This document shows, piece after piece, positions 1 through 64,000 of a stretch of 64,000 nucleotides of DNA. Source of the stretch: Candidatus Freyarchaeum deiterrae (GTDB taxonomy: Archaea; Asgardarchaeota; Jordiarchaeia; Jordiarchaeales; Jordiarchaeaceae); the NCBI GenBank assembly GCA_037305845.1, contig CP147778.1, positions 2,208,001 to 2,272,000 on the forward strand. The letters run 5' to 3'. Positions within the stretch are counted from its first letter, which is position 1. Each line of letters starts with the position of its first letter. The position numbers and the translations under genes were made by a program. Below the pieces are notes generated by a model. It searched no databases and was not told where the DNA came from. It saw only the letters and a list, made by a program, of their open reading frames with translations.

Positions 1-70
1 GGCCAAAAGTACCGATATTCGTGGATGATTGCTTTTGCATAGCTTCCTCGATTGCTTTGATTTCAGACAG
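1..70 (-). CDS. eif2g: Translation initiation factor 2 gamma subunit, N-terminal fragment (runs off the window start)
   Basis: Manual translation LSEIKAIEEAMQKQSSTNIGTFG(H) matches the Q-x-x-x-NIG-x-x-GH(VDHGK) start of a/eIF2-gamma. GGAGG lies 8 nt before CTG at 70; an in-frame ATG is at 40. Confidence 0.7.
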   Translation of the reverse strand, partial: MSEIKAIEEAMQKQSSTNIGTFG

Positions 71-165
71 TTATATAGCCTCCTCTTCTTATCTAACTCT
101 TCACTTTCCACTTCTATAGATAAAAAATCTTTTAAAGTTTATCTAAAAAAATATACTTAATATAA

Positions 166-1515
166 TTAACGCTTGATATTAATAATACTTCCAGTTCCTT
201 GGGGAGCTATTATTTGTTCATCGGACATTACGCATAAACCTTTAATGAAGACCATTTTGGCTTTTCCTGTGACTTTCCAGCCATCGAAGGGGGAGAATTT
301 TGATTTGCTGTAAAATTTTTCTGGATTTATTTTCCATTTTTCTTTGAAGTCAACTAAAACCATATCCGCCTCATATCCTTCCAAGAGCATACCCTTATTT
401 TCAAGTTTGAATATTTGGGCAGGCGAGCGGGATGTCAACTCAATCAGTTTCTCCAATCTCAAATCTCCACGGGCAACCTTCGTGAGCATCAGGGGGAGCA
501 TCGTTTCTAAGCCGGGAAATCCGGATGGAGCATCTTGGAAGGGCTTCTCTTTTTCCGCGAGACTGTGTGGTGCGTGGTCGCTTGCAAGTGTGTTTATCAA
601 TCCCCCCAATAAAGCTGCCCATAGCGCGGAGTTATCGTTTTGCGTTCTTAGGGGTGGTAGTACTTTGGCGAATGCTCCTTGCTTTTTAATTTCATCTTTT
701 GTCAAAAAGAGATGGTGCGGCGTGGTTTCGCATGTTAATTTAGCTCCTTTGATCTGTTCCTCTTTTATGGTTGCTAATGATTCTCCAGAGGAAACGTGGC
801 AAATGTGTATGTGACATCCTGTTTTGATTCCCCATTTCGCGAACTTGATTATCGCTTTTTTCTCAGTTATTGCTGGGTGTGAACCTAAAAAAACTTCTAT
901 GTCAGTTAGCTTTTGCTGTCTTAATTCTGATTGCAATTTATTTATGGTTTCCAAATCGTCAGGATGTATGGAAACTGGTAGGTTATTATTTGCTGCTGCT
1001 TTAAGATATGAAAGGGTTTCTTCTTCGTTCTTCCAATCGATTTCTTCGGATGGATCATGTGGATATATCTTGAATCCAACTATTCCTTCCTTTGCCATCT
1101 TTTCAACTTCGTTTAGCCTTGAAGGGAATCCTGCGTGAAAAGCCAAATTTACAACAATTTTCTTCCTAGCTTCCTCCTTCTTTTCTACAAGCGCTTTCAA
1201 AGAGGATGTTCGGGGAACAGTGTTAGGCATATCAATAACTGTGGTTATTCCCCCTGCCGCAGCGGCGCATGTCCCGGTATAGAAGTCTTCCTTATAAGAA
1301 AGTTCCATATCCCTCAAATGAACATGCGAGTCAATAAGGCCCGGCAATAGAAGAAAACCTTTCGCGTCTACAACTTCGTCTGCTCTGGGTAATTCTGGCT
1401 CTTTCGAAAGCTTTACAATCTTTTGTTTCTCGACCGCCAGTCCCCCAGTTACTATCCCTTGGAAAGTAAATATTTTAGCGTTTTTTAAAACCAGATCCAC
1501 AGTAGAGGACGTCAT
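166..1515 (-). CDS. pyrC: Dihydroorotase / cyclic amidohydrolase family protein
   Basis: PGLIDSHVHLR, AAAGGITTVIDMPN, TCETTPHHL, SDHAPH and SKSKFSPF motifs. Confidence 0.85.
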   Translation of the reverse strand: MTSSTVDLVLKNAKIFTFQGIVTGGLAVEKQKIVKLSKEPELPRADEVVDAKGFLLLPGLIDSHVHLRDMELSYKEDFYTGTCAAAAGGITTVIDMPNTVPRTSSLKALVEKKEEARKKIVVNLAFHAGFPSRLNEVEKMAKEGIVGFKIYPHDPSEEIDWKNEEETLSYLKAAANNNLPVSIHPDDLETINKLQSELRQQKLTDIEVFLGSHPAITEKKAIIKFAKWGIKTGCHIHICHVSSGESLATIKEEQIKGAKLTCETTPHHLFLTKDEIKKQGAFAKVLPPLRTQNDNSALWAALLGGLINTLASDHAPHSLAEKEKPFQDAPSGFPGLETMLPLMLTKVARGDLRLEKLIELTSRSPAQIFKLENKGMLLEGYEADMVLVDFKEKWKINPEKFYSKSKFSPFDGWKVTGKAKMVFIKGLCVMSDEQIIAPQGTGSIINIKR

Positions 1516-1538
1516 AGTTTTGGCATCTGTTTTTTGTT

Positions 1539-2339
1539 TTAAACCGTGAATTTATTGGCTACTAGCCTGGTCAAATCTGTTTTAGTTAAAATTCCATTTA
1601 AACGCTCTTCGTAGTTTATGACTGGTAAACTCTTAACTCTCTCTTTACGCATCTGATCCGCTGCAAGACTAATTTTATTGTCAGGATGAAGCTTTGTAGG
1701 CGCTTTTTGCATTATTTCGTTCACATCTATGTGTCTTATTCTCTCTTCCTGGTATTTTCCGGGTACATTATCACGGAACTGCGCCAAATATAACGCAATT
1801 TGGCCCTCGGTTACCATTCCCACCACTTTTCCTTCTTCTAAGACGGGTAAACTACTGATATTTCTTTCAAGCATTGTTCTTCTAACATTTACAACTCTGT
1901 CAAAGGGTGTGGTGGTAATGGGAGACTTTGTCATTATCTGTCCGACAAAGATGTTTTCTATGTGGAAGCAGAGGCGTGTCATAGTGGATTTGGTTATAAC
2001 ACCTACCAATTCTCCGTTCTCAATCACTGGTAGACTCGAAATTTGTTTGTCTATCATCATTTTAGCTGCTTCAACAACATCTGTTTGTGGAGCGACGGTT
2101 AGGGGATTACCACTCATAACTCCAGAAACATGAACGCCCGAAGCGGTGAGTGACTTCATCTTACTGGAGCCCAATCGGTCGAAAATATCTTTTTCCGTTA
2201 TTACTCCAACTAATTTTCCTTTATCAACGACCAAAAGGCGGGAAACACGTTTCTTCACCATCAGCTCCATGGCGTAAGAAACCATATCATCTTTATCAAC
2301 TGTATACAAGCCTTTAACCATAATGTCCTTAACCAGCAA
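1539..2339 (-). CDS. CBS domain protein (4 CBS repeats)
   Basis: Repeated V.DIM / LPV...G.LVG.IT..D motifs. Confidence 0.9.
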   Translation of the reverse strand: MLVKDIMVKGLYTVDKDDMVSYAMELMVKKRVSRLLVVDKGKLVGVITEKDIFDRLGSSKMKSLTASGVHVSGVMSGNPLTVAPQTDVVEAAKMMIDKQISSLPVIENGELVGVITKSTMTRLCFHIENIFVGQIMTKSPITTTPFDRVVNVRRTMLERNISSLPVLEEGKVVGMVTEGQIALYLAQFRDNVPGKYQEERIRHIDVNEIMQKAPTKLHPDNKISLAADQMRKERVKSLPVINYEERLNGILTKTDLTRLVANKFTV

Positions 2340-2549
2340 TTTGATTTCCTCCTATTAAATAACCTACTTTGCTTTCATCATTGATTATTGACCAAACTGA
2401 ACTCATGGACTCTATTATCTACGTTATAAAATACTTCTTTCATGTTATATTTGATTGGTCCCTTTTCCCATTACTTATTTTCACTAAGTGTGTGTAGTTT
2501 TTAGTTCGAGTATTATGTTATGACACTTTTAAGTATACATTTATTGTTT

Positions 2550-4544
2550 TTATGAGTTTTGCGAAATTTCAGCTCCCCCAGAAGGCAGGATGTTTTCTAT
2601 ATCATTTACTGAAATTAGATTAATTTTTTCTACCAGTTCAGGTGTGGACTTTTTCGATAACTGATATTTTATCTGCTTGGCTAGTTTTCCTTTGGCGATT
2701 GATCCGGGTTTGATAATCACGAAGTTTTTTGTCTGTGCTTCAATCGCTGATGGGGGGCCGCATACAGGTAAAATTTCGTCGTCGCTTTCAATCACTCCCA
2801 CAGCGAGTTTCAGCGGAACCCCCTTAACATAGTTCCTCTGACCTTTGATTATAAATGAGCCGCGTTCCAAGTATTCCCCCGAAGGGGGGCTTTCAGAGAC
2901 TTGGTCACTAGTTACCCAGTATACGTCAGCCTGGCCCCACCCCGATTTCCAAGCGCTCGAAAATGAAACCGCAAATTGCGCGGCTTCTTGTAAAGTCTCA
3001 TCCGAGACTGGTTTTTCGCTCTTTTTGATTATCACTACGGGGGCGCCTTTAAAATCGGCGTGCATGAAAAGGTCATCAGGTTCCATGTGTTTATTGTAAA
3101 GGGTTGTGTTGGTTTTAACATCTCGTCCACCCAACACTAAAACACCTTCCGATGATTTGAACCATCTGAAGGATTCGTACCATTTTTTCTTACGCCCTTT
3201 TAAAAGCTTAGTAGGAGCTATTTCCGTAGGTGGTGTTTCTTCTGCAGTCTCGATCAGCTTAAGTGTTTTTTCAATAGCCTTTTTAGCTCCCTCGGCCTTA
3301 GAAGCTGCCTTCTTCGCTTGTACATAAAATAGATTTGCGTTTTCAACTGCTGATTTTCGATAATCCAGTTCTATACGCTCTCCCTCAATATTAACAAATA
3401 TTTTTGCGGACTTGGAGTTTAACTCCTCAAAAATCTTTGCCGAAGGGACTTTATCACTCGCTTCTCTAACCTTTTCCTCTATCTCTGACCAGGGGTAGTT
3501 TCTCTGTCTTGCGGAAACGATAGTTTCCAGCAACTCTTTAACTGAATTTAGATTTCCATAGATTAAGTCTCCGTGCTTTCTATATTTCTTCTCGGAAGAC
3601 TCCATTTTGGCTATCTTTGTCTTCTGCTCTTCAAGCATTCTCTGATAACGATCAACCTCGGATTCGACTACTTCTGAAACCTTTTGCTCTGATTCAAAAA
3701 CTTCTCCAGCACTGTAGAACTCATCAGCCGCCTGATTAAAGCTGTCAAAAGTTCGAAACTGCATTCCCTCATACAATTTAAGTTCAAAGGGATCAACAGA
3801 GACCAAATCCGAGTTTTTTGAAACTATTCTTGGACTAAATTCTCTCTTATCCAGTGAACCAATTAGACCCTTTAAGGTGAAAAGAATTTTCTCCAAGTCC
3901 TGGGAAGACATAGTAGATGCGGGTGTGTTCTTATCTATACCCGCCCTAATACACAATTCCTCAGCGTAAACGCCACCAATGTTTAGATTTCTCGCAATTG
4001 TGCGTACCATATCGGTATCCGACTGAGAAAAAGTAGTCTTCAGCCAATCAAAGTCTACGTTCCGTGGATCAGCCCCTCTCGTAGGAGGGTACTGAAACTC
4101 CCTCTTGGGAAGTATTTCCCTATCTTTCATTCTAAGAAAGTGTCTGGCAATAAAGATTTTTCCCTCTGGATCCAAAAGAATAATGTTTCCATCACCGAAA
4201 AATTCAATAATAAGCGAGTACCTATCATCGGGCAATCCAACGTCAATAATTACAAGACGGTCAAAATCATACTGGCGTATCTCTGTAACACGCCGATTTC
4301 GAAGATACTTTCGAAGAGTCATACAAAAATTACTTGGTAACCTAGGTTTCGGACGCTGGTATCCCGTTAAATGAATTCGGCGCCCCAAATCAACCAAAAG
4401 AGTAGCGCTCCCATGCACCTGGGACCTCAACTTAAAAAGGAAAATATCGTTAAACTGATATATGTTACGAATCCATGACCCATCAAGAACGGGTTTCAAC
4501 TCCGAAATAATAGCCGCAATATCCACGTTAGACATTCCATTCAT
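2550..4544 (-). CDS. rqcH: Ribosome quality control protein Rqc2/NEMF (NFACT family)
   Basis: MSNVDIA, FCMTLRKYL, Q.DFDR, EFFGDGNIIL, WYESFRWF.SS.G, GGRD and FMHAD..GAP motifs. Confidence 0.92.
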   Translation of the reverse strand: MNGMSNVDIAAIISELKPVLDGSWIRNIYQFNDIFLFKLRSQVHGSATLLVDLGRRIHLTGYQRPKPRLPSNFCMTLRKYLRNRRVTEIRQYDFDRLVIIDVGLPDDRYSLIIEFFGDGNIILLDPEGKIFIARHFLRMKDREILPKREFQYPPTRGADPRNVDFDWLKTTFSQSDTDMVRTIARNLNIGGVYAEELCIRAGIDKNTPASTMSSQDLEKILFTLKGLIGSLDKREFSPRIVSKNSDLVSVDPFELKLYEGMQFRTFDSFNQAADEFYSAGEVFESEQKVSEVVESEVDRYQRMLEEQKTKIAKMESSEKKYRKHGDLIYGNLNSVKELLETIVSARQRNYPWSEIEEKVREASDKVPSAKIFEELNSKSAKIFVNIEGERIELDYRKSAVENANLFYVQAKKAASKAEGAKKAIEKTLKLIETAEETPPTEIAPTKLLKGRKKKWYESFRWFKSSEGVLVLGGRDVKTNTTLYNKHMEPDDLFMHADFKGAPVVIIKKSEKPVSDETLQEAAQFAVSFSSAWKSGWGQADVYWVTSDQVSESPPSGEYLERGSFIIKGQRNYVKGVPLKLAVGVIESDDEILPVCGPPSAIEAQTKNFVIIKPGSIAKGKLAKQIKYQLSKKSTPELVEKINLISVNDIENILPSGGAEISQNS

Positions 4545-4562
4545 CTAAAAAACCACCCAAAA

Positions 4563-5006
4563 TTGGAGGATAAATCAATGACAATGGCAAATAAGGAAAA
4601 GTCAACGACAAATATACTAGTAAGAAAATGGCAAGAACAATCACCCAAAGATAAACTGTACTGGATGAGAGCCCTTTTCGCAGCAATAGGCGCGTTCATA
4701 AGCACAATAATCCGTCCAATAATGTTCTCTCCGCTTTTAGACACACCATTTACGAGCATTCGCCCCGCCTTAGACGCCGCAGTTATAGGCGTCCTCGTGA
4801 TGCTAGGGTTGTCCACGTTAGTAAGCTACGTGCTCCTGAAAATCACACCGGACCTCGTCGGCAGCCGGTCAAGCTTCATCACTGCGGGTTTCGTAACAGG
4901 GTTATTCCTATGGTTAGTAATTTGGACTGTACTATATAACATCATCCTATCCTTATCACCACCAATAACACTAATGCAGCTTATTTCAGTACTGGCTTCG
5001 ATTTAA
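4563..5006 (+). CDS. EMC6/Rab5ip(OPTI)-like three-TM membrane protein
   Basis: KLYWMRALFAAIGA and FITAGFVTGLFLWLVIWTVLYN resemble the YW.R...and G....F.LF...W...Y signatures of the Rab5ip/EMC6 family. Confidence 0.6.
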   Translation: MEDKSMTMANKEKSTTNILVRKWQEQSPKDKLYWMRALFAAIGAFISTIIRPIMFSPLLDTPFTSIRPALDAAVIGVLVMLGLSTLVSYVLLKITPDLVGSRSSFITAGFVTGLFLWLVIWTVLYNIILSLSPPITLMQLISVLASI

Positions 5007-5648
5007 TCCAATCTAAGAACAATTCAGATTAGCTAAATATTTTTTTAACAAACCAAGCAAACTCCATAAAACTCTACACGCAATAGAACCAAAATTACAC
5101 CTAAATTGTCAACTATAAAACAAAATTCTTCTTAAATACCGGTTCGAACGAAAACCCCGTTCTAATCTGAACTCCGAATCTCAGTTTACTCCGCAAATCC
5201 ATTAGAAAGGCGCCCCAAAAGGGATTCATAATCTCCCTTAAACTATTTCACAATTCTATTTTTCTCGAATACACGTTGCATAAATCGCTTTCTTTTTAAG
5301 AGAAAAAATTCTTTTAAACTCTGTGGGTATAAAAACTTCCCAAAATCAAGCAAAACTGCGGAGGAAATCATAGTTTCCACAGAGTATGGGCGGGGTTTTA
5401 ACCTAAAAATTAAGAAGCTCATGTAATACGAAAATGTTTTCAAAATGTTCTAAGCAGTTAATATGTTATGTTTCGTAAAAATTAAAAAATTACTATTAAT
5501 CATAAACTTATCAATAAAAGTTTAATAAACAAGTGATAAAATTGCGAAAATCACAGAAAAACTTTTATTCAACTCCAACGTACTACTAAACAAGAAACTA
5601 AAATAATAAAAAAAACTAAAAAATTTTATAAAATAGACAGAAAACGTA

Positions 5649-6146
5649 ATGGGAAGGAATAGAATGCTTGTAGAAATAGACGACCTCGACCGAAAAATAT
5701 TAGCCTACCTTCAAGAAAATTCCAGAGTACCATTCACACAAATTGCCAAAGAACTAGACGTACCAGATACAACCATACATTTCCGAGTAAAAAAACTCCT
5801 AGAAAATCAGGTTATACGCCAATTCACCGTCGTAGTCTCAGCAGAAAAACTAGGTTACGGAGCATCTGCCATAGTTAGAATCAACATCGGAGGACACATA
5901 ATACCCGATATAAGCTTACAAAGAACAAGAGAAATCGCGGATAAACTCAAAAAAACGAACCAAGTAAGATTCCTTGCAACTGGCGACCACGGCACCTCAC
6001 TATACGCAGTAATACTAGCCCGCTCCAAACAAGAACTAGAAAAACTACTATCCGATCTACAATCTAACCCGGATATACAAGACCTAAACGTTTGGGAATT
6101 ACAAAATCTCCTGAAGGGGGAAGAAATCATAAGCCCGCTACCATAA
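5649..6146 (+). CDS. Lrp/AsnC family transcriptional regulator
   Basis: IDDLDRKILAYLQENSRVPFTQIAKELDV..TTIHFRVKKL HTH plus C-terminal RAM-like domain. Confidence 0.92.
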   Translation: MGRNRMLVEIDDLDRKILAYLQENSRVPFTQIAKELDVPDTTIHFRVKKLLENQVIRQFTVVVSAEKLGYGASAIVRINIGGHIIPDISLQRTREIADKLKKTNQVRFLATGDHGTSLYAVILARSKQELEKLLSDLQSNPDIQDLNVWELQNLLKGEEIISPLP

Positions 6147-6155
6147 GATAAAAAG

Positions 6156-6890
6156 GTGAACACAATGATGGAAAGAATAAAATCAGGAATCCCTGGACTG
6201 GATGGAATACTACACGGAGGATTCGTAAAAGGAACAAACATCCTAGTCTCTGGAGGAGCAGGAACAGGAAAAACAATATGCTGCATGCAATTCCTACACG
6301 CTGGAGCAAGCAAATACGAACAACCGGGAATCTTCGTAACCCTTGAAGAAAAACCACGAGAAATAAGAAGAGAAGCTAAACAATTCGGGTGGGACTTCGA
6401 AAAACTAGAACAGGAAAACAAACTCATAATCATAGACGCTGCATCAAGCAAGGCTGGACTACCAACCACGGAACCGTACACATTAAGAAGAGGCTTCGAC
6501 ATAAGCACACTGGCACAAGAAATCTACAAAGCCACAAAACAAATAGACGCCCAAAGAATAGCCATAGACTCACTCAGTGGGCTAGGAATAAGATTCGAAT
6601 CCCAAACAGCAATCAGAAACGCAATCTTCAAACTCGCATCACTCCTAGGAGAACTACAAACAACCAGCCTCATGACCAGCGAAATGACAGGAAAAACAGG
6701 ATACAGCCGATACGGAGTTGAGGAATTCATTTCTCAGGGCATAATTGTTTTGTACTTGAATGAGGAGAATGGTGAGTTACGTCGCAGTTTGGTTGTTCGT
6801 AAGCTTCGTTTCTCGAGTCACAGTCTTAAGGTGTACCCAATCGAGATTGGTAGTCGGGGTATTGTGATTATGCCTGGGGGCGAGCTCTAA
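6156..6890 (+). CDS. KaiC/RAD55-like single-domain ATPase
   Basis: SGIPGLD, GGAGTGKT, LEE, RIAIDSL and R.L.V.KLR.S.H motifs. Confidence 0.92.
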   Translation: MNTMMERIKSGIPGLDGILHGGFVKGTNILVSGGAGTGKTICCMQFLHAGASKYEQPGIFVTLEEKPREIRREAKQFGWDFEKLEQENKLIIIDAASSKAGLPTTEPYTLRRGFDISTLAQEIYKATKQIDAQRIAIDSLSGLGIRFESQTAIRNAIFKLASLLGELQTTSLMTSEMTGKTGYSRYGVEEFISQGIIVLYLNEENGELRRSLVVRKLRFSSHSLKVYPIEIGSRGIVIMPGGEL

Positions 6891-7112
6891 GTATTTTGTT
6901 TTTGTCTGGTTTGTTTGGGTTTAGTTGGGTCTATGTCGTAATTTAGATTTATTGACCGAGAGTTTCCTAGTAGGAGCTTTGTATCTGATTTTCGATTACT
7001 TGTTCGGCTCGTTTTATCTGTCCTTTTCTTCTTTTGTTGGATTTTAGGTTTTGTTGTTTATTCGAAGTAGATAAACCATAATCCCATTTATTTTGTGTTT
7101 TCGTCTTTAGAT

Positions 7113-7871
7113 TTACTGAAATCCATTAATTAGATCGTTGAGGAATATTAGGCGGTTCGTTGCGTTGTAGCTTTTGAGGAGGTTTAGGGGATATTCTATG
7201 TTTCCAACGCGTGTTTTTATGTGAGCGTCAGTTCCTATAGAGAGTTTTATATCTTCCTTTTTTAATATAGAATTGAATTTTTCATGTTTGTAATTATCTT
7301 TGGAAGTGTTTAGTTCTACGAAGAGTTGGGCGTCGGTCAACTTGTCGATGACTTTTTCCAATTTATCCTCATTTAGAAAACGTACTTCCATATGTGCAAT
7401 TCCTACCGGAAGATTGTCTGGGAGTATTTCTTTGAACTTTTTTATTTTCGATATGATTATTTCGGGGTCTCTTATTTCAATCGGGTAGTAACTGTATGGA
7501 TCTGTTACATACTCAAACAAGTAGTAGTCGAATTTTTGACTGGTTAGCACTTCAATGGATTTGGCGGATAAAAAATCGGATGTTCTTGCATCAACTTCCA
7601 GAGCTGCTTTTATCCTGATCTGTTTTTCGAACTCTTTCCCAAGGGATTTAACCTCTTCGTAATAGTCTGGAAGCTTTTTTACTATTTTGGGGCTTTTTTC
7701 AGGATCCGTAGAAAAATGGTCTGAAAAGCCTATTACGTGCATATCTTTGGATATGGCATACTCCACGATTTCTCGGCAGGTCGAAACTCCGTCAGACCAT
7801 TTTGTGTGAATGTGGAGATCAAAATTCGGTTTTAAAACCAATTTTGAAGCCTCTTGTCGATTGGTGTTCAT
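7113..7871 (-). CDS. PHP domain phosphoesterase
   Basis: DLHIHT.WSDG, SDH, AH, ELN and GTDAH motifs. Confidence 0.88.
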   Translation of the reverse strand: MNTNRQEASKLVLKPNFDLHIHTKWSDGVSTCREIVEYAISKDMHVIGFSDHFSTDPEKSPKIVKKLPDYYEEVKSLGKEFEKQIRIKAALEVDARTSDFLSAKSIEVLTSQKFDYYLFEYVTDPYSYYPIEIRDPEIIISKIKKFKEILPDNLPVGIAHMEVRFLNEDKLEKVIDKLTDAQLFVELNTSKDNYKHEKFNSILKKEDIKLSIGTDAHIKTRVGNIEYPLNLLKSYNATNRLIFLNDLINGFQ

Positions 7872-7994
7872 TATTTTTTGCTCGCGGCTTACTATGCTAT
7901 TCTTGTATTGATGGACTGTGTGATGGTTATTAATGCTTTTTCTAATGGTTTGGTTTGAGAACTCCTGTTACTGGAGCGGAGGTGTTCTTTGTTT

Positions 7995-8549
7995 CTACGG
8001 TTTTTCATCTCGGAAAGCTACTATTACGATATCTTCGCTTACTTCGTATACTTCCTTTTCTTTTAGGCCATTGTTTTCAATTAATTCAAATATTTCTTTT
8101 TTTGTTGCCTTTTTCTTAAGAGTGGAGAGAACTGCTAAGCCTTTTTTCTCAAGTGTTCTCTTGATTTCTCTAACCGTTATTTGTGGGTGTTCTACGTTCT
8201 GTAGAATTGTTACTCCGAATACTTTGCTAAATGTTTTGTCTTTGAATGGTAGGTTGTTTAAATCCGCTTGAATAAGGTCAGAATCCCTAACTTTACTCTT
8301 GGCGATTCTTATCATTTCCTTGGAAAAGTCTACTCCCACCACTCTGTGTTTTGAGGAAAATTTCTGCAAAAGCATACCTGTTCCGCAGCCAGCATCAAGA
8401 ATCAAGTCCCTTTTTTTGAAAGCTATTTTGGAGAGCATCGCACTGTACTTCTCTTCCTGAATTTCTCTATATCTTTGATCGTAAATCCTGGCCGTCTGAT
8501 CGTATAAAGACATTTTGTTTTTAGGGGTGGGGGTGCTTTCATTTTTCAT
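7995..8549 (-). CDS. Class I SAM-dependent methyltransferase
   Basis: ILDAGCGTG, GVDFS and AD..NLPF.D motifs. Confidence 0.9.
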   Translation of the reverse strand: MKNESTPTPKNKMSLYDQTARIYDQRYREIQEEKYSAMLSKIAFKKRDLILDAGCGTGMLLQKFSSKHRVVGVDFSKEMIRIAKSKVRDSDLIQADLNNLPFKDKTFSKVFGVTILQNVEHPQITVREIKRTLEKKGLAVLSTLKKKATKKEIFELIENNGLKEKEVYEVSEDIVIVAFRDEKP

Positions 8550-8593
8550 GGCGAATCTCTTTTATTGTTTTACGCAGATTAATAATCATTAAG

Positions 8594-9382
8594 GTGGTAT
8601 ATATGGTTGAGCGTCAACCCGTAGAATACTTTAGCAATCCCGCCCCTGCAAACGCGGCTAAGACTATTATCGATGCTCTTAACCAAATCCGTACAATAAT
8701 TATTGTTGGTGAGTGTACCATAAAGTACCAAGGGCGGGCAAGTTCAGAGCTAGGTTCAGGTGAACGTGTTGTATTCCTTAAAAAAGATGGCTCTTTTCTT
8801 GTTCATAGAGCTTGGGATTCTCAACCAGTGAACTGGCAGCCCCCGGGATGTATTTTTCAAACTAATTCGACGAAAAAAGGTATGCTTCTAAAAGCAATCA
8901 GGAAGAAACCACGGGAATCAATCGAAATCCTGTTCTCAAAAGTTTTTAGTATTCTCGTTTTGAACCTGAAGGATGAAGCAGAGTTTATTATGTTTGGTAG
9001 CGAGGAAGACATGCAGACGGCGGTTCTAGCAAAGCCTGAACTTATTGAAGAAGGGTTTAAACCGATTTTGAAAGAAAAAGTGGTTGATCAAGGATTTGTA
9101 GACGTGTACGGTGTTGATAATCAGGGGAGAATTCTCATGATTGAGTTGAAGAGGAGGAAGGCACAGGTTCAGGATGTAGTCCAGTTATTAAAGTACATTG
9201 AGGATGTTAGAAGAAAGAGCCCAGGGAGATCAGTTCGGGGTATGCTTGCAGCGCCATCCATTTCAAAAGAAGCGTCAGTAATGATTCAGACTAACGGGCT
9301 TGAATTCAAGGCGCTGAATCCCCAAACATGCGCTGAAGTTTTAAAATTAACATCCTCCAAGAAGATAACCGAATTCATTTGA
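8594..9382 (+). CDS. nucS: Endonuclease NucS/EndoMS
   Basis: Y.GRA.S.L..G.R, K.DGS.LVH, PVNWQPPG, ELKRR and VVQL..Y motifs. Confidence 0.95.
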   Translation: MVYMVERQPVEYFSNPAPANAAKTIIDALNQIRTIIIVGECTIKYQGRASSELGSGERVVFLKKDGSFLVHRAWDSQPVNWQPPGCIFQTNSTKKGMLLKAIRKKPRESIEILFSKVFSILVLNLKDEAEFIMFGSEEDMQTAVLAKPELIEEGFKPILKEKVVDQGFVDVYGVDNQGRILMIELKRRKAQVQDVVQLLKYIEDVRRKSPGRSVRGMLAAPSISKEASVMIQTNGLEFKALNPQTCAEVLKLTSSKKITEFI

Positions 9383-9554
9383 AAAAATGCGTTTAGTTTA
9401 TAGGAAAAAAAATATAATAAAAGTTAATACTGTTAAATATCTTCACATATCTAGTATAATAGGACTTTTCTTAAAATGGTTGGAATTGGGTTTGGTTTAA
9501 GTTCATATTACTCCTGAAAGAATTGTAAAGGAGGCTTTGTAGGAGGAACAATTT

Positions 9555-11309
9555 TTGGAGTCAAGATTTGAAGAAATATTGGATAAAATTGTCAATGAAG
9601 GTAATATTAGTCGTGAGGATGCTTTAAAACGTATAAACGAGAAAAAGAAAAAGATGGGCGGATTACTCACGGACGACGGTGCAGCTCACCTTGTAGCAAA
9701 GGAGTTGGGATTGGATGTATTCGAGAATATTGATTATAAGAAACCCACGCTCGAAATTAAGGATATATCCCTGGAGATGAGGAATGTAACAATTACTGGA
9801 AGAGTTGCCCGTATGTTTCCTCCCCGAGAATTTACTTCAAAGGATGGAAGAAAGGGAAAAATGGCCAGTATTGTACTCGCGGATAAATCTGGAGAAATTC
9901 GGGTTATCCTATGGGGCGACCACGTACAAAACATAGAAAAAGACAAATTGAAAGATGGGCAGATTATTCGCATATTCTATGGTTACATAAAAGAGGGGCT
10001 GAAGGGCGAACCGGAGTTACACGTAGGTTACAGAGGAAGAATAGAGGTGGGGCCCAAGGATGTAAAGGCAGGCGATTACCCCAAAATAAAAACTGGGCTA
10101 ATAAAAATAAATGAAATCAAACCGAATATGATGAGTGTGGACACAGTAGGCGCTATTCAGAGGCTTTCTCCCACATCAGAATTTAAGAGACAGGATGGCA
10201 GTCAAGGAAAAGTCTGCAACATAACTCTAGTAGATGAAACTGGAGGAATTAGAACTGTTTTTTGGGACGATCGAGTGGAGATAGCCGAAAAGCTAAGCGA
10301 GGGAGACACTATTAAAATAGAAGGCGGATACACAAGAGTCGGTTTAAGAGAGGAACCGGAACTGCACGTAGGCAAACTAACAAATGTGACTGTAAATCCC
10401 GATATAAAAATAGATGTGAAAATTACACCCCAACTCAGAGAGTCATTTCAAGAATTATCTGTTAAAATTAAGGATTTACAACCAGACATGAGAAGCGTGA
10501 ACATAGAAGGACGCGTAGTCAGCGTTTCCGATGCCCGAGAATTCACCAAAAAGGATGGATCAAGCGGAAAGATGATTCCATTCACCATCGCGGATGATAC
10601 AGGGGGTGTTCGTGTGGTAGCGTGGGGAGACCATTCTGAAACTGTAAGCGGGATATCCGAAGGCGACACTGTGAAAATAAAGAGGGCGTACACTCGAACT
10701 GGTTTACAAGGAGAAGTTGAAGCGCATTTAGGTAGATACTCAGAGGTGGAATTGAATTCAGCCGAAATCGAGATTCCCGATGTTAAACTCGTTAAACCCA
10801 AAGCTACAAGTATAGTGAGAAAAAATATAGCCGAATTGGAAAAAAATCAGATTGTTGAAATTAGAGCAACTCTAGTTCAGCTATATCAGAGAAAACCGGT
10901 TTACGAAGCTTGTCCGAAGTGTGCAAAAAAAGTTGAAAAAGTAAATGATGAATGGACTTGTAAGGAACACGGGGCGATAGACAAACCTGTTATCCGCTAT
11001 GTATTCAGCGGTGTTCTAGACGATGGAAAGGGAGTGATACGAGGAAACTTCGTGGGAGACGCAGCTCAAAAGCTACTTAATATGTCTCCGGAGCAAGCGT
11101 ATGATTTGATTAAAAAAACAAACAACCAGACAGAACCCCTAAAGGTAAAGGCTCCCGAGGTAGAAGGAAAGGAAATAATGGCCATTGGGAGAGTCGTTTA
11201 CAACGAGTATTCAAAACTATTAGAACTTAATGTACAGGATATTAAAGAAGCCAATCCTGAAGAAGAATCAAAAGTACTTTTGTCAAAACTAAATAAGAAA
11301 AAGAAATAG
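9555..11309 (+). CDS. rpa: Replication protein A large subunit (multiple OB folds plus Zn finger)
   Basis: Three D.TG.IR.V.W OB repeats and a C-terminal OB fold with CPKC...C..H. Confidence 0.9.
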   Translation: MESRFEEILDKIVNEGNISREDALKRINEKKKKMGGLLTDDGAAHLVAKELGLDVFENIDYKKPTLEIKDISLEMRNVTITGRVARMFPPREFTSKDGRKGKMASIVLADKSGEIRVILWGDHVQNIEKDKLKDGQIIRIFYGYIKEGLKGEPELHVGYRGRIEVGPKDVKAGDYPKIKTGLIKINEIKPNMMSVDTVGAIQRLSPTSEFKRQDGSQGKVCNITLVDETGGIRTVFWDDRVEIAEKLSEGDTIKIEGGYTRVGLREEPELHVGKLTNVTVNPDIKIDVKITPQLRESFQELSVKIKDLQPDMRSVNIEGRVVSVSDAREFTKKDGSSGKMIPFTIADDTGGVRVVAWGDHSETVSGISEGDTVKIKRAYTRTGLQGEVEAHLGRYSEVELNSAEIEIPDVKLVKPKATSIVRKNIAELEKNQIVEIRATLVQLYQRKPVYEACPKCAKKVEKVNDEWTCKEHGAIDKPVIRYVFSGVLDDGKGVIRGNFVGDAAQKLLNMSPEQAYDLIKKTNNQTEPLKVKAPEVEGKEIMAIGRVVYNEYSKLLELNVQDIKEANPEEESKVLLSKLNKKKK

Positions 11310-11515
11310 TCGTACTTGGGCCTAAGGCACGTATCTAAACTTCTAAAAACCACCTTTGTAAGTCGAAACTCAAATGAAGTTTGTATCTTACTCTAGCTAG
11401 AGCAAATAAGGAGAAACGTATAAGACAATTCCCTCGTATTGTTTTCAGGTACAGCAAATCCGCCTCCTAACAAGAGTTGGAAATTAAAAATTGAAATACT
11501 TGTACCCGAATTGTT

Positions 11516-12139
11516 TTGGTGATATTTTTGGAAGAAAAGTCAGAATGCCCTTTCTGTGGTAGAGAATCTCTGGAAAGCTCCTTTACTAGTCTAAATATAC
11601 CTTATTTTAGCGAAATATTTCTGGTAAAATTTCACTGCCCATTATGCGGTTATACTGCTAGCGACTTCCTAAGTACTCGATATGGAAGACCGACTAGATG
11701 CATCTACAAGGTCAAAAACGAAAAAGAACTAACTGCACGTGTGATCAGAGCTGCCACCGGGACAATAAAAATTCCCGAATTAGGCACAGTGATTGAGCCT
11801 GGTCCGGCCTCTCAAGCATTCGTCACCAATGTTGAAGGAGTCATAGCAAATATACTAGCTGTTGCAGAAACGGCTAGAAAATGGACAGAGACAGAGGACG
11901 AAAAGAGAAACTGCGATTTAGCCATAGAAAAAATAAAAAAGGCACAAACCGGTGAATTACCTTTCACGATTATACTTGAGGATCCATTCGGAAACAGCAT
12001 GATAATCGCAAAAAATCAATCTAGCGTAAGTGTAGAAGAATTAACCGAAGAAGAATTGGAAAACCTCAGAACCGGAGGCTTAATGCTCTTCACACCCAGC
12101 GACCCAAATGAAAAAGTAGGAAATACCGATTATAAATGA
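11516..12139 (+). CDS. ZPR1-related zinc finger protein
   Basis: CPFC, IPYF, CPLCGY, IPELG..IEPGP, TNVEG and DPFGNS motifs. Confidence 0.92.
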   Translation: MVIFLEEKSECPFCGRESLESSFTSLNIPYFSEIFLVKFHCPLCGYTASDFLSTRYGRPTRCIYKVKNEKELTARVIRAATGTIKIPELGTVIEPGPASQAFVTNVEGVIANILAVAETARKWTETEDEKRNCDLAIEKIKKAQTGELPFTIILEDPFGNSMIIAKNQSSVSVEELTEEELENLRTGGLMLFTPSDPNEKVGNTDYK

Positions 12140-12189
12140 AAAGTTCTTTCCTACCATCCTAATTCGGGCAATCTCTGCTTTTTGATTTC

Positions 12190-12411
12190 TTAAAAGAACG
12201 GAAGAATACTACGTATAAGACTTGAATTTTGGGTTGTAAAGAATAGCGAAGCAATGACTACAATGATGAGCCCTACACTCATAACGACCACTAGGGTGGG
12301 TCCTATCTTAGGTCCTGCAGTTTCTTCCTCAAAGAATCGTATCAAACCAGCGCCTGCAATGGGCATAGGAGCTTGATCTGAACTCTTTCTCCTTTTCTTA
12401 ACCTTCGACAA
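12190..12411 (-). CDS. secG: Preprotein translocase subunit Sec61beta/SecG
   Basis: GAGLIRFFEEE..GPKIGP followed by one TM helix. Confidence 0.9.
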   Translation of the reverse strand: MSKVKKRRKSSDQAPMPIAGAGLIRFFEEETAGPKIGPTLVVVMSVGLIIVVIASLFFTTQNSSLIRSILPFF

Positions 12412-12670
12412 TTGTTTTCCTCCTAAGGTCTTGTTTAGGAACCGTATATAAAAATGTTTTCTGTCACCAATTATATGCGGTATGTACCTGTTTGTTATTA
12501 TAACACTTTCAAGGATTTAACTCCTAAAAGGGGCTTTTTAAAAATTCCTCTCAAATCAAAACCAAATGATTTCCACGCCCGCCGTTTTTATTGATTAGAA
12601 ATAAAACTAATCTATTTCGAAAATAATGCAAATTTCGCCTTTTTTTTAAAATCCTGTTCATTTGATACTT

Positions 12671-12964
12671 TTATAATCTGAATTCGCATTGGCACGGATT
12701 ATCTTTACATCTGGGGCACTTTCCAGGATATTTTTTTTGAGCCGCTTCTTCCAAGTCTATGTCAAGTACATTAGCGAGGCTAGCAAGCCAAGCAAAAACA
12801 TCAGCAAGTTCTTCTTTTATTTTATCCTTGTCTTCGGTTCTCAGAACACGAGCCAATTCTCCAATCTCACTCACCAACCAAACAAAATTACCAAGTCTGC
12901 CTCGTTTTTTATCGTTCTTAAAATAAAGATCGTGCATTAACTGTTGAAACTCTTTTATTTCCAT
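12671..12964 (-). CDS. MazG-like nucleotide pyrophosphohydrolase
   Basis: E.GELA, EELADV.AWL.SLAN and KYP..CPRC motifs. Confidence 0.9.
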   Translation of the reverse strand: MEIKEFQQLMHDLYFKNDKKRGRLGNFVWLVSEIGELARVLRTEDKDKIKEELADVFAWLASLANVLDIDLEEAAQKKYPGKCPRCKDNPCQCEFRL

Positions 12965-13269
12965 AAAACCACCTCAATTTGAACTCATATCTTAAAAGCG
13001 GGGAAGAATTGGTGTTCTTTCGACTTCAATAGTTCTGTATTCTTCTTTTATATTTTTGAATGTGGCGTGTATTCTCACCTACAGTCCACCATTATATGGC
13101 TGGTAAAGAACGCCTTGCTTATAAAGCATCAGCATCCAAATTTTAAAATCGTTAAATATATTTAATAATGCACGTGAAGTATAAATATTTAAAAATTAAA
13201 CCTAATTTTAAAAAAGGGAATACATAGGATCTGGGTGTGGCGTTGAACTTAGCATGGAGGTAGTAGATT

Positions 13270-14118
13270 TTGAAGGTTCAGGATATCATAGAAGAAAAAG
13301 TGCCATATGTAACTGTGCCGGGAACGAGAGAGGATGTACTCAAAGTCATGGGAGAGAGTGGAATAACATTCTTACCGGTAGTTAAAAAGGGCAAGATGGA
13401 AGTTGTGGGAACAATCTCGGAAAAAAGTCTGATGGACAAACCAGAAGAAAGCCAAATTGGATTATTGATGACTAGGGATCCCATAACTGTATCCAAGGAA
13501 ACCCCCATCAAAGATTTAGTGAAGATATTATTAGAAAACAATCTGCGATATGTTCCAGTCACTAAAAATGGTAAAGATCTCGTGGGACTAGTGTCGGTAG
13601 CGGATGTGGTTAGAAAAGCAATCGCGGTTGAAAAAGAATCCGGACCAATAAAAAATTATGTTAAAAAAGAGCTGGTAACCGTCTGGGAAGGGACGCCCGT
13701 CCTTGTCGCGTTCACAATAATGAGACTTGCAAGAGTAAGCATATTACCTGTACTGGATGACAATGGAAAACTCTCAGGAATAATTGACGCATCTGATTTT
13801 CTACATTTAAGCGAGGTTGTGTCTGAGGAGAAGGTATCGAGTATAACTGCTGGCAGCGAAGGAACAGATTGGAGCTGGGATTCAGGAGACGTATTCCACA
13901 TTACCACCAAAACACTTCGTTTACCTAATAAACCAATTAAAGAGGTAATGACAAGAAGCGTGGAGGCGGTGACGGAACTCACAAGCTTTGATGACTGCGC
14001 GAAAAGAATGAGAAAGCTTGATTTAAATCAGATACCAGTTACTGATGCAACAGGAAATATCAGCGGTATAATCCACGATGTAGATTTAATCAAAGGCTTT
14101 TTCCAAATCTCCGTATAG
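13270..14118 (+). CDS. CBS domain protein (MJ1225-like)
   Basis: Four CBS repeats with the WSWD insertion typical of this archaeal family. Confidence 0.88.
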   Translation: MKVQDIIEEKVPYVTVPGTREDVLKVMGESGITFLPVVKKGKMEVVGTISEKSLMDKPEESQIGLLMTRDPITVSKETPIKDLVKILLENNLRYVPVTKNGKDLVGLVSVADVVRKAIAVEKESGPIKNYVKKELVTVWEGTPVLVAFTIMRLARVSILPVLDDNGKLSGIIDASDFLHLSEVVSEEKVSSITAGSEGTDWSWDSGDVFHITTKTLRLPNKPIKEVMTRSVEAVTELTSFDDCAKRMRKLDLNQIPVTDATGNISGIIHDVDLIKGFFQISV

Positions 14119-14233
14119 CGATACCAAGGTGCCAACGTTAAAAAAAGAGACATTGCAACTGCTTTCTCCTAAAAAAAGCCCACATAGATTTAATCTGAGA
14201 AAAATTTAGAAAATGAAAACTTGAGAAAATGGC

Positions 14234-14398
14234 CTACTTCTTTGTGGCTTGTCGTTTCTTAAGCCTGAGCCTTTTGCTTTTGCACCTGCGGCATTTGGTT
14301 GCTGATAAAGCGTTCCGTGCGTAGCACTTCCTGCAAATTTTGACATACAATAAGTGTTCCTGCGCGATTCTTCTTTTATCAGGGTCTCCAATAGGCAT
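14234..14398 (-). CDS. rpl40e: 50S ribosomal protein L40e (missed by the ORF track)
   Basis: Manual translation MPIGDPDKRRIAQEHLLYVKICRKCYARNALSATKCRRCKSKRLRLKKRQATKK; GGTGAGTGA ribosome-binding site upstream. Confidence 0.95.
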   Translation of the reverse strand: MPIGDPDKRRIAQEHLLYVKICRKCYARNALSATKCRRCKSKRLRLKKRQATKK

Positions 14399-14532
14399 AA
14401 TCACTCACCTGTAGTGCTGAGTACTGTCTTCTTGAAACCATAATACGCTTTTAAGCTTTTTCTCTAAAGTTCGTTGCATAATAAATAGATATGTTTTTGG
14501 TGAGGTTAAATCAAACTTTTTTTTCTAAAAAG

Positions 14533-15018
14533 TTAGGTTATTGTTTCTAGTACAACATGGGCGTTGGTTTCTTCTACTCCATCAATTTCTGAAACTATTT
14601 TTAGGAATTTATCAAGCTTGGGTTGAGTAACCAGCGCGATAATGTCAACGGTGCCTGTGACCCTAAAAATTCTTGAAGCTCCCGCATTTTTTATCTCCTC
14701 ATAGGCTTTTATCCTCTTTTGTGGAAAGACCTTTATGAATACAAATGCATCGGTGTCTGATTCTCCAAGAAGACTTAGGGCTTTACTCGTGAGATCAATA
14801 AACCCTCTCCCCGTTCTAATAAAGTTGCCATCTCGAAGTTTTCTAAGATGGTTGCTAAGACCCTGTCGCGTTATTCCCATTTCTTTTGCAAGAGCGGTCT
14901 GGGTCCTGTAAATTGAGCAAACTCTAATGTTCTTACCGTTATCGTGCAACTTTTTTAAGATCTGAATCTGCTTCTCGGTTAGTTTGAAGACATTTTCGTT
15001 ATCCATCCTAAAACTCAT
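14533..15018 (-). CDS. Lrp/AsnC-like transcriptional regulator
   Basis: TQTALAKEMGITRQGLSNHL HTH, IRTGRGFID and VTG..DIIA motifs. Confidence 0.85.
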   Translation of the reverse strand: MSFRMDNENVFKLTEKQIQILKKLHDNGKNIRVCSIYRTQTALAKEMGITRQGLSNHLRKLRDGNFIRTGRGFIDLTSKALSLLGESDTDAFVFIKVFPQKRIKAYEEIKNAGASRIFRVTGTVDIIALVTQPKLDKFLKIVSEIDGVEETNAHVVLETIT

Positions 15019-15228
15019 CCTAGACCTTTTAATCTACATCTTTACATATGTAAATAAAAAAGTTTTTGTAGAATAACCATAAGAATTGAAACTGATAATT
15101 TACAAAAAATAGTGTTTAAAAGAATTAATCACAAAATCTGTTAAGTTTTATAAATCACAAAAGCTATAATTCAAATTACCAACATTTTTACCACAATTTC
15201 TTCGTAAAAAGTGTAGGAGATTATTTCC

Positions 15229-15858
15229 ATGCCGGCTGTTGAATTCAAATCTGGAGAATTAACACTAGAAGGTTACCTTGAAATTCCAAAAGGAGACGGC
15301 CCTTTTCCCGTTTCTATAGTTTGCCATCCACATCCCCTATATGGGGGCGAAATGCACAACAACGTAGTAATTGGTGTATGCTCGAACCTTATTAAGAACC
15401 AAACAGCTGCATTGAGATTTAACTTCCGAGGCGTAGGGAGAAGTGAGGGAGAATACGGCGATGGAATAAAAGAACAGGATGATACAAGAGCAGCTCTCGA
15501 ATTTCTTCTTCAAAGCGATGAAATAGATCCTAACAGAATAACACTCACCGGATACTCTTTCGGAGCATTTGTAGGATTAGCAGCTCTCTACAATAATGAA
15601 AACATCAAAGCACTAGTAGGAATCTCTCCTCCTCTAACACTATTCGAATTCAACTATCTGAAAACCTGCACAAAACCAAAACTGCTAATCATAGGGAACA
15701 TGGACCAATATACACCCGAAAAAATGTTCAACAGTTTTTACGAAAAACTCCCCGAACCCAAAGAAAAAAGAATACTTCAAGGAGTAGACCACTTCTACGG
15801 GGGTTACGAAAACGAGGTGGGAAGAATAACCTCTCAATTCCTACAAAAAAACCTGTAA
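15229..15858 (+). CDS. Alpha/beta hydrolase (COG2945-like)
   Basis: CHPHPLYGG.M.N.VV, LRFNFRGVG.S.G, GYSFGA and DHFY motifs. Confidence 0.92.
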   Translation: MPAVEFKSGELTLEGYLEIPKGDGPFPVSIVCHPHPLYGGEMHNNVVIGVCSNLIKNQTAALRFNFRGVGRSEGEYGDGIKEQDDTRAALEFLLQSDEIDPNRITLTGYSFGAFVGLAALYNNENIKALVGISPPLTLFEFNYLKTCTKPKLLIIGNMDQYTPEKMFNSFYEKLPEPKEKRILQGVDHFYGGYENEVGRITSQFLQKNL

Positions 15859-15982
15859 GAAATCATTAATTGAAAAACACCTTAAAATTATAAGGTATCA
15901 TCTACAATTTAATAATATAAAAAAATAGGGACCAAATAGTTCTTATGGCATTTTTTGGTCCATTTAACTTCTAACCTCTGGA

Positions 15983-16429
15983 TTACTTCTTCTTCTTGGC
16001 TTTAGCTTTTGACTCCTTTCCTTCTTCGCCTTCCTCTTCTTCAGCTTTCTCAAGCTCTTCTAAGGGGACAGGTGGAGGTGTTGTAAGCATTGTATAACCA
16101 ATCCAGGCTGCGATGACAAGGATTAGAGTTACCGCGAGCCAGATAGGAATCGCTACAGCTACGAACCTCGGCGGGACAGCTACCAAACTCAGAAGTCCTC
16201 CGAATATTGGTGAAAATGAGAAATAGTACTGTATATACACGAGAGTGTTGAAGCCTAATAGTTGGCTTGTATTTCCGTAATATGCTAGTAGGAGTTGCAT
16301 TGTTGAGGTTCCGTTGTCTACTTGTGATCCTATAAAGACTCCGTAGACCAATGTTATCCAGCTGTACCAGAGGATAATTACCACTGCAACAATGAGTATT
16401 ATGGCGCCATAAATTTTGTCTCTAGCCAT
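15983..16429 (-). CDS. Conserved archaeal two-TM membrane protein (DPM2-like ends) with an extended loop
   Basis: MARDKIYGAII... and WIGYTMLTTPPP motifs with a charged tail; ATG at 16429 preferred. Confidence 0.6.
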   Translation of the reverse strand: MARDKIYGAIILIVAVVIILWYSWITLVYGVFIGSQVDNGTSTMQLLLAYYGNTSQLLGFNTLVYIQYYFSFSPIFGGLLSLVAVPPRFVAVAIPIWLAVTLILVIAAWIGYTMLTTPPPVPLEELEKAEEEEGEEGKESKAKAKKKK

Positions 16430-16639
16430 TTTTATTCTCTCCAAATATTGCCTTTTACGCATTACTCTTTTGGGTTATTAGCTTTTCGGGTGATGCTGTT
16501 AGGAAGTCATTGATACTGATGCTTTCATATTTACCCTACAAGACATTAATAAAAATTTCTCTAATGGCACAAATTCCAGTGAGTGGATTACTCTCGTTGA
16601 GTTGATTATTTTTAGTTTTAAGGTTTTCAAAATAGAAAA

Positions 16640-17500
16640 TTAAATTTCTATTTCTTTCAGATATTCGCTAATTGTAACTATCTTATTATAATCTTCTTTT
16701 AACTGAGTTAACAAAATCTTCAGATCATTCACATTTTTTCCCATTTCCTTCTCCCCAAGAACCCTTTTTTCTTTAATAAAATAAGCTAGATGCCAAGGAT
16801 GGAAAGAGATTTGAAGCAATCCACCCTTATCGTTTTTTTGATATACCTTTAAGATTTTCTTGTATTCATCTATGCTTCTCCCTCTCTCAAAGAGCGCCCA
16901 GGTATAGAGTGACATTTTCCCCGGATTCAGTGGATAAACAGGGAGTGGAACCTCTATTATGCTATTCTGCTTTTCTTTTATGCGATACGGGAATGGAGGT
17001 TCAGTAGTTTCTACCGTTATTGATGAGTCGTATAAATATCCGAGTTTGACCAGAGCTTTAATGGTGTCGGAGTTTGCTCTAAGATACGGCGCCCTAAATC
17101 CCTTAGGCTCAACGTTTAACATTCTCTTAATGGTTTGCGTTGCTTCTTTCAAAATTCCAAGCTGTTGATTATAATCTATTCTTATACCAGTTCCCTCCCC
17201 CGTTAAATCCTCGTGATCCATTCCGTGGCAACCCACTTCATTTTTTAACAACGGTTTTACCAGTTCACCTTGCTGCTCTTTGAGATATAATAAGGCTCTC
17301 GCCTCAATAAAAAACGTGGCTTGTATCTCTAATTCGTTCAGAAGCTCTAGTGTTCTAGTAAGGCCCCTAACTGTGCAGTCAAAAACGGCATCTGTTTTCC
17401 CATCAAAATTGGATATCAGAACATCGCTAACCGCTTGCTTAACTCCTTTGACCGGCATAGGGCAATCTCTGTCCAAGTCTATGGAAATTGCAACGTTAAT
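16640..17500 (-). CDS. Polysaccharide deacetylase (NodB family); start probably ATT at 17500
   Basis: ISIDLD, ATFF, EVGCHG..H, GFRAP, YDSS and FHPW motifs. The ORF-track extension to 17791 overlaps folD. Confidence 0.85.
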   Translation of the reverse strand: MNVAISIDLDRDCPMPVKGVKQAVSDVLISNFDGKTDAVFDCTVRGLTRTLELLNELEIQATFFIEARALLYLKEQQGELVKPLLKNEVGCHGMDHEDLTGEGTGIRIDYNQQLGILKEATQTIKRMLNVEPKGFRAPYLRANSDTIKALVKLGYLYDSSITVETTEPPFPYRIKEKQNSIIEVPLPVYPLNPGKMSLYTWALFERGRSIDEYKKILKVYQKNDKGGLLQISFHPWHLAYFIKEKRVLGEKEMGKNVNDLKILLTQLKEDYNKIVTISEYLKEIEI

Positions 17501-17599
17501 CCTTATTTCCTCCTTCAGACATTTGAATGATGAGAGAACAACATAGACGTCAACTTTAAAAATAATTCGGCAAAACTCAACTTGGAGGTTTGGTTGGTA

Positions 17600-18454
17600 A
17601 TGGTTGCGAAGATACTTGATGGCAAGGAAATTGCGGCTAGTATAGAAGAAGAGATAATGGAAGAGACAAGGGAACTCTTGGAAAAATACGATGTGACACC
17701 CGGTCTTGCAGTTATCCTTGTGGGAAGCGATCCGGGTTCTCAAGTTTATGTAAATATAAAGAAAAAGTCCAGTAGTAGAATGGCTTTCCACTTTGAGGAT
17801 TACGTGTTACCAGACACGTCTGAGGAAGCGGAAATAATTGAACTCATCCAGCGATTAAACGAGAATGATAGAATTCACGGAATTTTGGTTCAGCTTCCCC
17901 TGCCAAAACATTTGGATGAAAATCGGATAATCTCCGCCATTTCTCCCGAAAAGGATGTGGATGGCTTGCACCCGGTTAATGCTGGCAAACTTCTCCTGAA
18001 GCAGGAGGGATTTGTTGCTAACACGCCCGCCGGTATTTTGGAGATGCTGAGGAGAAATAACATAGATGTAAAAGGTAAGGACGTTGTTATCGTGAATAGA
18101 AGTAAGATTGTGGGCAAACCACTCATGGTTCTGTTAATTAATAACGATGCAACGGTTACCGTTTGCCACACAAAAACAAGGGACATAAAAGCCCACACAA
18201 GACAAGCGGATATCCTAGTAGTCGCAGTAGCAACACCGAAATTCATAACCGCTGACATGGTAAAAGAGGGAGCTATCGTTATTGACGTTGGGACGAATAG
18301 GGTAGAAGGTAGATTATGTGGAGATGTGGATTTCGAAGGAGTAAAGGAAAAAGTCTCCTATATCTCTCCTGTTCCGGGCGGAGTTGGACCCATGACTGTG
18401 GTTATGCTGATGAGAAATGTTCTTCTGGCGGCGAAACGAAATCTAAAAAAATAA
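17600..18454 (+). CDS. folD: Methylenetetrahydrofolate dehydrogenase/cyclohydrolase
   Basis: ILDGK, HGILVQLPLP, KDVDG, VGKP and PVPGGVGPMT motifs. Confidence 0.97.
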   Translation: MVAKILDGKEIAASIEEEIMEETRELLEKYDVTPGLAVILVGSDPGSQVYVNIKKKSSSRMAFHFEDYVLPDTSEEAEIIELIQRLNENDRIHGILVQLPLPKHLDENRIISAISPEKDVDGLHPVNAGKLLLKQEGFVANTPAGILEMLRRNNIDVKGKDVVIVNRSKIVGKPLMVLLINNDATVTVCHTKTRDIKAHTRQADILVVAVATPKFITADMVKEGAIVIDVGTNRVEGRLCGDVDFEGVKEKVSYISPVPGGVGPMTVVMLMRNVLLAAKRNLKK

Positions 18455-18562
18455 TGACTTCTTCTTCTGCTGTTTTAATTCCACAATTTTCTCCTTCCTG
18501 AGTTTTATTTAGTTGTATTAGCTTTGAATAAAAAAAAGAGAGGGTGCTGATAACCCTTTTTA

Positions 18563-19405
18563 CTATTTGCTTTTTGGTTTCGGCTTTGGTTTTTCGTATC
18601 TTCTGCGGAACCAGTCTGGTAACACGTAACCTACGTATGTGGGTATTGCGGATATCAGTACTAATGTCCATCCAATGAATAGAAAGATTGTCCAACCGCC
18701 CAAGATGCTGTCGATGAGGTAGCACCCGAAGAACAAAATAAAGAGCACCGCTGTGAGGGATACAAGCAGGAAGCCTCTCTTGTAGAGTTTGCTGTCTGTT
18801 AGGCGCATAGCTTTTATAGAGTAATAAATCAGTAATCCCTGAGTTACCAATCCAACCCCAAAAGCGAGGAACCAGTTAATTGTTATGTTTGTGTTTGCTA
18901 TGAGTACAAAGATGACTGCACCTATGAAAACACCGTAGGGTGCAACATACTTTGCTTTCACTTCTTTGAAGGCCGAAAGGGTGAACAGGAAGATGAACAA
19001 GTGTCCTATCGCCGCGGCTATGAGTGAGGCGCTCCACTGATAAATCAAAAGCATCGTATAACCCCACACGTGATAGACTAACCATGTTGCCAAATTGTTG
19101 AAAGTGGAAAATAGTATTGCTACGAACCCAAATGGAATGAAATAACCAGTCAGTGCATATGTTAGTGCGGGGGGGAACAAAGAGTCCATCAGTATTAAGC
19201 TCCAGTAACTAGTATAGATAATATGTCCATAGCCAGCGAACAATGCACCAAAAACGTACACGAAATATGTTAAAGACAGATATCCTATAGCTGCACTTCG
19301 CCTTTGTCGCCAGCGTACCGCAAAGATAGCACCGATTACAAAAAGTAGTACCGCCATTAAAATCTCGTATATTATCAGTTCGTTTAAAATATCTAAGCTA
19401 ATCAA
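18563..19405 (-). CDS. Hypothetical multi-pass (about 7-8 TM) membrane protein
   Basis: Series of hydrophobic helices ending in Y.GY.LPDWFRRR. Confidence 0.75.
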   Translation of the reverse strand: MISLDILNELIIYEILMAVLLFVIGAIFAVRWRQRRSAAIGYLSLTYFVYVFGALFAGYGHIIYTSYWSLILMDSLFPPALTYALTGYFIPFGFVAILFSTFNNLATWLVYHVWGYTMLLIYQWSASLIAAAIGHLFIFLFTLSAFKEVKAKYVAPYGVFIGAVIFVLIANTNITINWFLAFGVGLVTQGLLIYYSIKAMRLTDSKLYKRGFLLVSLTAVLFILFFGCYLIDSILGGWTIFLFIGWTLVLISAIPTYVGYVLPDWFRRRYEKPKPKPKSK

Positions 19406-19740
19406 ACTTTCTATCCCCGAAAATCATTGTAACTCTTATAATTATTATTCTGTTAATGTTTTTAAATTATATTTAGAATAACTAATAATTATAGCTTTTG
19501 TTAAGAAAAATACTAATAATTATTTTTATAAAATTTGATTAAATTTCAATCTCCTCTCGTTGAGTTTAAATGCTATAAGTGTCTTCTAATTTTTAGTTAG
19601 AGAATATTTAATAGTTTGTGAAACATGATTCTTTCAAGAATCTTAATATTTATACCAGTAATCTAAAAAGTGTTAGATATTTTCTCTGTCCTTTGCATCA
19701 TTTTTGCTTCTTAAATCTAAATAACAGGGAAGTGAGAAGT

Positions 19741-21276
19741 TTGCCGATTAAGAGGGCTTTAATCAGTGTTTCAGACAAGAGTGGAATTGTGGATTTTGCA
19801 GTAAGGCTGTATGAAATGGGTATTCAGATAGTTGCCACCGGAGGAACCGCAGAATTGTTGAAAGATTTGATCCCTGTGGTCACTGTTTCAAGCATTACCA
19901 AATTCCCCGAAATGCTTGACGGACGAGTGAAAACTCTTCACCCCAACATTCACGCCGCCATACTCGCAAAACGAACTCCTGAGCATATGAAGCAGTTGGG
20001 TGAGCACAAGATTGTGCCTATAGACTTGGTGGTAGTGAATCTTTACCCCTTCAAAAAAACCATCGAAGAGAGTGATGATCTGGAAAGGGCACTGGAAAAC
20101 ATAGACATCGGAGGACTGGCTCTCATTAGATCTTCTGCGAAGAACTACCAAGACGTAGTGATTGTAGTGAATCCCTCAAGATACACCGAGATTATTGAGG
20201 AGTTAGAAGAAGGGGGAGATATTAGCAAAACAACCAGGGAACGACTGGCGGTGGAGGCCTTTCTACACACCGCCGAATATGACGACATAATATCGCGTTT
20301 TCTACAGAAAAAATTTGCCAGCCCAGAGGAATTTCCGAAAAACCTGAATTTAAGGTATGAGAAAATTCAGGATCTAAGTTACGGAGAGAATCCGCATCAG
20401 AAGGCTGCGTTTTACAGGGAGCCCGATGTTAAGGAATCATGTGTGTCTAACGCTGTTCAACTACACGGTAAGGATCTTTCCTTCAACAACGTCTATGACG
20501 CGAATTCGGCTTTAGAGCTAGTGAAGGAATTTGAGGAACCTACTGCAACAATCATAAAACACACCAACCCCTGCGGCACAGCGATTGGAAAAACCATAAG
20601 TGAAGCTTATAGAAAAGCCTACGAAACCGATACTGTATCTGCCTATGGAGGCATTGTGGGTTTAAACCGCGAAGTGGATAAAGAGACCGCAGAGCAAATA
20701 GCCACCACTTTCATTGAGGTGGTCATAGCTCCAGGCTACACCGATGAGGCTCTCGAAATACTAAAGCAAAGGAAGAATCTGAGGTTACTCGGAACGCCTC
20801 CCATAACACCCCCACTCCCAGGCTGGGACATGAAAAAGATTGTAGGAGGAATCCTAGTGGAAACCAGAGACGTAGTAAAGACAGATCCGAGTCAATTTAA
20901 AGTTGTGAGTAAGAGGAAGCCCACTCAGAATGAGTGGAAAGCAGCTCTTCTTGGTTGGAGAGTAGCGAAACACGTGAAATCAAACGCTATAGTTCTTGCA
21001 ACTGAGGATACAGCCGTGGGAATCGGAGCTGGCCAGATGAACAGAGTTGACTCAGCAAAGATCGCTATTGAGAAAGCCGGTGAAAAGGCAAAAGGCTCTG
21101 TTCTATGCTCGGATGGATTCATTCCTTTCAGAGACACCGTTGATGAAGCGGCAAAGGTGGGAGTAACTGCAATAATACAGCCCGGAGGCTCGGTGAGAGA
21201 CGCAGAGGTTAATACAGCTGCGGATGAAAACAACATGGCTATGATTCACACGGGAATAAGACACTTCAGGCACTAA
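19741..21276 (+). CDS. purH: Bifunctional AICAR transformylase/IMP cyclohydrolase
   Basis: RALISVSDK, GRVKTLHP, YGENPHQ, KHTNPCG and IIQPGGS...RHFRH motifs; TTG start at 19741. Confidence 0.97.
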   Translation: MPIKRALISVSDKSGIVDFAVRLYEMGIQIVATGGTAELLKDLIPVVTVSSITKFPEMLDGRVKTLHPNIHAAILAKRTPEHMKQLGEHKIVPIDLVVVNLYPFKKTIEESDDLERALENIDIGGLALIRSSAKNYQDVVIVVNPSRYTEIIEELEEGGDISKTTRERLAVEAFLHTAEYDDIISRFLQKKFASPEEFPKNLNLRYEKIQDLSYGENPHQKAAFYREPDVKESCVSNAVQLHGKDLSFNNVYDANSALELVKEFEEPTATIIKHTNPCGTAIGKTISEAYRKAYETDTVSAYGGIVGLNREVDKETAEQIATTFIEVVIAPGYTDEALEILKQRKNLRLLGTPPITPPLPGWDMKKIVGGILVETRDVVKTDPSQFKVVSKRKPTQNEWKAALLGWRVAKHVKSNAIVLATEDTAVGIGAGQMNRVDSAKIAIEKAGEKAKGSVLCSDGFIPFRDTVDEAAKVGVTAIIQPGGSVRDAEVNTAADENNMAMIHTGIRHFRH

Positions 21277-21380
21277 GCACAGATACTTGTGAACTCATAG
21301 GTCGCAGAATTTTTAAGCTATCTAGTTCTTGTTTTTCCAAGCAAATAACTCAAATCCTTAATTTTTTGAAGGAAACTATT

Positions 21381-22352
21381 ATGCAGGAGCCGCTGATTCC
21401 TAGTGATGTTTTGAAGCTTCTTAAGAAGCAGAAATACCAGATTGTAGGAAGACACTCCGCGGTGAAAAAATGTCGTTGGCTGCAAAACAGTCTGGTTCAG
21501 AATAGGCATTGCTACAAACAGGAATGGTATAACATCAATTCTCACAGATGTCTACAGATGACTCCCACCGTTATCTACTGCACCAATAGCTGCCTGTCAT
21601 GCTGGCGGGTGGAACCTGGAGACCACGGGTACAACTGGAACCAAATGGCTATCAAAAACTATGAGGTAGACTCCCCTGAAGAAATAATTGATGGGTGCCT
21701 TAAAGCTCAGAAAAAAATTTTATCCGGCTTCAAACCCCTCCACCATGAAAAGGTTTCTTGGGATAAATGGGAGGAAGCGATGGAACCAAAACACGCGGCG
21801 ATAAGTCTGGCTGGAGAGCCAACTCTTTATTCTCGCTTGAGTGAGCTGATTGAAGAGTTTCATAGAAGAGAAATGACCACTTTCCTCGTGAGCAATGGAA
21901 ATCTGCCCGAGGTACTCGCTGAAATCACGGAACCCACACAGCTCTATGTTTCTGTTTACGGACCTAATGAGGAAGTTTATAGAAGGAGTTGCCGCCCCCT
22001 TCTCAAAGACGCTTGGGACAGGCTAATGAAATCTTTGGAATTACTCAGCAGTTTTAGTTGCCCCACAGTTATGCGGTTAACATTGACAAACGGTTTGAAT
22101 TTCTCTGACCCAGAGGGATACGCCAAACTTGTGGAGAGAGCCAACCCCACATATGTAGAATGTAAAAGCTACGTTTCGGTGGGATACTCCCTACTGAGGA
22201 ACATGAGTGTGAACAACATGATCTGGGCCAGAGATGTAAAGGGATTCGCAGAAAAAATCGCCGAACATTCGGGATATAATGTGATTGGTCATTCCATCCC
22301 CAGCAGGGTTACTCTTCTAAGCCGGCTAAAAAAGCCCATAAAATTAGCTTAG
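21381..22352 (+). CDS. taw1: 4-demethylwyosine synthase (radical SAM)
   Basis: HSAVK.C.W, CYK, SHRCLQMTP, C..SC..CWR and AISL.GEPT motifs. Confidence 0.95.
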   Translation: MQEPLIPSDVLKLLKKQKYQIVGRHSAVKKCRWLQNSLVQNRHCYKQEWYNINSHRCLQMTPTVIYCTNSCLSCWRVEPGDHGYNWNQMAIKNYEVDSPEEIIDGCLKAQKKILSGFKPLHHEKVSWDKWEEAMEPKHAAISLAGEPTLYSRLSELIEEFHRREMTTFLVSNGNLPEVLAEITEPTQLYVSVYGPNEEVYRRSCRPLLKDAWDRLMKSLELLSSFSCPTVMRLTLTNGLNFSDPEGYAKLVERANPTYVECKSYVSVGYSLLRNMSVNNMIWARDVKGFAEKIAEHSGYNVIGHSIPSRVTLLSRLKKPIKLA

Positions 22353-22511
22353 TTAAAACCTTTGGTTATATACCAATAAGATATTACTGAAGAAGTTCTT
22401 AGCTTTGGTGCAGCTATTTGCCTGTCTTCCCAAGATTATTAAATTTTCTGCAAAACTCTTAAATTGTTAAAAGAGTTTATAATACCAATTCCCTTTTAGG
22501 GGGCAGGAATA

Positions 22512-22991
22512 TTGGTTGAAATAACGGAGGAAAAAGTAAACGCGATAAAAGCCTTATCACATCTCGCGCCCTTTTACGACTATTTAGGAATGGAAGTCGT
22601 AGACGTAAGGAACTGTTATGCTAAATTGAGAATACCTTGGAGAAAGGAATTGCTTCAAGTACAAGGTCTGATTCATGGAGGCGTCTTAGCAACATTATGC
22701 GACTCCGCTGTAGGTGTAGCATTACTCACATCATTAGATCCAGAAGACATTACAGTTACCATCGAATTGAACGTGAACTACTTGCTTCCTGTAAGAGCCG
22801 GAGAAATTGTCGCTGAAGGTAGAATACTCCACAGAGGCCGTAGAACCGCCTTGGGCGATGTGGAAGTTATGAATGAAGGCAACATCGTGTGCCATAGTTC
22901 GGCTACTTACATGATTATCAAAAAAGAGGATAGGGCATCAACTGAAGCGGCACCCACTTACAAAACTAAAAAATACAGATGCGATTTCTAA
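22512..22991 (+). CDS. PaaI family thioesterase
   Basis: G.IHGG.LATL.D and TIEL.VNYL.P hotdog motifs. Confidence 0.9.
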   Translation: MVEITEEKVNAIKALSHLAPFYDYLGMEVVDVRNCYAKLRIPWRKELLQVQGLIHGGVLATLCDSAVGVALLTSLDPEDITVTIELNVNYLLPVRAGEIVAEGRILHRGRRTALGDVEVMNEGNIVCHSSATYMIIKKEDRASTEAAPTYKTKKYRCDF

Positions 22992-23211
22992 ACAGTTTTT
23001 CTTGCGATTTTTTGTAAGGCTAGCACCATTCACTTCTAAACTTTTTAAAACTCCTTTTATATTTCGAATTTTTATTTTTACATTTGACTACTGCTAGTTG
23101 AGCCCTTACCAAAATCTACTATGTTAGCCTCTTGGATTGAGTTTTTACACCTAAATTTTTAAATCCTTAAAAACAATTTTGTAACTCGTCCTATTTTAGG
23201 AGTAGATACAA

Positions 23212-23673
23212 TTGGTTAAACTGACGAATGATAATGCAAAATTGGTAAAAGATATTTTGAATTCCTCACCATTTTACAAACTTTTAGGTATGGAAATACT
23301 AGACATAAAAGAAAACTATTCCAAGTTGAGAATACCCTGGAAAGAAGATTTATTACAGTTACAGGGAGTTGCCCACGGAGGGGTGTTAGCGTCAATAGCC
23401 GACGCTGCAGTAGCAATAGCATTATTCTCCTTAGTGGATTTGAACGACATCATATCCACTATCGAGCTAAAGATAAACTATTTAGCCCCAATAAAATCTG
23501 GAGAAATCATTGCTGAGGGGAGAATAGTCCACAAAGGAGCCAGAATCGCCCTAGGCGAAGTTGACGTAAAAAACGAGGGTAGGCTCGTAGGCAAAGCCTT
23601 GTCTACCTACATGATCATAAAAAATGAGGGAAAAGATTTACCGTACAAAATACCAAAGGCAGAAACCAGATAA
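23212..23673 (+). CDS. PaaI family thioesterase (tandem paralog)
   Basis: GVAHGGVLASIAD and TIELKINYLAP motifs; clearly similar to the upstream gene. Confidence 0.9.
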   Translation: MVKLTNDNAKLVKDILNSSPFYKLLGMEILDIKENYSKLRIPWKEDLLQLQGVAHGGVLASIADAAVAIALFSLVDLNDIISTIELKINYLAPIKSGEIIAEGRIVHKGARIALGEVDVKNEGRLVGKALSTYMIIKNEGKDLPYKIPKAETR

Positions 23674-23884
23674 ACGGGTTATGAATCGCATATTTTTTGG
23701 TGAATATCTGCGACTCTTGGAGTTCGCCATTCTCTCGCTTTTTGCAGTTTCATTGAAAGCTCGTTATCGAACTGCTCCCCGATAAGGTCGAATCCACCCC
23801 ATGCATTTTCCCTCCGACCCTTTCGAGACCGAGTTCACACACATGAGGAAGGTTCCTACCGTATCTCAGTTGAGCTTTGTACGC

Positions 23885-24109
23885 TCATCTTTTTCTCTTT
23901 GTCTTCTTTACTGTTTTTTTCTTTTGTTCTTGTTTCTTCTTTTCCTGTTTCTTTTTCTCTTCTTGTTTCTTCTTTTCCTGTTTCTTTTTCTCTTCTTGTT
24001 TCTTCTTTTCCTGTTTCTTTTTCTCTTCTTGTTTCTTCTTTTGTTCTAGTTTCTTCTTTTGTTCTTGTTTCTTCTTCTCGTCACTTACCTTTTTTTTTCT
24101 TTGCGGCAC
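23885..24109 (-). repeat. Tandem low-complexity repeat that could encode a 74-aa Lys/Gln/Glu-rich peptide (KKKQE(E) units)
   Basis: About three exact 33-bp units (AAGAAGAAACAAGAAGAGAAAAAGAAACAGGAA on the minus strand) plus degenerate 15-18 bp units. Confidence 0.7.
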
Positions 24110-24415
24110 TTCTTTTCACTTCTCCTCTCTTGTTGCTCCATTCGGGACTTTTCACATCCTCAACATTTGGAGCACATATTATTTAGAGCAGATAACTATT
24201 ATTTATTTATGTCTACTTTACCTAAAGCCGAAACTGTTTCGATGGATGTGAGAGAAGAGGAGGTTTCGTCGTGGGGTTGCGAGGTTTGGTCATCTGCTCT
24301 AAAAAAAGATGTTCTTCAAAAGACGAAAAGGATACGATAGAATAGAATCAGGACAAGTGGTTTCTCGATCTTGACCTCGTGGAAGTCCTCCCCTTCCTCC
24401 CTTCCTCTCCAGTCC

Positions 24416-25243
24416 TTAATCACTCTTTGATCTTTCCCGCCCTAGCTCCTTCAGCTCCTTAATTTTTTGAACAATCAGGGGTAAAGCTATGTTTGATGGA
24501 AGTCTAATCACTACGTCGCATAAATCTGAGATACCAGTTTCGTAAGGATTAACTTCAATCAACCATGCATTGTTCATCTCTTTGGCTCTAATAGGCAATC
24601 CCGCTGCAGGATACACGAGCGCCGACGTTCCGATTGCTAAGAAACAATCGGATTTCGAAGATTCTAGGAAACACTTTCCAAGTACATCTCCAGGTATATT
24701 TTCACCGAATAACACGGTATCATTCTTAATTATCCCCATTTTGCATTCTGGGCATTTTGGTGGGAGACTATCTAGAGTGATTGAGAATGTTTTGGGTTCG
24801 AATCTCTTTCCGCAGGCGATGCATCTTAGAAGTGAGGCGTTTCCATGGATTTCGGCTATATTTTTGCTTCCTGCTCTACGATGTAGATTATCAATATTCT
24901 GAGTAATTAGGCATTTTAGGAATCCCATTTTTTCGAGTTCTGCCAGAGCTAAGTGTGAGGGATTAGGCTCAGCTGTTGAGAGCGTCTCTGTAAAATCACG
25001 GTAAAAACCCGTTTTATTGATTCTCTGTTCCCACCATTTCACTGGGTCTTCTAGGAATCTCTGGTAATCGTTTAGCGGGGGTTCTCCGTGCTTAGTCCAA
25101 AGACCGTCCGGTCCTCTAAAAGGAGGTATTCCGCTTGCAACTGATACGCCGGCTCCGGTAAGCGCTACGACATATTTGGAAACCTTAATTATTCTTGCGG
25201 CTTCTTCGATTTCTTCCTTGTATTGATTTATTTCCTCTCCCAT
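24416..25243 (-). CDS. cobB: Sir2-family NAD-dependent protein deacylase
   Basis: TGAG.S..SGIP.FRG, TQNID.LH..AG, HG, two CxxC and GTS..VYPAA motifs. Confidence 0.95.
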   Translation of the reverse strand: MGEEINQYKEEIEEAARIIKVSKYVVALTGAGVSVASGIPPFRGPDGLWTKHGEPPLNDYQRFLEDPVKWWEQRINKTGFYRDFTETLSTAEPNPSHLALAELEKMGFLKCLITQNIDNLHRRAGSKNIAEIHGNASLLRCIACGKRFEPKTFSITLDSLPPKCPECKMGIIKNDTVLFGENIPGDVLGKCFLESSKSDCFLAIGTSALVYPAAGLPIRAKEMNNAWLIEVNPYETGISDLCDVVIRLPSNIALPLIVQKIKELKELGRERSKSD

Positions 25244-25461
25244 TTTGGATCAGCTCATTTCATTTGGGGATATTAGGCTTTGAAGCATGCTAATTATACT
25301 TTTGCTTGTTAGATTTTAAATCGTTTTTTGTTTTCATTATTGGTTTTATTGTATTTTTGTAATTGTTTGGGAAAGATTCAAATTAATAGTATACATAATC
25401 CTCTCAAAATTACGTGTGTTGTCCTCACGCTTTAAGACAAGCCTAATAGGGGAGTATAAAG

Positions 25462-26133
25462 TTGAGTAAAAAAGAACCAGAAGGAACATCTGATTTAGAG
25501 CGTATAATAGCCAGTATTGTTCATAATCTGGATGAGCAATATGATTTGAGAGAGTTAACTTTAACACTTTCAAGAGATATAATCAGGATTTCTGGGCAGG
25601 CCATTAAATTGATTCACCGCCTAGATTTTGATAACGCTGCAATAAAAATTGAAGAGGCTAGGAATAAGTTAGACGAGATCGATGAAAAAATTATGAAATA
25701 TCCTGAATTTAGGGAGAAGGGTTTCATTAGCTCGGCTTTTCAGGAATATACTGAGGCTCGGGTTCTTTTATCGCTTCTTAAAGATAACAAGTTTATTTCC
25801 AACGAGGATTTACGTGTACCCAGCGTTCCTTACCTATTGGGATTGGGTGATTTGATAGGTGAATTAAGGAGACATATTTTGGATTCTATAAGGCGGGAGG
25901 AAGTAGAAAAAGCCGAAAAGCTACTTGACCTTATGGAGGAAGTGTATATACAGCTGGTGGCAATCGATTATCCCGACGCCTTAATTTCGGGTCTTAGGCA
26001 CAAATGCGACGTCGCTCGGAGCCTGGTTGAAAAAACTCGGGGCGACATAACCTTAGCACTTCAAAACAAGAAACTCATAAAGAAAGTTGAAAATCTTTCA
26101 GAGCTTCTTGGAGGGAAAAGTAACGAAACTTGA
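25462..26133 (+). CDS. Translin/TRAX-like (archaeal C3PO) protein
   Basis: RE....SR.I.R, QEY.EA, YLLGLGD.IGELRR and LR.K.D..R motifs. Confidence 0.88.
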   Translation: MSKKEPEGTSDLERIIASIVHNLDEQYDLRELTLTLSRDIIRISGQAIKLIHRLDFDNAAIKIEEARNKLDEIDEKIMKYPEFREKGFISSAFQEYTEARVLLSLLKDNKFISNEDLRVPSVPYLLGLGDLIGELRRHILDSIRREEVEKAEKLLDLMEEVYIQLVAIDYPDALISGLRHKCDVARSLVEKTRGDITLALQNKKLIKKVENLSELLGGKSNET

Positions 26134-27673
26134 TATCAATAAAATACTCGCTAGGGCGGAGCAGGATTATGAGAAGGCTTGGCTTGAAACGAAGGTTTTA
26201 CTCACCCTGAAGGGCAGAAGATTCAAGTTGAAGCGTAAGGGCGTTCCCAATCCCATAACTGAATTTATGATTGAGTTTAGAAAAACACTAATCGAAATGG
26301 GATTCGAGGAAGTCATACTTCCCATGATCACGAGTGAGTCGGATATCTACAAGGAATACGGACCTGAATCCGCTGTGATTCTTGATAGATTGTTTTATTT
26401 GGCTGGCCTTCCGAGGCCTGATATCGGGCTGAGTGAAAACTCTATCAAAAAAATAATACAAATTGTGCCCGGGTTTACCAAGACTAAAGAATTGCAAGAT
26501 ATTCTTAGAAGATATAAAAGGAACGAGATAGAGTCGGATGACTTGGTTGAGATTATGGTTACAGAGCTAGCAATAAGAGAGGAGCAAGCAACAAGTATTG
26601 TTGACAACGTTTTTCCCGAATTTAAGAAACGAATACCGATTCCCACCGACTTGACTTTAAGATCGCATATGACTGCACTATGGTTTCCTGTTCTCTCAGC
26701 TCTTCAGAGTAAATGCGAACTTCCCGTTCAACTTTTCACTATGGGAAGTAAATTTAGGAGGGAACAGAAATTGGATGCTACACACCTTTACTCATCCTAT
26801 ACAACCTCCTTTGTCATTATGGCGGAGGAGATAACCCTAGAAGATGGCATGGAAATAGTGCGTGAGCTTCTAAAAAAAATTGGTTTCGAGGAAGTGGATT
26901 TCAGAGTTAAAAAAGCCACTTCTAAATATTACGCGCCTCAAACAGAGTTTGAAATATTCGTCAAGCATCCCAAAACAGGACAGTGGCTAGAAGTGGGAGA
27001 CAGTGGTTTTTACTCCCCAGTCAGCCTTGCAAAATTTGGTATCGAATACCCTGTTTTAAATGCCGGTTTCGGAATGGAGCGATTTGTAATGATAAAAACT
27101 GGAGAAACCGACATTCGACAGCTTACTTACCCCTACTTCTACAAGGAGACAACTTTTACTGATGAAGAACTCGCCAAAGGAATTTGTATAGAGGAGGAGC
27201 CGATAACTGAAACAGGTAAAAAGATTAGGGAAGCGTTGATTAAAACCGCAGAAACTTGTAAAAACGAGGAAGCTCCCTGTGAATTTGTCGCTTGGGAGGG
27301 GATGGTTGATGGAAAAAACATTAAGGTTAAAATCTGGGAGAGAGACACGGATACGAAGCTTTTAGGGGCGGCGATTCTGAACCAAATATACGTTCTTGAT
27401 GGGAATGTGTTCGGTCTTCCAGAGGACAAGGCGGTTGGAACACCAACTGGTATTAGATATCTTGACGCCCTGGCAGCTTATGCGGCTCGGAAGATTGAGG
27501 AAATGATTGAAAGAAACGAAAGAGAAATAAGCCTAAGAATAAGAATGGCGAAGAAAGCTTCGGATGTAAACATAGAAGTAAAGACATCAGTAAGGCGTTT
27601 TATCACCTCAAACAGTAAAAAAATAGATATAAGGGGCCCCGTATTCTTTGGTGTGGCCGCAACAGTGGAATGA
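26108..27673 (+). CDS. sepS: O-phosphoserine--tRNA(Cys) ligase
   Basis: YGPE..VILDR.FYLAGLPRPDIG, TLRSHMT..WF, FRREQ..DATHL and YSPV.L motifs. Confidence 0.95.
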   Translation: MEGKVTKLDINKILARAEQDYEKAWLETKVLLTLKGRRFKLKRKGVPNPITEFMIEFRKTLIEMGFEEVILPMITSESDIYKEYGPESAVILDRLFYLAGLPRPDIGLSENSIKKIIQIVPGFTKTKELQDILRRYKRNEIESDDLVEIMVTELAIREEQATSIVDNVFPEFKKRIPIPTDLTLRSHMTALWFPVLSALQSKCELPVQLFTMGSKFRREQKLDATHLYSSYTTSFVIMAEEITLEDGMEIVRELLKKIGFEEVDFRVKKATSKYYAPQTEFEIFVKHPKTGQWLEVGDSGFYSPVSLAKFGIEYPVLNAGFGMERFVMIKTGETDIRQLTYPYFYKETTFTDEELAKGICIEEEPITETGKKIREALIKTAETCKNEEAPCEFVAWEGMVDGKNIKVKIWERDTDTKLLGAAILNQIYVLDGNVFGLPEDKAVGTPTGIRYLDALAAYAARKIEEMIERNEREISLRIRMAKKASDVNIEVKTSVRRFITSNSKKIDIRGPVFFGVAATVE

Positions 27674-27720
27674 AACAAATATTACACCTGCTTGTTACTC
27701 TAAATGGTTAAGAGGGTTGA

Positions 27721-28404
27721 TTGTTGGACGAAGAGCTTTGGTTTACTCTGTTTACGCTCGCAAGAATGGGAGCTCAGTCAAAGGCCCTAGAAATATCATC
27801 CACTATACTGGGTGAAAAAATGAACGTAAGTCAGCAAACGGCTTCTCGTCGTTTACAACAGTTAGAGGAAAAGGGTTGGCTGAGCCGAGAAATAACAAGA
27901 AAAGGTCAGTTTGTTCGGCTGACGGATCAGGGAATGAATATCCTCTTGGAAATATATCTGTGGCTTCAAACAATATTTGACAAGAAACCACCTGTTCTCA
28001 TAATTGAGGGTGAACTATTCAGCGGAATGCGTGAAGGAGGATACTACATCTCAGAAGAAGGCTACAGGCGCCAGTTTAAAGAAAAATTGGGATTCGAACC
28101 TTATCCCGGAACACTGAATTTGAAACTCAAATCCCGCTCCGACCAACAAGCCAAAAAAACGCTCCAAAACTACCCAGGAATTATTATCGAACAATTCGAA
28201 AACAAGGGAAGAACATTTGGAGCGGTAAAATGTTTCAAAACCCTGATTAATGATAAAGAAGAGGGGGCTGTTCTGCTAATTCAACGCACACACTATGGAG
28301 AAGATGTTTTAGAAGTCATATCACCGGAACGTCTCAGAGAAAAATTGAGACTTAAAGACGGGGAAAAGGTCAGACTAAATATATTCCTCACTCAAGTTGA
28401 GTAA
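27721..28404 (+). CDS. ribK: CTP-dependent riboflavin kinase with N-terminal wHTH (RbkR type)
   Basis: SQQTASRRL HTH, SG..EG.YY, PYPGTLN and RTH....LE motifs. Confidence 0.93.
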   Translation: MLDEELWFTLFTLARMGAQSKALEISSTILGEKMNVSQQTASRRLQQLEEKGWLSREITRKGQFVRLTDQGMNILLEIYLWLQTIFDKKPPVLIIEGELFSGMREGGYYISEEGYRRQFKEKLGFEPYPGTLNLKLKSRSDQQAKKTLQNYPGIIIEQFENKGRTFGAVKCFKTLINDKEEGAVLLIQRTHYGEDVLEVISPERLREKLRLKDGEKVRLNIFLTQVE

Positions 28405-28514
28405 AGGGAGAGTAAAATTACAAAATTTTTGATAATCAATAACCACAAAAAATAAAACAAAAAGAATTTTCTGTCTAATCGCAAAAGATTCGTAGGAAAG
28501 CAGGGAAAAAAACA

Positions 28515-28994
28515 TTGACTGATCATGGAAAAATAGTTATTGCATTTGGAACCTTTGATTTGGTGCACATTGGGCACATAAAATTCTTTGAAGAAGCTAA
28601 GAAACTCGGAGGTAAAAATGCGCAGTTAATAGTGGTCATCTCTAGAGATTCTAATGTACTAAAAATAAAGAAACGCCCACCTATTTTTAACGAAGAAGAA
28701 AGAAAAGCGGTCATTGAAGCACTGAAACCGGTAGATAAAGCAATACTGGGCTATGAAGGAGAGGACATGCTCCAAATAGTTAAGGAAAACAATCCCGACA
28801 TAATTGTTCTTGGTTACGACCAAAGAATCAAACCTCAAGATTTTCAAAAATTTGAACAGGACTTAAAAGAAAGGGGAATTAAAGCAAAAGTGGTGCGTCT
28901 TCCCAAATACGGCACAGGGTTAAACAGCTCCACAGTCATTGTAAAGAGAATTCTAGAAAGAAACAAAAATAATTCAGAGAACCAAAAGGAGTAA
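28515..28994 (+). CDS. ribL: FAD synthase (cytidylyltransferase family)
   Basis: GTFDLVH.GH, PDII.LGYDQ and SST motifs; lies next to ribK. Confidence 0.88.
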   Translation: MTDHGKIVIAFGTFDLVHIGHIKFFEEAKKLGGKNAQLIVVISRDSNVLKIKKRPPIFNEEERKAVIEALKPVDKAILGYEGEDMLQIVKENNPDIIVLGYDQRIKPQDFQKFEQDLKERGIKAKVVRLPKYGTGLNSSTVIVKRILERNKNNSENQKE

Positions 28995-29079
28995 CCCTCT
29001 ATCCTTATACAATTTGTATACGACCGCCATTTTGTGTTTCTAAAAAATTAAAAGATCTTGATTATTTGGGGGAGCGTTA

Positions 29080-29853
29080 TTGAAAACAATAAAAATCGAA
29101 GAAGGCTTACCCTTATCCCAAATTCTGGAAAAATATCCAGAATCAATAAGTCCCTATCTAAAATCAGTAAACCCCCCAAAAATAGACTTGAAAAACAAAA
29201 ATGCTCTCGCGATTTATAATAAAATAATTGCTCAAGAAATTCTAGGAATCGAATTTTCTTTTCATCCAAAAGCATTAGTCCCTGCTGTAATGAGTAGATT
29301 CGAATTCGTTAAACTGGCAGTAAAGCCACACGAGACCGTTATCGATGCAGGAACCGGATCGGTGGCTATATGTGCAATAATAGCAGCCAAGTATTTAGAA
29401 GCCGAGGTCTATGCCACAGAAGTGATGGGAGAGTACTACGAAAACGCAAAAAGAAATATAATTCAGAACTCTCTTCAGGACAGAATTCACTTGATAAAAT
29501 CCTATGGTGGAATAATTGATGGTGTTATCCCTAGCGGCTTAAATTTCGATGCCATCATAAGCAACCCTCCCTACCTGCCCTCGAAAGCAAGGCTTGCCGA
29601 TAACAAATTCGGAGGAAGCGTGGAGGAGTTAACAGGCGGAGGAAAAACCGGCGCCGATTTTTCATTAAAGTTTGTGGAGGAAAGTGTTTCTCGCTTAAAT
29701 GATGGCGGTAGAATAGCGCTTATGATACCTATGAAAAAGAAAAAAATCTCTGAGAGCATCGCCCTGCAGATGGAAAATGAGAACTTGAATATTCAGAGCA
29801 TTCGTTTGATAACTGGGAACCGGGAACGTCTAGTAATAATTGGAAACAAGTAG
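29080..29853 (+). CDS. RlmF/METTL16-like SAM methyltransferase (NPPY)
   Basis: ID.GTGS.AI, SNPPY and GG..G motifs. Confidence 0.75.
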   Translation: MKTIKIEEGLPLSQILEKYPESISPYLKSVNPPKIDLKNKNALAIYNKIIAQEILGIEFSFHPKALVPAVMSRFEFVKLAVKPHETVIDAGTGSVAICAIIAAKYLEAEVYATEVMGEYYENAKRNIIQNSLQDRIHLIKSYGGIIDGVIPSGLNFDAIISNPPYLPSKARLADNKFGGSVEELTGGGKTGADFSLKFVEESVSRLNDGGRIALMIPMKKKKISESIALQMENENLNIQSIRLITGNRERLVIIGNK

Positions 29854-29869
29854 ATATTCTCAAACGCAA

Positions 29870-30664
29870 TCAATTCTCAAGAATTTTCTTAGGCGCTCCC
29901 GCTAGTTTCACCAGTGCTTCGGCTTCCTTAAAGTGAAGCTTCCCTGCAACTATAAGAATATGTGGAGGGGGACCGAAATCAAAGGAATTTAGATCATCGA
30001 TAAAGCCTGCATGCACCACTGGTTCGGGTGAACCCGCTCTCGCAACTCCCACTAAAACGGTGTCTCTGAGTATCTGTCTTCTTTTTTTACTATCAAAGTG
30101 AATCAAAAACTCTAATCCCTCATTAATAGTCATATATCGAGATGCGTCAGCTTTAATATCCAAAAAAACGAGGGTGTGAAGCCCTCTGAACCAGTTCTTC
30201 CTAACCACTGAATAGGGAGACTCTGGAAAATAACTCGCCTCGGGAAATGGTATACTAACCGACATTCCAAACTTGTAATTAGCCAACCCACAAATACTAG
30301 GAGCTGCAGAAATAATTGAGGGTGCATGAATAATTTTAGAATCTATACCCATCTCGAGTGCACGCAGCCTCAAATCAACGTGGGTTGTCGAGATTAATGG
30401 ATCTCCAGGAACCAGAAAAACAACATCACTCTCCAATGCCTCTCGTAAAATGGATTCATGGGGATTCTCCTCAACATCCTTTCTGGAGAGCACCAAAATA
30501 CTCTTACCAATCAGCTTCTCCAAATGTTTAAGGTTAAGGCCCCCCATTATGCTCGTGTAAAATTCGGCGTAAATCTTCTCAGCTTTCCGTGCTTCCTCTA
30601 ACCCTCTCAGTGTTAAATCGCACTCATCCCATAAACCCAAACCAACAAATACTAGTTTACCCAT
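29870..30664 (-). CDS. dph5: Diphthine synthase
   Basis: FVGLGL, E.YTS, GDPL..TTH.DL, YKFG, GLHTL.FLD and FG.PPH motifs. Confidence 0.97.
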   Translation of the reverse strand: MGKLVFVGLGLWDECDLTLRGLEEARKAEKIYAEFYTSIMGGLNLKHLEKLIGKSILVLSRKDVEENPHESILREALESDVVFLVPGDPLISTTHVDLRLRALEMGIDSKIIHAPSIISAAPSICGLANYKFGMSVSIPFPEASYFPESPYSVVRKNWFRGLHTLVFLDIKADASRYMTINEGLEFLIHFDSKKRRQILRDTVLVGVARAGSPEPVVHAGFIDDLNSFDFGPPPHILIVAGKLHFKEAEALVKLAGAPKKILEN

Positions 30665-30742
30665 TCGAAAACATCCCCGTGAAACAAACTGGTATCTAGA
30701 AGAATCCTAATCGAACAATCAAAGTCGCCGTCTACTTGGTAA

Positions 30743-31162
30743 CTAACTTTCAACTATAGGCATGAAAACCGCTTTTACTTGTTGAATTCCTCTAATTCCT
30801 CTTATTCTGCCCATTAAATCTAATAATCTTTTAGACTCGCCTTCAGCAATAAGAATCTCCAAGCAGTACTGATCTTTTATATGCCGGTGTATGTTCTCAA
30901 TGATAATGTCATTAAATTCGTGGCGAAATTCCGAGATTCTGTTTTCTACATCACTTCTCTTATACTCGCTGGTCACCATAATTGTCGCTGACGATTTTTT
31001 CTCTCCAAGTTTATTAATCTCCGACTCAGCAATTAGATTGCGGATTGCATCTCTAAAAGCCTCAGACCTGCTGTAATAACCTCTAGTTTCCATAAACTTT
31101 TCAAACTGCTCCAATAAATCCTCAGGCAAAGTTATACTAACCACAGTCACATAAATCACCAA
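30743..31162 (-). CDS. nikR: NikR-type nickel-responsive regulator
   Basis: RHH N-terminus (GY.SRSEA.RDAIR) with H...H.H...C nickel ligands. Confidence 0.85.
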   Translation of the reverse strand: MVIYVTVVSITLPEDLLEQFEKFMETRGYYSRSEAFRDAIRNLIAESEINKLGEKKSSATIMVTSEYKRSDVENRISEFRHEFNDIIIENIHRHIKDQYCLEILIAEGESKRLLDLMGRIRGIRGIQQVKAVFMPIVES

Positions 31163-31254
31163 TATTAATCATTAATCTCGAAATTAATATCTAAGTAATA
31201 TTTATTAGCTGTTTTCTGACACTAAGTTAATATATTTTACATTTATAGTTTCCG

Positions 31255-33354
31255 ATGAGGGCGTTACATATGGAAAAAAGTGTAGACCAAGAAACCGAGT
31301 GCCAAACTGTATGTGAACTTGAAGGCGTTCACTGCGCTGCCTGCGCAGACAGAGTAGAGAAGGTTCTATCGACCGTAGAAGGAGTTAGCAAAGCGAAAAT
31401 AAATTTCGCTGCAAAAACACTAACTGTTAAATATAACAAAGAAAAGGTCAGCATAGACGAAATCAAAGAGACGGCAAAAAAGATAGGTTACAACCTTAAA
31501 TACCACGAAAAACCGAAGACTGGGACCAGAAAATATATTCCAGATATAATTAGAATTGCCACAATTGGCATCCTCATGTTTCTTAGTTGGTCTGGTTTAT
31601 CACCCTTATACATGGGATATGATGTATCCGTAATTGCAGTAGCTCTGGGTACCTATCCCATACTAAAGGATGCTTTCTTTTCTCTGAGAGCTAAGGATAT
31701 TGATGTTTCTGTTTTTATGAGCATTGCAATTATTGCCACAGTCATTCTGAAACAGTTTCTAGCCGCAGCTGCTATAACGTTCTTCGTTCTCATAGCTTGG
31801 TTTGTAGAGGAGTTCACGGTGGACAGAAGTCGAAAAGCTATCGAGGAAATCATGGAAATAGCCCCAAAGAATGCACTAGTACTAAGAGATGGAAAAGAAT
31901 CACTAGTATCCACGGAAGAAATCCAAAACGCAGATGTAGTTATAGTACGATCAGGAGAAAAAATTCCGGTAGATGGCAGAATAATATCCGGAGATGCTTT
32001 GGTTAATCAGGCGCCAATCACCGGGGAATCAATGCCTGTGGAGAAAAATTTGGGAGACACGGTTTTCGCGGGAACCATAAATGAAGTAGGTGTAATTCAA
32101 GTAAGAGTTGAAAAGACCGGCGGTGACACCACAATCGGAAGAATTATCAGTTTGGTAGAGGAGGCTCAGGAGGGTAAAGCTTCAATACAGAAGTTAGCCG
32201 ATAGATTCACCTCCTACTTCACTCCAGTGTTGCTCGCTATCTCTCTCCTAACCTATTTCTTAACTAATTACAACTTAATAACAGCAGTTACGGTTCTAAT
32301 AGTCGCATGCCCCTGCTCAGTAGCTCTGGCAACGCCACTAGCGGTGGTAGCAACAATTGGAAAATCTTCAAAAAGAGGCGCTTTAGTAAAGGGTGGAAAC
32401 TACTTGGAAGCTCTGGGGCGTGTGAATACAATCGCAATGGATAAAACCGGAACTCTGACCATGAACAAACCCCAAGTTATGGACGTAAAGGGATTTGACG
32501 GCCACAGTGACGAAGAAATAATTCGACTAGCGGCAATAGCCGAAAAACGGTCAGAGCACCCTATGGCAATCGCGATAATGAAGAAGGCTGAAAGATACGG
32601 AATAGATGTCCCAATACCTGACAAGTCAGAAATTGTACGGGGCGAAGGTGTAATAGTTAACACGGACGGTCAGAGGATAATACTCGGAAACAGGGAGCTA
32701 ATGAAAAACAATAGTGTAGAAATCTCCAGCGAAGTGACGAAATACATGAGGGAGAAAGAAGAAGAGGGTAAGACCGCGCTACTCATATCTCACGATAGCT
32801 ATGTTTGTGGAGTGATAACTGTAGCAGACACCCCCCGAAAAAACGCCAAGGAAGCCATAGCTGAGCTGAAAAAACTCGGAATAAAAACAATAATGTTAAC
32901 TGGCGACAACCCCCGAACCGCCAGAGCCATGGCTGACCAGCTTGGTATAGATGAAGTAATAGCGGAAATGCTTCCCGAAGAAAAGACCAACAAAATAAGA
33001 GAGCTTGAAGACTCTGGACAAAGAGTAGCCATGGTAGGTGACGGAATAAACGACGCCCCAGCACTAGCCCAAGCCACCGTAGGAATAGCAATGGGTGCAG
33101 CAGGAACCGCAGCCGCCATGGAAGCCGCCAACATAGTACTAATGGCTGATGAACTAACAAAAATCCCAGAGATTATACGCGCCGGTAAAAAAACAAATCG
33201 AACAATAAAACAGAACATAACCATAGGAATACTATTCAACATTGTAGGGGTCAGTTTAGCTGCGTTCGGTTTTCTAACACCATTCTTAGCGGCAGCCGCA
33301 CACTTCCTACCAGACTTGGTTGTGTCCCTCAACTCCTCCAAACTAATCATCTGA
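31255..33354 (+). CDS. Heavy-metal translocating P1B-type ATPase
   Basis: HMA CAAC, TGES, CPC, DKTGT, SEHP and GDG.ND motifs. Confidence 0.95.
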   Translation: MRALHMEKSVDQETECQTVCELEGVHCAACADRVEKVLSTVEGVSKAKINFAAKTLTVKYNKEKVSIDEIKETAKKIGYNLKYHEKPKTGTRKYIPDIIRIATIGILMFLSWSGLSPLYMGYDVSVIAVALGTYPILKDAFFSLRAKDIDVSVFMSIAIIATVILKQFLAAAAITFFVLIAWFVEEFTVDRSRKAIEEIMEIAPKNALVLRDGKESLVSTEEIQNADVVIVRSGEKIPVDGRIISGDALVNQAPITGESMPVEKNLGDTVFAGTINEVGVIQVRVEKTGGDTTIGRIISLVEEAQEGKASIQKLADRFTSYFTPVLLAISLLTYFLTNYNLITAVTVLIVACPCSVALATPLAVVATIGKSSKRGALVKGGNYLEALGRVNTIAMDKTGTLTMNKPQVMDVKGFDGHSDEEIIRLAAIAEKRSEHPMAIAIMKKAERYGIDVPIPDKSEIVRGEGVIVNTDGQRIILGNRELMKNNSVEISSEVTKYMREKEEEGKTALLISHDSYVCGVITVADTPRKNAKEAIAELKKLGIKTIMLTGDNPRTARAMADQLGIDEVIAEMLPEEKTNKIRELEDSGQRVAMVGDGINDAPALAQATVGIAMGAAGTAAAMEAANIVLMADELTKIPEIIRAGKKTNRTIKQNITIGILFNIVGVSLAAFGFLTPFLAAAAHFLPDLVVSLNSSKLII

Positions 33355-33418
33355 AAGAAAATATCTTCATTACCTTTCTACATTAAAATTGAAAAATATT
33401 ATTAAGTTCTAAATCTAA

Positions 33419-33955
33419 ATGTTAAATATGTCGAGCTTCTATGATGCGCACTTCTGTTTATTAATATTTGCACAAGACCAGTGGAAGGAAAGCTACACGG
33501 AGAAAATATCAAAAAACACAAGAGACCTCTTTTACCAGTATACTGGACATTCTAATTGTGACGTATGTAATACCTGCCCAATATGCAGAGCCCTTGTTGA
33601 AATGTTTGATCCAATGAATCCTGATGAATATATTATTGTATGTGATTTATGCAAGGCATTATATAAAATGATGGAAGAGATAAAAGGTCAAACCGATGGA
33701 ATGATTCTTTTTTCACATAGCTTCCCTCTAGAAATTCAATCCGTTACATATCTAACAAAACTTTTATTGCAAAGCGATAAAATAAAAAAAATTTACATTT
33801 TGGAAGTAGTAACCGAAAAAAATACTCAAGTTTCTGAAGTTATTGAAAAAATCAAAAAGATTAGATTGAAAAAATCCGAATTTATTAAGTTATTAGATTC
33901 CAATGAATTTAAAGACAAAGTTCTATATGAGATTTCCAAAGATAGCTATTTCTAA
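33419..33955 (+). CDS. Hypothetical protein with three CxxC motifs
   Basis: 178-aa AT-rich ORF filling the intergenic gap; CDVC, CPIC and CDLC. Confidence 0.6.
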   Translation: MLNMSSFYDAHFCLLIFAQDQWKESYTEKISKNTRDLFYQYTGHSNCDVCNTCPICRALVEMFDPMNPDEYIIVCDLCKALYKMMEEIKGQTDGMILFSHSFPLEIQSVTYLTKLLLQSDKIKKIYILEVVTEKNTQVSEVIEKIKKIRLKKSEFIKLLDSNEFKDKVLYEISKDSYF

Positions 33956-34143
33956 TCAGATAGAATCCAAACTAAAAGAGTCGGAAAAGTCAAAAGAAGA
34001 AATACTGCCCTCCTAAACATACCAGTAATTCAAAGTACCAAATTTTCTGGAGATGCTGAAACCTAGCGGTGTATATCCACAAAAAATTTATGTACCCCAA
34101 AGGTTAATTTTCTAACCGTCTAAATAAAAAGGAAACAAGAAGT

Positions 34144-34267
34144 GGGCTGCTAGCTCAGAAGAACGGATACACATCCATCTGAGAAATTAGGTAGAGCGCC
34201 AGGCTCTTAATCTCTATAAGAAAGAGAGACTTGGTGGTCGTGGGTCCGATTCCCACGCAGCCCGCCA
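34144..34267 (+). tRNA. tRNA-Lys(CTT) with two BHB introns (D-loop 34160-34185 and canonical 37/38 34210-34228); CCA encoded
   Basis: Acceptor GGGCTGC/GCAGCCC, D-stem GCTC/GAGC, anticodon stem CCAGG/CTTGG, anticodon CTT at 34206-34208, T-stem GTGGG/CCCAC, ending G-CCA. Confidence 0.9.
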
Positions 34268-34291
34268 AACTTAATATTTCGCTCTAACACT

Positions 34292-35404
34292 TTGTCTTCT
34301 ACTTTTCCAATTTTTGAAGGAGTTTTGGTTTCGTTGAAGAGTCTAGTGCCTTGTCTGGTGGTTTCTAAGAAGAGAGGACAGGATGCTAAGCTCCTTCTTT
34401 CGGAATTGAATCTTTTGGATGACAGGATGCGCGTTTCGAGTGATTCTGAGAAGATTTTTTGGCCGTTGGTCAGAGAGGTTTCAGAGGACGAGCGGTTAGC
34501 ACTAGAAGGTAAATTGGGTGATTTTGAGTTACTGTATGCTGAAGTTGAGCCTAGGAGCGGGCGGTTGAGGAGTATTTTAGAAGAGTTGGAGGGGAAACTC
34601 TCTCCCAGCCAATTAGCTTTGCTTCCTCACTCCTATGACATAGTAGGAGATATTGCAGTTTTAGAAATTCCTCCGGAACTACATGACCAACAGTTTCTAG
34701 TGGGAGAAGCTGTCCTGCGGGTTCACAAGAATATAAAGGTAGTTTTGGCAAAGGCTGGAAAAGTTGATGGCATTACTCGAGTTCGCAGATTTACTTATCT
34801 AGCGGGTGAAAATAGGACAACCACCCTGCATAGGGAGAATGATTGTGTTTTTCGAGTGGATTTAGCTACAGTTTATTTCAGCCCGCGCCTAGTGACCGAG
34901 CATGCAAGAGTGGCTCGTCAGGTCTTATCCGGAGAGGTTGTTGTGGATCTTTTCGCAGGGGTTGGACCCTTTTCTATTCTGATCGCTAAGATGGCGGATG
35001 CGCGAGTGTATGCTATTGATGTCAATAAGGATGCTGTGGAGTTGCTGAAGCAGAATATTCAACTCAACAAGGTTGATAATAGGGTTTTCCCCATTTTGGG
35101 TGACGCGCGAAATGTTGTCGAGGAGGAGAAACTCCATTCTCAAGCGGATCGGGTTATAATGAATCTCCCGGGAGAGGCTGAAAATTTTATAGACGTTGCG
35201 TGTCGCGTAATAAAACCTGAGGGGGGCATAATTCACTACTACCAATTTTCACCCTCGCTGGATATCACAGAGGAAGCGGTTGAGGCTCTGTCGAAGGGTG
35301 TGGAAGCGAATTCAAGAAGAGTGGTTAAAATTCTTACACTTAGAAGAGTGCGCCCGAGCGCACCCCGCGAATGGCAGGTTGTTGTGGACGCCCAAATCAG
35401 ATGA
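34292..35404 (+). CDS. trm5: tRNA (guanine37-N1) methyltransferase Trm5 / Taw2 family
   Basis: YDIVGDIA, T.H.EN, VYFSPRL..E, DLFAGVGPF and RVIMNLP motifs. Confidence 0.88.
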   Translation: MSSTFPIFEGVLVSLKSLVPCLVVSKKRGQDAKLLLSELNLLDDRMRVSSDSEKIFWPLVREVSEDERLALEGKLGDFELLYAEVEPRSGRLRSILEELEGKLSPSQLALLPHSYDIVGDIAVLEIPPELHDQQFLVGEAVLRVHKNIKVVLAKAGKVDGITRVRRFTYLAGENRTTTLHRENDCVFRVDLATVYFSPRLVTEHARVARQVLSGEVVVDLFAGVGPFSILIAKMADARVYAIDVNKDAVELLKQNIQLNKVDNRVFPILGDARNVVEEEKLHSQADRVIMNLPGEAENFIDVACRVIKPEGGIIHYYQFSPSLDITEEAVEALSKGVEANSRRVVKILTLRRVRPSAPREWQVVVDAQIR

Positions 35405-35414
35405 AACCATTTTT

Positions 35415-35849
35415 TTAAAGTGATTCCACTGTCAGTATTACTTCAACTTCCTTTTCTGGATTCTTCAGCAGTTCGACCAGTTTTCTGTTTAAATCTATTG
35501 CTGCTTTGTCGGCTTTTACCATAATTGTTCTGTCACTGTAATAACTGCTCCTCCTCGCCACCAGGTCATGGGGATGGCTGAAAGTCAAGCGTGGGCTTCC
35601 GAAGCCTCTGATGATTTCAGTTTGTTCGTCGACTTTTATAATCATGGTAATCTTCGAGTTTTCTTTTCTAGCAAGCTCCTTGAATGGCTCGCTGAGTTGG
35701 TAGGCTCCTTTATTAGAACCAACAGCTATTACACAATCCCCTCTAGTCGTCAAATCCTCTTCTGTTGTTATTTCAAGCGTTGTCCGGTGCTTAGAAGAAA
35801 TGTTTGGATGCCCACGGGCATAAAGTGTTTCCGTTACTTTTTCGTTCAA
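35415..35849 (-). CDS. DUF371 family protein
   Basis: ARGHPNI.S.H.TT.EIT, RGDC.I.V and RT.M..ADKAA.DL motifs; TTG start at 35849. Confidence 0.9.
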   Translation of the reverse strand: MNEKVTETLYARGHPNISSKHRTTLEITTEEDLTTRGDCVIAVGSNKGAYQLSEPFKELARKENSKITMIIKVDEQTEIIRGFGSPRLTFSHPHDLVARRSSYYSDRTIMVKADKAAIDLNRKLVELLKNPEKEVEVILTVESL

Positions 35850-35934
35850 ACCGTTTACACCGATACTTATTTTTGGCGATTTGCACTTAAAAGTTAGCAG
35901 AGGACACACTAAAAAATTTAGCGAGTGAAAATCC

Positions 35935-36656
35935 TTGGCAAAAGATAATTTTTTGACAGAAAAGAAAAAACTTTTAGAGAACCTGAAGCGCACCGGCTTT
36001 GTTACCAGAGAAAACGTAATGCAAGCGTTCCTCAGAGTTCCCCGAGAAGAATTCGTGCCAGAGAACCTCAGAGACAAAGCTTACGTTGACCACCCCCTAC
36101 CAATTCCAGGCGGTCAAACAATATCTGCGCCACGCGAAAAAGCATATCCCTGCTTTTCGGGCGAAACATGTGCGTTCTAATGTGCGACGTACTAGAATTG
36201 GAAAAGGGCATGAAAGTACTAGAAGTAGGCGGAGGTTCAGGTTATCACGCAGCGCTATGCGCTGAGATAATAGCACCCACAGGTTCCAAAAGCGAGGGCC
36301 ATGTCTACACCATAGAACGAATACCCGCGCTAGTCGATTTTGCCAACGAAAATCTGAAAAAAACTGGATACATTGACAGAGTAACCATCTACACAGGAGA
36401 CGGCTCGGAGGGATTCCCCGATATGGCTCCCTATGACGCCATACTTGTGACAGCTGCAGCGCCCAAGGTGCCCCAACCACTCATTGACCAATTAGCCGTG
36501 GGAGGAAAATTAGCCATTCCTCTCGGGAGCCTTTTCATGTATCAGGAATTGATAGTAGTTGAAAAATTAGAGGGCGGTCAGACGAAGAGGCACAGGTTCG
36601 GTGGTGTGGCCTTCGTTCCGCTATTGGGTCGTTGGGGGTATCGTAATAGTTGGTAA
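35935..36656 (+). CDS. pcm: Protein-L-isoaspartate O-methyltransferase, join(35935..36133,36166..36656), 229 aa after removal of a 32-nt intron
   Basis: Exon 1 ends VPREEF..AY.D.PLPI..GQTISAP; exon 2 continues (H)MC...VLEVG.GSGY.AA, GDGS.G, APYD.I.V.AA and FVPL. Confidence 0.9.
36134..36165 (+). other. Candidate BHB (tRNA-type) intron in pcm mRNA
   Basis: Central helix CGCC/GGCG, 3-nt bulges AC|G and AA|A, inner stem CGAAAA..GCA/TGC-TTTTCG, outer TG/CA; excision yields CCA-CAC-ATG. Confidence 0.85.
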
Positions 36657-36760
36657 GGTTTTTTGAGGTTCGTAAATGTAATTTATGCTGACCTGCGGAT
36701 ACGGTTATTGAGGATTCTAGTTTCGATTCTTTCTTCAATGTTTATTGATTCTAGTAGATA

Positions 36761-37795
36761 CTATGATTTGAAGAATTGTTCTAGGCGTGATTGGGCTTTT
36801 GTTCTGTCTTCTTCTCGTATGCGTTCCATCGCGTTTTGAACTCGGTCTCTGGAGAAGTCGTGGTCGTCGCAGAGTATTGAATACACTTGATTTCTGTCGA
36901 TGGGTTCCCATCTTATTTTGTAATTGTCAGTTGTTTTGGGTTTTAGGAATAGTTGTTTTATTTCTTCTACTGGGGGTTCTATTTCTAGTTTTCCTTCTTC
37001 TACCACCCTTTCGATGCTTTGTTTTTCCTTTATGAGTCTTATTGCGGTTTTCACTCCTATTCCCTTTACTCCTTCATTGTAATCGGTGCCCAGTAGGATG
37101 CCTATTCCTATAAGTTGTTCACGGGATATGCCGAGGTTCTCTAGATTCTCATCCAGCGATACTAGTTCGGGCTCTACTTTCACATAGGCGTCTTTTTTGG
37201 GTATTTTTCTTCTTCCTGATATTGTGAGATTTCGCACGAGGTTGGGCGAATTAAAAAGTAAAGAATCGTAGTCCTGGCTGGCGACCCCCCACGCGTCTCC
37301 ACGGCGTGCCATGTAGGAGGCTTGAGCTTCTCCCTCTGAAGGAGCCTGAACGTGTGGTACACCCATGGCTGCTAAGAGTCTCTTGCTCTCCTCAACCATT
37401 TCATCAGTTAATCTCGTGGAGGACTGGGCAAATTTTCTCGCTTCCTCCATATCTCCTTTCTCTAATGCTTCTTCCCACTTTTTGGAGGCTTCATTCCTAA
37501 TCTTTCTCCGCTCCTCAACAGTACCAGATTTCAGCTCAGGCGGCTCACCATCAAATACGTAAACCGGTTTTATCCCAGCTTCCAGTAAGTTAATCGTTCT
37601 GTAAAAAACACCACTGAGGTGAGAAGTTATATCACCCTTCCTGTCCATGAGGCTGGTGCCATCAGGCTGCCTAATTATAGACAAAAACTGGTAAAGTGTA
37701 TTCATAGCATCCACAGCAATTACGCGTCCCGAAAGATCCTTCAAACCTACCTGCTGAAAAGAAAGCAAATCCCTCAGATTCACTCCCATAACCAA
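36761..37795 (-). CDS. fen: Flap endonuclease 1
   Basis: MGV, D..N.LYQFL..IR, SHLSG, VFDG, APSEGEAQ, SQDYD, GTDYN motifs and C-terminal PIP box QSRLEQFF. Confidence 0.97.
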   Translation of the reverse strand: MVMGVNLRDLLSFQQVGLKDLSGRVIAVDAMNTLYQFLSIIRQPDGTSLMDRKGDITSHLSGVFYRTINLLEAGIKPVYVFDGEPPELKSGTVEERRKIRNEASKKWEEALEKGDMEEARKFAQSSTRLTDEMVEESKRLLAAMGVPHVQAPSEGEAQASYMARRGDAWGVASQDYDSLLFNSPNLVRNLTISGRRKIPKKDAYVKVEPELVSLDENLENLGISREQLIGIGILLGTDYNEGVKGIGVKTAIRLIKEKQSIERVVEEGKLEIEPPVEEIKQLFLKPKTTDNYKIRWEPIDRNQVYSILCDDHDFSRDRVQNAMERIREEDRTKAQSRLEQFFKS

Positions 37796-37991
37796 GCACC
37801 CAAACCAAACTCAATCCGTTCTCGAGAACAAAATAAACTTTAATAAATATACTTTCAGTTTTCATACTTAATCTTTATTCTCAAAATCAAAACATTTTAC
37901 AAAAAAATGGAAACTTAGTATAATTTAATTAAAAAATTAGAAAAAGTTGGAATCATTCCTGCTTGAATTAATTCCTTGGAAAGTTACTGTT

Positions 37992-38255
37992 CTAATCTTC
38001 TCCAATCGCGAGAAACTCTTGTCCAGGTCTGATTAGTTCAATTCTCCTCTTGGTTTTTGTTATTCTGGAAACATGGATAAGTCCCTCAATCTCAAGAGCC
38101 ATTAAAACCTCGTTGAGCTCCGATTCAGAAATCGTCATACCATCGTTGTCCAGACTAGTATTTAACTCATCATCCAAAACTATTCCCTGGCGCTTCATCA
38201 GAATATTAACTACCATATTCTTCAAAGGCGTTGTGTTCCACAGACTGTTACGCAA
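37992..38255 (-). CDS. Small conserved winged-helix-like protein
   Basis: 87-aa ORF with GGAGG ribosome-binding site; ELN..LM.LEI.GLIHV pattern. Confidence 0.7.
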   Translation of the reverse strand: MRNSLWNTTPLKNMVVNILMKRQGIVLDDELNTSLDNDGMTISESELNEVLMALEIEGLIHVSRITKTKRRIELIRPGQEFLAIGED

Positions 38256-38540
38256 AAAGAATCCTCCTGAAAACTAATCACTGACTTGTTTAAATCGGTT
38301 ATAAAAAATTACATGTTAAATAAAACAGCTTGCACATTAAAACCTTTCTACACATAATACACTTCAATTTTGAGAATCTACCAGAGACCATGATGCCCAA
38401 AGGCGTTAGACACTCAAATTTTGAGAATCCTCAACCCATTTTTATCAAAAATAGCACTTGATATCGAAAGAATCTGTGATAACTATACTATACCTTAAAC
38501 TCCCAAAAGAATAATTTAAAAACGGCTTACAATGGATTAG

Positions 38541-38741
38541 CAAGAAAGCTCCAGTCCCTTTAGGGCGGGGATGAATTGCGGGGAGTTTAAATATCCAAAA
38601 AAGAGGAAAGAAAATAATAGGGCTTGCTCACCCGAAGAAGGTGCGGAAGCCGTTAACAGGGCGGTGACACGCCCCACACTTCTAACAACAATAACATAGA
38701 AGTGTAGAACCCCCAACCTTTCAAGGAGAGGAGTATGTCAG
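38541..38741 (+). mobile_element. Non-autonomous IS200/IS605-family miniature element (left end plus tnpB 3'/omegaRNA-like right end)
   Basis: Left-end-like CAAGAAAGCTCCAGTCCCTTTAGGGCGGGGATGAATTG after TTAG; right-end-like GAACCCCC..CCTTTCAAGG..AGGAGTATGTCA; internal hairpin ACACTTCTA/TAGAAGTGT; no ORF. Confidence 0.65.
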
Positions 38742-38781
38742 ATCAACACACAACAAAAAATGGAAAAAATAGGATGATTCC

Positions 38782-41055
<2,274 letters not shown>

Positions 41056-41289
41056 TTATTAGGTTTAAAAATATTGCTTTATTAACATGCATATTACTAA
41101 TAATTTTTTCTCTTAATGCTCTATGCATGCTTTCTTTGCTTTACTTATCTTTAATTGTTAATCACTTTTTGAAACAGCAGTGTCTAAATTAAAATAGTGA
41201 AAAGGAGTATATAAATCTAAATTAGAATTATTAATAAGCTTTCAATGACGTCGAATTCAATCCGTTAGGAGATTTATTGTAGGTTTTTC

Positions 41290-41976
41290 TTATTTTGCCC
41301 CGCCGGTTTTCTGCCACATGGGTTTCTCACTTATGTGTAGTGTTGTTTGGGGTTTAACAATAACTATTCCTTCGGGGGTTGTCTTCACTACTCCAAAGAG
41401 GATGACTCTACTTAAAACTCTGATACGAACTACGTCCCCCTGTGTTACAGGGTATCCTACCAGTTTTCTTTTTACGAAGCGTTCGAAGCGTTCTTCTACA
41501 GGGAACCTTACGCTGACAGGAGCTAAGATGACCGATTCGGCTTGTTTTTCGCTGGCTTTCTTAATTACCACCTTATCCCCTAGGCTTACGTTAGCGTTGT
41601 GCCTCAGGTATTCGTCCATCCGGACTAGTCCCTTGTCTTTGTCTTCAGGGTAGGCTGGCCAAGCAATGGCGGATGTAGCCTTTTCACCCTTTATTTCAAC
41701 GACGTCATCTTTTTGGACGCCTAGTTTTTCCATTGCGGCGTTATCTACTCGTACTATGAATCTTCCGGCGTCGCGCTTCTGCGCTTCTTCTACACGCAGT
41801 TCGATAATAGTCTCTTTCCCCTTCTCAAAAAATGCTTCTTCCGAAGAGATGCTTTCGTCATATACGTAATTTGGGTCAATCGGCTTGCCGCAATGTGGAC
41901 AGAATACGGCACCACTTGGAACTTGGGTGCCACAGTAAGAGCACCACCCCTTTTTGGAAATATTTCTTCCACTCAT
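41290..41976 (-). CDS. Zinc-ribbon fused to a stand-alone Cdc48 N-domain (recent partial duplicate)
   Basis: CSYCG...FCPHCG followed by 162 codons nearly identical to the adjacent Cdc48 N-domain; no AAA module. Confidence 0.85.
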   Translation of the reverse strand: MSGRNISKKGWCSYCGTQVPSGAVFCPHCGKPIDPNYVYDESISSEEAFFEKGKETIIELRVEEAQKRDAGRFIVRVDNAAMEKLGVQKDDVVEIKGEKATSAIAWPAYPEDKDKGLVRMDEYLRHNANVSLGDKVVIKKASEKQAESVILAPVSVRFPVEERFERFVKRKLVGYPVTQGDVVRIRVLSRVILFGVVKTTPEGIVIVKPQTTLHISEKPMWQKTGGAK

Positions 41977-42106
41977 CTTATAACCCTCTACTACAAGTAG
42001 TACCCCCTTCTTTTAATTATTCTTTTTAATAAATGCAAAAACGCCGAATCCAATCCGTCAGGTAATTTGGTGGTGGGGGAGTTTCTTATCTTGTCTTGGA
42101 TTATAT

Positions 42107-42382
42107 CTATACTCGTCTGACCATTTCCATTTCTATGTTGCTTACTCCTTCTATTCCTGAGATTGCTTCTTCAATGTAATCTGTTCCTCCCTCGGCTTCG
42201 GGAACCAGTACATTGAGTCTTAAAGCCTTTAGGCCGAATGCTATTGGGACCTCTTCTGAGCTGGCTATCTTTGATCCCTTCGGGAGTTTCCTCTCTATTG
42301 CGGCCTTTAATTCATTTAAATCAACTTCCGTTGATTCCGGATATATTTTCACGGTTGCTACAACTTTTGCCAAATTCTGCAC
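42107..42382 (-). CDS. ef1b: Translation elongation factor 1-beta
   Basis: KIYPES.EVDL, PIAFGLKAL and EGG..D.IEE motifs. Confidence 0.95.
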   Translation of the reverse strand: MQNLAKVVATVKIYPESTEVDLNELKAAIERKLPKGSKIASSEEVPIAFGLKALRLNVLVPEAEGGTDYIEEAISGIEGVSNIEMEMVRRV

Positions 42383-42396
42383 CTCTTAAACAATTT

Positions 42397-42573
42397 TTAG
42401 GGGCCTTCAAAATTGCATACGGGACATTTGTACATGTTTGAAAATTCTCTGCACCTCTGACAACGCCAGATCATGTGTTTGTTGCAACTCGGGCAGGAAA
42501 ATCTCACTGCACCTTTTTCGGGCGACACTACTTTGCCACAGCTTGCGCACAGTTGCGGTTTGATTTCAGTCAT
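42397..42573 (-). CDS. DUF1610/HVO_2753-like zinc finger protein (missed by the ORF track)
   Basis: Manual translation MTEIKPQLCASC...F.CPSC....IWRCQRCR....YKCPVCNFEGP; usual position upstream of EF-1beta. Confidence 0.92.
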   Translation of the reverse strand: MTEIKPQLCASCGKVVSPEKGAVRFSCPSCNKHMIWRCQRCREFSNMYKCPVCNFEGP

Positions 42574-42697
42574 GTTAGTTATCCTCCATCGCTAAATTTT
42601 TCGCTGCTCCACTTAAGATTTGGAAAGCTTTTAAATATTTGTTATTTCTGATTTAATAAATCTTCTATTTTTGCGTAATCTTGAACCATTTTTATTT

Positions 42698-43924
42698 TTA
42701 TTTTTTGGGTTCTTCTTTTTTTCCTATTATGAATGTTTCCAACAAGTTGAGGAGAACGCTGGCGGAAAGTTTGGGTTTAAAAACTAGTTTCTTAATCACC
42801 CCTGACTCAAAGTCCATGTCTCCTACTTCCTCTATGACTTCAGGAAAATCGTTTTTAATAATGGTTTTAAAAAGTTTATCCAGATTCCTATCGCTCATTC
42901 TGTTTAGAAGTCGTCTTGCCAGGCGCATTAAGTAAAATTCTCTGGAGAGTAATCTTCTCCATTCTTTTTGATAAGCACTCAGTCTTCCACTATTTACGTT
43001 TCCTTCAATAACAGCCTCTGCAGCAACTTCGCCAGCAACTTGAGCACACAGCCCACCCATTACCACACCTCCACCTGTTGTCGGTTTTACTTGACCAGCA
43101 GCGTCACCTACCACTAGAAAGCCATCGCTGTAAGTCTTTGGAATCGGCCCGCTTAGGATAATGCTACCTCCAAATTGTTTTATGGGCACCGCATCTGAGA
43201 GTCTTTTGGAAGCGATGGGATGGTTTTTAATAAATTCTCTTAGATACCTCAGGGCATGGTGATGCGCACCAACACCTATCCTTGCAGTATTCTCTCCCGT
43301 AGGAATTATCCAAGCAAAAAATCCAGGAGCCAGTTTGTTTCCGAAGAACATTTCCACTTGGTCTGGGTTAATCTGTGCATTATTCACTTCAATTTGAACT
43401 CCGGGTATAACTCCTCCTGAAACGGGGATTAATCCCATCTCTCGAACAAATTTTCCTCTTACTCCCTCTGCGTCGATAATGACCTGAGCATCGAAAAATG
43501 ATTCTTTTCCATGAAAAACCTTCAGCGTTTTCTTTTCACCACTTTTTAGAGATACGACTTTCGATTTGGGAAATAATGTCACATTTCCCTTTTGTGCCTC
43601 AGAGGCGAAGTACTGGTCAAGTCGGGGGCGGTCAATAACGTAGGCTTGAGGTTTCTTGCGCGAAACACTAAAAAAAGCACCAGAAGGAGAATAGAACGTA
43701 GCCCCCTTAACCCTATTCAGAATACAATCTGCGGGAACATTTACATTCAGTCTTCTTAATCCGGATACGCTTATCAGGCCCGCACAGTGTTGGGGCAACC
43801 CAACAGAGGGATGTTCCTCAAATAAAGCAATACTAACTCCCTTTCTAGCAGCGTTTCTGGCAGCTATAGCCCCGGAGGGCCCACAACCAATGACCGCAAT
43901 ATCAAAATCTTTCCTTTCAGAAAT
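42698..43924 (-). CDS. Geranylgeranyl reductase family FAD oxidoreductase; start probably ATT at 43924
   Basis: The frame extends upstream of the ORF-track start through DIAVIGCGPSG..AA (GxGxxG); P.HCAG, F.WI.P and GDAAG..KP..GGG motifs. Confidence 0.9.
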   Translation of the reverse strand: MSERKDFDIAVIGCGPSGAIAARNAARKGVSIALFEEHPSVGLPQHCAGLISVSGLRRLNVNVPADCILNRVKGATFYSPSGAFFSVSRKKPQAYVIDRPRLDQYFASEAQKGNVTLFPKSKVVSLKSGEKKTLKVFHGKESFFDAQVIIDAEGVRGKFVREMGLIPVSGGVIPGVQIEVNNAQINPDQVEMFFGNKLAPGFFAWIIPTGENTARIGVGAHHHALRYLREFIKNHPIASKRLSDAVPIKQFGGSIILSGPIPKTYSDGFLVVGDAAGQVKPTTGGGVVMGGLCAQVAGEVAAEAVIEGNVNSGRLSAYQKEWRRLLSREFYLMRLARRLLNRMSDRNLDKLFKTIIKNDFPEVIEEVGDMDFESGVIKKLVFKPKLSASVLLNLLETFIIGKKEEPKK

Positions 43925-44096
43925 ATTTCATCCCGCCTGTTGAGTCTTTTTGGTTGAAAAATGATTTAAGCTTAGTTACTTTTAAGGGTTACAAGAAAAT
44001 CCTTTAAATATAATTCATACAAACTGGAAAAGAAGCAAATGACGCCTTTTCAACAGTTTCGAAATAAGTAGGCTTAAATAGTCACATAAGAAATCC

Positions 44097-45407
44097 GTGT
44101 TGAAGGCTGCGGAATCAGCAAGGCCAATCGTTTTAAAGAAAGGAGAAGCTGAGGAGAAAAATAGGATGATAAAAACCTACACCGTTCCCCACAACCTCCA
44201 GCTGGACCAATTCTTCTACGCCTACCTCACAGCTCTAAACAGCATGATCGGCGACATCTGGAAAAGCATCCAGTGGAAAGAAAAAACAATCAGGGGGAAA
44301 AAGCAGAAGCGGATACTGCCCACCATCCCCAACTACGCCTTCAAGAAGGAGATGAGAGACCAGTACCTAATGGACTGGGAGTACGCCAGGCACTGGATAG
44401 ACTCCGCCATAAAAACCGCGTTCTCCATAATAAACTCCTGGAAGAAAAACTACGTAAAGGGAAACCGCAAGAGGAAAAAACCAGTCGTCAAACGATGCTT
44501 CGTGAGAGTTAAACAAACACTGATGAAAATCAGCGGAGAAAAGCTACGCATCACCATCAAGCCAAGAGAATACGCAACCATCGATTTGTCGAAACGCTAC
44601 TTCAGCATAAAAGGAAGAAGAATAGGGGAGCCCATACTAACCCCCACCAAACTCCATTTACCCATAGAAACCAACCACGCGGAACAACAACAAGAGAAGC
44701 CCGCCGAGCGGATCGGTTGGGACTCCAACAAGCTCTCAGTGGACGGCTTCTCCCCCACCCACGGCTGGATAAAAATCGACCTAAAACCGCTGCACACCCT
44801 CCACACAACCTACGACAACAAGATGCGCAACATAAACCGAGTGTACTCAAAAAACCGGGGAAAGGGAAAAAAGCTCTACCAAAAATATGGGAAGCGGTGC
44901 CGGAACCGGGTGAAAAACTACCTACACCATGTCGCCAAGCGGATAACATCTTCCCACTTCCAGCAGGCACTGCACGGATTTGAAAAACTGGAAAAGCAGC
45001 GCATGAAAAAAGGGCACAAGCACCGGTGGAACCGGGAGCTGAACCACGCGGATTGGCGTCTGCTCGTTTCCCTGGCCCGAAACCGGGCACCAGTTGTCGA
45101 AGTCAGCCCCTTTTACACCTCGAAAACCTGCAGCAGATGCGGGGAAGTCCACAAAGCCCTAAGGAGCGAAAAGGTTTTCGAGTGCCCATTCTGCGGACTG
45201 ATTGTAGATCGACAGCTGAACGCCAGCATAAACATCTACCTAAGAATGAGAGGAGTTTCCCCGCGAAGGGAGTGGTTCGACGCCACATTCATCGCGGGTG
45301 GGTTTCCCTTGATCGGGGTGGAGACGAAGATTCCCGATGAACTCGCGAGGGAATTATATGACTCAATGAAACCCCAATACTACGTAAGTCTACCTCTGAC
45401 TACGTAG
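44097..45407 (+). mobile_element. tnpB: TnpB RNA-guided nuclease of IS200/IS605/IS607 type, no intact transposase (ATG at 44166 likely)
   Basis: IGWD (RuvC-I), FEKL (RuvC-II), TSKTCSRCG..CPFC, DRQLNASINI; visibly GC-richer than the flanks. Confidence 0.9.
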
Positions 45408-45478
45408 TATAAAACCCTAGAAAATATTCAAATGTAATAAACCGGCTTCGTTCCTCTTCGCTCAGGAGTCGCTCAGGC

Positions 45479-45835
45479 ATGTTTGAGTATAAAATGGTGA
45501 TTTTGGTTCGAACGGACATAAAAATGAGTAAGGGAAAAATTGCAGTACAGGTAGCGCACGCCGCAGTTTCCGCATCAGAGGAGGCTAGGAAAAAGAATCC
45601 GGACTGGTTTAAAAAATGGATGAACGAGGGGCAGAAAAAAGCGGTTGTGAAGGTAAAATCTTTGGAGGAACTAGAAAAATTCGAGCATCAGGCTTTGAAA
45701 GACAAGATTCCTCACGCTTTAATTTCCGACAGAGGACTAACAGAACTACCTCCAGGGACAGTTACCGCTCTCGCTATTGGGCCAGGTCCAGAATCCCTGA
45801 TAGACAGTATTACCGGGGGGCTGACCCTACTCTAG
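45479..45835 (+). CDS. pth2: Peptidyl-tRNA hydrolase Pth2
   Basis: KMV..VR.D..M.KGK.A.Q..HA, GQKK and D.G.TE..PGT.T motifs. Confidence 0.96.
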   Translation: MFEYKMVILVRTDIKMSKGKIAVQVAHAAVSASEEARKKNPDWFKKWMNEGQKKAVVKVKSLEELEKFEHQALKDKIPHALISDRGLTELPPGTVTALAIGPGPESLIDSITGGLTLL

Positions 45836-45845
45836 TCAACTTTCG

Positions 45846-47222
45846 GTGAGGTTAATGAGCGAGCTGGATAAACTCTTGGGAATAGACTTTTTTGTTACAA
45901 AGTCTGAGGGAATAGGGGGGTGCCTTAGAAAGAGATGGGAGGACTTTGTGGTTGAGGAAATAACTCCGGAAAGGGAGATAATTCCTGCCTTGGGTTCTAA
46001 AGCTCAGACAAATAACTCAAGTAGTAATTATGAAAGTGAGGAAGAGGGCGAGTACACCGTTTTCACTCTTGAGAGACATGCTATGTATGACGCTTTTGAA
46101 GCTTTGATTAAGATAGCTCGCAGTTTAGGCGTAGGCGTGAAAAGGTTATCCTATGCGGGGGTGAAAGATAAAAGAGCAGTTACCACTCAGAGGGTGAGTG
46201 CTTGGAGAGTTGATCCGGAAAGGTTGAAGAACTTGAATGTTAAAGGGCTCTACATAAGGGATGTACACAAGAGTAAAGATGCTGTTGAGCTTGGCGGTCT
46301 GTGGGGAAACCGCTTTAGTATAATGGTTAGAGAGATTAATCTGGACAAGTCGGAAGCGGAAGAAAGGGTTAAACAAACCTGTCGTGAAATAAAGGATTGG
46401 GGTGGGGTTCCCAACTTTTTTGGTTACCAAAGGTTTGGAATTCAAAGACCTTTAACTCATCTTGTGGGAATTAAGCTCCTTAGGAAGGAATTTAGAGAGG
46501 CTGCGATGCTATTCTTGGCAAAGGCTTATCCTCTGGAAGGGGAAGACGCCAAGGAGGCGCGTAATTACTTATCTGAAAAAGAAGACTTTGCTGGAGCTTT
46601 AGGAAAATTTCCAAGGCGTTTGACTTACGAAAGGATAATGCTAAAACACCTATCTCACTATCCCAACGATGTTATAGGTGCGTTCAGGCGGCTCCCCCGA
46701 GGTCTACTCAAAATGTTTGTACACGCTGTACAGTCTTATCTATTTAATAGAATCCTCAGCATGAGATTCAAATCCGGTTTTCCATTAAACCATGCGATCC
46801 CTGGAGATATAGTAACCTCGGTTGAAAATGTTTCACCAAATGATTATACACTAGTCACGGAAGAAACTGTTTCGAGAATAAATGAAGAGATTAAATCTGG
46901 AAGATTAGGTGTTTCAATACCCTTGATAGGATACGATTCAACTCTACCAACAAATCAACCTGGGGAATTGGTGGAAAAAATTTTACGAGAAGAGGAACTA
47001 AATCCAAACATGTTTAGACTCCAGTCCATACCTGAAATGAGTTCCAGAGGGATGGTTCATCTAGCACTTCTCGGGATATCAGATTTGAAAGTAATGGATA
47101 TTGACAAGGATGAATACAGCGAAAATGCACTTAAACTCACGATTTCATTCTCGCTCCCTAAAGGGAGCTATGCCACCATTGTTCTCAGAGAATTTATGAA
47201 AACAGATCCAATAAACTATTAA
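45846..47222 (+). CDS. truD: tRNA pseudouridine(13) synthase
   Basis: EDF.VEE, AG.KD..AVT.Q, GNRF, NFFG.QRFG and LPKGSYAT..LRE motifs. Confidence 0.96.
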   Translation: MRLMSELDKLLGIDFFVTKSEGIGGCLRKRWEDFVVEEITPEREIIPALGSKAQTNNSSSNYESEEEGEYTVFTLERHAMYDAFEALIKIARSLGVGVKRLSYAGVKDKRAVTTQRVSAWRVDPERLKNLNVKGLYIRDVHKSKDAVELGGLWGNRFSIMVREINLDKSEAEERVKQTCREIKDWGGVPNFFGYQRFGIQRPLTHLVGIKLLRKEFREAAMLFLAKAYPLEGEDAKEARNYLSEKEDFAGALGKFPRRLTYERIMLKHLSHYPNDVIGAFRRLPRGLLKMFVHAVQSYLFNRILSMRFKSGFPLNHAIPGDIVTSVENVSPNDYTLVTEETVSRINEEIKSGRLGVSIPLIGYDSTLPTNQPGELVEKILREEELNPNMFRLQSIPEMSSRGMVHLALLGISDLKVMDIDKDEYSENALKLTISFSLPKGSYATIVLREFMKTDPINY

Positions 47223-47322
47223 AACAAGTAACACTTGAATTTGAATCGATAGATTAATTAGTAGTAGGTATTCTCTTTTTGACGACAGTGAATTAACTTG
47301 AACCGCGTCAATTTGTCGGAGG

Positions 47323-48642
47323 TTGAATCTATTGTCAGATGATGCACAGGATATTCATAAGACGCACTTTACCAGCGAAATTGGACCGGAACTTGACGGT
47401 CAGGTAGTGACTCTCGCTGGATGGGTAGAAAGCGTTCGAAAACTCGGTGGAATAAAATTCATTATCTTGAGAGATAAAGAGGGGCGGTCGCAGATTACGG
47501 TCCCTAAGAGCAAACCAGAGGTTTTTGAAGGGGTGGATAACCTAGGCAAGGAATATGTTGTATGGATTCGCGGAACAGTGAGGAAGATTGAAAAGGCTCC
47601 TCAGGGAGCTGAGATAGTCCCCGACGAAATAAAAATTCTTAATACCGCGATTTCTCCGCTGCCCTTAGACCCGTCGGGAAAAGTTGAGGCGAACCTTGAC
47701 ACCGAGTTAGATAACCGTGTGCTAGACCTTAGACGGCCAGAAAAAAATGCTATCTTCGTTATTCGCCATAAAACTGTTAGTGCTATTCGAGAATTCCTAA
47801 TTCCCAAAAGATTCGTTGAAATTAATACTCCTAAGATTATTGCTTCCGCCTCTGAAGGTGGAGCGGATCTCTTTCCCATCTCGTACTATGAGAAGGAAGC
47901 GTTTCTAAGCCAGTCAGCTCAACTTTACAAGGAGCAAATGTCCAGCGTTTTTGAAAAGGTCTTTGAGATCGCGCCTTGTTTTCGGGCTGAGTCCAGCCGT
48001 ACAGTCAGACACCTAAGCGAGTTATACACTGTAGATGTGGAAGTGGCGTTTAACAATTATGAGGATGTAATGAAACTACTCGAAGAATTGATTTCTCATG
48101 TATTCAAACAAATTAAGGAAAAGTGTTCCGAAGAATTAAAATCCCTAAACCAAAAACTTTCCGTTCCGAAGATACCTTTCCCTCGCTATACCTATAGCGA
48201 CATCATAGAGTTGCTTCATAGAGAAGAAGTTGAAATAAACTGGGGAGAAGATATCACTACACAGGCTTACCGCAAGCTCGGGGAGACGTTAAAAGGAACG
48301 TATTTCATTTCGGATTGGCCTACCGCTGAAAAACCCTTCTACATTTTACCGTGTAAAGATAATCCTAAAATATCTGAATCATTCGATTTAATGTACGGTT
48401 GGCTGGAACTGTCTTCCGGAGGAACAAGAATTTATAAAAAGGAGATGCTCATTGAAAGATTAAAAGAACAGAAATTAAGCCCTGAATCATTCACTTTCCA
48501 CCTAAAAACATTCGACTGGGGCATGCCGCCTCACGCAGGATGGGGACTGGGGCTGGACAGACTCGTGATGAGTATTACCGGATCAGAAAACATAAGAGAA
48601 TGCGTTTTATACCCCCGCGACAGAGACCGCCTCACTCCTTAA
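47323..48642 (+). CDS. aspS: Aspartate--tRNA(Asp/Asn) ligase
   Basis: GWV...R..G, R.LDLR, QS.QLYK, FRAE, GMPPHAG.GLG.DR and PRD..RL.P motifs. Confidence 0.96.
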   Translation: MNLLSDDAQDIHKTHFTSEIGPELDGQVVTLAGWVESVRKLGGIKFIILRDKEGRSQITVPKSKPEVFEGVDNLGKEYVVWIRGTVRKIEKAPQGAEIVPDEIKILNTAISPLPLDPSGKVEANLDTELDNRVLDLRRPEKNAIFVIRHKTVSAIREFLIPKRFVEINTPKIIASASEGGADLFPISYYEKEAFLSQSAQLYKEQMSSVFEKVFEIAPCFRAESSRTVRHLSELYTVDVEVAFNNYEDVMKLLEELISHVFKQIKEKCSEELKSLNQKLSVPKIPFPRYTYSDIIELLHREEVEINWGEDITTQAYRKLGETLKGTYFISDWPTAEKPFYILPCKDNPKISESFDLMYGWLELSSGGTRIYKKEMLIERLKEQKLSPESFTFHLKTFDWGMPPHAGWGLGLDRLVMSITGSENIRECVLYPRDRDRLTP

Positions 48643-48704
48643 AAAAGAAAAAGTTACAGAAAATAAAACTGAACAACTCTATATGATAAAAGTCTCTAGG
48701 AGGA

Positions 48705-49211
48705 TCACTCGAGGACTATTCTTACTTTTTCTTTCGTTATTTTGTAAACTATATCCTCAAGATTGGGTACGCTCGAAGGGAGCCTTCTGCTGTCTGCTCT
48801 CTTAATTCTTATCTTTTTTTCAAGACTTCCGTCAGGAAGCCAAATCGTATTCACACCCAAAACTCCAACAGGGGACAAGATGTCCTCAATAGTTTTCTTG
48901 GTGGAGGAAGTTCCCTCTACGACTCTGACCTTTTTCTTTAACGCGTCACCCAGAACTTTAACGACTTTGCCTTTAGGTCCAATGAAGTTGGATATGTCAC
49001 CTGGACCAACGACAATTATGATTAGGCTATTGGTTTCGATGGCTCCTCTAAACTCCGCGTCCTTAAGATTGGGAAACCTGCTCTCAAGTTCTAAAAGCTG
49101 CTTAGCCACCTCTAAATCCAGAGGAGAAACTTCGCCTCTTTCTATTTTCTCTCTGCATGTTGAACAGTACATCCCACTTTTAAGACAAAAGGAACATACG
49201 GGGACCTTCAA
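48705..49211 (-). CDS. NusA-like KH domain protein with N-terminal Zn finger
   Basis: PVC.FC.KSG..C..C, IG.KG....L...L.KKVRVVE and LGVN.IWLPDG motifs. Confidence 0.85.
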   Translation of the reverse strand: MKVPVCSFCLKSGMYCSTCREKIERGEVSPLDLEVAKQLLELESRFPNLKDAEFRGAIETNSLIIIVVGPGDISNFIGPKGKVVKVLGDALKKKVRVVEGTSSTKKTIEDILSPVGVLGVNTIWLPDGSLEKKIRIKRADSRRLPSSVPNLEDIVYKITKEKVRIVLE

Positions 49212-49440
49212 TTTTCAAATCTCCAAATCAAAGTAATCATAAGCGGTAAATACCCTATAAAGCAGTTTCCCGCGAACAATAAACAATAATTTTGGTGTGC
49301 TTTCTATAAAAGAAATACTGCTTAAAAAACTTTTCTTTTTAATAATCCTAAATAATCTTCTACCAGATTAACTATAAAAAATTCAGGAAATGAACATAAC
49401 ATTAAAGAAAAAATTGGGAAATAAAAAAATTCTCATATTA

Positions 49441-49713
49441 CTATTTGCTCAATGTGATCTCAATGGTTGAGACATTTATCGTTGCGTCATGTTCCCCTTG
49501 TATGGCTTCTGTTCCAATCTTGATTCCACTAGCTGAAGCCTCTGATACGAATCTGTTTCTTACTATCTCCGCCACGTCTACAGCTCTGCTTATGGCGCGC
49601 CCACGAGCTTTCAAAACTACTTCATTCTTCCCATTGTGGAAAAGAGTTATGACTGCCAAAACATAATTCATTACAGGTTTACTGCCGATAAAGACTGTAT
49701 TTTCATCAGACAT
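49441..49713 (-). CDS. albA: DNA/RNA-binding protein Alba
   Basis: [23 protein letters not shown] and VS.IEI motifs. Confidence 0.97.
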
Positions 49714-50178
49714 AGTTGTTACCTCTTTTGCGTTTTTAGATTTAGTGTATCATTGGTTGTTGGCGTACTTACGGCGAGACATAATAAAAAGTTTTTGGTA
49801 AAAAGTAATACAAATTTTCATAACTTGGATAAATCACTTTTTCAACATTTTAAGTTTTAGAAGTCTTCACTTTGCGGGTTTAATACCCTGAAATTTATAA
49901 TTTGAATGATATAATAACAAACCGTAATTATCTCGGAAAACAAGCTCTAGAGTTAAAACTTGGACTATATCCTTCTTCCCTAAGTGTAGAACATTCCCAA
50001 GGTTTTTTCAAGTTAAAGCTTCTAAAATTCTAAAATTTTTGTCAGGTTTATAACTAACTAATTGGATGTGTTGGTGTCCACGTAGATGTATTTTTATATG
50101 GCAATTAAATATAACACTTTATAACGGCGTCGAATATGATAGATGCTTTCTTTATTCGACAACTGGGAATGGTTAAAA

Positions 50179-52224
50179 ATGATTAAAGCATACTATGTTC
50201 TTCTAAAAACTGGTGAGTCGCTTTTTCACAGAGTTTACGGTGGAAATCATGTTGACGAGTCGTTGTTCTCAGGGTTCTTAGGAGCTGTTTACACCTTTGC
50301 TCGGGAAATTGGACATGGAGATATTCAAACAATGGAGATGGGAGATGCAAAGGTTATATGCGAGGTTTCCGGTAATCTGATTTTCGTGGTCGTCGTTGAA
50401 AAAGATGATGATGAGCAAGAAATAAAAAATTTTCTCAGCTCTACCTCAAAAACTTTTGTTAACCGCTTTAGAAGCGAGATCGAGGGATGGCAGGGGAATG
50501 TAACTGTTTTCCGACCATTCGAGAAAGACCTAGATCACATAGCGGAAAACTATAATATGAAACGTCTTCCAGGCAAAGTTAAATTAGCACCCTTCCTTAG
50601 AGAGGATACTAGCGACTCCTCCGCTTGTCCCTTTGATGTAGAAATCGCCTCCGTCTTCTCGTTACTGGAAGATGTAAGAAACCGTGGCGGAGGTATCCTC
50701 AGAAAAAAGCCGGAGGAAGAATTAACCGGTATTATAAAAGTCTTATGGCCCTTTTGGATATTGCCCTATAAAGACGGAGACAATATCATTTTCGTGGATG
50801 CCATGAGTGCAGACTCTCTTAGAGTAAAAATTAAACATTCCCAAGCTATGGAGAATATTAAGAGCTTGCTTGAAATAAAGGATGCTGACACGTTTGTAAC
50901 CGCTTTTGAAAAACTACTGTTAGACTCAAAAAATGAGAAGTTAGAAGAACTTTCCCTATATGGCCTTTTGGACCCAGAACTGGTAAAAGATATGGAAATT
51001 AGTTTGTCCAAAGCGAAGCAGAGTGAGACCAAAGAATACGTTGTCCCCCGTCCACTCATAAATCCAAAACGAGCACTTGAGAGTAAAAATGTTTTCAGCG
51101 CACTTTTTGAGGAATTAAATAAACATTATCAAAAACTGGTAGAAAACGATAATTCGATCACATTAACCGCTGAAAAGTGGCTAAAGAAAATAAATGAAAA
51201 AGCTGTAAAGATTAAAGATATGTATCAGGTTAAAATAGTGGAAACCACCGAAGACGTTCAGAAGCAGATTGAAGATCTGCGGCAGCTTAGGGAAGAAGAA
51301 CTAAGAAATATTGATACTTGGTTAACGGAAGAGGACAAGAATCTGGTATTGGAAATAAAAAACCTATTCGGGCCTCTTTTAGAAGTTTTAGAAGACGTAG
51401 CACTGAAATCTACCGAAGTAATAGAAAAAAGTGTAGACCCTCAAAGCAGCATGTTAAAGCTCATAGAGGGGCGTATTGAAAAATTCGCTACTGTTTCCGA
51501 GTATATGGATAAGACTAAGAAAGTTGTTGAAAATATTTCTCATAGCATAAAGAAAATAGACACCACAATCGAAAAAACAACCAAAAAAACAGAAGCAGAT
51601 AAGAATCTCGTAATACAAAATTTTGACAAAAAAATTTGGGAGCAGGAATCCCGGATTGATAAGTTGAAAGAAGAAATAGAATCTGCTCTAAATGTGCAAC
51701 AGGAATTAATGAACAAAGTCACAACCACACTCAAAGATTTAAAAGAGTTATTTAAAATTAAATGTGGAGAAATAGAAGAGCAAATAAAAAGGTTAAACTC
51801 ACAGATAATAAAGTCACCAGAAAAAACATATTCCCCTACACTTTTTTACATACCTCTCTACCTTTCAAAATTCCAAGACCTGAAAAAAGAGCGGTTCTAT
51901 GTGGTGCCCCAATTACTTCTTTTAATATCAAGAGCTCCGATTTGTGACTTTGGACAGAAAACACTTCCCCTAGACCTACCAACCTCCCTGCTCTTTGAAA
52001 CGCTAAAAGAAAAGGTTGAAAACCTAGCTACTGAGAATAAAGAATTAAGAACTGAAATTGAAAAAGGTTTCAATAAGAAAAATCTCATAAATTCACCGCA
52101 GATTGAAAAAAGTATCTATGACGGCTTGGACAATCTCTTGCGTTTGAATATTCTAAATGAAAATAACTTTCATATACTTAAGGGTAGAGTCGCTGAAATT
52201 TTTAGAAAGGAGCAAAAAGCATAG
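50179..52224 (+). CDS. Longin-like N-terminal domain plus long coiled-coil protein
   Basis: N-terminus G..LF.R.Y....D..L.SGFL.A...FA.E...W.G....F..F is typical of Asgard longin-like domains; followed by heptad-rich helices. Confidence 0.7.
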   Translation: MIKAYYVLLKTGESLFHRVYGGNHVDESLFSGFLGAVYTFAREIGHGDIQTMEMGDAKVICEVSGNLIFVVVVEKDDDEQEIKNFLSSTSKTFVNRFRSEIEGWQGNVTVFRPFEKDLDHIAENYNMKRLPGKVKLAPFLREDTSDSSACPFDVEIASVFSLLEDVRNRGGGILRKKPEEELTGIIKVLWPFWILPYKDGDNIIFVDAMSADSLRVKIKHSQAMENIKSLLEIKDADTFVTAFEKLLLDSKNEKLEELSLYGLLDPELVKDMEISLSKAKQSETKEYVVPRPLINPKRALESKNVFSALFEELNKHYQKLVENDNSITLTAEKWLKKINEKAVKIKDMYQVKIVETTEDVQKQIEDLRQLREEELRNIDTWLTEEDKNLVLEIKNLFGPLLEVLEDVALKSTEVIEKSVDPQSSMLKLIEGRIEKFATVSEYMDKTKKVVENISHSIKKIDTTIEKTTKKTEADKNLVIQNFDKKIWEQESRIDKLKEEIESALNVQQELMNKVTTTLKDLKELFKIKCGEIEEQIKRLNSQIIKSPEKTYSPTLFYIPLYLSKFQDLKKERFYVVPQLLLLISRAPICDFGQKTLPLDLPTSLLFETLKEKVENLATENKELRTEIEKGFNKKNLINSPQIEKSIYDGLDNLLRLNILNENNFHILKGRVAEIFRKEQKA

Positions 52225-52256
52225 CATGGCAAGGAAAGTATCTACGCCTTACTGCT

Positions 52257-53369
52257 TCAACCCAGCAGTTCATACACTGTAGTTCTCTGAACTGGAATAC
52301 GTCCACAGTCTTTAATCAACGCTATTATACTCTCAGGTGAAAGGTACTCCCCGCTAGGGGATCCCGCTATCCTCGAAATATTTTCCTCAAATAGAGTTCC
52401 ACCGAAATCGTTCGCACCTGCATTGAGCAAAAATTGGGCGAACTTTGTACCCAGCTTAACCCAGCTCACTTGAATATTATTGATAAGCCCATCGAACATT
52501 AGACGGGAAATTGCATACACTTTAGCATCTTCCATGCCTGTAGCGCCGGGCCTAGCAGAGAAATTCTTGTAAAGCTCTGTGTGTTGATGAATGAAACTAA
52601 GCGGTACGAATTCTGTAAAACCCTTAGTTCTTTTCTGAATGTTTCTCAGAATGTCCATGTGTACAGCTTTATCCCTATTACTTTCCAGATGCCCGTACAT
52701 CATGGTGCTTGAAGTAGGGATTCCCAAATTATGAGCTTCCTCAACTATCCTGATCCACTCACCCACTGATATTTTGTTGGGACATATAACTTCCCTTATT
52801 TTGTCCACTAGTATTTCTGCAGCTGTTCCGGGCATAGAGTCCAATCCAGTCTCCTTCAAAATCTTAAGGACTTCATATGTGCTTAACCCCTCCATTCTTG
52901 CAGCGTGTTGGATTTCCATGGGGCTGAAAGCGTGAATGTGTATGTCGGGGCTGACTCTCCTCACTGCTTTTATTATTTGCAAGTATAAGTCGAGATTAGC
53001 TTCGGGGTGCAGGCCTCCCTGAATGCAAACTTCCGTCGCTTTCACCTTTACTGCTTCCCGAGTTTTGTTTTCAATCTCTTCGGTCGATAATAGAAATTGG
53101 TTCGGCGAATCCTTATCTTCACGAAAGGCGCAGAAGGGGCACTTATTAACGCATACGTTTGTGAAGTTTATGTTCCGATTAATTATGTAAGTTACAATAT
53201 CTCCCACCGCTCTCTCCCTGACCTGATTAGCAACGAGAATCAATGACAGAAACTCTTGACCAGTACAACCAAACAGAAGCTCTGCCTCATCAAGTGAGGG
53301 AGGATGCCCATCAACGGCTCTATCCAATATGTGGGAAATTTCACCATCTATGCTATCCAGCAAGTTCAA
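52257..53369 (-). CDS. cofH: FO synthase subunit CofH
   Basis: NRNINFTNVC...C.FCAF, SMPGTAAEIL, IQ.SWVKLG and GAND.GGT..EE motifs. Confidence 0.95.
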   Translation of the reverse strand: MNLLDSIDGEISHILDRAVDGHPPSLDEAELLFGCTGQEFLSLILVANQVRERAVGDIVTYIINRNINFTNVCVNKCPFCAFREDKDSPNQFLLSTEEIENKTREAVKVKATEVCIQGGLHPEANLDLYLQIIKAVRRVSPDIHIHAFSPMEIQHAARMEGLSTYEVLKILKETGLDSMPGTAAEILVDKIREVICPNKISVGEWIRIVEEAHNLGIPTSSTMMYGHLESNRDKAVHMDILRNIQKRTKGFTEFVPLSFIHQHTELYKNFSARPGATGMEDAKVYAISRLMFDGLINNIQVSWVKLGTKFAQFLLNAGANDFGGTLFEENISRIAGSPSGEYLSPESIIALIKDCGRIPVQRTTVYELLG

Positions 53370-54501
53370 TCTTCACCTTCCTGTAACCTTTTTCGTCTGA
53401 CAATTCATGGATAAGTGGGGCAACGGTACTTGAAATATAGTTTTTTTGTATGTACTTCGGATAAATTGCTAATCTTTCTATTAGCTTGAAACCTGCTTCT
53501 CCGGTAATTTTTTCGAGGTTTTCTTTTGACGGCCAAGAATGGTTTGGATTGATTTCATCTAAGGTGACGGGAGAAATACCACCCCAGTCATTCATTCCTG
53601 ATGCAAGCAACTCACGCTCGTGTTGAATATTTAAATTTGGCGGAATTTGAATATTTATTTCTCCTTTAAAAACTAATCGCGTGATAGCCGCGGTTAACAT
53701 AATATCCTTCAAACTTGGAGATGAAGCATTTTCCATGGGTGTATTTGGTTTTGGATCAAAATTTTGAATTATAAGCTCCTGAACATGGCCATATTTTTCG
53801 TGGAGTTCTTTCAAAACATAGATACTCTCTATTCTCTCCTCTAGAGTTTCTCCTATTCCTATAAGGATACCGCTTGTAAATGGCACCTTTAACTCCCCTG
53901 CATATTTTATAGTTTTAATTCTTTGCTTGGGAAATTTTCCCGGGCTTTCTTCGTGAGGTCCTCCATTGTCGCATAGTCTTTCACTGCTGCTCTCCAGCAT
54001 GAGACCCATACTGGCATTTACTTGTTTTAACTTTTCAACCTCATTCCTTTCTAAAATTCCAGGGTTACTGTGAGGAAGAAGTCCTATTTCTAAGGCCATC
54101 AGGCAGAGATCGTATAGGTAATTAATTGTTGATGTATAACCCCACTCCTCCAAAAAATTTTTCACCTCGGAATACTTTTCCTCAGGTTTCTCCCCGAAGG
54201 TGAAAAGTGCCTCGGTGCATCCTGCTTCTTTGCCTCTAACCAAGATCTTTTTTACCTCATCCGGCTTCATAATACTTGCAAATGGGTCTCCTGGTTCACG
54301 CCGGAAACCACAGTAACCGCAACGGTTTCTGCAATAATTTGTTACTGGTATAAAAACATTTGAAGAAAATGTGGTGATGTTACCATAATATTTTCTCCTA
54401 ATACTGTCCGCTGCTTTACATATCTCTCTGAAGTTTCCTTCATTCGCCAGAGCTTGCGCTTCCTCAAAATCCAAGTCTTGCTCATGAATTTTATTAAGCA
54501 C
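53353..54501 (-). CDS. cofG: FO synthase subunit CofG
   Basis: FIP.T..CRNRC.YC.F, EALFT.GE.P, LPH.NPG, QIPPNL and D.GGISP.T.D motifs. Confidence 0.95.
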   Translation of the reverse strand: MLNKIHEQDLDFEEAQALANEGNFREICKAADSIRRKYYGNITTFSSNVFIPVTNYCRNRCGYCGFRREPGDPFASIMKPDEVKKILVRGKEAGCTEALFTFGEKPEEKYSEVKNFLEEWGYTSTINYLYDLCLMALEIGLLPHSNPGILERNEVEKLKQVNASMGLMLESSSERLCDNGGPHEESPGKFPKQRIKTIKYAGELKVPFTSGILIGIGETLEERIESIYVLKELHEKYGHVQELIIQNFDPKPNTPMENASSPSLKDIMLTAAITRLVFKGEINIQIPPNLNIQHERELLASGMNDWGGISPVTLDEINPNHSWPSKENLEKITGEAGFKLIERLAIYPKYIQKNYISSTVAPLIHELSDEKGYRKVKIELAG

Positions 54502-54579
54502 CTTTCTGGACCTTCTTTTATATTTAAAAATCAAGTTTTAGGGCGGGGTTTCTTAATAACTTTTCTTCAGTGGGGTAGT

Positions 54580-55707
54580 TTACTTTTTCCTTTTGGCTGA
54601 TGGGAAAGAGCCCATTATTCTGACTTCGCCTGCCTTTTTACTTATATTTTCTATAGCTTCCTTAACTTTAGGATTTTTTCTATGACCTTCCAAATCAACA
54701 AAAAAGATATAGTCTCCAAGAACTTTTTTGGAGGGTCTGGATTCAATCCTTGTGAGATTGATATTTCTGTCTCTGAATTCCTCCAAAACTTCGGCTAAGG
54801 CGCCTGGTCTGTCCTGCAGGAGAAATATCGCTATGGATGTTTTGTCGGAACTTGTTGGTTCGCTGTCTTTAGAGGCTATTATTGCAAATCGGGTTTCATT
54901 CGTCTGTTCATCTTGGATTCCCTCAGCTAGCACGGTCATTCCATACAATCTAGCAGCTGCCAAACTACCTATAGCTGCAATACTCGTATCCTCCTCCTCA
55001 GCAACCATCCTTACTGCTTCCGACGTGCTATGCGTCTCCGAGAGATACGCTTGGGGCAGTTTTTTGGCTAGGAACGTTCTACACTGAGCTAATGCTTGTG
55101 GGTGAGAGTAAACTTTAGTTATCTTATCCAGACTAATTTTTTCTTTCGTAATTAGATTATTGACAATCGGAAGGATAATCTCACCACAAATCTTTGCCTC
55201 ACTCCTCGCTAAGAGATCAAGAGTGATTGTAACAGCTCCCTCCACTGAATTCTCAATAGGAACAATCCCTATGTCAACATGTCCGTTTTCTACAGCAGAA
55301 ATGATACTCCCAAAAGTAGACATAGGAATCAATTCAGCCCCCGTTCCAGAAACATATTCTAAGGCCGCTTCCTCACTGTTGCTTCCTCTAGGCCCCAGAT
55401 AAGCAACTTTTTTAACTTCTCCTCTAACTTCACTCTCAATTCTTCTTCCATAATCAATTATCTCTGAAAAAATCTTGTTAATAAAATTTGGATCCAAACC
55501 CATTTCAGTAGCCGTTTTTTCACTGTTGGTAATTACCTGGGTCTCCCTTTTTTGATCTCGAATTTTTAATTTGAGATTTGACTTTACTTCTGCCAGGTCT
55601 CTGATCTTATCCTTCCTTCGTGATAGAAATTCCACTATCTGTTGGTCTATTTCATCGATTTCCTTTCTAATAGCCATTAATTTATCCCGATTGTTACCCG
55701 AATCCAC
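54580..55707 (-). CDS. pheA: Chorismate mutase/prephenate dehydratase
   Basis: R.EID.ID CM domain; LGP.GS.SE, PIENS.EG, SHPQA, N.TRF and IESRPS motifs. Confidence 0.95.
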   Translation of the reverse strand: MDSGNNRDKLMAIRKEIDEIDQQIVEFLSRRKDKIRDLAEVKSNLKLKIRDQKRETQVITNSEKTATEMGLDPNFINKIFSEIIDYGRRIESEVRGEVKKVAYLGPRGSNSEEAALEYVSGTGAELIPMSTFGSIISAVENGHVDIGIVPIENSVEGAVTITLDLLARSEAKICGEIILPIVNNLITKEKISLDKITKVYSHPQALAQCRTFLAKKLPQAYLSETHSTSEAVRMVAEEEDTSIAAIGSLAAARLYGMTVLAEGIQDEQTNETRFAIIASKDSEPTSSDKTSIAIFLLQDRPGALAEVLEEFRDRNINLTRIESRPSKKVLGDYIFFVDLEGHRKNPKVKEAIENISKKAGEVRIMGSFPSAKRKK

Positions 55708-55881
55708 TTCCTACACCAGTTTATGATTTCTGAACGCAAATCCTTTTTATACTTTATTACTTTCTGTTAAGTAATATTAAACCTTAATTCAAAAATAACA
55801 TATTATGCTAAGTTTCTTTTCAATATTAAATATATCTCAGGGTTCATTAACTATCTGGATTAGCATAAATGGTGTCCGAAC

Positions 55882-56658
55882 ATGTGTAAATTACTGGTTC
55901 TGTCAGGGAACAGAGAAGAAGACATGAAAAGTGTATTGGATGTTTTCGTTAAAAAATTCGGTTCCGCAAACCCAGATGGTTGGGGAATAGCTTTTCTAGA
56001 CGAATCGACGAATTTGTACCATATTAAAAAAGTCTACGAAAAAGACCGGAAACTTCTAGAGGATACCTTCTTTCGATCCTTTAAAAAAATAAAAACCAAA
56101 ACATTAATCGCTCACTTGCGAAAAGCATCAATCGGCTCAAAATGTCTAGAAAACTGCCACCCCTTCGAAAACCAAATAGATGGGCACCAATTTATTTTTA
56201 TGCATAATGGCTCTGTGTGGCCAAGAAGGGTTCTTGAGTCCAAACTGGTTAACCATAAACCGAAGTCGATGGACCCAACGGATTCTGAGTTAATTTTTTG
56301 CCATATTCTGGACGTATTAGAAGAAAATGGAGTAAATCTGAACTCATGGCGGGATATGGTTGCGGCAATTAACGAAATAATTTTGGCAATCCGTTCGGAG
56401 TCTCTTATCACCAAACTAAATTTTGTACTAGCTGACAGGAATTACGTATACTGCTACAACTTCGATGAGCTGCAATATTCACAGATAGAAGGGAACATAG
56501 AAAGCAATTCTTTCAGTAAAAAACAGAATACCTTCTCTAAAGATGGGAAAATCGTTGTGTGTAGCAGACCATTATTCGAAAATATCCAATGGGAACCACT
56601 TCCTCAAAAGAGTAACATGGTTCTGCATAATGGTGAAATAATATTTATTTCAAGATAA
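55882..56658 (+). CDS. Class II glutamine amidotransferase (YafJ/EgtC-like)
   Basis: N-terminal MC, DGWG, AH.RKAS, NCHPF, HNG and TDSE motifs. Confidence 0.9.
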   Translation: MCKLLVLSGNREEDMKSVLDVFVKKFGSANPDGWGIAFLDESTNLYHIKKVYEKDRKLLEDTFFRSFKKIKTKTLIAHLRKASIGSKCLENCHPFENQIDGHQFIFMHNGSVWPRRVLESKLVNHKPKSMDPTDSELIFCHILDVLEENGVNLNSWRDMVAAINEIILAIRSESLITKLNFVLADRNYVYCYNFDELQYSQIEGNIESNSFSKKQNTFSKDGKIVVCSRPLFENIQWEPLPQKSNMVLHNGEIIFISR

Positions 56659-56822
56659 AAGGTTAAATTCTACGTGGCTTATATTTAAATTAAAATTACA
56701 AAAAATAATTATTATATGGATGAAACCTATATTTGTAATAACCGTTACTATAAATTGCTGATATTGAATTATCCATAAGCTGAATCACAATAAATAATCA
56801 ACATTTTAGGAGTGTAAAAAGT

Positions 56823-58109
56823 TTGAAAGCTCTGGTGCTGGCTGGAGGAGCAGGTAAAAGACTCTTTCCTATAACTGAAACTCTTGCTAAACCCATGATT
56901 CCACTGGCGGGAAAACCCATACTAGAATATGTAATACAGTACTTGGTTAATAACAACTTGAGGGATATTATACTCGTAGTGGGGCACAAAAAAGAGCAGA
57001 TCTTGGAACACTTCGGTTCCGGAAGGGAATTCGGAGCAAATATAACCTATGTTGAACAAAGCAAACCAATTGGAATTGAGGACGCAATTCTCACCGCTTC
57101 ACCCCAATTAGAAGATGAGAGCGAATTCTTAATTGCCCATGCTGATTTTGTTGCTTCTGATGAAATAATTAAAAGAGCTATAGAGTATCACAATGGTTTA
57201 GACTCGGATGCCACTATAGTGATAACATTAGTTGATGACCCAACTTTGTATGGGGCTGTACAAATTGATGAAAACGCCAAAATAAACAGGATTATTGAGA
57301 AACCTAAAAAAGATGAGGCTCCAAGCAACTATGCGGCTGCGGGAGTGTACATCTTTAAAGAGGGGTTCCTAAAGAAACTAAAAACAGAAAAAAAATTTGA
57401 CGAAGCTGTACAGTCAATGATTCGCGAGGGTAAAACCATATATGGTATGGTTTGGGAAAAGGATTGGACCCCGGTAACCTATCCTTGGGACATTCTGGAG
57501 GCTAACCGATTCTCCCTAGCTCAAAAACTTAAGGGCAAGGGATCCTTTATTGCGGAGAGCGCGCAAATTGATAGCACCGCAAAAATCGAGGCCCCCGTTT
57601 GGATCTCTGATGACGCCATAATACGACCAAGAGCAGTTATACGAGGGCCGAGCTTTATTGGTCGTGACAGCTTCGTCGGTGACGGGGCCTTAATAAGAGA
57701 CCATACCTCGATAGGAGAGCATGTTTCTATAGGATTCGGTGTGGAAGTAAAAAACAGTATAATCTTTGACAACACAGTCGTTGGAAGATTAAGCTACATA
57801 GGTGAAAGCATAATAGGAAAAAACGTTAAAATAGGCGCGGGAACCCAGACTTGGAACGTTAGAATGAGGGGAGGCCCACCAATTGAAATGAACCTTAATA
57901 ATGAAAAGGTTCCTGTACCTGTAGAACGGTTTGGTACAATTGTGGGAGAGAACACGGAAATAAGTATTAATGTATCAATATATCCCGGCAAAAAAATCGG
58001 TGCAGGATCAACGGTATTTCCAGGAGTGATAGTTAATCAAGATATTCCTTCGAATTCTGACGTTGTAGCCGAACAACAAATTAAAATCTCCACAAAAAAG
58101 AATCAATAA
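56823..58109 (+). CDS. Sugar-1-phosphate nucleotidyltransferase/acetyltransferase (archaeal GlmU-like)
   Basis: LAGG.G.RL.P.T...KP, EKP and YPWD motifs plus hexapeptide repeats. Confidence 0.88.
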   Translation: MKALVLAGGAGKRLFPITETLAKPMIPLAGKPILEYVIQYLVNNNLRDIILVVGHKKEQILEHFGSGREFGANITYVEQSKPIGIEDAILTASPQLEDESEFLIAHADFVASDEIIKRAIEYHNGLDSDATIVITLVDDPTLYGAVQIDENAKINRIIEKPKKDEAPSNYAAAGVYIFKEGFLKKLKTEKKFDEAVQSMIREGKTIYGMVWEKDWTPVTYPWDILEANRFSLAQKLKGKGSFIAESAQIDSTAKIEAPVWISDDAIIRPRAVIRGPSFIGRDSFVGDGALIRDHTSIGEHVSIGFGVEVKNSIIFDNTVVGRLSYIGESIIGKNVKIGAGTQTWNVRMRGGPPIEMNLNNEKVPVPVERFGTIVGENTEISINVSIYPGKKIGAGSTVFPGVIVNQDIPSNSDVVAEQQIKISTKKNQ

Positions 58110-58118
58110 ACTGGTTAA

Positions 58119-58760
58119 TTGGAAACCAAAAATATTGTGATGCATATGTCGGTGTCTATGTTTTATCAAAAACTAGAGGAGGATGTCAAAAAGGTAAACG
58201 AACTGGAAAAAAAGGGTGATTTCAAAACTGCGGCGAAAAAGTGGGTCGAAATAGCCGAGTATTGTTTGTCATTTGCTAAATCCGAATATGCTTCTGAGGA
58301 AGTTAAAAAGAATCTTATTGAGAAATCCGAGGGTTACATAGAGCATGCTAAAATGCTTAGGCTAAAACCGGTTCCTCTAAAAGGAACCATAGAAGAAAGC
58401 TCATTTGGAATAGATTACATAGAAAAGGCTTTGGATGAAAAGTCGCAAGCCGATAAACAATGGATGGCATTTGACATAAGCTCCTATATAGTGACTATGT
58501 ACCGCGTAATAGAAAAGTTGCTTTTTCATGTTTACATTTCCAAAACGGGCAATCTCCCCCGCCTTGATGCCAAGTTTACGTCTCTCGCAAAATGGGCATA
58601 CCAAAATGGAATAATAAACGATCATCCGGATAACATGGAATTTGTCAGGCTACTTTATGAAAAAGTAACAAAAAAATCTCAAAAAGTAACTAATGAACAT
58701 GCTATGGAAGCGAGAGAGATAATGGAAAGAGTGTATAAGGAATTGTGTAAAAATATTTGA
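58119..58760 (+). CDS. Hypothetical protein: MIT-like N-terminus plus HEPN/DUF4145-like C-terminus
   Basis: E..GD...A...W...AE......K..L..K...YI..A..L resembles a MIT three-helix bundle. Confidence 0.5.
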   Translation: METKNIVMHMSVSMFYQKLEEDVKKVNELEKKGDFKTAAKKWVEIAEYCLSFAKSEYASEEVKKNLIEKSEGYIEHAKMLRLKPVPLKGTIEESSFGIDYIEKALDEKSQADKQWMAFDISSYIVTMYRVIEKLLFHVYISKTGNLPRLDAKFTSLAKWAYQNGIINDHPDNMEFVRLLYEKVTKKSQKVTNEHAMEAREIMERVYKELCKNI

Positions 58761-58777
58761 ACAAAAGTAGCTTATTT

Positions 58778-59482
58778 TTACTTCTTTTTCCAAGCTTTCT
58801 TCATTTCCTCTGAAGAGGCCAGTCTAAAGTTCTTTGTTTTCACATCTATAATTCCTATGTCTATATCCTCAGGATTAAGTTCTTCGGAAACTTCTCTCAG
58901 TGTGCTTATTGCGAGTTTCATCATTTCCTCTATAGGCATATCCTCTTTGTAACCTGCTTTTAGAAGGTCCATGGCCTTAGACTCGTTAGCTCCAACCGTT
59001 GAAGCTTTAGTTTTGGTTATCGCCCCTGAGGTGTCTAAAATAACTATCTCTGATTCGGAGTTTTCATTCACTCCTCCAAAAATTAATGAACACCCAAATG
59101 GACGCGTTCCTCCCTCTACCGTGAGGCGTTGCATAAGACGTCCTATTCTTTCTGCAAGGACACCAACATCAATGGTTTCGCTATAGGTCACTCTATAAGA
59201 CTGAGCTAAGGTTCGTGCTTTATCAATCAAAAATCTCGAATCCGACATATATCCTGCACTTGTTACTCCTATGTGGTCATCGATTTTGAAAACCTTTTCA
59301 TGAGACTCAAGTAACTTACTCTGAGTTTTTACCACCCCCGCTAATATAGCGCCCTTATCTGTTTTCATTCCCAGGGCTGGTGCTCCTTTCTTTACTGCTT
59401 CGCTGGCATACTCTACTTGAATTATACGGCCTTCGGGGGAGTACATGGTACTGCTTTTGTCATAATCTTCTCCTTCTGACAT
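58778..59482 (-). CDS. psmA: Proteasome alpha subunit (divergent)
   Basis: YD....YSPEGR..QVEYA.EAV..G, KID.HI and RPFG.SLI motifs. Confidence 0.9.
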   Translation of the reverse strand: MSEGEDYDKSSTMYSPEGRIIQVEYASEAVKKGAPALGMKTDKGAILAGVVKTQSKLLESHEKVFKIDDHIGVTSAGYMSDSRFLIDKARTLAQSYRVTYSETIDVGVLAERIGRLMQRLTVEGGTRPFGCSLIFGGVNENSESEIVILDTSGAITKTKASTVGANESKAMDLLKAGYKEDMPIEEMMKLAISTLREVSEELNPEDIDIGIIDVKTKNFRLASSEEMKKAWKKK

Positions 59483-59733
59483 TACCTGCTGCCTCCTACC
59501 TGTTAACTTAAACCTTATAGGAATTAAACGTTTCTAAATATTTCTCGTAAGCATTTACGATATCCTCCCCCTCCACTGTTTTTAATTTTTGTGGAAAAGG
59601 AATCCTCTTGGTGCGAAAGTTTTCTTGGGTGATATTCAGATAACCTATGGGTATGCTCTTCAACTCTACGTGGATAATAGTCACTAAGATAAATGCGCTT
59701 CGAGAGGTTCTTTTTAAAGGCGGTGGGATCAAT

Positions 59734-61245
59734 TTGATCTCCTCGGAAAGATTCAAGTGCATTTTTTGTGGGAATTCGGAAGTAGCTTATTATTGTGAAG
59801 AATGTAAAAGATCCTTTTGTATCAGCTGTGCTAAAGAGAAAAAAGAAGAATATTTCTTCTGCGGGTCTTGTGGTTCAAAAGAAATAAATCTAGAAGAAAA
59901 CAAAAATTCGAAGAAAGGTTGTCAAGATTGTGGTTCAATTTATATTAGGAAAGGTACTAAAAAATGGAAGTTATGTCCTAATTGTAATTCTAGTATAGTT
60001 AAAAGTATACAGGATAAGGCGACTGAACTTCAAAAGATTATTAATGAGAATGTTAACGCCTTAATTTATGGACATGAATTATTAAAAGATTTTTCGAGGA
60101 GACTTAAAGAAACTAGAAGTAAACTGGTTTTTCTAAGGCATAGAGGATATTTTCATTACCCACAAATGGAAGAAACTGTAATTTTCCTCTTTCAAGAAAT
60201 TGTTCCGATAAAAAAGAAGGTTGAAGCACGGGCTCAACAGGTCTTGAACGTGGTTAAGTCACAACTTATAGACTTTTCTTATCCCGACAATTGGAGTCCG
60301 CATAATTTTCCTCAAATACAGACAGCAATAGATAGGATATCCGCAGATGTCGAAGAGTATAAAACTTATGTAAAAGAACTTTTGGCTTTGCCTGAAAAAA
60401 ATCTAGAGTCTGTTACTTCTACCGTAAAACTACTAAATCATCATTTCAACTTTTTTGAAGAGCATAGAGAAAAAATAGACTTGGAAATCAGCGAAAGACC
60501 CGTGGCGGCCATACCCGGAGTAAAATATGTAGGCAGCTCTTTTCTAAGTTTAGATACGGCTAATGGTATACTTTTATTCACGGATAAAAGGTTGATATTC
60601 ATCAGAGAGAAGGGTATGCGAAACAAGTCCTATTTGAAGCATTTTGAATTTCCGCTAAAAGCTTTTCAAATTGGGAAGGAAGGATCTATTCGAAAAAAAG
60701 TCTTTTTCGAGAGTCTACAGGGAGACCTAAAATTCACTGCTCCCCAAAATATTCTTGAAGCAATTGAAAAGTATACGGAATTAGCTAAAAACTTTGATAA
60801 GAACTCTATAAATGAAAAGAATCAAACAAAGTTAGAAGGCCTAGAAATAATCCTTGACGACCTAAAAAAAGAGTTGAACAAAAAAATTCAGAGCATTTTC
60901 ACTCCAAGAGTTAAAGATTCAAGCCAAGAGTTAACCCCGAAACTGATTAATCCTGATTTAGCTAATAGACCTATTCAAAGAGCAAAAGGTAGATTGCCTG
61001 TATATAACAATTTTCAGGATCCCAGCATGGACGAATTGAGAAACAAGGAAATATCTCACTGGCAAAGTAAAAAATTTTCCGACGAGCAGCTTCTCAAAAA
61101 AAATGATGAACTATGGAAGCGTGGAGAAATCCCCGCGGAAGATTATTTTAAAAGAATAAAAACCATTCACGAGGAACTCTATCTCATAGATAAGAAATTG
61201 AAGGAACTTGGAATTCAAAATGAAACCATTGAAACAAGCTCTTGA
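59734..61245 (+). CDS. Multi-zinc-finger (B-box-like) + helical + PH/GRAM-like + SHOCT-like protein
   Basis: C..C....YYC..C...FC..C plus three further CxxC; G.L.FT.KRLIF; W..GEI..EDY. Confidence 0.6.
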   Translation: MISSERFKCIFCGNSEVAYYCEECKRSFCISCAKEKKEEYFFCGSCGSKEINLEENKNSKKGCQDCGSIYIRKGTKKWKLCPNCNSSIVKSIQDKATELQKIINENVNALIYGHELLKDFSRRLKETRSKLVFLRHRGYFHYPQMEETVIFLFQEIVPIKKKVEARAQQVLNVVKSQLIDFSYPDNWSPHNFPQIQTAIDRISADVEEYKTYVKELLALPEKNLESVTSTVKLLNHHFNFFEEHREKIDLEISERPVAAIPGVKYVGSSFLSLDTANGILLFTDKRLIFIREKGMRNKSYLKHFEFPLKAFQIGKEGSIRKKVFFESLQGDLKFTAPQNILEAIEKYTELAKNFDKNSINEKNQTKLEGLEIILDDLKKELNKKIQSIFTPRVKDSSQELTPKLINPDLANRPIQRAKGRLPVYNNFQDPSMDELRNKEISHWQSKKFSDEQLLKKNDELWKRGEIPAEDYFKRIKTIHEELYLIDKKLKELGIQNETIETSS

Positions 61246-61315
61246 ACGATTGCCTACTGAACAAGGATATAACATATTCTCCTCGTTTTCTGAAAATTAT
61301 GTAAAAGTGGTTTTT

Positions 61316-61558
61316 CTACTTCTCTTTTTCTTTGGGTTTCTTGGAACTGTCTAATTCTTTTTTCAGGTCTTCCAGTTCGGACGCTAACGATGATTTCTCT
61401 GCTATTGTATCGGTTTGTGGTACCTTGGGTTCTTCTACTCCTTCTAGAGCAATTTCTGCCTCAAGGCGGTTGAGTTCACGGTCAATATCTCCGGTTTCCT
61501 CTACACCCATTTCTGTGGGTGTTGCCAAAATCTCTGAGCTTCTCTCTATTTCATGCAA
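61316..61558 (-). pseudogene. Orphan 3' fragment (about 80 codons) of the snf7-family gene
   Basis: About 90% identical to 63448-63690 and truncated at its 5' side. Confidence 0.85.
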
Positions 61559-61981
61559 TTACATAATGTTTTAACACTATTCTATAAAAACCTCCCACCA
61601 ATAAGTTGAGACTTTCACCCATTGTTCTATCTGGAGAATCTCTCTCGAGATATGTAATTTTTGACCGATTTTTTACACATTTTTTGCATACGATAATTTC
61701 ACAGTAAATCCCCCCTCTTTTTATACCAGGAAGCAAGAATCCCATAAAACTCTGAAATTGTATTTTCTTTCCAATTTTTCTTTAAACGTTAGATTACTAA
61801 TTTCATATTCGATTAAAATTATTACGGAAATGGAAACAATTAATAAAATTACAAGAGCCCCGGGCCATGGTTCTGGATTAGCAGGATCAAGGGCTTCATA
61901 GTTACTATTAATTTGATAATTGAGGAATATCGAAAGTATTTGATTTATTACTTCAAATCTAGCACACAAACATGAGACCAA
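61551..61981 (-). pseudogene. Fragmented AT-rich ORF(s), possibly a decayed membrane protein
   Basis: Two overlapping short ORFs in different frames, one with a TM segment. Confidence 0.35.
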
Positions 61982-61997
61982 GAGCTGACCACACGCG

Positions 61998-62414
61998 CTA
62001 GCCGTGGGTCGAGGACTCGTTCAGGCTAACAGCAGCTCGAATGAGGGTCGCGAAAGCCTTCTCATCGATTTCATCGTCCTCGTGGAAGTCGATTGCGCGC
62101 CGGGTGTTGCCTTTGAGGCTTGAGTTGAACAGTCCCGAAGGGTCCTTCAGCGAGGCCCCCTTGAAGAATGTAAGTTTCACGACGCTCTTGTACGTCTCGC
62201 CGGTGCAGATCGGACCTTGGTGAGACCACACCGGAACCCCTGGATGAGAAGGCTTTCTCCACTTCCACTCCTCCACCACCTCAGGGTCGGCTTGCTTGAT
62301 CAGAGCGCGAATCTGCGACAGCTTCTTTCCGCGCCAATCATCGAGCTCCCTTATCCTCGCGTCTATCAGCTGAGATGGAGACTCAACATCCGGCGAGCTA
62401 CCCTTCTTCTTCAT
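61998..62414 (-). CDS. DUF1801 (YdhG-like) protein, bacterial-like and GC-rich
   Basis: DWRG..L..IR.LI..ADP, KW....GVPVWSH.G.ICTGETYK..VKLTF.KGA.L.DP and RRAID motifs. Confidence 0.9.
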   Translation of the reverse strand: MKKKGSSPDVESPSQLIDARIRELDDWRGKKLSQIRALIKQADPEVVEEWKWRKPSHPGVPVWSHQGPICTGETYKSVVKLTFFKGASLKDPSGLFNSSLKGNTRRAIDFHEDDEIDEKAFATLIRAAVSLNESSTHG

Positions 62415-62699
62415 TTTGCCATTCATTAGTATACCCAAAACCTACACGTAGTATACCCTTTTACGCCTTTCTAAAACCGATCGGTCGCATAACCTCCCTT
62501 GTCAGCCAGACCGCACCATTTACGCGTAACGTGCCTTTAGGCGCACGTTCAGTAGAAAACTACCTTAGAGACCCACCCCACGTTTAATGTGAAAATCCTC
62601 GTTAGTAGTAGTGTAGTTTTATTTTTAACTTTTATTTTATATGTTATGTTGTTTGATTTAGGTCATATATATAATAAGAGCCAAGTTCACGTAAAGTCT

Positions 62700-63105
62700 G
62701 CCCCCTCCCCCTTTCCTAATTGTTCCCCTGGCACCCAGACCGTAGAATCACTCAAACAAACACTAAGGAACAAAAATAATCAGGTTACAAGAGAAGCGAT
62801 AGAAACCCTCGGAAACACAAAAGACCCCCAAGCAGTAAACCCCCTCCTCAGAATCGTCCTAAACCCCAACGAAAAAATGGAGACCAAAATAAAAGCAGTA
62901 GAAGCCCTCGGAAACATAGGAGACCAAAGAGCACTAGAACCACTATACGAAGTCCTAAACGAAGAATACGGTGAAACCCCAGAAGGAAAATACAACCCGG
63001 TATACCAATCGACCAGCAAACCGAAAAATGGAACGAAGAATTCCCAATACACGAAGAAATGGTGGAAACCATAAGAGAAGCCATACAGCGAATCGAAGAA
63101 CCATA
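62700..63105 (+). pseudogene. HEAT/PBS-lyase repeat gene remnant with a frameshift near 63000
   Basis: A.E.LG...D..AV.PL twice; protein-like continuation IDQQTEKWNEEFPIHEEMVETIREAIQRIEEP* in another frame. Confidence 0.6.
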
Positions 63106-63447
63106 ATAACCAACAATAAGAAAAAAATTAGTTACCATATAACAAACAAATCATCGATGCAACACCTAAAAATCCTTAAAATCCCTTTTTACAGTCGAAT
63201 GAACATAGAAACTAAACACAACACTCTTTAAACCTATTTCTTGCAGATTTGAGAACCCTTTCCTTTAGTGGGGTTGCGAAGCTTTCTATCATCACATTTC
63301 GAATTTTTGAGAGAAAAAGCATATTAAGCAAGTGAAAAATGCAATAACACTGTCGAATACATAAGAAAAACACAATTAATCAAATAGCCTCGTAGAATCT
63401 GCGAAATATCGGTTCGGTTTAAAAGAAAAGATGCAAAAATGGTTGCT

Positions 63448-64000
63448 CTACTTTTCTTTCTCCTTGGGTTTCTTGGAAGTATCTAACTCTTTTTTCAGGT
63501 CTTCTAGTTCAGATGCTAGCGATGATTTCTCCGCTATTGTATCGGTTTGTGGTACCTTGGGTTCTTCAACCCCTTCCAGGGCGATCTCCGCCTCAAGGCG
63601 GTTGAGTTCACGGTCAACATCTCCGGTTTCCTCTACACCCATTTCCGTGGGCGTTGCCAAAATCTCTGAGCTTCTCTCAATCTCGTGCATGTCTTCTTCT
63701 TGCTTGATCATCATTTCGAGTATCTCTTCTGAGTTAGCTAGTTTTCGCGCATTATCAAGTTCTACTCCTGCTAGTTGAAATGCGCCTTTGAGCTCTGAGA
63801 CATCATGAGCTTCCTCAATGGCAATCAGCCTAGTCTCAAGATTCTCTATGAACGCCGTGTACTTGCCCAGGAAGTTCTCGTATCTTCTATATTTTCTAAG
63901 AGAAAAGGTAGCCATATTCCTGTTACCCATTTTTAGGTACTGTTTCGCTTTAGTCCTCTCTTCAATCGCTTTTCTCTCATAGTTACGTGAACGCAAAGTT
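63448..64000 (-). CDS. ESCRT-III Snf7 family (Vps20/32/60-like) protein; 5' end lies beyond the window
   Basis: AK..L..GN...A...LRK.RR.E, LE.....IE.A, I...L..P and D.EL..LE motifs with an acidic tail. Confidence 0.85.
   Translation of the reverse strand, partial: TLRSRNYERKAIEERTKAKQYLKMGNRNMATFSLRKYRRYENFLGKYTAFIENLETRLIAIEEAHDVSELKGAFQLAGVELDNARKLANSEEILEMMIKQEEDMHEIERSSEILATPTEMGVEETGDVDRELNRLEAEIALEGVEEPKVPQTDTIAEKSSLASELEDLKKELDTSKKPKEKEK

What the first reader, a model, noticed from the sequence alone, without database searches (positions are those of the whole stretch)
36126..36170. Candidate bulge-helix-bulge intron inside the mRNA of the protein-repair gene pcm
Seen in sequence: pcm is split into two frames in the middle of its conserved GQTISAP-HM motif by 32 extra nt (36134-36165). 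The region folds into a complete hBHBh' motif: outer TG(36126-27)/CA(36167-68), central 4-bp helix CGCC(36128-31)/GGCG(36160-63), 3-nt bulges ACG(36132-34) and AAA(36164-66), and an inner hairpin CGAAAA-A-GCA-loop-TGC-TTTTCG. Cutting after the second nucleotide of each bulge (the EndA rule) joins CCA C|AC ATG = Pro-His-Met and gives a 229-aa PCM. Unspliced RNA stops at 36180. Established: EndA and RtcB splice BHB introns from archaeal tRNA and rRNA; the well-documented mRNA case is cbf5 in Crenarchaeota. Inference: this is a BHB mRNA intron in a different gene, in a probable Asgard archaeon. Because it is frameshifting and sits in a protein-damage repair gene, it may be a splicing-controlled switch, conceptually like XBP1/HAC1 unconventional splicing.
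Basis: partly seen in the sequence, partly recalled or inferred. Interest (0 to 1): 0.95.

Follow-up and report, generated by a model that had tools for sequence, protein, structure and literature searches.

The report
tRNA-type intron splitting Asgard pcm gene
The only protein-repair gene pcm of this Asgard archaeon is broken by a 32-base insert shaped like a tRNA intron, and about 20 other protein genes in the same genome carry such inserts, so this lineage very probably splices messenger RNA routinely, something in print for the coding region of only one archaeal gene (cbf5).

Summary
Confirmed. The genome is the complete Freyarchaeum deiterrae genome. pcm is split at its His codon by 32 nt (36134-36165) that form a bulge-helix-bulge (BHB); EndA-rule cuts give an intact 229-aa enzyme. 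The same site holds a BHB insert of 21-34 nt in 46 genomes (17 Asgard, 28 Bathyarchaeia-like, 1 'Kor4'). Insert sequences diverge but pairing is kept, and an exon wobble base covaries with an intron base. EndA (two subunits) and RtcB are present. A genome scan, plus leads from earlier notes, gave 21 protein genes with such inserts, including cbf5 at exactly the crenarchaeal intron position. Splicing is inferred (about 0.93), not shown: no spliced sequence was found in the DNA and protein collections. The 'XBP1-like switch' is unsupported, since host genes are functionally mixed and presence is patchy. In print I found only cbf5 (coding) and one Haloferax 5' UTR intron. This scan had already noted the pcm intron on other DNA (Bathyarchaeia, Asgard, DPANN) and several of the other genes in this genome.

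The parts
35935..36133 (+). pcm exon 1 (TTG start; 66 codons plus the first base of His67)
   Evidence: NCBIfam PRK13942 profile 5-63
36134..36165 (+). 32-nt BHB intron (predicted EndA cuts after 36133 and after 36165)
36166..36656 (+). pcm exon 2 (rest of His67, Met68 to stop; 162 further codons)
   Evidence: PRK13942 profile 65-214
36128..36131 (+). exon strand of the central 4-bp helix (from the Ala and Pro codons)
   Evidence: 183 of 184 cells paired in 46 introns; G-C to A-U change in 6
36132..36134 (+). 5' 3-nt bulge (AC^G)
   Evidence: ACA in 38 of 46 relatives
36135..36159 (+). intron inner hairpin
   Evidence: first 6 bp paired in 266 of 276 cells against 160 +/- 6 in column shuffles
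36160..36163 (+). intron strand of the central helix (GGCG)
36164..36166 (+). 3' 3-nt bulge (AA^A)
36126..36168 (+). whole hBHBh' motif including the weak outer exon helix (TG/CA)
36178..36180 (+). premature stop reached if the RNA is not spliced (81-aa product)

Best explanation
The insert is a tRNA-type intron in the pcm pre-mRNA. The transcript folds into a BHB; the cell's two-subunit EndA cuts after the second base of each bulge; RtcB joins the exons and rebuilds the His codon of the conserved TISAPHM motif; the 32-nt intron is released, probably circularised. It is one of about 22 such introns in about 21 protein genes of this genome. They are most likely removed as a routine by-product of the very active tRNA-intron machinery of this lineage, and they persist because they sit in near-invariant motifs where only exact loss is tolerated. 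Shown: sequence, structure potential, covariation, intact exons, enzyme genes. Inferred: cleavage and ligation in vivo (about 0.93) and the absence of a dedicated regulatory role (the 0.75 covers both steps).
For: (1) 46 distinct pcm introns at one site, 21-34 nt, placed by protein homology without looking at structure; central helix 183/184 paired, inner 6 bp 266/276 against 160 +/- 6; outside the genus the intron cores are only 14-48% alike. (2) An exon wobble base (Ala GCG/GCA) covaries with an intron base in 46 of 46 (40 G-C, 6 A-U). Intron-bearing genes use 3 codon pairs at this site; 38 intronless genes use 20. (3) 45 of 46 unspliced RNAs cannot give a full protein: 39 shift frame, 6 of 7 in-frame ones hold a stop. 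(4) Both exons are intact, with about twice as many synonymous as non-synonymous codon differences within the genus; it is the only pcm in the genome. (5) Two EndA genes and RtcB are present; EndA was also found in 12 of 13 other genomes tested. (6) Internal positive control: this genome's cbf5 carries a 32-nt BHB after base 1 of the catalytic Asp codon, the site of the experimentally spliced crenarchaeal intron (PMC2738675). (7) 92-95% of tRNA genes in this and two related genomes have introns (PMC11291895).
Against: No RNA or protein evidence. Two metagenome scans for spliced junctions (pcm, alba) found nothing (these are DNA assemblies, so the blank is weak). All 15 closest protein clusters are truncated exon-2 calls of 158-167 aa. 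The outer helix is weak (second pair kept in 23 of 46). One relative ('Kor4', L223) has an in-frame 27-nt insert without a stop, and no EndA was found in that 1.2-Mb assembly. No Asgard intron, not even a tRNA one, has been shown spliced in a cell (bioRxiv 10.64898/2026.10.13.758758).
Confidence: 0.75

Rival explanations
1. The intron is spliced as above, but splicing is regulated and acts as an on/off switch for pcm, or for a set of genes tied to tRNA-processing capacity (XBP1/HAC1-like; the first reader's idea).
For: Unspliced RNA is nearly always unproductive (45 of 46). The pcm intron is kept across two phyla. Many host genes act on tRNA or translation (cbf5, kae1, tyrS, gatE, selD, queE, rps26e). 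A negative-regulator role was proposed for the cbf5 intron (PMC2738675).
Against: Hosts also include porA, leuC, hdrC, nadE, fbp, ahcY, hypD and mvhD, with no shared stress theme. Presence is patchy: 38 intronless pcm genes, and HD, hdrC and ahcY introns absent from a genome of the same genus. No conserved intron sequence that could bind a regulator. No dedicated nuclease is needed. The tRNA enrichment may reflect that I recognise conserved genes most easily.
Confidence: 0.18
2. No RNA splicing: the ribosome crosses the insert by programmed frameshifting or hopping (T4 gene 60 type).
For: A hairpin and a nearby stop follow the junction, as in bypass signals (established knowledge).
Against: Insert lengths fall in all three frames (7, 18 and 21 of 46), so no single frameshift fits. 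Matched take-off and landing codons occur in 2 of 46 for His and 0 of 46 for Pro. The conserved feature is the exact EndA geometry.
Confidence: 0.02
3. A split gene: exon 1 and exon 2 are made as two polypeptides (re-initiation at ATG 36168) that assemble into the enzyme.
For: Exon 2 begins with ATG two bases after the junction, and databases list it as a 158-167 aa protein.
Against: The conserved His would be lost and the TISAPHM motif cut. Exon-1 tails vary from 2 to 56 residues. It does not explain exon-intron covariation, and most other inserts in this genome are not followed by a start codon.
Confidence: 0.03
4. Assembly error or a pseudogene broken by a hairpin insertion.
For: A metagenome-derived genome; BHB-like shapes are common by chance.
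Against: 46 independent assemblies share the site; the genome was curated and its topology checked with long reads (PMC11291895); the exons have no stops and change mostly at synonymous sites.
Confidence: 0.01

Closest known systems
BHB intron in cbf5 pre-mRNA of Desulfurococcales and Sulfolobales (Yokobori 2009, PMC2738675)
   Same: Short intron (16-44 nt there, 21-34 nt here) inside a coding region, BHB boundaries, splitting a conserved active-site codon after its first base, patchy gain and loss. This genome has that very cbf5 intron site occupied too.
   Different: Different gene (pcm) and different phyla (Asgard, Bathyarchaeia). Here about 21 genes of one genome are affected rather than one. 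Splicing is shown for cbf5 and only inferred here.
Archaeal tRNA and rRNA BHB introns (EndA plus RtcB), abundant in Freyarchaeia and Atabeyarchaeia tRNAs (PMC11291895; bioRxiv 10.64898/2026.10.13.758758)
   Same: Same hBHBh' geometry, size range and presumed enzymes; same intron-rich lineages.
   Different: The host is an mRNA, so removal must restore a reading frame. Neither paper mentions introns in protein-coding genes.
Haloferax HVO_1309 5' UTR intron (PMC7714728)
   Same: An EndA-processed BHB intron in an mRNA.
   Different: It lies outside the coding region, so the protein sequence does not depend on it.
Eukaryotic XBP1/HAC1 unconventional splicing (from my own knowledge)
   Same: Short frame-changing mRNA intron removed by an endonuclease and a tRNA ligase (RtcB in animals).
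   Different: Cut by the stress sensor IRE1 at two stem-loops, not by EndA at a BHB; regulation is shown there and untested here.

Membership tests
Archaeal BHB (EndA-type) intron | 4-bp central helix formed between exon and intron | tested here: met
   CGCC/GGCG; 183 of 184 cells paired in 46 introns, with a compensatory change
Archaeal BHB (EndA-type) intron | Two 3-nt bulges on opposite strands, cut after the second base | tested here: met
   Homology-defined boundaries equal the predicted cuts, with a unique register in this genome
Archaeal BHB (EndA-type) intron | Flanking intron helix | tested here: met
   266 of 276 cells paired against 160 +/- 6 shuffled; all 6 pairs show changes on both sides
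Archaeal BHB (EndA-type) intron | Flanking exon-exon helix (strict hBHBh' form) | tested here: inconclusive
   2 bp here; first pair kept in 46 of 46, second in 23 of 46, so many relatives are of the relaxed form
Archaeal BHB (EndA-type) intron | EndA and RtcB encoded by the host | tested here: met
   Two PF01974 genes, one with the catalytic Tyr-His-Lys read by eye, and one RtcB
Archaeal BHB (EndA-type) intron | Cleavage and ligation of the RNA (spliced product, circular intron) | not testable with these tools
   No transcript data; spliced-junction scans of DNA assemblies were blank
Protein-L-isoaspartate O-methyltransferase (PCM/PIMT) | Full-length match to the family model, with the TISAPHM motif and SAM-binding motif I | tested here: met
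   Exons match PRK13942 at 5-63 and 65-214; an intronless homolog aligns without a gap across the motif to PDB 1jg1
XBP1/HAC1-type regulated splicing switch | Condition-dependent splicing by a dedicated sensor nuclease | not testable with these tools
   No expression data; the motif fits housekeeping EndA
Programmed ribosomal bypass or frameshift | Matched take-off and landing codons, or a constant frame offset | tested here: not met
   2 of 46 matched; all three frame offsets occur
Self-splicing group I/II intron or mobile repeat | Catalytic RNA core, or further copies in the genome | tested here: not met
   32 nt only; no credible Rfam hit; no second copy within 6 mismatches

The most novel reading that the evidence does not exclude
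Freyarchaeia/Jordarchaeia, and to a lesser extent other Asgard archaea and Bathyarchaeia, routinely splice tens of protein-coding mRNAs with EndA and RtcB, including essential genes (tyrS, kae1, gatE, rps26e, cbf5, alba), and are still gaining such introns. Intron-containing protein genes would then be a normal feature of the prokaryotic relatives of eukaryotes, and many of their genes are now annotated as fragments.
Probability: 0.85. Interest if true: 0.92.

Novelty: new variant of a known kind. Interest (0 to 1): 0.86.

Why it matters
Reviews and a 2020 EndA study name cbf5 as the only archaeal gene with a BHB intron in its coding region (PMC7714728). Here one Asgard genome has about 21 such genes, and the pcm intron spans two phyla. 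If spliced, mRNA splicing is an ordinary step of gene expression in relatives of the eukaryote ancestor, and it gives a plausible antecedent for RtcB-dependent mRNA splicing. It also means that metabolic and phylogenomic inventories of these lineages rest on truncated or missing genes: all 15 closest pcm records are half-proteins. Metatranscriptomes from the source soil exist (PMC11291895), so the claim can be tested directly by searching for junction reads.

Tried and rejected
Folding z-score of the region: uninformative (z = -0.13). Shape-only genome scan against a Markov-shuffled genome: almost no enrichment, so shape alone cannot call introns. A relaxed shape-plus-frame-switch scan was at background; only tight filters separated signal from shifted-junction controls (10 against 2 and 2 at -7 kcal/mol), and those filters were tuned after seeing hits, so I relied on homology for validation. 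The first energy script timed out. Searches for spliced junctions of pcm and alba in metagenome contigs: none. Protein search for a full-length Freyarchaeum PCM: none. Rfam and promoter scans: nothing relevant. Tree of pcm: 4 changes with long branches in, 2 without; one clade of all intron-bearing genes is not rejected (p-AU 0.52), so single origin versus repeated gain is unresolved. Low-score 'introns' from the blind placement (G034, G013, G074 pcm; G014, G011, G017 tyrS; leuC paralogs) were rejected as protein indels or noise: no BHB, and full-length open frames. Literature searches found no report of pcm or Asgard mRNA introns; subscription papers are not covered.

Full report
Source. The window lies in a single-contig genome of 3,576,204 bp. 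That is the length of the complete Freyarchaeia genome (Ca. Freyarchaeum deiterrae) in PMC11291895, and two relatives match the Atabeyarchaeia lengths given there. That paper reports introns in 92-95% of the tRNA genes and nothing on protein genes.

Observation. pcm lies in two frames (35935-36180 and 36168-36656). Removing 36134-36165 gives a 229-aa protein. The two halves match the PCM model PRK13942 at positions 5-63 and 65-214, so the split His is the only residue missing. The insert and its flanks form a central helix CGCC/GGCG, two 3-nt bulges, an inner hairpin and a 2-bp outer helix. The BHB fold is within 0.4 kcal/mol of the best fold, and the central helix pairs with probability 0.94. 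No other excision register gives the same product. The fold is not unusually stable and such shapes are common by chance, so the argument rests on the coincidence with the frameshift (about 6e-7 per position) and on relatives.

Relatives. I placed inserts by protein homology alone and then read off the pairing. The same site is occupied in 17 Asgard genomes of five families: Freyarchaeum, other Jordarchaeia, Atabeyarchaeia, Baldrarchaeia and one unnamed family. A pattern scan of GTDB contigs added 28 Bathyarchaeia-like genomes and 'Kor4'. It is absent from 38 sampled pcm genes, including most other Asgard families. Among the best-listed matches of 400 Asgard genomes, short exon-1 frames occurred only in the intron-bearing families, apart from one contig-edge hit. 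The 46 introns are 21-34 nt long. The central helix is paired in 183 of 184 cells, and the Ala wobble base covaries with its intron partner (40 G-C, 6 A-U). The first six inner pairs hold in 266 of 276 cells against 160 +/- 6 after shuffling columns (one search gives the same on ten sequences), although the cores are only 14-48% alike outside the genus. These genomes are related, so the shuffle figures are not probabilities. In 45 of 46 the unspliced RNA shifts frame or meets a stop. The exons are intact and change mostly at synonymous sites. This excludes an assembly error and a decaying gene.

Machinery. The genome encodes two EndA-family proteins and RtcB, which fits the two-subunit enzyme reported for most Asgard genomes. 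EndA was found in 12 of 13 other genomes tested.

Not a single case. A genome-wide scan for BHB shapes that join two coding frames returned pcm and, among others, cbf5, split after the first base of the catalytic Asp codon. That is the position of the experimentally spliced crenarchaeal intron (PMC2738675) and serves as a positive control. Further cases: kae1, tyrS, gatE, nadE, selD, porA, alba, a PHP/EndoQ-like gene, leuC, hdrC, a PflX-like radical SAM gene, an HD hydrolase, a flavin oxidoreductase and ahcY (two introns). For cbf5, kae1, tyrS, gatE, nadE and selD the halves abut at consecutive model positions. Intronless orthologs or paralogs align across the junctions. Same-site BHB introns with changed sequence occur in relatives for cbf5, kae1, tyrS, gatE, nadE, selD, porA, alba, the PHP gene, leuC and pflX. 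The HD, hdrC and first ahcY introns are missing from another genome of the same genus, which suggests recent gain or loss. Following earlier notes of this scan I also checked mvhD, hypD, fbp, queE (one insert) and rps26e, and each restores a recognisable motif; these five and the second ahcY insert were not tested in relatives. The total is 21 genes and 22 inserts, a lower bound because in-frame stopless inserts and very short exons escape the scan. Some gene names rest on motif recognition from my own knowledge.

Mechanism. Most likely EndA cuts after 36133 and 36165 and RtcB joins the exons, as for tRNA and cbf5 introns; this step is inferred. The inserts sit in near-invariant motifs (PCM TISAPHM, the Cbf5 Asp, the TyrRS HIGH region, HypD CGTH), where only exact loss is viable, and that can explain persistence without a regulatory benefit. 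Ribosomal hopping or frameshifting fails on codon matching and on the spread of frames. A two-piece protein would lose the His. A regulated switch remains possible, but nothing here shows it, and the mixed host genes and patchy presence argue against a repair-specific switch.

History. On the pcm tree the intron state changes 4 times, or 2 times without long branches, and a single clade of intron-bearing genes is not rejected. One old origin with losses or transfer and repeated gain at a favoured site are both open.

What is known. Nine literature searches found cbf5 as the only coding-region case and one Haloferax 5' UTR intron. The 2009 paper notes that introns in other genes had been predicted but not confirmed. 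A 2026 preprint on Asgard introns covers tRNAs only and states that none of its newly found inserts has been shown spliced in an Asgard cell. Earlier unchecked notes of this scan describe the pcm intron in other genomes; they are leads, not support, and I tested the Bathyarchaeia and Asgard claims myself.

Verdict. The feature is real. It is very probably a spliced BHB intron, a new variant of the cbf5 kind by gene, lineage and scale. The missing proof is a spliced read or an in vitro cut. Interest 0.86.

Noticed in passing
G000:C1, loci L054-L068 (cbf5 1483446-1483415 -, kae1 2203742-2203715 -, tyrS 1873166-1873137 -, gatE 1472189-1472160 -, nadE 1619887-1619919 +, selD 2458220-2458249 +, porA 1589381-1589354 -, alba 1125569-1125598 +): BHB inserts of 28-33 nt split conserved motifs; all have same-site BHB inserts in relatives.
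   Followed up: yes
G000:C1 (PHP/EndoQ-like 2285374-2285405 +, leuC 2636190-2636158 -, pflX-like 1863944-1863974 +, hdrC 1152345-1152383 +, HD hydrolase 987065-987095 +, flavin oxidoreductase 2494680-2494713 +, ahcY 1877066-1877011 - and 1876927-1876899 -): More BHB inserts. HD, hdrC and the first ahcY insert are absent from G002 of the same genus; ahcY has two inserts around a 28-codon exon.
   Followed up: partly
G000:C1 (mvhD 1145015-1144985 -, hypD 2580004-2580031 +, fbp 1055908-1055980 +, queE 2125928-2125908 -, rps26e 2278919-2278949 +): Inserts flagged by earlier notes; excision restores the expected motifs. The fbp one is 73 nt with a 3-of-4 central helix.
   Followed up: partly
L087, L088 and L090 (kae1 of G009, G006, G011): The kae1 intron shrinks to 14 nt in two Jordarchaeia and also occurs (28 nt) in G011, a 1.42-Mb complete genome of another family (probably Odinarchaeum, from memory of its size) whose pcm and cbf5 lack introns.
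   Followed up: partly
L128 and L129 (gatE of the two Atabeyarchaeia): A 41-nt insert near the gatE site; read by eye, in G021 it forms a clean BHB 5 nt upstream of the Freyarchaeum site, suggesting independent gain or sliding.
   Followed up: no
L223 ('Kor4', JAVCBX010000056.1): The only pcm intron that is in frame and has no stop (27 nt); no EndA match was found in that 1.2-Mb assembly.
   Followed up: partly
ARAGORN misses it and calls only 17 genes in the whole genome.
   Followed up: no
window 41290-41976 (-): A zinc-ribbon gene fused to a near copy of the CDC48 N-domain, directly upstream of cdc48 (38782-41016).
   Followed up: no
P0001-P0015: All public protein clusters at 75% identity or more to exon 2 are 158-167 aa, so databases hold only the second half of PCM for this genus.
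   Followed up: yes
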